Both the position numbers and the translations under genes were made by a program. 20,341 bases of DNA, from contig JBMFOM010000025.1 in assembly GCA_049969615.1 (NCBI GenBank), positions 1 to 20,341 on the forward strand, in the 5' to 3' direction. The DNA is from a candidate division WOR-3 bacterium (lineage in GTDB: Bacteria; Hydrothermota; Hydrothermia; JBDRYB01). The stretch's first letter is position 1, and each line of letters begins with the position of its first letter. The notes beneath the pieces were generated by a model. It had not been told where the DNA came from, did no database searches, and saw nothing but the letters and a program-made list of their open reading frames with translations. This document shows, piece by piece, positions 1-20,341 of this stretch.

Positions 1-42
1 TGCCCCGGCCGCTATCAGGATAGACAAGAAGATATAAGTCAT
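1..42 (-). CDS. 5' end of a gene running off the window (MTYIFLSILIAAGA...), probably exported or membrane-bound
   Basis: ATG at 42-40, GGAGG RBS at 53-49, hydrophobic signal-like N-terminus, upstream promoter at 123-95. Confidence 0.6.
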   Translation of the reverse strand, partial: MTYIFLSILIAAGA

Positions 43-94
43 AAAACGCCTCCTCTACTTCTCAAGAGCTAAGCCATACATCATACAATCGCAT

Positions 95-123
95 ATTATA
101 ACCGATTTGCCGCGGCCGACCAA
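95..123 (-). promoter_or_regulatory. sigma70-type promoter for the gene starting at 42
   Basis: Minus strand reads TTGGTC (123-118), 17-nt spacer, TATAAT (100-95). Confidence 0.6.
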
Positions 124-452
124 GTCTCACCTGACCCACTTTCAACCCATTCTGGTCTTTGCTGTTTATGAGAAACCCTCAGACAAGGCCATCCCTGTCT
201 GGTGGGATGAGCAACATAAACCTTGCCCTCCTGCTCACGCTCATAACCCCGGCCCGATTGCGAGACCCTTGTGGCACAGGTGTTTACGGGGAACTGAATG
301 TCCCATCTTCAATCCGTGGAGGGCTGAGGTGCGTCGGGTGAGTTCAGGGGCTTCATTGCAGGAGAAGTGAAATTCGCCGAAGCATAACAGCCTAACACAT
401 AGGAGGGATATTTGGAACCCGTTTGCCGCGAAGGATCAATCAAGCGCTCAGT

Positions 453-1448
453 TCACCCCATCCTCCCCGCCCTCCTGAAGAAGAAGAACCCGCCGACGAT
501 GGCGGTCATGTAGACCGTGAAGAACCGCCAGAGCACGATGAAAACCCCAAGGAGGTGCTTTGGACAGAGGGAAGAGAAAACCGCCGCGCCGGCGCCCTCC
601 GCGATACCCGCCGCGCCTGGTGTTGGGGAGTATAAGAGCGCGCCCTGAAGCAACGCTTGCAGGAGAAACGCTTTCAGGGGATCAAATCTGAGCCCGAGGG
701 CCCAGAGCACCGCTGGGACCGTTGACCAGTAGAAGATAAGACAGACCACCGAGAGCGCTATTGTAGCGACCAGGGCCGCAGGCCTCTTTGCCCCGAAGAA
801 CATTCCTATGGCCTTTCGCATCTCCTTCATCTGTTCCACGAAACCCCTGAGAAATCCCTGCGCCTTCTTCCACCGGATCGCTTTCGTGAGGGCCTCCGGG
901 TTTATCAAGGAAAGGAGAAAGACCAGGAAGAAGACCGACGCGATGACCAGGAAATAGATGAGCACTGCCTTGAAGAAACCGGACTGTTCCCTTATCCCGA
1001 AAACCCACAGGGCAAAAGGAGCGGTCCCGAAGACGAAGATGTAGATGAGAAGCCCCCTCAAGACAATTAGCGCGGTACCGGGGCCGGGGTCTATTTTGCC
1101 ATCCTCTCGGAATATCCAGAGCTGATATGGAAGGCCGGAGACCTGGAAAGGGGTAACTACCGCGAGGAACATCCCGGCGGCGATCATGTCCAGAGCGGTT
1201 GAATATGGAAGGTTCTGTCCCAGAGTCTTCGCGAGGAGCCGGGTCCTGAGGCCGTCAGTCAGGAACCAGGCAGTCCAAAGCGCGCCAGCCGCCAATAGCC
1301 CAATTGGCCTTGATTTCTGAAGGGCCTCCCAGGTCAATTTGGGATCAACCGTGAAATAGAGCACGACTATCGCGACCAGGCCGAATATGATCAGGGCTAT
1401 CTGTATTCCCCTTTTGACCTTTTTTAGCTGGGTCTTGTCCACGGGCAT
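453..1448 (-). CDS. Lysylphosphatidylglycerol synthase TM-region / flippase-like membrane protein (UPF0104-like)
   Basis: 331-aa polytopic membrane protein with family-type motifs VTPFQVSGLP, SPTPGAAGIAEG and VLWRFFTVY. Confidence 0.8.
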   Translation of the reverse strand: MPVDKTQLKKVKRGIQIALIIFGLVAIVVLYFTVDPKLTWEALQKSRPIGLLAAGALWTAWFLTDGLRTRLLAKTLGQNLPYSTALDMIAAGMFLAVVTPFQVSGLPYQLWIFREDGKIDPGPGTALIVLRGLLIYIFVFGTAPFALWVFGIREQSGFFKAVLIYFLVIASVFFLVFLLSLINPEALTKAIRWKKAQGFLRGFVEQMKEMRKAIGMFFGAKRPAALVATIALSVVCLIFYWSTVPAVLWALGLRFDPLKAFLLQALLQGALLYSPTPGAAGIAEGAGAAVFSSLCPKHLLGVFIVLWRFFTVYMTAIVGGFFFFRRAGRMG

Positions 1449-1483
1449 AAGGATAAACCACGGGTGCGCCGGGATTCACTCTA

Positions 1484-1526
1484 TGAAACCCATGAAAAAT
1501 CCCGGTTTGTCAGCCTCATCATAGCT
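1484..1526 (+). repeat. Box A plus AGCCTCATCATAGCT module, shared with 19867-19927 (inverted)
   Basis: TGAAACCCATGAAAAATCCCGGTTTGTC (1484-1511) followed by AGCCTCATCATAGCT (1512-1526). The 15-mer is an exact reverse complement of 19867-19881. Confidence 0.75.
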
Positions 1527-1634
1527 AATTGCTCAGTTTATCTCTGGAACCCGGGCGCGGCTCAATCTGGGATCCCTAACAAATACAAGGACTTAGAACC
1601 ATTGCATCAGAATCTGGCCGGTCTCCCCCAGTGT

Positions 1635-1663
1635 TTGATCCTGCGCAGAAGGTGGGTTATAAT
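1635..1663 (+). promoter_or_regulatory. dxs promoter (conserved promoter family, probably leaderless)
   Basis: TTGATC (1635-1640), 17 nt, TATAAT (1658-1663), 6 nt, ATG 1670. No SD sequence. Confidence 0.75.
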
Positions 1664-1669
1664 TTTGGT

Positions 1670-3601
1670 ATGAGCATTCTTGAAAGAATAGACTCTCCCC
1701 GCGACCTCACAAATCTGAGCGTTAAGGAGCTATACGAGCTCGCTGGGGAGATACGGGAAATCCTGATAGATGTCACATCCAGAAACGGCGGCCACCTCGG
1801 ACCGAGCCTGGGAGTAGTTGAACTCACAATAGCCCTCCATTACATATACGACAGCCCAAGGGACAGGATCATCTGGGATGTCGGCCACCAGTCCTACGCG
1901 CACAAGCTCCTCACCGGCAGGAAGGATAGGTTTCACACCCTCAGGCAATTGAACGGGCTTTCTGGTTTCACTAAGCCGGCCGAAAGCCCCCACGATCCCT
2001 TTGGCGCGGGCCACGCCTCCACCGCGATATCGGCCGCGCTTGGCATGGCAATAGCGCGGGACATGGCGGGCGAGGATTACAACATCATAGCCGTTGTTGG
2101 CGACGGCGCGCTGACCGGCGGCATGGCCATGGAGGCCCTGAATCACGCTGGCCACCTGAAAAAGAGGATGCTCCTAATCATCAACGACAACGAGCGTTCC
2201 ATAGCCGAGAATGTTGGCGGGTTGTCAAACTACCTGGCAAAGCTCTCCGGGAACAAGCTCTACAACAAGGTCAGGGAGGACATCAAGGAGTTGCTCGCGT
2301 CCATACCGGACAATCCGGTGAGCCGGAAGGCAAAGACCGTCGCGTGGAAGATGAAGGAATCCCTGAAAAACCTGATGATCCCGACGGTCATATTTGAGGA
2401 GCTGGGTTGGAGATATTTCGGGCCGGTCGGTGGCCATGATCTAGATCAGCTCATTGACATACTTGAGCATGTCAGATATTTCACGGATGGGCCGGTTGTG
2501 GTCCATGCGATAACCCAGAAAGGCAGGGGGTACGAACCCGCGATGCGGAACCCGGAGCTGTTCCACGGCATCGGGCCGTTCATAAAGGAGACCGGCGAAC
2601 CCATAAAGAAACCCGGCCCCCCCGCCTACTCACAGGTCTATGGTGATGCCATTGTCAGAGCGGCCGAAAGGGACGAGAGGGTTGTGGCCATCACCGCGGC
2701 GATGTGCCTCGGGACTGGGTTAGCCAACTTCAGGGAACGTTTCCCGGAAAGGCTCTTTGATGTTGGGATAGCGGAACAACACGCTGTTACCTCATCCGCG
2801 GCCATGGCCATGTCAGGGCTCATTCCCTTCTGCACCATATATTCAACCTTTTTGCAGAGGGCCTTTGACCAGATAATCCACGATGTGGCCCTGCACAAGG
2901 CGCCTGTTAGGTTTGCCCTGGACAGGGCTGGCCTGGTTGGTGACGATGGCCCCACCCACCACGGAACCTTTGACATCGCATACCTGAGGATGGTGCCGGA
3001 CATTGTCATCATGGCGCCGAAAGACGAGGACGAGCTCTCTGACATGGTCTGGACAATGGTCCATCACGATCAGGGGCCAATATCCGTCAGATACCCGCGG
3101 GGCACGGGGCCGGGCGTCCCGGTTAAGGAGGAGCCAGAGCTCATACCCATCGGAAGCTGGGAGGTCCTGAGGCCCGGCTCTGACCTAGCGATAATCGCTA
3201 CCGGCGCTATGGTTTATCCGGCGCTGGATGCGGCCGCTGAGCTTGAAAAGGACGGGGTTTCCGCAGAGGTGATCAACGCCAGGTTCATAAAACCCATGGA
3301 CGAAGAGCTCCTTCTGGCGCTTGTGGAGGGCGGTCCAATGGCATGGATCACCGTGGAGGAGGGAGTTCTGGCAGGGGGGTTTGGCGCCGGAGTAGCTGAG
3401 TTCCTTGAGGCAAAAGGTCTGCTCAACAAGATAAAACTGAGGCGCATCGGCCTTCCGGACCGGTTCATCACCCATGGATCAAGGGCTGAACTCCTCAGGA
3501 TGACGGGTCTGGATAGCCTGGGCATAACCGAAACAGCCAGGGAGTTCCTATGGCAGAAAAAAGGTGCCCGAGCTGTGGCACGAGTAAAACGGAGATCGTG
3601 A
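1670..3601 (+). CDS. dxs: 1-deoxy-D-xylulose-5-phosphate synthase
   Basis: Motifs GGHLGPSLGVVELT, IWDVGHQSY, GHASTAIS, GDGALTGG, DVGIAEQHA and GDDGPTHHG. Start moved from GTG 1631 to ATG 1670 (MSILERI...) because 1631-1663 is the promoter. Confidence 0.97.
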   Translation: MSILERIDSPRDLTNLSVKELYELAGEIREILIDVTSRNGGHLGPSLGVVELTIALHYIYDSPRDRIIWDVGHQSYAHKLLTGRKDRFHTLRQLNGLSGFTKPAESPHDPFGAGHASTAISAALGMAIARDMAGEDYNIIAVVGDGALTGGMAMEALNHAGHLKKRMLLIINDNERSIAENVGGLSNYLAKLSGNKLYNKVREDIKELLASIPDNPVSRKAKTVAWKMKESLKNLMIPTVIFEELGWRYFGPVGGHDLDQLIDILEHVRYFTDGPVVVHAITQKGRGYEPAMRNPELFHGIGPFIKETGEPIKKPGPPAYSQVYGDAIVRAAERDERVVAITAAMCLGTGLANFRERFPERLFDVGIAEQHAVTSSAAMAMSGLIPFCTIYSTFLQRAFDQIIHDVALHKAPVRFALDRAGLVGDDGPTHHGTFDIAYLRMVPDIVIMAPKDEDELSDMVWTMVHHDQGPISVRYPRGTGPGVPVKEEPELIPIGSWEVLRPGSDLAIIATGAMVYPALDAAAELEKDGVSAEVINARFIKPMDEELLLALVEGGPMAWITVEEGVLAGGFGAGVAEFLEAKGLLNKIKLRRIGLPDRFITHGSRAELLRMTGLDSLGITETAREFLWQKKGARAVARVKRRS

Positions 3602-3852
3602 GAGGCAGGGCTGGGTGTCCCCAGTGCTTCTCGGCTTTCAGGAAGGAAATTCAGGGTTTTCTCGGCTCAAGATTTGGCTCATTCACCTATCCGGGCGAAC
3701 CATATTTCAGGGACCCGGAATCCAGGGACATTGCCCGTCGTGTGGAGGAACTCCACGAGGCTCTCATGCTCGCTGTCCAAGAGGAGGACTACGAGCGCGC
3801 CGCGAGCCTCCGCGATGAGATAGAGGGCCTGAGAAAACGGCTTGTGAGATGA
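3550..3852 (+). CDS. Short McsA-like protein (two CxxC motifs plus a UvrB/UvrC coiled-coil motif)
   Basis: CPSCG...GRAGCPQCFSAF and LHEALMLAVQEEDYERAASLRDEI. GGAG precedes the ATG. Overlaps the dxs 3' end by 52 nt and is coupled (ATGA) to the next gene. Confidence 0.8.
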   Translation: MAEKRCPSCGTSKTEIVRGRAGCPQCFSAFRKEIQGFLGSRFGSFTYPGEPYFRDPESRDIARRVEELHEALMLAVQEEDYERAASLRDEIEGLRKRLVR

Positions 3853-4874
3853 AGGATATCCGGAGGATCGCGGAGGAGAGGCCTGAGTGGGTTTCGGCCA
3901 CGGGCTTGTATTCAGAAACGGTGATATATTCAGGGGTGGAGGTTGCGCGCTCCCTTGCTGGCGTCAAATTCTGGCCCAAGGCGGGCATTGGAAAGGGGAA
4001 ACAGAAGAGGGCCGCATCAAGGGCCATCGCGACTGCCTTTGGTCCAGAGGCGAGGTTTTCCGAACCAGAAAAAAGCGTAATGAGCGTCATATGGGAGAAA
4101 TACCCTTACATGAAAGGGGCCTCAATTGTTTTCTCCGGACGCGGAGGATTGCACGTCAGCGTGGGGCCGCGCGAGACCCTCAGGTTCTATTCGTATTCCG
4201 GAGGCGCGATCAGCGAATCCGTGTTCAGTAGGGCCACGGAGGCCGCGGAATCAGCCGGGCGAGCCGTGGAATTCGCTTACGATCCTGAGCTCGGCTTTCT
4301 CAACCCAAACCTTGAGGAGGTTGGATCCGGCCTCTGCTTCAGGGCCCTCCTGCACCTTCCTGGCATGACCCACACAGACGAGCTGGTTTTCCTGCGCGAG
4401 AGCCTGGAAAGGACTGGAGTAAAAACCAATGGGTTTTTCAGGGGATGGCCAAAACCGCGCGGCTGTTTGGTTAACATAACATATAGGCCCGGCCCCGGGG
4501 TCTGTCCGGCCGATGCCCAAGGTTCCTTCCACGAGATAATTCTGTTTGTCATTGATCAGGAGAAGGAGGCTAGGTCCGTCATGGTCGCGTCAGCAGAGGC
4601 CATACTGGAGGACAGGGCCATGAGGGCGCTGGCTACCCTGGGGGCCGCGAGGGTCATGGGATACGAGGAGCTGGCCGATATGATCTCATGGGTTAGGCTG
4701 GGAATCGCCATAGGCGCGCTTGAACCCATGCCGGTCCGGGAGATGAACGCGCTGTTGTTCCTGTCTGGCAGGTATCACATGCAAGCGATGGCAGGGAAAA
4801 AGCTCATCGAGCTTGAAGAGGACATAATGCGCGCCTCGTTCGTGAGGGCAGTTGTGGGGAGCTGGAGGGACTAA
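3849..4874 (+). CDS. McsB-like ATP:guanido phosphotransferase homolog with a degenerate active site
   Basis: Colinear similarity to McsB as recalled: FAYDPELGFL, LLHLPGM, IDQEKEAR, LEDRAMRA, SWVRLGI, EDIMRA. Lies directly after the McsA-like gene. Catalytic motifs are altered (see findings). Confidence 0.8.
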   Translation: MKDIRRIAEERPEWVSATGLYSETVIYSGVEVARSLAGVKFWPKAGIGKGKQKRAASRAIATAFGPEARFSEPEKSVMSVIWEKYPYMKGASIVFSGRGGLHVSVGPRETLRFYSYSGGAISESVFSRATEAAESAGRAVEFAYDPELGFLNPNLEEVGSGLCFRALLHLPGMTHTDELVFLRESLERTGVKTNGFFRGWPKPRGCLVNITYRPGPGVCPADAQGSFHEIILFVIDQEKEARSVMVASAEAILEDRAMRALATLGAARVMGYEELADMISWVRLGIAIGALEPMPVREMNALLFLSGRYHMQAMAGKKLIELEEDIMRASFVRAVVGSWRD

Positions 4875-4884
4875 TCGTTCGGTT

Positions 4885-5050
4885 CCTGATTACATCGTGG
4901 TTTTAACCAGCTCTTGTGGCAGACTGTAAGCCTTGAGTTATCAAGAGCGTCAGCTCAGGATGAGAGGAGGTTCGCGGGCCGGGGGCAAGAATTGAGCTTC
5001 CTGAGTTGTGACAAGTGCCACGGACATTCTGAGACCATTTGAGAATCAGG
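4885..5050 (+). ncRNA. Candidate long irregular hairpin RNA (rod-like, 6S-like size), unassigned
   Basis: Nested complementary segments 4885-4891/5044-5050, 4898-4904/5031-5037, 4916-4921/5016-5021 and 4951-4960/4999-5008. G-U pairs favour the + strand. Confidence 0.35.
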
Positions 5051-5074
5051 CAGGTCTCAACCTGCGGTTGGGCA

Positions 5075-5119
5075 AGCACAGAACCGATAAGATCCTCAAG
5101 CGATAACGCAGGAGAGACC
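5075..5119 (-). repeat. 45-bp post-stop-codon element, copy 1
   Basis: Reverse complement matches 16800-16844 at 36/45 positions, ungapped (hand count). Confidence 0.75.
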
Positions 5120-5124
5120 GGCCC

Positions 5125-6414
5125 CTACAGAACCACCACCCTATAAAGCCCCGCGTGGCCCGCTATTTTCACCCGGAGGTAATAGATCCCAGGCCCCAGC
5201 CCACCCACGGGGATCCTTACCTCTTCCCCTTGGTTGACTTCCCCGGCTATGGCATAAGCCTTTACCCCATCTACCCTATAAAGCCTACAATCCATGAAAC
5301 CCCCCAGGCCCGCGGTGAACCTTATGTAGCCCCCGGACTGGGATGGGCCATTGAGGATGATGGAGCCGAGAAGGAGGCCAGGCAAAGGCAGGGAATCAGA
5401 GGGAGGAGGTCCCCCTGTGTCGCTGGGGATAGCTCCGCGGGCAACCCGGACGACGCTGTCCTGAGAACCTACATAAGCGATGAATATGTTTTGGCTATCA
5501 GTAGCCGCTATGGAGCTGGTTGAAATTGAGCGCACGGTATCCACGAAATAATAAGTGGTCCCGCGAATCAGGTAAGGAAAGCGGTCGTCCTGCCCTATAG
5601 CGCTTAGCAGGTAAGAACCTACCTTGCAGATGTCCGGTCCCCAGAAAAGCCCCTTTATGGTATCGTTCATGGGCCAGGTCCTTATGTAGTCGCACTCATA
5701 CTTGGGGTTGTAATAAACGAGAAAGCTTCCCTCGCAAGCCATATCGTCCACCCGCTGGCCGCAGGGGCTATACTCATAGTACTGGTAATACTCATACTCA
5801 AAGCCGTCATATTCGTAGGAGCAGCTGTTGGGCACGGGGGCGTCTTTCTTGTAGTAATAGCTATCCGTGAAGATACTATAGTACACGACTCCAGAGGAGG
5901 ATACACTCACAGGCCCGCGCACGGAATAGGTGTATCTGTAGTAAAAAGGGGGATCAGGAGGGTAATACTGAACATAAGAGGAATCCACTATGGTCACGGT
6001 GAAGCTTCCAAGGGTATCGCCAACCCCTCTGTAGATCTTCTCAGGATAAAAAGAACAAAAACCAATGATTGGGTTATTCAGGACCAACAGGTCGTAATTC
6101 TCGCTAATGTATCCCAGGCTCTTTTTGAACCAAACCGATCCCGTTGATGAGCGATGGTAATAGGTCAGATTCCGTCCCGCCAAAACATGCAGGCCTTTGT
6201 CAGACTTCCCCACCCTGAGAACAGGCGGACTAGTGCATGTCCCTAGTGTCTCGCTCGGCCACGAGTCTCCCTCAAACCAGGAGTGGATTAGACTGCCTCC
6301 ACCCTGATAAACCAGATGAACTGTCCCTCCACTATCAACAGCGAGGGCCTCCGGGGTTATGTTCCCCCGGCCAAAACTCCACACCTGCCAAGCTCCGCAG
6401 AGAATCCACGCCAT
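5125..6414 (-). CDS. Secreted Tyr-rich protein with a T9SS type-A-like C-terminal sorting domain
   Basis: GGAGG RBS before ATG 6414. Beta-propeller-like segment LAVDSGGTVHLVY. Pro-rich linker followed by a C-terminus ending LGPGIYYLRV...LYRVVVL. Confidence 0.65.
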   Translation of the reverse strand: MAWILCGAWQVWSFGRGNITPEALAVDSGGTVHLVYQGGGSLIHSWFEGDSWPSETLGTCTSPPVLRVGKSDKGLHVLAGRNLTYYHRSSTGSVWFKKSLGYISENYDLLVLNNPIIGFCSFYPEKIYRGVGDTLGSFTVTIVDSSYVQYYPPDPPFYYRYTYSVRGPVSVSSSGVVYYSIFTDSYYYKKDAPVPNSCSYEYDGFEYEYYQYYEYSPCGQRVDDMACEGSFLVYYNPKYECDYIRTWPMNDTIKGLFWGPDICKVGSYLLSAIGQDDRFPYLIRGTTYYFVDTVRSISTSSIAATDSQNIFIAYVGSQDSVVRVARGAIPSDTGGPPPSDSLPLPGLLLGSIILNGPSQSGGYIRFTAGLGGFMDCRLYRVDGVKAYAIAGEVNQGEEVRIPVGGLGPGIYYLRVKIAGHAGLYRVVVL

Positions 6415-6470
6415 ATTTACCTCCAGCAAAATGTTAAAGCTTTCAGAGGAACCCGCGCAAGCTCTCGCGC

Positions 6471-6500
6471 TTGAAACGGCCTCCCGGCTGGCCTTACAAT
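6471..6500 (+). promoter_or_regulatory. Putative promoter of the rplM operon
   Basis: TTGAAA (6471-6476), 18 nt, TACAAT (6495-6500). Confidence 0.55.
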
Positions 6501-6533
6501 TTTGGCTCTCAGCGAAAGTGGAGATGTATTAGT

Positions 6534-6980
6534 ATGAAAACCTATCTGCCGAAAGCCGAGGAGATTGAGGCTGGGCGTTGCTGGCACCTTGTTGATGCCA
6601 AGGGCCAGACCCTTGGCCGTCTCGCTTCGGCTGTAGCACAACTGCTAACAGGCAAGAGAAAACCCATATGGGCCCCGCACCTGGATGTCGGGGATTATGT
6701 TGTGGTCATAAATGCCAGCCAGATCGTTCTCACAGGAAGAAAGTGGGACGACAAGAAGTATTATTCCCATTCCGGTTATCCAGGAGGGCTTCGGGAGCGC
6801 ACAGCCCGGCAGTTGGCTGAGAGGCACCCCGGCTGGTTGATATGGCTCGCTACAAAGAGGATGCTTCCCAGGAACAGACTGGGCAGGAAAATGGCGAGGA
6901 GACTAAAGGTATACTCGGGTTCGGATCACCCTCATGTCGCTCAGTCTCCCAAACCGGTTGATCTGAAGGAGTTCTTTTGA
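6534..6980 (+). CDS. rplM: 50S ribosomal protein L13
   Basis: MKTYLPK...WHLVDAKGQTLGRLAS, GDYVVVINA, HSGYPGGL and MLPRNRLGR. Start placed at ATG 6534. Confidence 0.97.
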   Translation: MKTYLPKAEEIEAGRCWHLVDAKGQTLGRLASAVAQLLTGKRKPIWAPHLDVGDYVVVINASQIVLTGRKWDDKKYYSHSGYPGGLRERTARQLAERHPGWLIWLATKRMLPRNRLGRKMARRLKVYSGSDHPHVAQSPKPVDLKEFF

Positions 6981-7378
6981 TGGAAGATAGACGTTTCGTT
7001 TTTGCGGCAGGCTCACGCAAGAGGGCGAGGGCGAGGGCGAGGGTCAAAGAGCCTGGCCACGGCTGGGTCTATGTCAACGGAAAGAGGCCCCTCGCTTACT
7101 TTGGCCGTGAAGACCTCGTGTTGGTGGCCACTGAGCCCCTCTCCAAAACCGGCGTCGCTGGCAAGGTTGATGTCGCGGTAAAGCTAGAGGGCGGCGGGCT
7201 TTCGGGCCAGGCCGGAGCCATGAGGCTCGCCATTTCCAGATGCCTGGCGCAGATGGATGTCCGCTATCGCGAGATACTCAAAAAAGAAGGGTTCATGGGC
7301 CGTGATCCCAGGGAAAAAGAGAGGATGAAGTATGGAAGAACCAAGAGAAGGCGCAGTTGGCAATACTCCAAGCGCTGA
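6980..7378 (+). CDS. rpsI: 30S ribosomal protein S9
   Basis: GGGLSGQAGAMRLAISR, RDPREKERMKYG and a QYSKR end. ATG overlaps the rplM stop (TGATG). Confidence 0.96.
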   Translation: MEDRRFVFAAGSRKRARARARVKEPGHGWVYVNGKRPLAYFGREDLVLVATEPLSKTGVAGKVDVAVKLEGGGLSGQAGAMRLAISRCLAQMDVRYREILKKEGFMGRDPREKERMKYGRTKRRRSWQYSKR

Positions 7379-7379
7379 C

Positions 7380-8105
7380 CTGGCGCCTGTGTCCCTGAAG
7401 AGCCTCCTGGAAGCAGGGGTTCATTTTGGCCACCCTCGGCAGAGGTGGAATCCCAAGATGAGGGAGTTCATATTCACCGAGAGGGGCGGGGTTCACATAA
7501 TTGACCTGAGAAAGACCCTCCCCCTTCTCCTGGCGGCCTATGACAAGATGAGGGATGTTGCCTTCAGGGGTGGGAACATTCTGTTCGTGGGGACCAAAAA
7601 ACAAGCCAGGGAAGTTGTCAGGGAGGAAGCCGAGCGCGCCGGTGTCTTCCATGTCACGGAGCGCTGGCCTGGGGGTCTACTGACTAACTTTGAAACCATC
7701 AGAAAGCGCCTTACCCGGATGCGTGAGCTGGAGGAACTAGTCTCAGAGATGGAGGGACTAAGGGCAGGGGGCAAAACCCTTCCCTATACCAAGAAGGAGC
7801 TCTCCCTGATGGAAAAGGAGCTCTACAAGCTCCAAAGGCTATTCGGTGGCATAAGGGATATGGAGGTCATGCCTGATATCATGTTTGTCGTGGATGTGGT
7901 TCAGGAAGACATAGCCATCAGGGAGGCCAGGAAGCTTGGCATCCCCATAACTGCCCTTCTGGACACGAATTCAGACCCCACTATTGTGGATTATCCAATT
8001 CCCGGAAACGACGATGCCATCCGCTCAATAAAGCTCGTGACCGAGACAATGGCCAACGCGGTTCTTGAGGGCAGGGGAGGAAAACAACCGCTGAGGAGTC
8101 AGTGA
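7380..8105 (+). CDS. rpsB: 30S ribosomal protein S2 (start uncertain: CTG 7380 or GTG 7389)
   Basis: LLEAGVHFGH, WNPKM, LFVGTKKQA, RWPGGLLTNF, DTNSDP and PGNDDAIRSI. Confidence 0.96.
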   Translation: MAPVSLKSLLEAGVHFGHPRQRWNPKMREFIFTERGGVHIIDLRKTLPLLLAAYDKMRDVAFRGGNILFVGTKKQAREVVREEAERAGVFHVTERWPGGLLTNFETIRKRLTRMRELEELVSEMEGLRAGGKTLPYTKKELSLMEKELYKLQRLFGGIRDMEVMPDIMFVVDVVQEDIAIREARKLGIPITALLDTNSDPTIVDYPIPGNDDAIRSIKLVTETMANAVLEGRGGKQPLRSQ

Positions 8106-8106
8106 G

Positions 8107-8973
8107 ATGGATATCCCCGTTAAACTCGTTAAAGAACTCCGGGACAGGACCGGCGCTGGATTCATGGATGCAAAGAAGGCGCTTGAGGAGGCCGGAGGCG
8201 ATATAGAGAAAGCCCTTGATGTCCTGAGGACGCGCGGCCTTGCCCGCGCCGACAAGCGCCTGGATCGCGAGGCAAAGGAGGGCAAGATCGGGATGTGGCT
8301 CTCTGTGGATAGAAGCCGCGGCGTCATCCTGGAGCTGAACTCCGAGACTGATTTCGTCGCAAGGACAGAGGAGTTTAGCAAACTACTTTCCGCGCTGACG
8401 CGAGCGGTAGCGGGGTCCGGGCCTGCTGATGTCCCAGCGTTGCTTGAGATGCCACTCCCTGACTACGCTAACGCGAAGGCCGGTGATGTGATAAAGGACC
8501 ATGTCGCTCGTATAGGCGAGAACATCCGGGTAAAACGTTTTGCCCTTTATCTCGCGGAGCCCGGTTCCATGGTTGACATCTACATTCATCCGGGGGATAT
8601 GCTCGGCGTCATCCTTGCTCTGGAGGCACCAGAAGGGCAGAGGTCCCTTGAAATAGCGCGCAACCTTGCCATGCAGATAGCCGCAATGGAACCCATTTCC
8701 GTCTCCAGGGATGATCTCCCCGCTGAGATCGTTGAGAAAGAGAAGGAGATATACCGCCAGCAGGCCCTTGAACAGGGCAAGCCGGAAAAGGTCATAGACA
8801 AGATAGTTGAGGGTAGACTGAAGACCTTTTACGAGGAGAGGGTCCTTCTTGAGCAGGCATACATCAGGGAACAGGGGATGACGGTTTCGGATTACCTCGC
8901 CGAAGCATCAAAGGAACTCGGTTCTTCCGTCAGGGTCTTGCGCTTCACCCGTTTCAAGGTGGGAGAGGATTGA
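8107..8973 (+). CDS. tsf: Translation elongation factor Ts
   Basis: VKELRDRTGAGFMDAKKAL, ELNSETDFVA, IGENI and AMQIAAM. Confidence 0.97.
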   Translation: MDIPVKLVKELRDRTGAGFMDAKKALEEAGGDIEKALDVLRTRGLARADKRLDREAKEGKIGMWLSVDRSRGVILELNSETDFVARTEEFSKLLSALTRAVAGSGPADVPALLEMPLPDYANAKAGDVIKDHVARIGENIRVKRFALYLAEPGSMVDIYIHPGDMLGVILALEAPEGQRSLEIARNLAMQIAAMEPISVSRDDLPAEIVEKEKEIYRQQALEQGKPEKVIDKIVEGRLKTFYEERVLLEQAYIREQGMTVSDYLAEASKELGSSVRVLRFTRFKVGED

Positions 8974-8997
8974 AACCCATAACAGATTTGCAACTCT

Positions 8998-9720
8998 ATG
9001 AAATACAATCGCGTTCTCCTGAAGCTCTCCGGCGAGGCCCTCGCCGGCAAGGGCGGGGAGAGGGTCGGCGGAATAGACCGGGAGGCCGTTGCTTTCGTCA
9101 CTGGCGAGATAGATTCCGCCATAGAGGGGACAGGGGCTCAGATTGCCATAGTCGTCGGAGGCGGGAACATATTGCGCGGCGCAAGGGCTGAGGACATCGG
9201 CGTCTCGCGCGTGACCGGGGATTTCATGGGTATGCTCGCGACCATGATAAACGCGCTCGCGCTCCAGGCCCATCTTGAGGCCCATGGCCTGGTAACCCGG
9301 CTGATGACCGCGATGGCCGCGAACCAGGTCGCTGAGCCATACATACGCCGAAGGGCGATAAGGCATCTTGAAAAGGGCCGTGTCGTCATCCTGGCGGGAG
9401 GCACAGGAAACCCCTTCTTCTCAACGGACACTGCCGCGGTTTTGCGCGCGGCCGAAATAGGAGCCAATGTCCTGCTCAAGGGAACAAGCGTTGACGGGGT
9501 CTATACAGCGGATCCGAAACTTGACTCTACGGCCCGGTTCCTCCCGGAGCTGAACTACAAAACCTTTCTTGACCAGGGCCTTGGGGTCATGGACATGACC
9601 GCTGTCCAGCTCGCGCGCGAGAGAAAACTGCCCATAGTGGTCTTCAATATCTGGAAACCGGGCGCGCTTCTCATGATAATCAGGGGCGAGGGCCTGGGTT
9701 CGCTGATAGCCGGGGAATGA
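8998..9720 (+). CDS. pyrH: UMP kinase
   Basis: RVLLKLSGEAL, VGGGNILRG, DFMGMLATMINAL, GTGNPFFSTD and VMDMTA. Confidence 0.97.
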   Translation: MKYNRVLLKLSGEALAGKGGERVGGIDREAVAFVTGEIDSAIEGTGAQIAIVVGGGNILRGARAEDIGVSRVTGDFMGMLATMINALALQAHLEAHGLVTRLMTAMAANQVAEPYIRRRAIRHLEKGRVVILAGGTGNPFFSTDTAAVLRAAEIGANVLLKGTSVDGVYTADPKLDSTARFLPELNYKTFLDQGLGVMDMTAVQLARERKLPIVVFNIWKPGALLMIIRGEGLGSLIAGE

Positions 9721-9832
9721 CCAAACCCAATCCATATGCCGGTATCCAAGGGATGACCCCTCACCACAATCAGGTGGTTGAAATACCTTAACGCGTGCGC
9801 TTAGAATTTGCGTGCACAAGGAGCGCTCCGAA

Positions 9833-10903
9833 ATGAAAAAGGAATCGCTAGATTTTTTAAAGAGACTTATGGAGGCCCCAAGCCCATCCGGGTATGAGGG
9901 CCCCGCGGCCGAGATATGGAGAGCCGAAGCCAAAAAGTTCGCCGACCATGTCAAAACAGACCTACATGGCAACACCATCGCTATTTTGAACAAGGGCGGT
10001 TCACCGCGGGTTATGCTTGCTGGCCATATAGACGAGATAGGCCTGATGATCCAAACAATAGATGAAAACGGGTTTGCAAGGTTCCAGGGTGTTGGGGGCT
10101 GGGACCCGCAGATACTCCCAGGCCAGCGCGTCGTGTTCATGGGAAAAACAGGCCCCGTCCGCGGGGTCATCGGAAAGAAACCCATTCACCTAATGGAACC
10201 GGATGAACGTTCCAAGGCCACGAAAATTGATGACCTCTGGATTGATTTTGCCACGGGTTCAAAGGAGGAAACAGAAAAGCTCGTGTCGGTTGGGGATGTT
10301 GGGGTCATTGATGTTGGCTTCAGCATTATATACGGGAAGAACGCGATCGCGAGGGGTTTTGACGACAGGATAGGGGCGTTTGTTGTCCTTGAGGCCCTTC
10401 GCCTCATGTCCAAGATGAAGGTATCAGCGGAGGTCTATGCAGTCGCTACGGTCCAGGAGGAGATAGGACTGCGTGGTGCGCATACATCCGCTTTCGGTAT
10501 AGATCCCAAGGTTGGCATAGCCGTTGATGTGACATTCGCGACGGATTACCCAGGCATGGGTAGGAAGGAGCAATCTATCTTCGGAAACATAAAACTAGGC
10601 GGCGGCCCCGTGATTGCCCGCGGCCCGAACATAAACCACCGCGTTCACGAGCTCCTGGTCAAGACCGCCACGGATAATAAGATACCCTTTGTCGTGGAGG
10701 CCATACCCAGGGGAACAGGCACGGACGCGAACGCAATTCAGCTCACCCGTGCAGGGGTCGCGACTGGACTCGTTTCGGTTCCCAACAGGAACATGCACAC
10801 CCCGGTTGAGATGGTCAACCTGGATGATGTTGAGGGAGCATTCACCCTGCTCGCGCACGCGGTCGCCAGGATAACGGATAAAACGAACCTAGTTCCGTTC
10901 TAG
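9833..10903 (+). CDS. M42 family (TET-like) metallo-aminopeptidase
   Basis: SPSGYE, MLAGHIDEIG, FDDRIG, VQEEIGLRGA, GTDA and NMHTPVE. AAGGAG RBS at 9818-9823. Own promoter-like TTGAAA...TAGAAT at about 9778-9807. Confidence 0.93.
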   Translation: MKKESLDFLKRLMEAPSPSGYEGPAAEIWRAEAKKFADHVKTDLHGNTIAILNKGGSPRVMLAGHIDEIGLMIQTIDENGFARFQGVGGWDPQILPGQRVVFMGKTGPVRGVIGKKPIHLMEPDERSKATKIDDLWIDFATGSKEETEKLVSVGDVGVIDVGFSIIYGKNAIARGFDDRIGAFVVLEALRLMSKMKVSAEVYAVATVQEEIGLRGAHTSAFGIDPKVGIAVDVTFATDYPGMGRKEQSIFGNIKLGGGPVIARGPNINHRVHELLVKTATDNKIPFVVEAIPRGTGTDANAIQLTRAGVATGLVSVPNRNMHTPVEMVNLDDVEGAFTLLAHAVARITDKTNLVPF

Positions 10904-10929
10904 ATTACGCCTGAACATCTTTGCAAAGA

Positions 10930-10945
10930 TGTTTCACATGAAACA
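10930..10945. other. parS-like centromere site
   Basis: TGTTTCACATGAAACA, one mismatch to the canonical parS TGTTTCACGTGAAACA, intergenic. Confidence 0.7.
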
Positions 10946-11109
10946 TTCCCCTTATGTTAATCGGATTGATTTCCTCCTTTGTTAATCAGACAAAGCCGCA
11001 GGATGGTTCAAGAATGGCACCAGCGGACACAGGGTTCATTGCCTCGGTTGTTGATCGGGTGGGTCCATGGCCTCGCTCGCGAGACTGGCGGATTTTTCGC
11101 TAGTTATTC

Positions 11110-12534
11110 TCAGCCCGTTTTGATCACCAATATCTCCCCTGCCTCAAGGTATCCCCTGCCCCAATCAATATCATTCATGTTGTATCTCACCCCGTCAAGG
11201 ATGCTCTTTACCGCGAGTATTCCCGTCTCAAAGGAGTGATCCATCAGGTTGTAGCGGTGGCGCCCGTTCCTGCCTATCAAGTATAGGTTCTCAAAACGTT
11301 CAAGCCACGAGAGGACGATTGACAGGGGTTCCCTGTAGCCAAGGTCCCATATGGGATATGCGTCTGGAACCCTGGTTACCTCCCATCCAATCACATCCTT
11401 CTTGCCGAAGAAGCCGAACTCCCGGTCTATGAAGTCAACGGTTCGCTCCGCTAGAGAGCTGTCCTCTGCGTTCCAGACATCGTCCCCCTTGAACACGAAA
11501 TATTCCACCGGAAGGGATGTTAGCCCCTCGTCTGGGACCATCCACGCCGACCAGTTCTTCGGCTCGTGCCATCGGCCAAAGGGAACCCTGGCCTCAGGAA
11601 AATATATCCAGGAATCACTTGTCACATTCGGTTTCGCTATCTTCAGGAAGACTATGAGGAGGTCGCGGAACCCCAGCTTTTTCGCCGCGGCCATTACATC
11701 CTGTGGCGGTGATGGTTTCATTGCGGCCAGCATGGCTGGTAGGGGTATTGAGCTTATCATGTGATCAACAGAGAACTCCTCGTTTCCCGCCTTTACCGAA
11801 AGGATGCGCCTGCCCTCCCAGACTACCTCATGGACCGGAGCATTCAGGATAACCCTGCCGCCCCTTTGAACGGCGAAGTCCGCGAATCTCTCGGATATTT
11901 GCCCTATGCCGTATCTGGGATAATAGAACCTGTCAATTATGGTCGCGAGGTCCTGGCCCTTATCTTTCTTCGGGAACAGCGCCTCCCTGATCGCTGTGGT
12001 CAGGGATAATCCACGTATTCTCTCCGCGGCCCAATCCGCGGATATCTCCGTTGGCTTGATGCCCCAGACCTTCTCCGTGTATTCCTCAAAGTTAAAGTGA
12101 TAAAGGCCTCTGCCAAAACGTTTTACGACCCAGTCCTCAAACGAGACATCAGGCTTTCCCCTGTATGCCACCTTTGCCCAAAGGTAGTCAAGGATAAACC
12201 CCGCGTCCCTGAAGAGGCTGAGTTTTCTGAGAACATCCCCTATCTTTATGGGATAAAGGAACATCTTGCCCTCCTTATATATCCTTGAGACCCTAACTGG
12301 CATCAGGAGGTCATCCCCCAGGACCTCGGCGACCATCTCAAGGAGTATGCGGTTCTTGGTGAAGAACCTGTGTCCCCCTAAGTCATAACGGAACTTGTCC
12401 GGGGTCAGAACCGTTCTTGATAAACCGCCAACAAAACCCTGTTTTTCAATTACGACGGGCGCAACCCCCGCCCTCGCCAGGAAATAGGCTGAGGAAAGGC
12501 CCCCGGGCCCAGCGCCGAGGATCACAACATTCAT
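11110..12534 (-). CDS. FAD-dependent oxidoreductase (HemY / UDP-galactopyranose mutase-like family)
   Basis: N-terminal VVILGAGPGGL dinucleotide-binding motif, VGGLSRT, YDLGGHRFF, YTEKVWG and GRNGRHRYN. Start moved to ATG 12534. Confidence 0.8.
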   Translation of the reverse strand: MNVVILGAGPGGLSSAYFLARAGVAPVVIEKQGFVGGLSRTVLTPDKFRYDLGGHRFFTKNRILLEMVAEVLGDDLLMPVRVSRIYKEGKMFLYPIKIGDVLRKLSLFRDAGFILDYLWAKVAYRGKPDVSFEDWVVKRFGRGLYHFNFEEYTEKVWGIKPTEISADWAAERIRGLSLTTAIREALFPKKDKGQDLATIIDRFYYPRYGIGQISERFADFAVQRGGRVILNAPVHEVVWEGRRILSVKAGNEEFSVDHMISSIPLPAMLAAMKPSPPQDVMAAAKKLGFRDLLIVFLKIAKPNVTSDSWIYFPEARVPFGRWHEPKNWSAWMVPDEGLTSLPVEYFVFKGDDVWNAEDSSLAERTVDFIDREFGFFGKKDVIGWEVTRVPDAYPIWDLGYREPLSIVLSWLERFENLYLIGRNGRHRYNLMDHSFETGILAVKSILDGVRYNMNDIDWGRGYLEAGEILVIKTG

Positions 12535-12540
12535 AGGGAA

Positions 12541-12570
12541 ATTATAACCCATTTTGAGGCTGTTTCACAA
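12541..12570 (-). promoter_or_regulatory. Promoter of the FAD oxidoreductase gene (probably leaderless); -35 region lies in the MITE-like end
   Basis: Minus strand reads TTGTGA, 18 nt ending AAAATGGGT, TATAAT (12546-12541), 6 nt, ATG. Confidence 0.6.
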
Positions 12571-12664
12571 TACAATTTTGTGAGGCCTTCTGGTTCTAAA
12601 AATACGGCCTGGAGCGGATCTTACATGAGAGTTCCTCTCAATAAGCCTATTCTGAGACAGACTC
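12556..12664. mobile_element. 109-bp MITE-like element, copy 1
   Basis: Terminal inverted repeats GAGGCTGTTTCACAATA / TATTCTGAGACAGACTC. About 84/109 ungapped identity to 16873-16981 (hand count). Confidence 0.7.
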
Positions 12665-12670
12665 AAATAT

Positions 12671-12706
12671 GGACGAAGGACACATCGGGATTTTTCAGGG
12701 GTTTCA
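12671..12706 (-). repeat. Box A repeat copy
   Basis: GGACGAAGGACACATCGGGATTTTTCAGGGGTTTCA, near-identical to 19891-19927. Confidence 0.75.
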
Positions 12707-12737
12707 TTTAAATCACGAGCGTTGTGCAGGTTCGGAT

Positions 12738-13103
12738 TTACCTGTTTACTAGCCACACCCCAATTGCAATGAGCACAACGCCCAGGGCCTTCCAGACTGT
12801 CATGGGTTCCCCGAGGAAGGCCCATGCGACAAGGACAATAAGAACGTATCCCAAAGATAGCATCGGGTAGGCCACGGATAATTCAACCCTGGACAAAAGC
12901 GCCAGCCAGACCACCGCGCTCAGAGCGTAGAGTCCTATGCCCGTTATCACATGGATGTTGGTGAGCGCACCCAAAAGAAACCTGGTGACGCCCATGTCCC
13001 CGAACTTCCCGACCTGGCCGACCCCGTGCTTTATGAGAAACTGACCCGCGACCACCATTAATATGTCAATGACCAGGAGAACGATGTCCGTTATGCTCTT
13101 CAA
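12738..13103 (-). CDS. Small 4-TM EamA/SMR-type transporter (ArnE/ArnF-like)
   Basis: 121 aa with GQFLIKHG, LSRVELSVAYPMLSLGYV and FLGEPMTVWKALGVVLIAIGV. GGAGG precedes the TTG start. Confidence 0.8.
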   Translation of the reverse strand: MKSITDIVLLVIDILMVVAGQFLIKHGVGQVGKFGDMGVTRFLLGALTNIHVITGIGLYALSAVVWLALLSRVELSVAYPMLSLGYVLIVLVAWAFLGEPMTVWKALGVVLIAIGVWLVNR

Positions 13104-13134
13104 AATTCCTCCCCAAAATCCTCTTCAGATATAT

Positions 13135-13163
13135 CATCGCCGAAATCCTCATCTTCGGCGATG
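13135..13163. terminator. 10-bp perfect hairpin downstream of the aspartokinase gene (terminator or stability hairpin)
   Basis: CATCGCCGAA, 9-nt loop, TTCGGCGATG. No clear U-tract. Confidence 0.4.
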
Positions 13164-13202
13164 TCTATCGGACAATTGCACAATGAGCACCTGAGCTTCA
13201 AA

Positions 13203-14381
13203 TCAGCCCTCATTAAGGCCAAACCTCTCCGCCAGGTCGGCCTCCACACGGGGAGCCTCCGCGGAGTTAAGCAGGAAGGATAGCCTGAGTTCCGAGGAGG
13301 TCATCGCGTAGACCTTGACATTTCTGAGCGCAGAGAGCACCTCCTTCTGGACTCCTGGGTCAGAACCTATTCCATACCCAACTATGGAGAGAACAACCCC
13401 GCCCGGTATGAGCTCCAGGCCGACATCGCCTCCAACGAGTTCGGCTGCCCTCTCTGAGTCCTTCGCGTGAACAGCCAGGGTTATCTCCCTATCAGTCCTA
13501 GTGAGGAGAAGAGGCCCTATGCCCTCGTTCGCGAGGCGAGTGAGGAGTCCGGCCTCAAACTCGGTTCCCTCTTGGATGTTCCTTATGACCAGCGAGGCCA
13601 CAGGCGCCAGGACGATTGCCTTTACGCCCGGGGCCTCAAGGCCTCCGGATATCTCGGTTCCACCTTCGTTCAATCCTCTAACCTCCAACATGGTTCGTTT
13701 TCGCGCGGCCAGCGCCAGCGCCCTGGTATGAATGACCTCTGAGCCAAACCCGGTCAGCTCCAGGGCCTCCTCATACGAAAGCCTTTCCCACTTCCGGGCG
13801 CGGACAAAACGTTTAGGGTTCAAAGCATAAACCCAACCCACATCCTTGTAAAACCTCGCCGGGACATCAGGCCCCAGGCAGGTTGCTATTGCGACAGCAG
13901 TCAAATCAGAACCGCCCCTGCCCAGCGTTGTCACCTCTCTGGTCACCGAGACCCCTTGGAATCCCGCGACAACCGGCACCACGCCGTTCTTCAGGGCGTC
14001 GGTTATCCGAAAGAGCTTCACCTCCTTTATCCGTGCCCTGCCGAAGTTCTCGTCCGTGACTATGCCGACTTGGGAACCGGTGAAGCTCTGCGCCCTGACC
14101 CCAAGCTCATTCAGCGCAATGGCCAAGAGTGTCATTGATATGCGCTCCCCTGCAGTCAAGAGCATGTCTGTCTCCCTTCTGACCCATGGATCTCCTGTGT
14201 TGCTGGAAACCCTTTTCGCCAGGGATAGGAGGTAGTTGGTCTGATCGCCCATAGCAGAGACAACCACAACCGGACTTATTCCGGCCTCAACCCGGGCCTT
14301 TATCACACCAGCAACACGGGACAAATCATCGGTATCATGCAAAACCGAGTGGCCGAACTTGATAACCTCTATGCTTTGCAA
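13203..14381 (-). CDS. lysC: Aspartate kinase (divergent) with C-terminal ACT-like domains
   Basis: VVVVSAMG, DMLLTAGERIS, VVAGFQG, TTLGRGGSDLTA and LSYEEALEL. Confidence 0.85.
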   Translation of the reverse strand: MQSIEVIKFGHSVLHDTDDLSRVAGVIKARVEAGISPVVVVSAMGDQTNYLLSLAKRVSSNTGDPWVRRETDMLLTAGERISMTLLAIALNELGVRAQSFTGSQVGIVTDENFGRARIKEVKLFRITDALKNGVVPVVAGFQGVSVTREVTTLGRGGSDLTAVAIATCLGPDVPARFYKDVGWVYALNPKRFVRARKWERLSYEEALELTGFGSEVIHTRALALAARKRTMLEVRGLNEGGTEISGGLEAPGVKAIVLAPVASLVIRNIQEGTEFEAGLLTRLANEGIGPLLLTRTDREITLAVHAKDSERAAELVGGDVGLELIPGGVVLSIVGYGIGSDPGVQKEVLSALRNVKVYAMTSSELRLSFLLNSAEAPRVEADLAERFGLNEG

Positions 14382-14389
14382 AGGCGAAA

Positions 14390-14418
14390 ATTATAACCCA
14401 TTTTCTGTGCAGAATCAT
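14390..14418 (-). promoter_or_regulatory. lysC promoter (conserved promoter family)
   Basis: Minus strand reads ATGATT CTGCACAGAAAATGGGT TATAAT, 8 nt, TTG start. Confidence 0.65.
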
Positions 14419-14612
14419 GTATTTGAGGATCCGTGATCCTTTCTCCGGCTGGCACCCATAAACCCCATAGGAGTTGAGCCAAAAGAGGCAAGCCAGACGA
14501 AGGATCTCGCCCGGTCCCTTTTCAAACAAGGCAGAGACACCCCACATGGGCGGGTAAAGTGGCCTGGGAGGCCTTGATCTTCCACGCGTTATCCATTATC
14601 ATTATTATCTTC

Positions 14613-15542
14613 ATGTTCAGGATAAGATTTCCGGTCATACGCGAGGGCGTGGCCGTCAGCAACAAAAACCTCCAGAAGGAGATAGCAGGACTTGAAGAAG
14701 GCAAGAGAACAGGCTTCGTGCGCATAACTGCTGGCGGAAGCTGCTATTATCTTTTCCTTGATAATGGATTCTGTGTTGGCGGGGGCATTGAGAGCGATGT
14801 TGGCAGGCGGTTGGAGTCTCCGTCCTCGGTCATGGAAGACCTGGAAAAGACACTGCGAATGGAAAAGGGGGTGATGGATGCCTATGATGTTCACCCGGAT
14901 CTAATCCATCACCTCATAGGCTATTTCGCGGCAAAGATCGTTTCCGAGGACCTGCCGGGCGAACTGTTCAACCTGCCCGAGATGGTCAAGAAGCTCCGGA
15001 CCGCTGGTTTTACCGGCTTCATCTGGGGCCAAGGAAAATATGAGGTGGTAATATTCCTTTCCTTTGGCGAGATAGCGGGCATATTCGTTGATGGAGCGGC
15101 CTCCACCCTGGAACGCGCGTCCGAGGCCGTGGCCGAGTGCAAGGTGGGCGTGCAGAACACCGAACGGGCGATTGATGTCGAGAGCCAGATATTCTCCAGA
15201 GAGATGAAGACGAGGTTCCTGGAGGAAACCTACTCAATGGTTTATCAGATGGTTCACAAGGCCCACAACGGCGCGGAGGGATTTGAACTGGTCATACGAG
15301 AGTCCATGATGGTGCACTCCTCGGAATGCCCCCTCCTCAACCCATTCCTCGGGATCGTGGATCTGAAGGGCGGAAAGGTGAGGGTTGATCCTGGAGTTGA
15401 TCCGGATGAGCTGGCCGCACCTTTCTATAGGGCGTTATACGCGGGGGCAAAGGCGTATCTTTCGGATGACCCGGCCACCATGAGGGATGTCCTCTCGGCC
15501 ATATCCGAAAGGGCACAAGAGGCGGGGATCGCTATCAAATGA
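14613..15542 (+). CDS. Hypothetical cytoplasmic protein with two DUF4388/PATAN-like repeats
   Basis: Two internal repeats, KRTGFVRITAGGSCYYLFLDNGFCVG and GFTGFIWGQGKYEVVIFLSFGEIAG. Start moved to ATG 14613, after TTGATC-17-TATCAT (14574-14602). Confidence 0.5.
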   Translation: MFRIRFPVIREGVAVSNKNLQKEIAGLEEGKRTGFVRITAGGSCYYLFLDNGFCVGGGIESDVGRRLESPSSVMEDLEKTLRMEKGVMDAYDVHPDLIHHLIGYFAAKIVSEDLPGELFNLPEMVKKLRTAGFTGFIWGQGKYEVVIFLSFGEIAGIFVDGAASTLERASEAVAECKVGVQNTERAIDVESQIFSREMKTRFLEETYSMVYQMVHKAHNGAEGFELVIRESMMVHSSECPLLNPFLGIVDLKGGKVRVDPGVDPDELAAPFYRALYAGAKAYLSDDPATMRDVLSAISERAQEAGIAIK

Positions 15543-16297
15543 GGTGGGCCTTTGCTTTACTTATGACCTGTTATCTGGCCCTGGGAGCGATGGTCGCCTG
15601 GGAGGGATACATGATAACCCGCGAGAGGGCAAGGTCAAAGAAAGACCTTGAGAGTATAGTGCTGATGACCCGTTTCCAAAGGTCTTCAACCAGGCTACAG
15701 GTTTTCCTTGAGAAGTATCACATCCTGGGCGAGGCGGTCTGGATGGAGAGGTTCAGGGTAGAGAGGGATATGACCGGCAATCTTGCCAGATCAATATCTC
15801 AAGGAAAGGATGGCCAGGGCGGCTCGCTCCCCATCAGCCCGGGCGACAGGGCGAAGTTCACCAGGAATTGGGATGAATACATCGCCCTGGCGGATTCAGC
15901 CTTTGCCCTGGGCAAAACAAAGGCAAGAGAGCTCTATGTTACCCGCGCGGCCCTGCGACAGGAGGAAATGTCCCTTATTGCTGAAAACACCATACAGAAT
16001 ATCATTCGGAACAGGCCCTCGTTCGCTTTCATGACGTGGATCAACCTGGCCCTGGCCATGCTGGTGGTCATGCTCGGTCTCCTGACCTTTCATCAGATGG
16101 TCGTTCTGCCAGCCAGGCGTCTCGCCAGGGAGGCAAAGCGCATTGCTGTTGGAGACCTGGACGGTCCAGTGACAATGAGGGCGCCGGGGAGGCTCGGACA
16201 GATAGCCGATAGCCTTGAGGAGCTCAGGATGAACCTTATAGAGACCAGGGAACAGGTCAAACGGTTGATCTCCAGAAGGCCAAGCGTGGAGAGGTGA
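15539..16297 (+). CDS. Membrane sensor: TM, helical extracytoplasmic domain, TM, HAMP, with no output domain
   Basis: Two hydrophobic segments. HAMP-like VLPARRLAREAKRIAVGDLDGPVTMRAPGRLGQIADSLEELRMNL is followed by only about 18 aa. ATGA overlap with the upstream gene. Confidence 0.75.
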   Translation: MRWAFALLMTCYLALGAMVAWEGYMITRERARSKKDLESIVLMTRFQRSSTRLQVFLEKYHILGEAVWMERFRVERDMTGNLARSISQGKDGQGGSLPISPGDRAKFTRNWDEYIALADSAFALGKTKARELYVTRAALRQEEMSLIAENTIQNIIRNRPSFAFMTWINLALAMLVVMLGLLTFHQMVVLPARRLAREAKRIAVGDLDGPVTMRAPGRLGQIADSLEELRMNLIETREQVKRLISRRPSVER

Positions 16298-16541
16298 TGC
16301 CATAGCGATCCTGTGGGACACGGGCATGTTCAAAGATAAAGAAGGCCGAGGGCGGAGGGGTGAAACCTTAGTCCACGCCCAGCGAGAAATTTAACCCAAT
16401 CTCCCGCATGGGAACGGAGGATTTTAGGGGCCAGCTCAGTATTGTTTTCCCAGCACAGACTTTAGCCTGCGGCCTAATTGAACCTGCCCCTCGTGCCCCA
16501 TTATCATTTGAGCTTGCAAAACCAAATTGGAAGTTTTTGAC

Positions 16542-16793
16542 ATGAGGAAGCACCTGACCATGGCCGTGTTGGCCGTCCTGGCATCTGGCTGTGCCACTGT
16601 TGGCTCGGTCAAGGCCCTTGAGAAACGGGTCGCCAACCTGGAGAAGAAGATGGCTAAGGTGGAGGCGATGGTTGAGGAGAATAAGACCTACGCTGACCAG
16701 CTCAAGGGCAGGATAGACCAGCTCGCCAAGGAATACGACCTGATATACGAGAAGGTCTTTCCAGCAGACGGCAGGCCGAACAAGCCAAAGTAG
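16542..16793 (+). CDS. Small coiled-coil lipoprotein (Lpp/OprI-like architecture)
   Basis: MRKHLTMAVLAVLASG-C lipobox, heptad coiled coil and C-terminal Lys. TTGAAC-18-TATCAT upstream (16478-16507). Confidence 0.75.
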   Translation: MRKHLTMAVLAVLASGCATVGSVKALEKRVANLEKKMAKVEAMVEENKTYADQLKGRIDQLAKEYDLIYEKVFPADGRPNKPK

Positions 16794-16799
16794 GGCACA

Positions 16800-16844
16800 G
16801 GTCTCTCCTGCGCTGTGGCTCGGAGACCTTGTCGGTTCCGTGCT
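16800..16844 (+). repeat. 45-bp post-stop-codon element, copy 2
   Basis: GGTCTCTCCTGCGCTGTGGCTCGGAGACCTTGTCGGTTCCGTGCT, matching the reverse complement of 5075-5119. Confidence 0.75.
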
Positions 16845-16872
16845 ATTTGGTTTTTGGTTTGAAAACCTGTTT

Positions 16873-16981
16873 GAGCCTGTCTCACAATACGATTTTTTGA
16901 CGCCCATCAATTCTAAGAATGAGGCTTGGAGCGGATCTTATCTGAGACAGCTTCTCAATAACCCTATTCTGGGACAGGCTT
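16873..16981. mobile_element. 109-bp MITE-like element, copy 2
   Basis: Terminal inverted repeats GAGCCTGTCTCACAATA / TATTCTGGGACAGGCTT. Right end overlaps the mqnC stop codon. Confidence 0.7.
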
Positions 16982-17999
16982 AATCTGGGTTATAAAGGGT
17001 GTCCCTACGCTCGGGCCTGAAACCAGCCGCCTCTATGAGCTCTCTTATCTCGGATTCTGTCGCTGTGAGTCTGTGGCCGGCTGATCGCATGACATTCTCC
17101 TCAAGGAGAAGGCTCCCGAGATCATCAGCTCCGTAATAGAGTGCCAGCTGGCCTATCTCCTTTCCCTGGGAAGACCAGGAAGCTTGAATGTGGGGAAAAT
17201 TATCAAGATAAACACGGGCAAGGGCTATGATCCTTATATAGAGAAGGGGAGACGAGGCCCGCAAATGTGAAAGCCTCGTGTTGCCGGGTTTGAAGTCCCA
17301 GGCTATGAACGCTGTGAACCCACCTGTTTCGTCTTGTAATTGCCGGAGGGCATCCAGGTGACCCACTATTTCTTCTGGCCACTCCCCTATCCCAAACATC
17401 ATTGTAGCGGTTGTTTTGAAACCTGTCTCATGGGCCTCGCGCATTATCCGTAGCCAGCCATCCGCGGAGAGCTTACGCGGACTGAACCGACCCCTGAGCC
17501 TATTCGAGAGTATCTCTGCCCCACCGCCAGGAATTGTTCTGAGTCCGGCGTTCCAGAGCTCCTGAAGGACCTCGCGGCTTGAGATACCTTCCCTCTCAGC
17601 TACGAAATGTATCTCAGGGGGGCTAAATGCGTGAAGGTGAACCCTGTATTTTGTTGCCCTCCGGACCATCTCAAGCATGTAGTCAAGGCCGGGTTCCGGG
17701 TTGAGGCCGCCCTGGAGCAAAATTGTGGTGATTCCAAATGCCTCCGCCTCAGCCAGCTTTTCTTCCCACTCGTTCATGGGCATAAGATATGCTTCCTTGT
17801 GTCCTTCCGGACGCCAGAAAGCACAGAAAGAGCAATGGGAAGAACAGATATTCGTGTAGTTGATGTTGGTATCAAGTATATAAGTGACCTTTTCGGGATC
17901 GTTCATCTGGCAACGGATCTCATGCGCGGACCTACCGAGGGAATGCAGGGGTTCTTTCCCAAAAAGTTCAAAAGCCTGGTCTTTTGAGATCCGGCTCAT
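16980..17999 (-). CDS. mqnC: Cyclic dehypoxanthinyl futalosine synthase (radical SAM)
   Basis: NINYTNICSSHCSFCAF (CxxxCxxC), LLQGGLNP, HAFSPPEI, IPGGGAEIL, HIQASW and LLEENV. Confidence 0.88.
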   Translation of the reverse strand: MSRISKDQAFELFGKEPLHSLGRSAHEIRCQMNDPEKVTYILDTNINYTNICSSHCSFCAFWRPEGHKEAYLMPMNEWEEKLAEAEAFGITTILLQGGLNPEPGLDYMLEMVRRATKYRVHLHAFSPPEIHFVAEREGISSREVLQELWNAGLRTIPGGGAEILSNRLRGRFSPRKLSADGWLRIMREAHETGFKTTATMMFGIGEWPEEIVGHLDALRQLQDETGGFTAFIAWDFKPGNTRLSHLRASSPLLYIRIIALARVYLDNFPHIQASWSSQGKEIGQLALYYGADDLGSLLLEENVMRSAGHRLTATESEIRELIEAAGFRPERRDTLYNPD

Positions 18000-18739
18000 A
18001 CGCCCAACAATTCCCTGAACCTGGCCAACCCCTTTCTCTCTTCATGCCCCATCTGATAAACGAATCCTCTTACATAAGAGATCGCCTCCACGCGGGAAAG
18101 CCCCAGCCTGCGTCTCTTTTCTTCAACCAGGCCCTCCAGATCATTGAGGTTTGCCGTGAGGGCGAACGCCAGGTCTCTCGCGAGGCCAGACGCTAGGGTT
18201 TCGTCAATGTCCCCGCGAATCACCCATAGCGCATAGACAAAAGGTAGTCCAGTCCAATCATACCAGAGCTCCCCCAGATCGTAAGCCTTGTATCCGGGGA
18301 ATGATCTCAGCCTCTTGCGCAGATAAAGCGCCTCATCCCCAATGGCCAGGTAGGCCGTTGGCCGGGAATAGAGGTCATCATCCGTGTATGTGAAACCATG
18401 CACGCCAAAGGCTTTTCTGAGAAGAACATCAAGTAGAGCGGATGAGGTGGCTGTCTGTTTCGTTATGCCTATTTCCTCGCCAGCGAGCTTACCCATTTCA
18501 ACTCGCGAGAACAAAAGAACGCTCCTCACGGTCCCCTTTGCTGAGATGCAAAAATCCTTGAGAGGAAAAACCTTGCCTTCCATCGCGAAGAATGTGGCGG
18601 AGGGCATTATCGTCGCGTCAACCAGACCCGCGGAAACCATGGCTCCGGCGTCGCGTGGCATTATGGGAACGAGCTTGTGCCCTGTCAGACCCCTAAAGAA
18701 GGCGTCGGAGTTGAGATACGGAATTCTGCCTAGGATCAT
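17996..18739 (-). CDS. mqnA: Chorismate dehydratase (MqnA/MqnD family)
   Basis: LGRIPYLNS, ISAKGTVRSVLLFS, TATSSAL, LAIGDEAL and YDLGELWYDWTGLPFVYALW. Confidence 0.9.
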   Translation of the reverse strand: MILGRIPYLNSDAFFRGLTGHKLVPIMPRDAGAMVSAGLVDATIMPSATFFAMEGKVFPLKDFCISAKGTVRSVLLFSRVEMGKLAGEEIGITKQTATSSALLDVLLRKAFGVHGFTYTDDDLYSRPTAYLAIGDEALYLRKRLRSFPGYKAYDLGELWYDWTGLPFVYALWVIRGDIDETLASGLARDLAFALTANLNDLEGLVEEKRRRLGLSRVEAISYVRGFVYQMGHEERKGLARFRELLGV

Positions 18740-18791
18740 GTTCCCTACTCGTCAAAAAACACTGGCCTTAACCAGAAACTCATTAGTTCTT

Positions 18792-19817
18792 TCATAAAAA
18801 GTTATAAAGCCCGTCCCTTTTAACGGGTATTCCACCCGCCCAGCGAATGATCTCTCTTACCTCGTTCTCAGCAAGGCCAACTGGTGACCGAGCACCTGCT
18901 GAGTGAGCAACGCGCTCAAGGCCAACCGTCCCATCAAGATCATCAGCGCCCGAGGCTAGCGCGACAGCCGTCAATTTGGGTCCCATCATTACCCAATAGG
19001 CCTTTATATGCGAGAAATTATCAAGGAAGAGCCTGCTTATCGCTACCATACGCAGTATCTCATGAGACGAAATGGGCCTCGTTTTCTGACCCAGGGGGTT
19101 ATTCATCGTCTGAAACGGAAGGGGAATGAAGCTCAGAAAACCATGGGTCTCGTCCTGGAGATCGCGTAGAAGCTCAAGGTGCCGGATTATCTCCTCGCGC
19201 GTCTCCGCGTGCCCGAAAAGCATGGTGGCGTTGGATTTTATCCCCAAAGAATGCGCTTGCCGATGGATTGCGAGCCAGGACTCCGGAGCGGCCTTCCTTG
19301 GGAATAGTTCCTTGTGGAGGCGCTCGGATAAAACCTCCGCGCCGCCACCCGGAAGTGCATCCAGCCCAGCAGCCTTCAATCTTTTGAGGACTTCAAGCGT
19401 AGAAATTCCCTCGCGTTCGGCAATAAAGGCTATTTCCGTTGCGGTGAACGCCTTTATGGTGATTCCAGGGCATCGGTTTCTTATACCCCTTATCATTTCC
19501 TCACAATATTCCATGCCAAGTTCTGGGTTCAGGCCTCCAGTAATGTGCACCTCGGTCAACCCTTCGCTCAGACTGGATACAATCTCTTTTGGGCTCAGCG
19601 TCCGTGAACGTTCGCGCTCTCTCCAGAACGCACAGAAAGCGCACCTGGAAACGCAATAGTCCGTGTAGTTTATGTGCAGATTGACGGAGTAATATACCCT
19701 GTCTCCGTGAAGGGCTTTTTTGATCTCAAGGGCTTCGTTCAGGAGGGAATGCAGTGGGGCCCGAAAGAGATCAAGTCCTTCCTGAATAGAAAGCCTTCCC
19801 TGGGACATCACTGGCAT
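18792..19817 (-). CDS. mqnE: Aminodeoxyfutalosine synthase (radical SAM)
   Basis: HINYTDYCVSRCAFCAF, EVHITGG, IKAFTATEI, SNATMLFGH, HIKAYWVM and DDLDGTV. Start is ATG 19817 or 19808 because the GTG 19838 ORF start lies in the promoter. Confidence 0.88.
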   Translation of the reverse strand: MPVMSQGRLSIQEGLDLFRAPLHSLLNEALEIKKALHGDRVYYSVNLHINYTDYCVSRCAFCAFWRERERSRTLSPKEIVSSLSEGLTEVHITGGLNPELGMEYCEEMIRGIRNRCPGITIKAFTATEIAFIAEREGISTLEVLKRLKAAGLDALPGGGAEVLSERLHKELFPRKAAPESWLAIHRQAHSLGIKSNATMLFGHAETREEIIRHLELLRDLQDETHGFLSFIPLPFQTMNNPLGQKTRPISSHEILRMVAISRLFLDNFSHIKAYWVMMGPKLTAVALASGADDLDGTVGLERVAHSAGARSPVGLAENEVREIIRWAGGIPVKRDGLYNFL

Positions 19818-19826
19818 GGGGCTGAG

Positions 19827-19855
19827 ATTATAACCCACTTCCTGCGCAGAATCAA
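19827..19855 (-). promoter_or_regulatory. mqnE operon promoter (conserved promoter family)
   Basis: Minus strand reads TTGATT CTGCGCAGGAAGTGGGT TATAAT, 9 nt, ATG. Confidence 0.75.
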
Positions 19856-19866
19856 GATTCTCTTCC

Positions 19867-19927
19867 AGCTATGATGAGGCTCCAGGATGGGGGCGAAGGA
19901 CAGACCGGGATTTTTCAGGGGGTTTCA
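19867..19927 (-). repeat. Box A plus AGCCTCATCATAGCT module, between divergent promoters
   Basis: AGCTATGATGAGGCT (19867-19881) and GGGCGAAGGACAGACCGGGATTTTTCAGGGGGTTTCA (19891-19927). Confidence 0.75.
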
Positions 19928-19932
19928 AGTAC

Positions 19933-19962
19933 ATGATCCTGAACAGGAGATGGGTTTATAAT
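19933..19962 (+). promoter_or_regulatory. tRNA-His promoter (conserved promoter family)
   Basis: ATGATC CTGAACAGGAGATGGGTT TATAAT, 11 nt before the tRNA G-1. Confidence 0.65.
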
Positions 19963-19973
19963 TTGTCCCTCAC

Positions 19974-20047
19974 GGTGGGCGTAGCTCAATTGGTAGAGCA
20001 CTGGACTGTGGCTCCAGGGGTCGGGGGTTCAAAGCCCCTCGCCCACC
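19974..20047 (+). tRNA. tRNA-His (GTG)
   Basis: Encoded G-1, acceptor stem GTGGGCG/CGCCCAC, D arm GCTC/GAGC, anticodon arm CTGGA-CTGTGGC-TCCAG (GTG at 20008-20010), T arm GGGGG-TTCAAAG-CCCCT and discriminator C. CCA is not encoded. Confidence 0.96.
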
Positions 20048-20049
20048 CT

Positions 20050-20089
20050 TCAGTGAGCAGTGGGCAATTAGCGATTGCCCCCTGACTGA
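20050..20089 (+). terminator. Hairpin immediately after tRNA-His
   Basis: TCAGT..CAG-T-GGGCAAT, loop TAGCG, ATTGCCC-C-CTG-ACTGA. Weak U-tract. Confidence 0.45.
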
Positions 20090-20341
20090 TAATGCCTTGT
20101 TCATAGCCGTCCCGGCTTCCATTGTGTAGTCCACGGTTTCAAGGCTTACCCTTTCGAGACCCCTGATAAAGTAGCAATAACTTGTCGGTTTGAACCAAGA
20201 GCACTTTGCCCAAGGGAACAGGGTTCTAAGAGGGACCCCTGAAAAATCCCGCCACAAGGGCATTTCCTCGTGATCCTTTCCCCGGATGTGCTCATTTTTG
20301 ATTCTCAGCATACCCCCCTGGTTTGAGAAAGCCCGGATGGG

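Follow-up and report, generated by a model that had tools for sequence, protein, structure and literature searches.

To our knowledge, McsB is the founding protein-arginine kinase, and the whole McsA-McsB-ClpC module has been explained via phospho-arginine (pArg). The roles given below to the arginines and glutamates of the McsB site are partly taken over from general phosphagen-kinase knowledge, and five of these arginines are those that bind the ATP phosphates in arginine-kinase structures. In Bacillus subtilis McsB, the pArg receptor pocket is formed by R337, R341, S285 and D338, and the R337A/D338A mutant disrupts pArg-dependent assembly, with R190 and R194 being the autophosphorylation site of the McsB octamer (PMC8370763). 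The dimer contacts of McsB have been named as F272, R273, R282 and E288 (PMC12387690). On the side of its partner, the crystal structure places the part of McsA that comprises the second zinc domain, the linker and the UVR-type coiled coil on the kinase domain of McsB, and F97, S100 and Y103 of McsA are named as McsB contacts (PMC11046695); on the side of the protease, the pArg-binding glutamates of the ClpC N-domain are E32 and E106 (PMC12583610). In the literature searched, no description was found of an McsB pseudokinase or of any pseudoenzyme of the phosphagen-kinase family.

The locus described here lies in a stretch of 20,341 nucleotides of a candidate division WOR-3 genome (hereafter, the window), and the reading that we favour, with a probability of about 60%, is that of a non-catalytic McsA/McsB module in which a pseudoenzyme McsB has been kept as the partner of a shortened McsA. 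The features on which the comparison is based, all on the plus strand, are as follows:

1631 to 3601, plus strand: dxs, the conserved upstream neighbour (Pfam, NCBIfam), given for context only
3550 to 3852, plus strand: short McsA of 100 aa with the second zinc domain (C6, C9, C23, C26), the linker and a UVR-type coiled coil, the first zinc domain being absent
3849 to 4874, plus strand: McsB homologue lacking the catalytic residues (P0001, 341 aa), with a phosphagen-kinase-like domain (about 1-240) and a helical dimerisation domain (about 241-341)
3927 to 3953, plus strand: YSGVEVARS in place of SSRxRxARN (residues 27-35), the first two Arg replaced by Gly and Glu and the third kept
4164 to 4184, plus strand: GPRETLR in place of NEEDHxR (residues 106-112), both Glu replaced by Pro and Arg and the last Arg kept
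4293 to 4337, plus strand: GFLNPNLEEVGSGLC in place of GYLTSCPTNxGTGLR (residues 149-163), Cys167 replaced by Asn and the closing Arg by Cys
4428 to 4451, plus strand: NGFFRGWP in place of RGxYGEGS, the Arg and Glu212 replaced
4812 to 4835, plus strand: LEEDIMRA, helix of the pArg receptor site, R337 replaced by Glu, with D338 and R341 kept

The ORF at 3849-4874 is a full-length McsB homologue. As a first-pass annotation of this DNA had stated, it is a single, uninterrupted frame of 341 aa (ORF list and translation) that is colinear with McsB: its top match among PDB sequences (phmmer) is the McsB of Geobacillus stearothermophilus, 6fh1 (E 6.9e-21), colinear over residues 14-334. The alignment to the ATP-gua_Ptrans HMM, one of the checks proposed in that annotation, returned a Pfam match (PF00217) at residues 89-240 with 44.2 bits, above the cut-off of 22.4, and the two-domain architecture of the McsB family (phosphagen-kinase-like plus helical dimerisation domain) is present. 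The five NCBIfam equivalog models for McsB also match, all of them far under their cut-offs (117.3 bits for a cut-off of 385 at best, followed by 106.7/500, 78.5/679, 75.9/381 and 52.6/471), and no family other than ATP-gua_Ptrans or McsB matched the protein in the Pfam and NCBIfam searches. Against 1.84 billion representatives, a single 50%-identity cluster was recovered at E < 1e-100, the next match being 29% identical. Genes of this kind carry the labels ATP:guanido phosphotransferase or protein arginine kinase. The structure prediction of the protein alone, likewise proposed earlier, gave a confident McsB fold (AlphaFold2; pLDDT 93.7, pTM 0.92), for which the ten best Foldseek matches were McsB chains, the first eight with a TM-score to the query of 0.82-0.89; the best by E-value was 6fh3_A (E 4.9e-24, TM 0.88), with 6fh1_A and 6tv6_D at 0.89, and the matches to 6fh3_A and 6fh1_A extend over the full length.

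In this fold most of the catalytic positions have been replaced. The replacements reported by the first-pass annotation can all be seen in the phmmer alignment to 6fh1: SSRIRLARN has become YSGVEVARS (residues 27-35), NEEDHIR has become GPRETLR (nt 4164-4184), GYLTSCPTNVGTGLR has become GFLNPNLEEVGSGLC with the loss of the conserved Cys (nt 4293-4337), and VRGIYGEGSE, which reads VRGTYGEGSE in 6fh1, has become TNGFFRGWPK. By the tool alignment, one of the nine scored catalytic or ATP-binding positions is kept (the Arg of NEEDHxR); among 134 scorable representative relatives, all nine are kept in 97, and five or fewer in 29. The replacements are shared by the clade to which the window protein belongs (n=8, alignment A1). 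The first two arginines of SSRxRxARN are Gly29 and Glu31 in its eight members (Arg in 86 and 80 of the 95 other A1 sequences), the NEEDH glutamates are Pro107 in eight and Arg108 in seven (Glu in 79 and 81 of the 95), the catalytic Cys (C167 in B. subtilis) is Asn154 here, Asn in seven members and Asp in one (Cys in 72 of the 95), position 163 is Cys in seven (Arg in 82 of the 95), and the equivalent of B. subtilis E212 is Gly199 in all eight (Glu in 73 of the 95). Arg at the guanidinium-positioning glutamate occurs in three degenerate lineages of the class (g1, g4 and g17) and in several unrelated representatives. Of the phosphate-binding arginines, two out of five are kept (R34 and R112), and the replaced arginine positions, counting those of SSRxRxARN, read Gly29, Glu31, Cys163 and Asn194. 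The conserved His of the HLP motif is still present, and since this His, R34 and R112 remain, some nucleotide binding is possible. Furthermore, the equivalents of R190 and R194 are Asp and Phe (alignment to 6fh1). Judged by these positions, the window McsB is very probably not a canonical arginine kinase. The loss of canonical catalysis claimed in the first-pass annotation is supported for the whole genus-level clade, whose eight proteins have the catalytic and ATP-binding positions replaced, and we lean towards regarding the protein as an McsB-family pseudoenzyme in which the catalytic Glu and Cys residues and the binding of the ATP phosphates would all be gone.

The partner gene has been retained in a reduced form. 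The stop codon of mcsA overlaps the start of mcsB by 4 nt (ATGA), both genes are translationally coupled, and the McsA product matches Pfam UVR (30 bits), positions 77-174 of the 182 of the NCBIfam McsA model and, as a PDB profile match, 8wtb_B (E 1.5e-39). The Cys4 of the second zinc domain is invariant in 27 out of 27 sequences (alignment A2). None of the three aligned genus copies has the first zinc domain, which all 24 other class copies possess. At the contact residues, F97 is replaced by Ala, S100 by Pro and Y103 by Phe, and their McsB partners, T165, S166 and P168, are likewise changed. The structure prediction of the McsB with its McsA, also suggested in the first-pass annotation, scored 0.82, with the best of three controls at 0.00, a result that may be due to likeness to the solved complexes 8wtc and 8gqd, so that binding by the window copy is only predicted. 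The mark used for such scores is reached by 58 out of 80 solved complexes and by 2 out of 110 mismatched pairs, and here at least 83% of the contacts recur between runs, with a partner pLDDT of at least 80. The modelled McsA interface comprises residues 35-44, 142-160 and 214-219 of McsB, and the GFLNPNLEEVGSGLC loop falls inside it. On the strength of this model, the window McsB is likely to bind its McsA still.

Regarding the C-terminal domain, three of the dimer contacts are preserved (R273, R282 and E288, here R259, R268 and E274) and F272 is replaced by Met (6fh1 alignment), with R259 and E274 almost invariant in the alignments. This region had been described as much better kept than the rest, which stands in a weaker form: averaged over 16 canonical relatives from the class, the window protein is 30% identical in its C-terminal domain, compared with 22% in its kinase domain (49% and 44%, respectively, for the canonical L005 against the other 15), so it is somewhat better kept but not much better, and its receptor Arg is replaced. 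The equivalent of R337 is Glu in the eight clade proteins, and the S285 region reads Gly-Tyr, with D338 and R341 kept. The suggestion that the protein acts as a pArg reader is hence hard to maintain. In each of the four lineages of the class with a degenerate McsB, the receptor Arg has gone along with catalysis (12 out of 12 degenerate proteins), and it is kept in 19 out of 19 scorable canonical or near-canonical class proteins.

Other elements of the circuit are altered or missing as well. In the 98%-complete genome, a Pfam PF00217 search revealed no ATP-gua_Ptrans gene other than that of the window, and a canonical McsB query found no further locus in any of the three genus genomes (one locus each); with a single McsB locus found, the idea that the protein acts in a dominant-negative manner on another, active McsB was dropped. 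A search for ctsR and clpC had also been proposed. CtsR was not found in the genome, nor in any of 41 class genomes, and its absence is not diagnostic in the class since relatives with canonical McsB also lack it; MecA was not found in the genome either. ClpP is present, and so is ClpC, which does not adjoin mcsB. A clpC next to mcsB was considered for L005 and L006, where a UVR-type match lies 3' of mcsB, and was discarded after the ClpC of the window genome gave no blastp match in any mcsB locus. In the ClpC of the window genome the equivalent of E32 is kept and that of E106 is Gln; across the three genus genomes the latter reads Gln, Gln and His, compared with Glu in 34 out of the 36 other genomes examined. 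This correlation is nevertheless weak, since both glutamates are kept in the degenerate-McsB lineages g4, g6 and g17, and likewise in genera that yielded no McsB (g2, g11 and g18). The sole gene with the LMW-phosphatase fold (LMWPc), considered as a YwlE-type pArg phosphatase, has arsenate reductase models as its best match, under their cut-offs. Regarding the neighbourhood, dxs is immediately upstream in 20 out of 31 class loci searched, and a functional link to it was ruled out as bearing on the loss of catalysis because dxs also adjoins canonical mcsAB. Taken as a whole, the pArg circuit appears to be dismantled in the window genus.

Despite these losses, the gene shows the marks of purifying selection. 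The dN/dS comparison across orthologues, another of the checks proposed, yielded Nei-Gojobori values of 0.11-0.21 in the six pairs of four orthologues (kinase domain 0.09-0.18, dimerisation domain 0.12-0.29), similar to those of canonical McsB pairs (0.07-0.24), with dxs at 0.10; the orthologue values are rough since dS is saturated (1.1-2.1). The number of four sequences reflects a metagenome scan for orthologue DNA that gave one locus only. Neither the window gene nor any orthologue seen has a broken frame (the latter being three more DNA loci and seven database proteins, which overlap in part). Among proteins sharing 54-74% identity with that of the window, 134 of the 341 columns do not vary, and within the clade the GFLNPNLEEVGSGLC loop is almost fixed (13 of its 15 columns). 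With high confidence, then, the window McsB is a functional protein under selection. In the tree, the stem leading to the clade amounts to 2.55 changes per column, compared with 0.12-0.51 within it. The degenerate lineages form two pairs, g1 and g6 (support 93) and g4 and g17 (support 90), every one of them on a long branch; by this topology either two or four origins are possible, as is long-branch attraction.

Four other explanations have to be weighed against a non-catalytic partner of McsA. That the gene is a dead relic in which stop codons have simply not appeared yet would agree with the loss of all the catalytic motifs and with the fact that the window protein as query found no McsB in two families of the class, f2 (0/3 genomes) and f8 (0/5), where the system may therefore be dispensable. 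However, this is already contradicted by the selection data, and also by the intact frames, the invariant columns and the confidently predicted fold, and the identities of 54-74% exclude that the orthologues are assembly copies of one sequence, which makes decay barely credible. A role as pArg reader or dominant-negative partner beside some other, active arginine kinase of the same cell could draw on the retained dimerisation domain and interface residues and on the D338 and R341 of the receptor pocket; nonetheless, with no second ATP-gua_Ptrans gene in the genome, one locus per genus genome and Glu throughout the clade at one of the two positions whose joint mutation disrupts pArg-dependent assembly in B. 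subtilis, it is highly improbable. Slightly less so, though still very unlikely as judged from the sequence, is that the protein remains a protein-arginine kinase or another phosphotransferase whose catalytic residues have migrated or are non-canonical. Proteins classed as pseudoenzymes on the basis of lost motifs sometimes turn out to be active through migrated residues (PMC10211241), new conserved acidic residues (E31, E109, E156 and E157) lie within the old pocket, and McsA, the activator of the kinase, is retained. Yet three of the five phosphate-binding arginines are gone, one of them turned into Glu, together with both NEED glutamates, Glu212 and Cys167, and the pArg readers have changed as well (Glu for R337, Gln or His at the ClpC E106 equivalent), the receptor Arg having been lost and kept in step with catalysis throughout the class proteins scored.

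Less improbable, though in our view still unlikely, is that the former active site has been repurposed and binds another ligand (free or protein arginine, a nucleotide, a small molecule) or carries out a new reaction, turning the protein into a sensor or a new enzyme instead of an inert scaffold. Conservation within the clade is highest in the replaced motifs, with 26 of their 39 columns invariant compared with 108 of the 302 elsewhere, the new residues GPRE, NPNLEE and GWP(K/R)P are fixed in seven or eight of the eight members, a long stem with constraint after it is what a change of function usually leaves behind, and the conserved His remains, as do R34 and R112. Against this, much of the conserved loop (147-160) falls within the modelled McsA interface, which by itself could be enough to explain the conservation, the neighbours point to no ligand or reaction (dxs being upstream in canonical relatives too), and the family searches led back to ATP-gua_Ptrans and McsB exclusively. 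The conservation of the ex-active site is equally compatible with a repurposed ligand site, a new chemistry and an McsA interface.

In the favoured reading, a pseudoenzyme McsB kept as partner of the short McsA, the protein would descend from a protein-arginine kinase that lost ATP-phosphate binding, the catalytic Glu and Cys and the Arg of its own pArg pocket. The second zinc domain and linker of McsA would dock on the former active-site loop, a dimer-based complex would be formed, and this complex would act by stoichiometric binding instead of phosphorylation, possibly in protein quality control, as an adaptor or regulator that senses stress or binds clients. Its output might go to ClpC/ClpP, although this is where the reading is weakest, and that the module acts with ClpC is doubtful. 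A more specific version can be put forward quite tentatively, in which the old active site has been rebuilt as a new binding surface and the Arg at the position of the guanidinium-positioning Glu serves as a pseudo-substrate that locks the McsA-bound state, giving a phosphorylation-free adaptor or sensor whose kinase-independent job is kept by selection. The kinase chemistry, the pArg pocket and one pArg site of ClpC appear to be gone, and yet McsB and the McsB-binding half of McsA are kept under strong selection, which argues for a second, phosphorylation-independent activity; this lineage offers a clean, natural separation-of-function variant in which to look for it. If the more specific version is true, kinase-dead McsB would be a widespread and so far undescribed class of bacterial pseudoenzyme, as the 29 out of 134 representatives with five or fewer key residues imply, and the class survey together with the representative search suggests a recurrent evolutionary outcome, not a one-off. 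This would have a bearing on genome annotation, since such genes are named as kinases, and on the inference of pArg signalling outside Bacillota.

Compared with the McsB of B. subtilis, G. stearothermophilus and Staphylococcus aureus (6fh1-3, 6tv6, 8gqd, 8wtb/c), the window protein has the same two-domain fold, is colinear over residues 14-334, keeps the dimer-interface Arg and Glu and is encoded directly 3' of mcsA, and its modelled McsA docking site coincides with the interface regions of the solved McsA/McsB complexes. Unlike them, it has one of the nine catalytic or ATP positions, Glu for R337 and Asp and Phe for R190 and R194, it scores far under the NCBIfam cut-offs, and its genome yielded no ctsR and has a clpC that does not adjoin it. 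The McsA of the window genus resembles that of B. subtilis (8wtb_B) in the second zinc domain with four invariant Cys, the linker and the UVR-type coiled coil, and differs from it in lacking the first zinc domain and in having Ala, Pro and Phe at the F97, S100 and Y103 contacts. Within the WOR-3 class, the dxs-mcsA-mcsB order, the length and the domains are those of the canonical McsA-McsB pairs of other families (for example L005, L007 and L008), whereas the canonical McsB, which have all nine scored residues, the receptor Arg and a full-length McsA, are set apart by the stem of 2.55 changes per column that leads to the window clade. Similar to the latter are the degenerate lineages g4, g6 and g17, with a full-length McsB with dismantled catalytic residues, an adjoining McsA and signs of selection. 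Finally, the scaffold is a phosphagen-kinase fold, unlike that of Hanks-type pseudokinases, and, as in pseudoenzymes generally, the catalytic motifs have been lost while the fold, the selection and the predicted binding to a partner have been kept.

3550-3852, forward strand: mcsA, identified by the NCBIfam McsA model, with a 4-nt overlap with the start of mcsB
3849-4874, forward strand: McsB homologue of 341 aa in an unbroken ORF (ORF listing and translation)

The intact 341-aa frame colinear with McsB that the first-pass annotation had described was recovered at 3849-4874 on the forward strand, where it aligns over residues 14-334 with its closest solved relative by sequence, G. stearothermophilus McsB (6fh1; E 6.9e-21). 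Pfam ATP-gua_Ptrans covers residues 89-240 (44.2 bits, cut-off 22.4), and the scores against the five NCBIfam McsB equivalog models all lie far under the cut-off (top 117.3 bits vs 385). In the same PDB alignment every motif substitution listed in that annotation was present at the nucleotides it had named: YSGVEVARS occurs where SSRIRLARN is expected, NEEDHIR is replaced by GPRETLR (nt 4164-4184), GYLTSCPTNVGTGLR by GFLNPNLEEVGSGLC (nt 4293-4337) and VRGTYGEGSE by TNGFFRGWPK. In phosphagen kinases, arginines hold the ATP phosphates and glutamates position the guanidinium. Using B. subtilis numbering (set from alignment to chain 8wtb_A and cross-checked on the literature-named residues T165, S166, P168, R190, R194, S285, R337 and D338; the NEEDH glutamates and N-terminal arginines are designated by motif, without native residue numbers), C167 is Asn, E212 is Gly, R190 is Asp and R194 is Phe, while the closing Arg of GTGLR has become Cys and that of VRG, Asn. 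The C-terminal domain had been described as much better kept; it is only somewhat better kept, with a mean identity to 16 canonical class relatives of 30% vs 22% for the kinase domain (49% and 44% when the canonical locus L005 is set against the remaining 15).

The motif replacement is a feature of a clade and not an accident of a single sequence. BLASTP returned seven more database proteins with the same replacements, 55-74% identical to the window protein (the source label of the 55% relative being candidate division WOR-3), together with an identical 301-aa fragment, and the replacements also occur in loci from two congeneric genomes and in one metagenome contig. In an alignment of 103 sequences, G29, E31, P107 and G199 are found in 8/8 clade proteins and R108, N154 and C163 in 7/8, the 95 remaining sequences having R (86), R (80), E (79) and E (73) in the former columns and E (81), C (72) and R (82) in the latter. 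The clade is narrow, since among the 2229 relatives at E <= 0.001 in a HMMER search of 1.84 billion cluster representatives a single close one (69% identity) is followed by the next at 29%.

The genes around mcsB are ordinary housekeeping ones (dxs, rplM, rpsI, rpsB, tsf, pyrH and menaquinone genes). The dxs-mcsA-mcsB order (window 1631-3852, the dxs frame and the mcsA start sharing 52 nt) recurs across most class families, whether McsB is canonical or degenerate (20/31 class loci). Convergent on mcsB lies a 434-aa ORF (5125-6429, reverse strand) that matches nothing in Pfam or NCBIfam and gives no blastp hit in the other mcsB loci; farther on (14559-16297, forward strand), a 327-aa ORF without Pfam match precedes an overlapping 252-aa ORF whose sole match is a HAMP domain.

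Such losses could be taken as simple decay of the gene, which is unlikely: the frame is unbroken, and dN/dS over six pairs of four orthologues (Nei-Gojobori) is 0.11-0.21, rough values because dS is saturated (1.1-2.1), within the range of canonical McsB pairs of the class (0.07-0.24, where dS was computable). By domain, it is 0.09-0.18 for the kinase and 0.12-0.29 for the dimerisation part; the values for dxs and mcsA within the genus are 0.10 and 0.14-0.31, respectively. A maximum-likelihood tree from a quick search (38 rows) gives the clade a stem of 2.55 changes per column and internal branches of 0.12-0.51, a pattern that reads as rapid change giving way to constraint. Invariant columns within the clade make up 26/39 of the four former active-site motifs vs 108/302 elsewhere, an odds ratio of 3.6 that is descriptive because the sequences are related. 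These substitution patterns show a protein under selection, which is strongest at the former active site. The McsB fold is predicted to be intact, as the structure prediction of McsB alone proposed earlier gave a pLDDT of 93.7 and a pTM of 0.92 (AlphaFold2 on the 103-sequence alignment) and the ten best Foldseek matches are all McsB chains, the first eight with TM-scores to the query of 0.82-0.89 (6fh3_A 0.88; 6fh1_A and three 6tv6 chains 0.89), whereas arginine kinases rank below them at about 0.5. Among the McsB dimer contacts, which according to PMC12387690 include R273, R282, E288 and F272, the residues aligned to the first three are kept and F272 is Met (mapping from the PDB alignment).

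McsA is likewise retained, in remodelled form. Its match to the 182-position NCBIfam model runs from 77 to 174 and comprises the second zinc domain with the linker and coiled coil, the stretch that in the crystal structure binds the kinase domain of McsB (PMC11046695). None of the 3 aligned genus copies has the first zinc domain, which 24/24 other class copies possess (a fourth genus copy, broken by a stretch of N in its record, was excluded), and four Cys are invariant in 27/27 aligned McsAs. Numbered by profile alignment to 8wtb_B, the McsB-contact residues F97, S100 and Y103 are Ala, Pro and Phe in this genus only, and their McsB partners T165, S166 and P168 are Asn, Pro and Leu; these paired changes are read as co-evolution of an interface that would still be in use. 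The proposed structure prediction with McsA (McsB residues 1-245) scored 0.82 (median of three runs; top of three controls 0.00), above a mark attained by 58/80 solved complexes vs 2/110 mismatched pairs, but like complexes have been solved (8wtc, 8gqd), so that this pass shows likeness and not binding by this copy. The runs share at least 83% of contacts, with partner pLDDT of at least 80, and place the interface at McsB residues 35-44, 142-160 and 214-219 and McsA residues 8-27 and 34-55.

The best-supported reading is that of a McsB-family pseudoenzyme, which would be retained in partnership with the half of McsA that binds McsB and would act through binding, not phosphorylation. Its main rival takes the hyper-conserved former active site as a new ligand or catalytic site, to which the excess of invariant columns lends itself as well. 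Residual or relocated kinase activity is improbable given the replaced catalytic residues. Little also speaks for the two roles suggested by the first-pass annotation, pArg reader and dominant-negative partner of an active McsB elsewhere. In B. subtilis McsB the receptor pocket comprises R337, R341, S285 and D338 (PMC8370763); D338 and R341 are retained, but R337 is Glu in 8/8 clade proteins, which argues against a reader. An active partner is disfavoured by the single PF00217 locus found by profile search in the 98%-complete genome, and a canonical McsB query with 9/9 key residues (P0011) hit a single locus per genome in all three genomes of the genus. CtsR was found neither in this genome nor in any of 41 class genomes, an absence therefore not specific to the genus, and the sole LMW-phosphatase-fold gene of the genome best matches arsenate reductase models. 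Altogether, the pArg circuit around this McsB seems to have been dismantled.

The genome encodes ClpP and, on contig C33 and not adjacent to mcsB, a ClpC with two Clp_N repeats, and a role of McsB/McsA with ClpC/ClpP would be plausible in view of McsB biology. E32 and E106 are the crucial pArg determinants of ClpC (PMC12583610); by alignment to solved N-domains, the E32 equivalent is kept here, as in 39/39 genomes, and that of E106 is Gln. The latter is lost in 5/39 genomes only, three of the genus (Q, Q, H) and two of another, g8 (Gly), and the other degenerate-McsB lineages of the class keep both glutamates; the correlation with McsB degeneration is suggestive only. The two g8 genomes carry DTGH, not GTEH, in the ClpC N-domain, and a search with the window protein found no McsB in them. 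Contig C19 of the window genome (5817-8759, forward strand) carries a 981-aa frame for a second Clp/Hsp100-type ATPase, which has an N-terminal extension of about 350 residues and only a weak Clp_N match. Directly 3' of canonical mcsB in family f9, an ORF with a UVR-type match to the McsA coiled coil (L005:159-1559 and L006:224-1906, both reverse strand) was ruled out as ClpC by blastp.

Among 31 class-relative McsB loci, 18 are canonical at all scored columns, 2 lack the Cys only, 2 are partly degenerate (genus g17) and 9 heavily so (the window's genus g1, g4 and g6). The receptor Arg is lost in 12/12 degenerate class proteins (window counted) and kept in 19/19 scorable canonical or near-canonical ones; the second glutamate of NEED is Arg in g1, g4 and g17. 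In the wider family, 97 of 134 scorable proteins among the 150 best representatives, a list biased towards the window-protein query, keep 9/9 key residues and 29 keep five or fewer; three relatives of 523-556 aa (P0020, P0037, P0100), with N-termini extended by about 180-270 residues, may be fusions. Searches of the main texts of openly accessible papers turned up no account of a McsB without catalytic activity. The three other WOR-3-class lineages with degenerate McsB (g6, L012 and L018, a pair with dN/dS 0.10 and unsaturated dS; g4, L033-L037; g17, L020 and L024) keep 0-6 of 9 key residues. None of them retains the pArg-receptor Arg but, unlike the window's genus, all have a full-length McsA.
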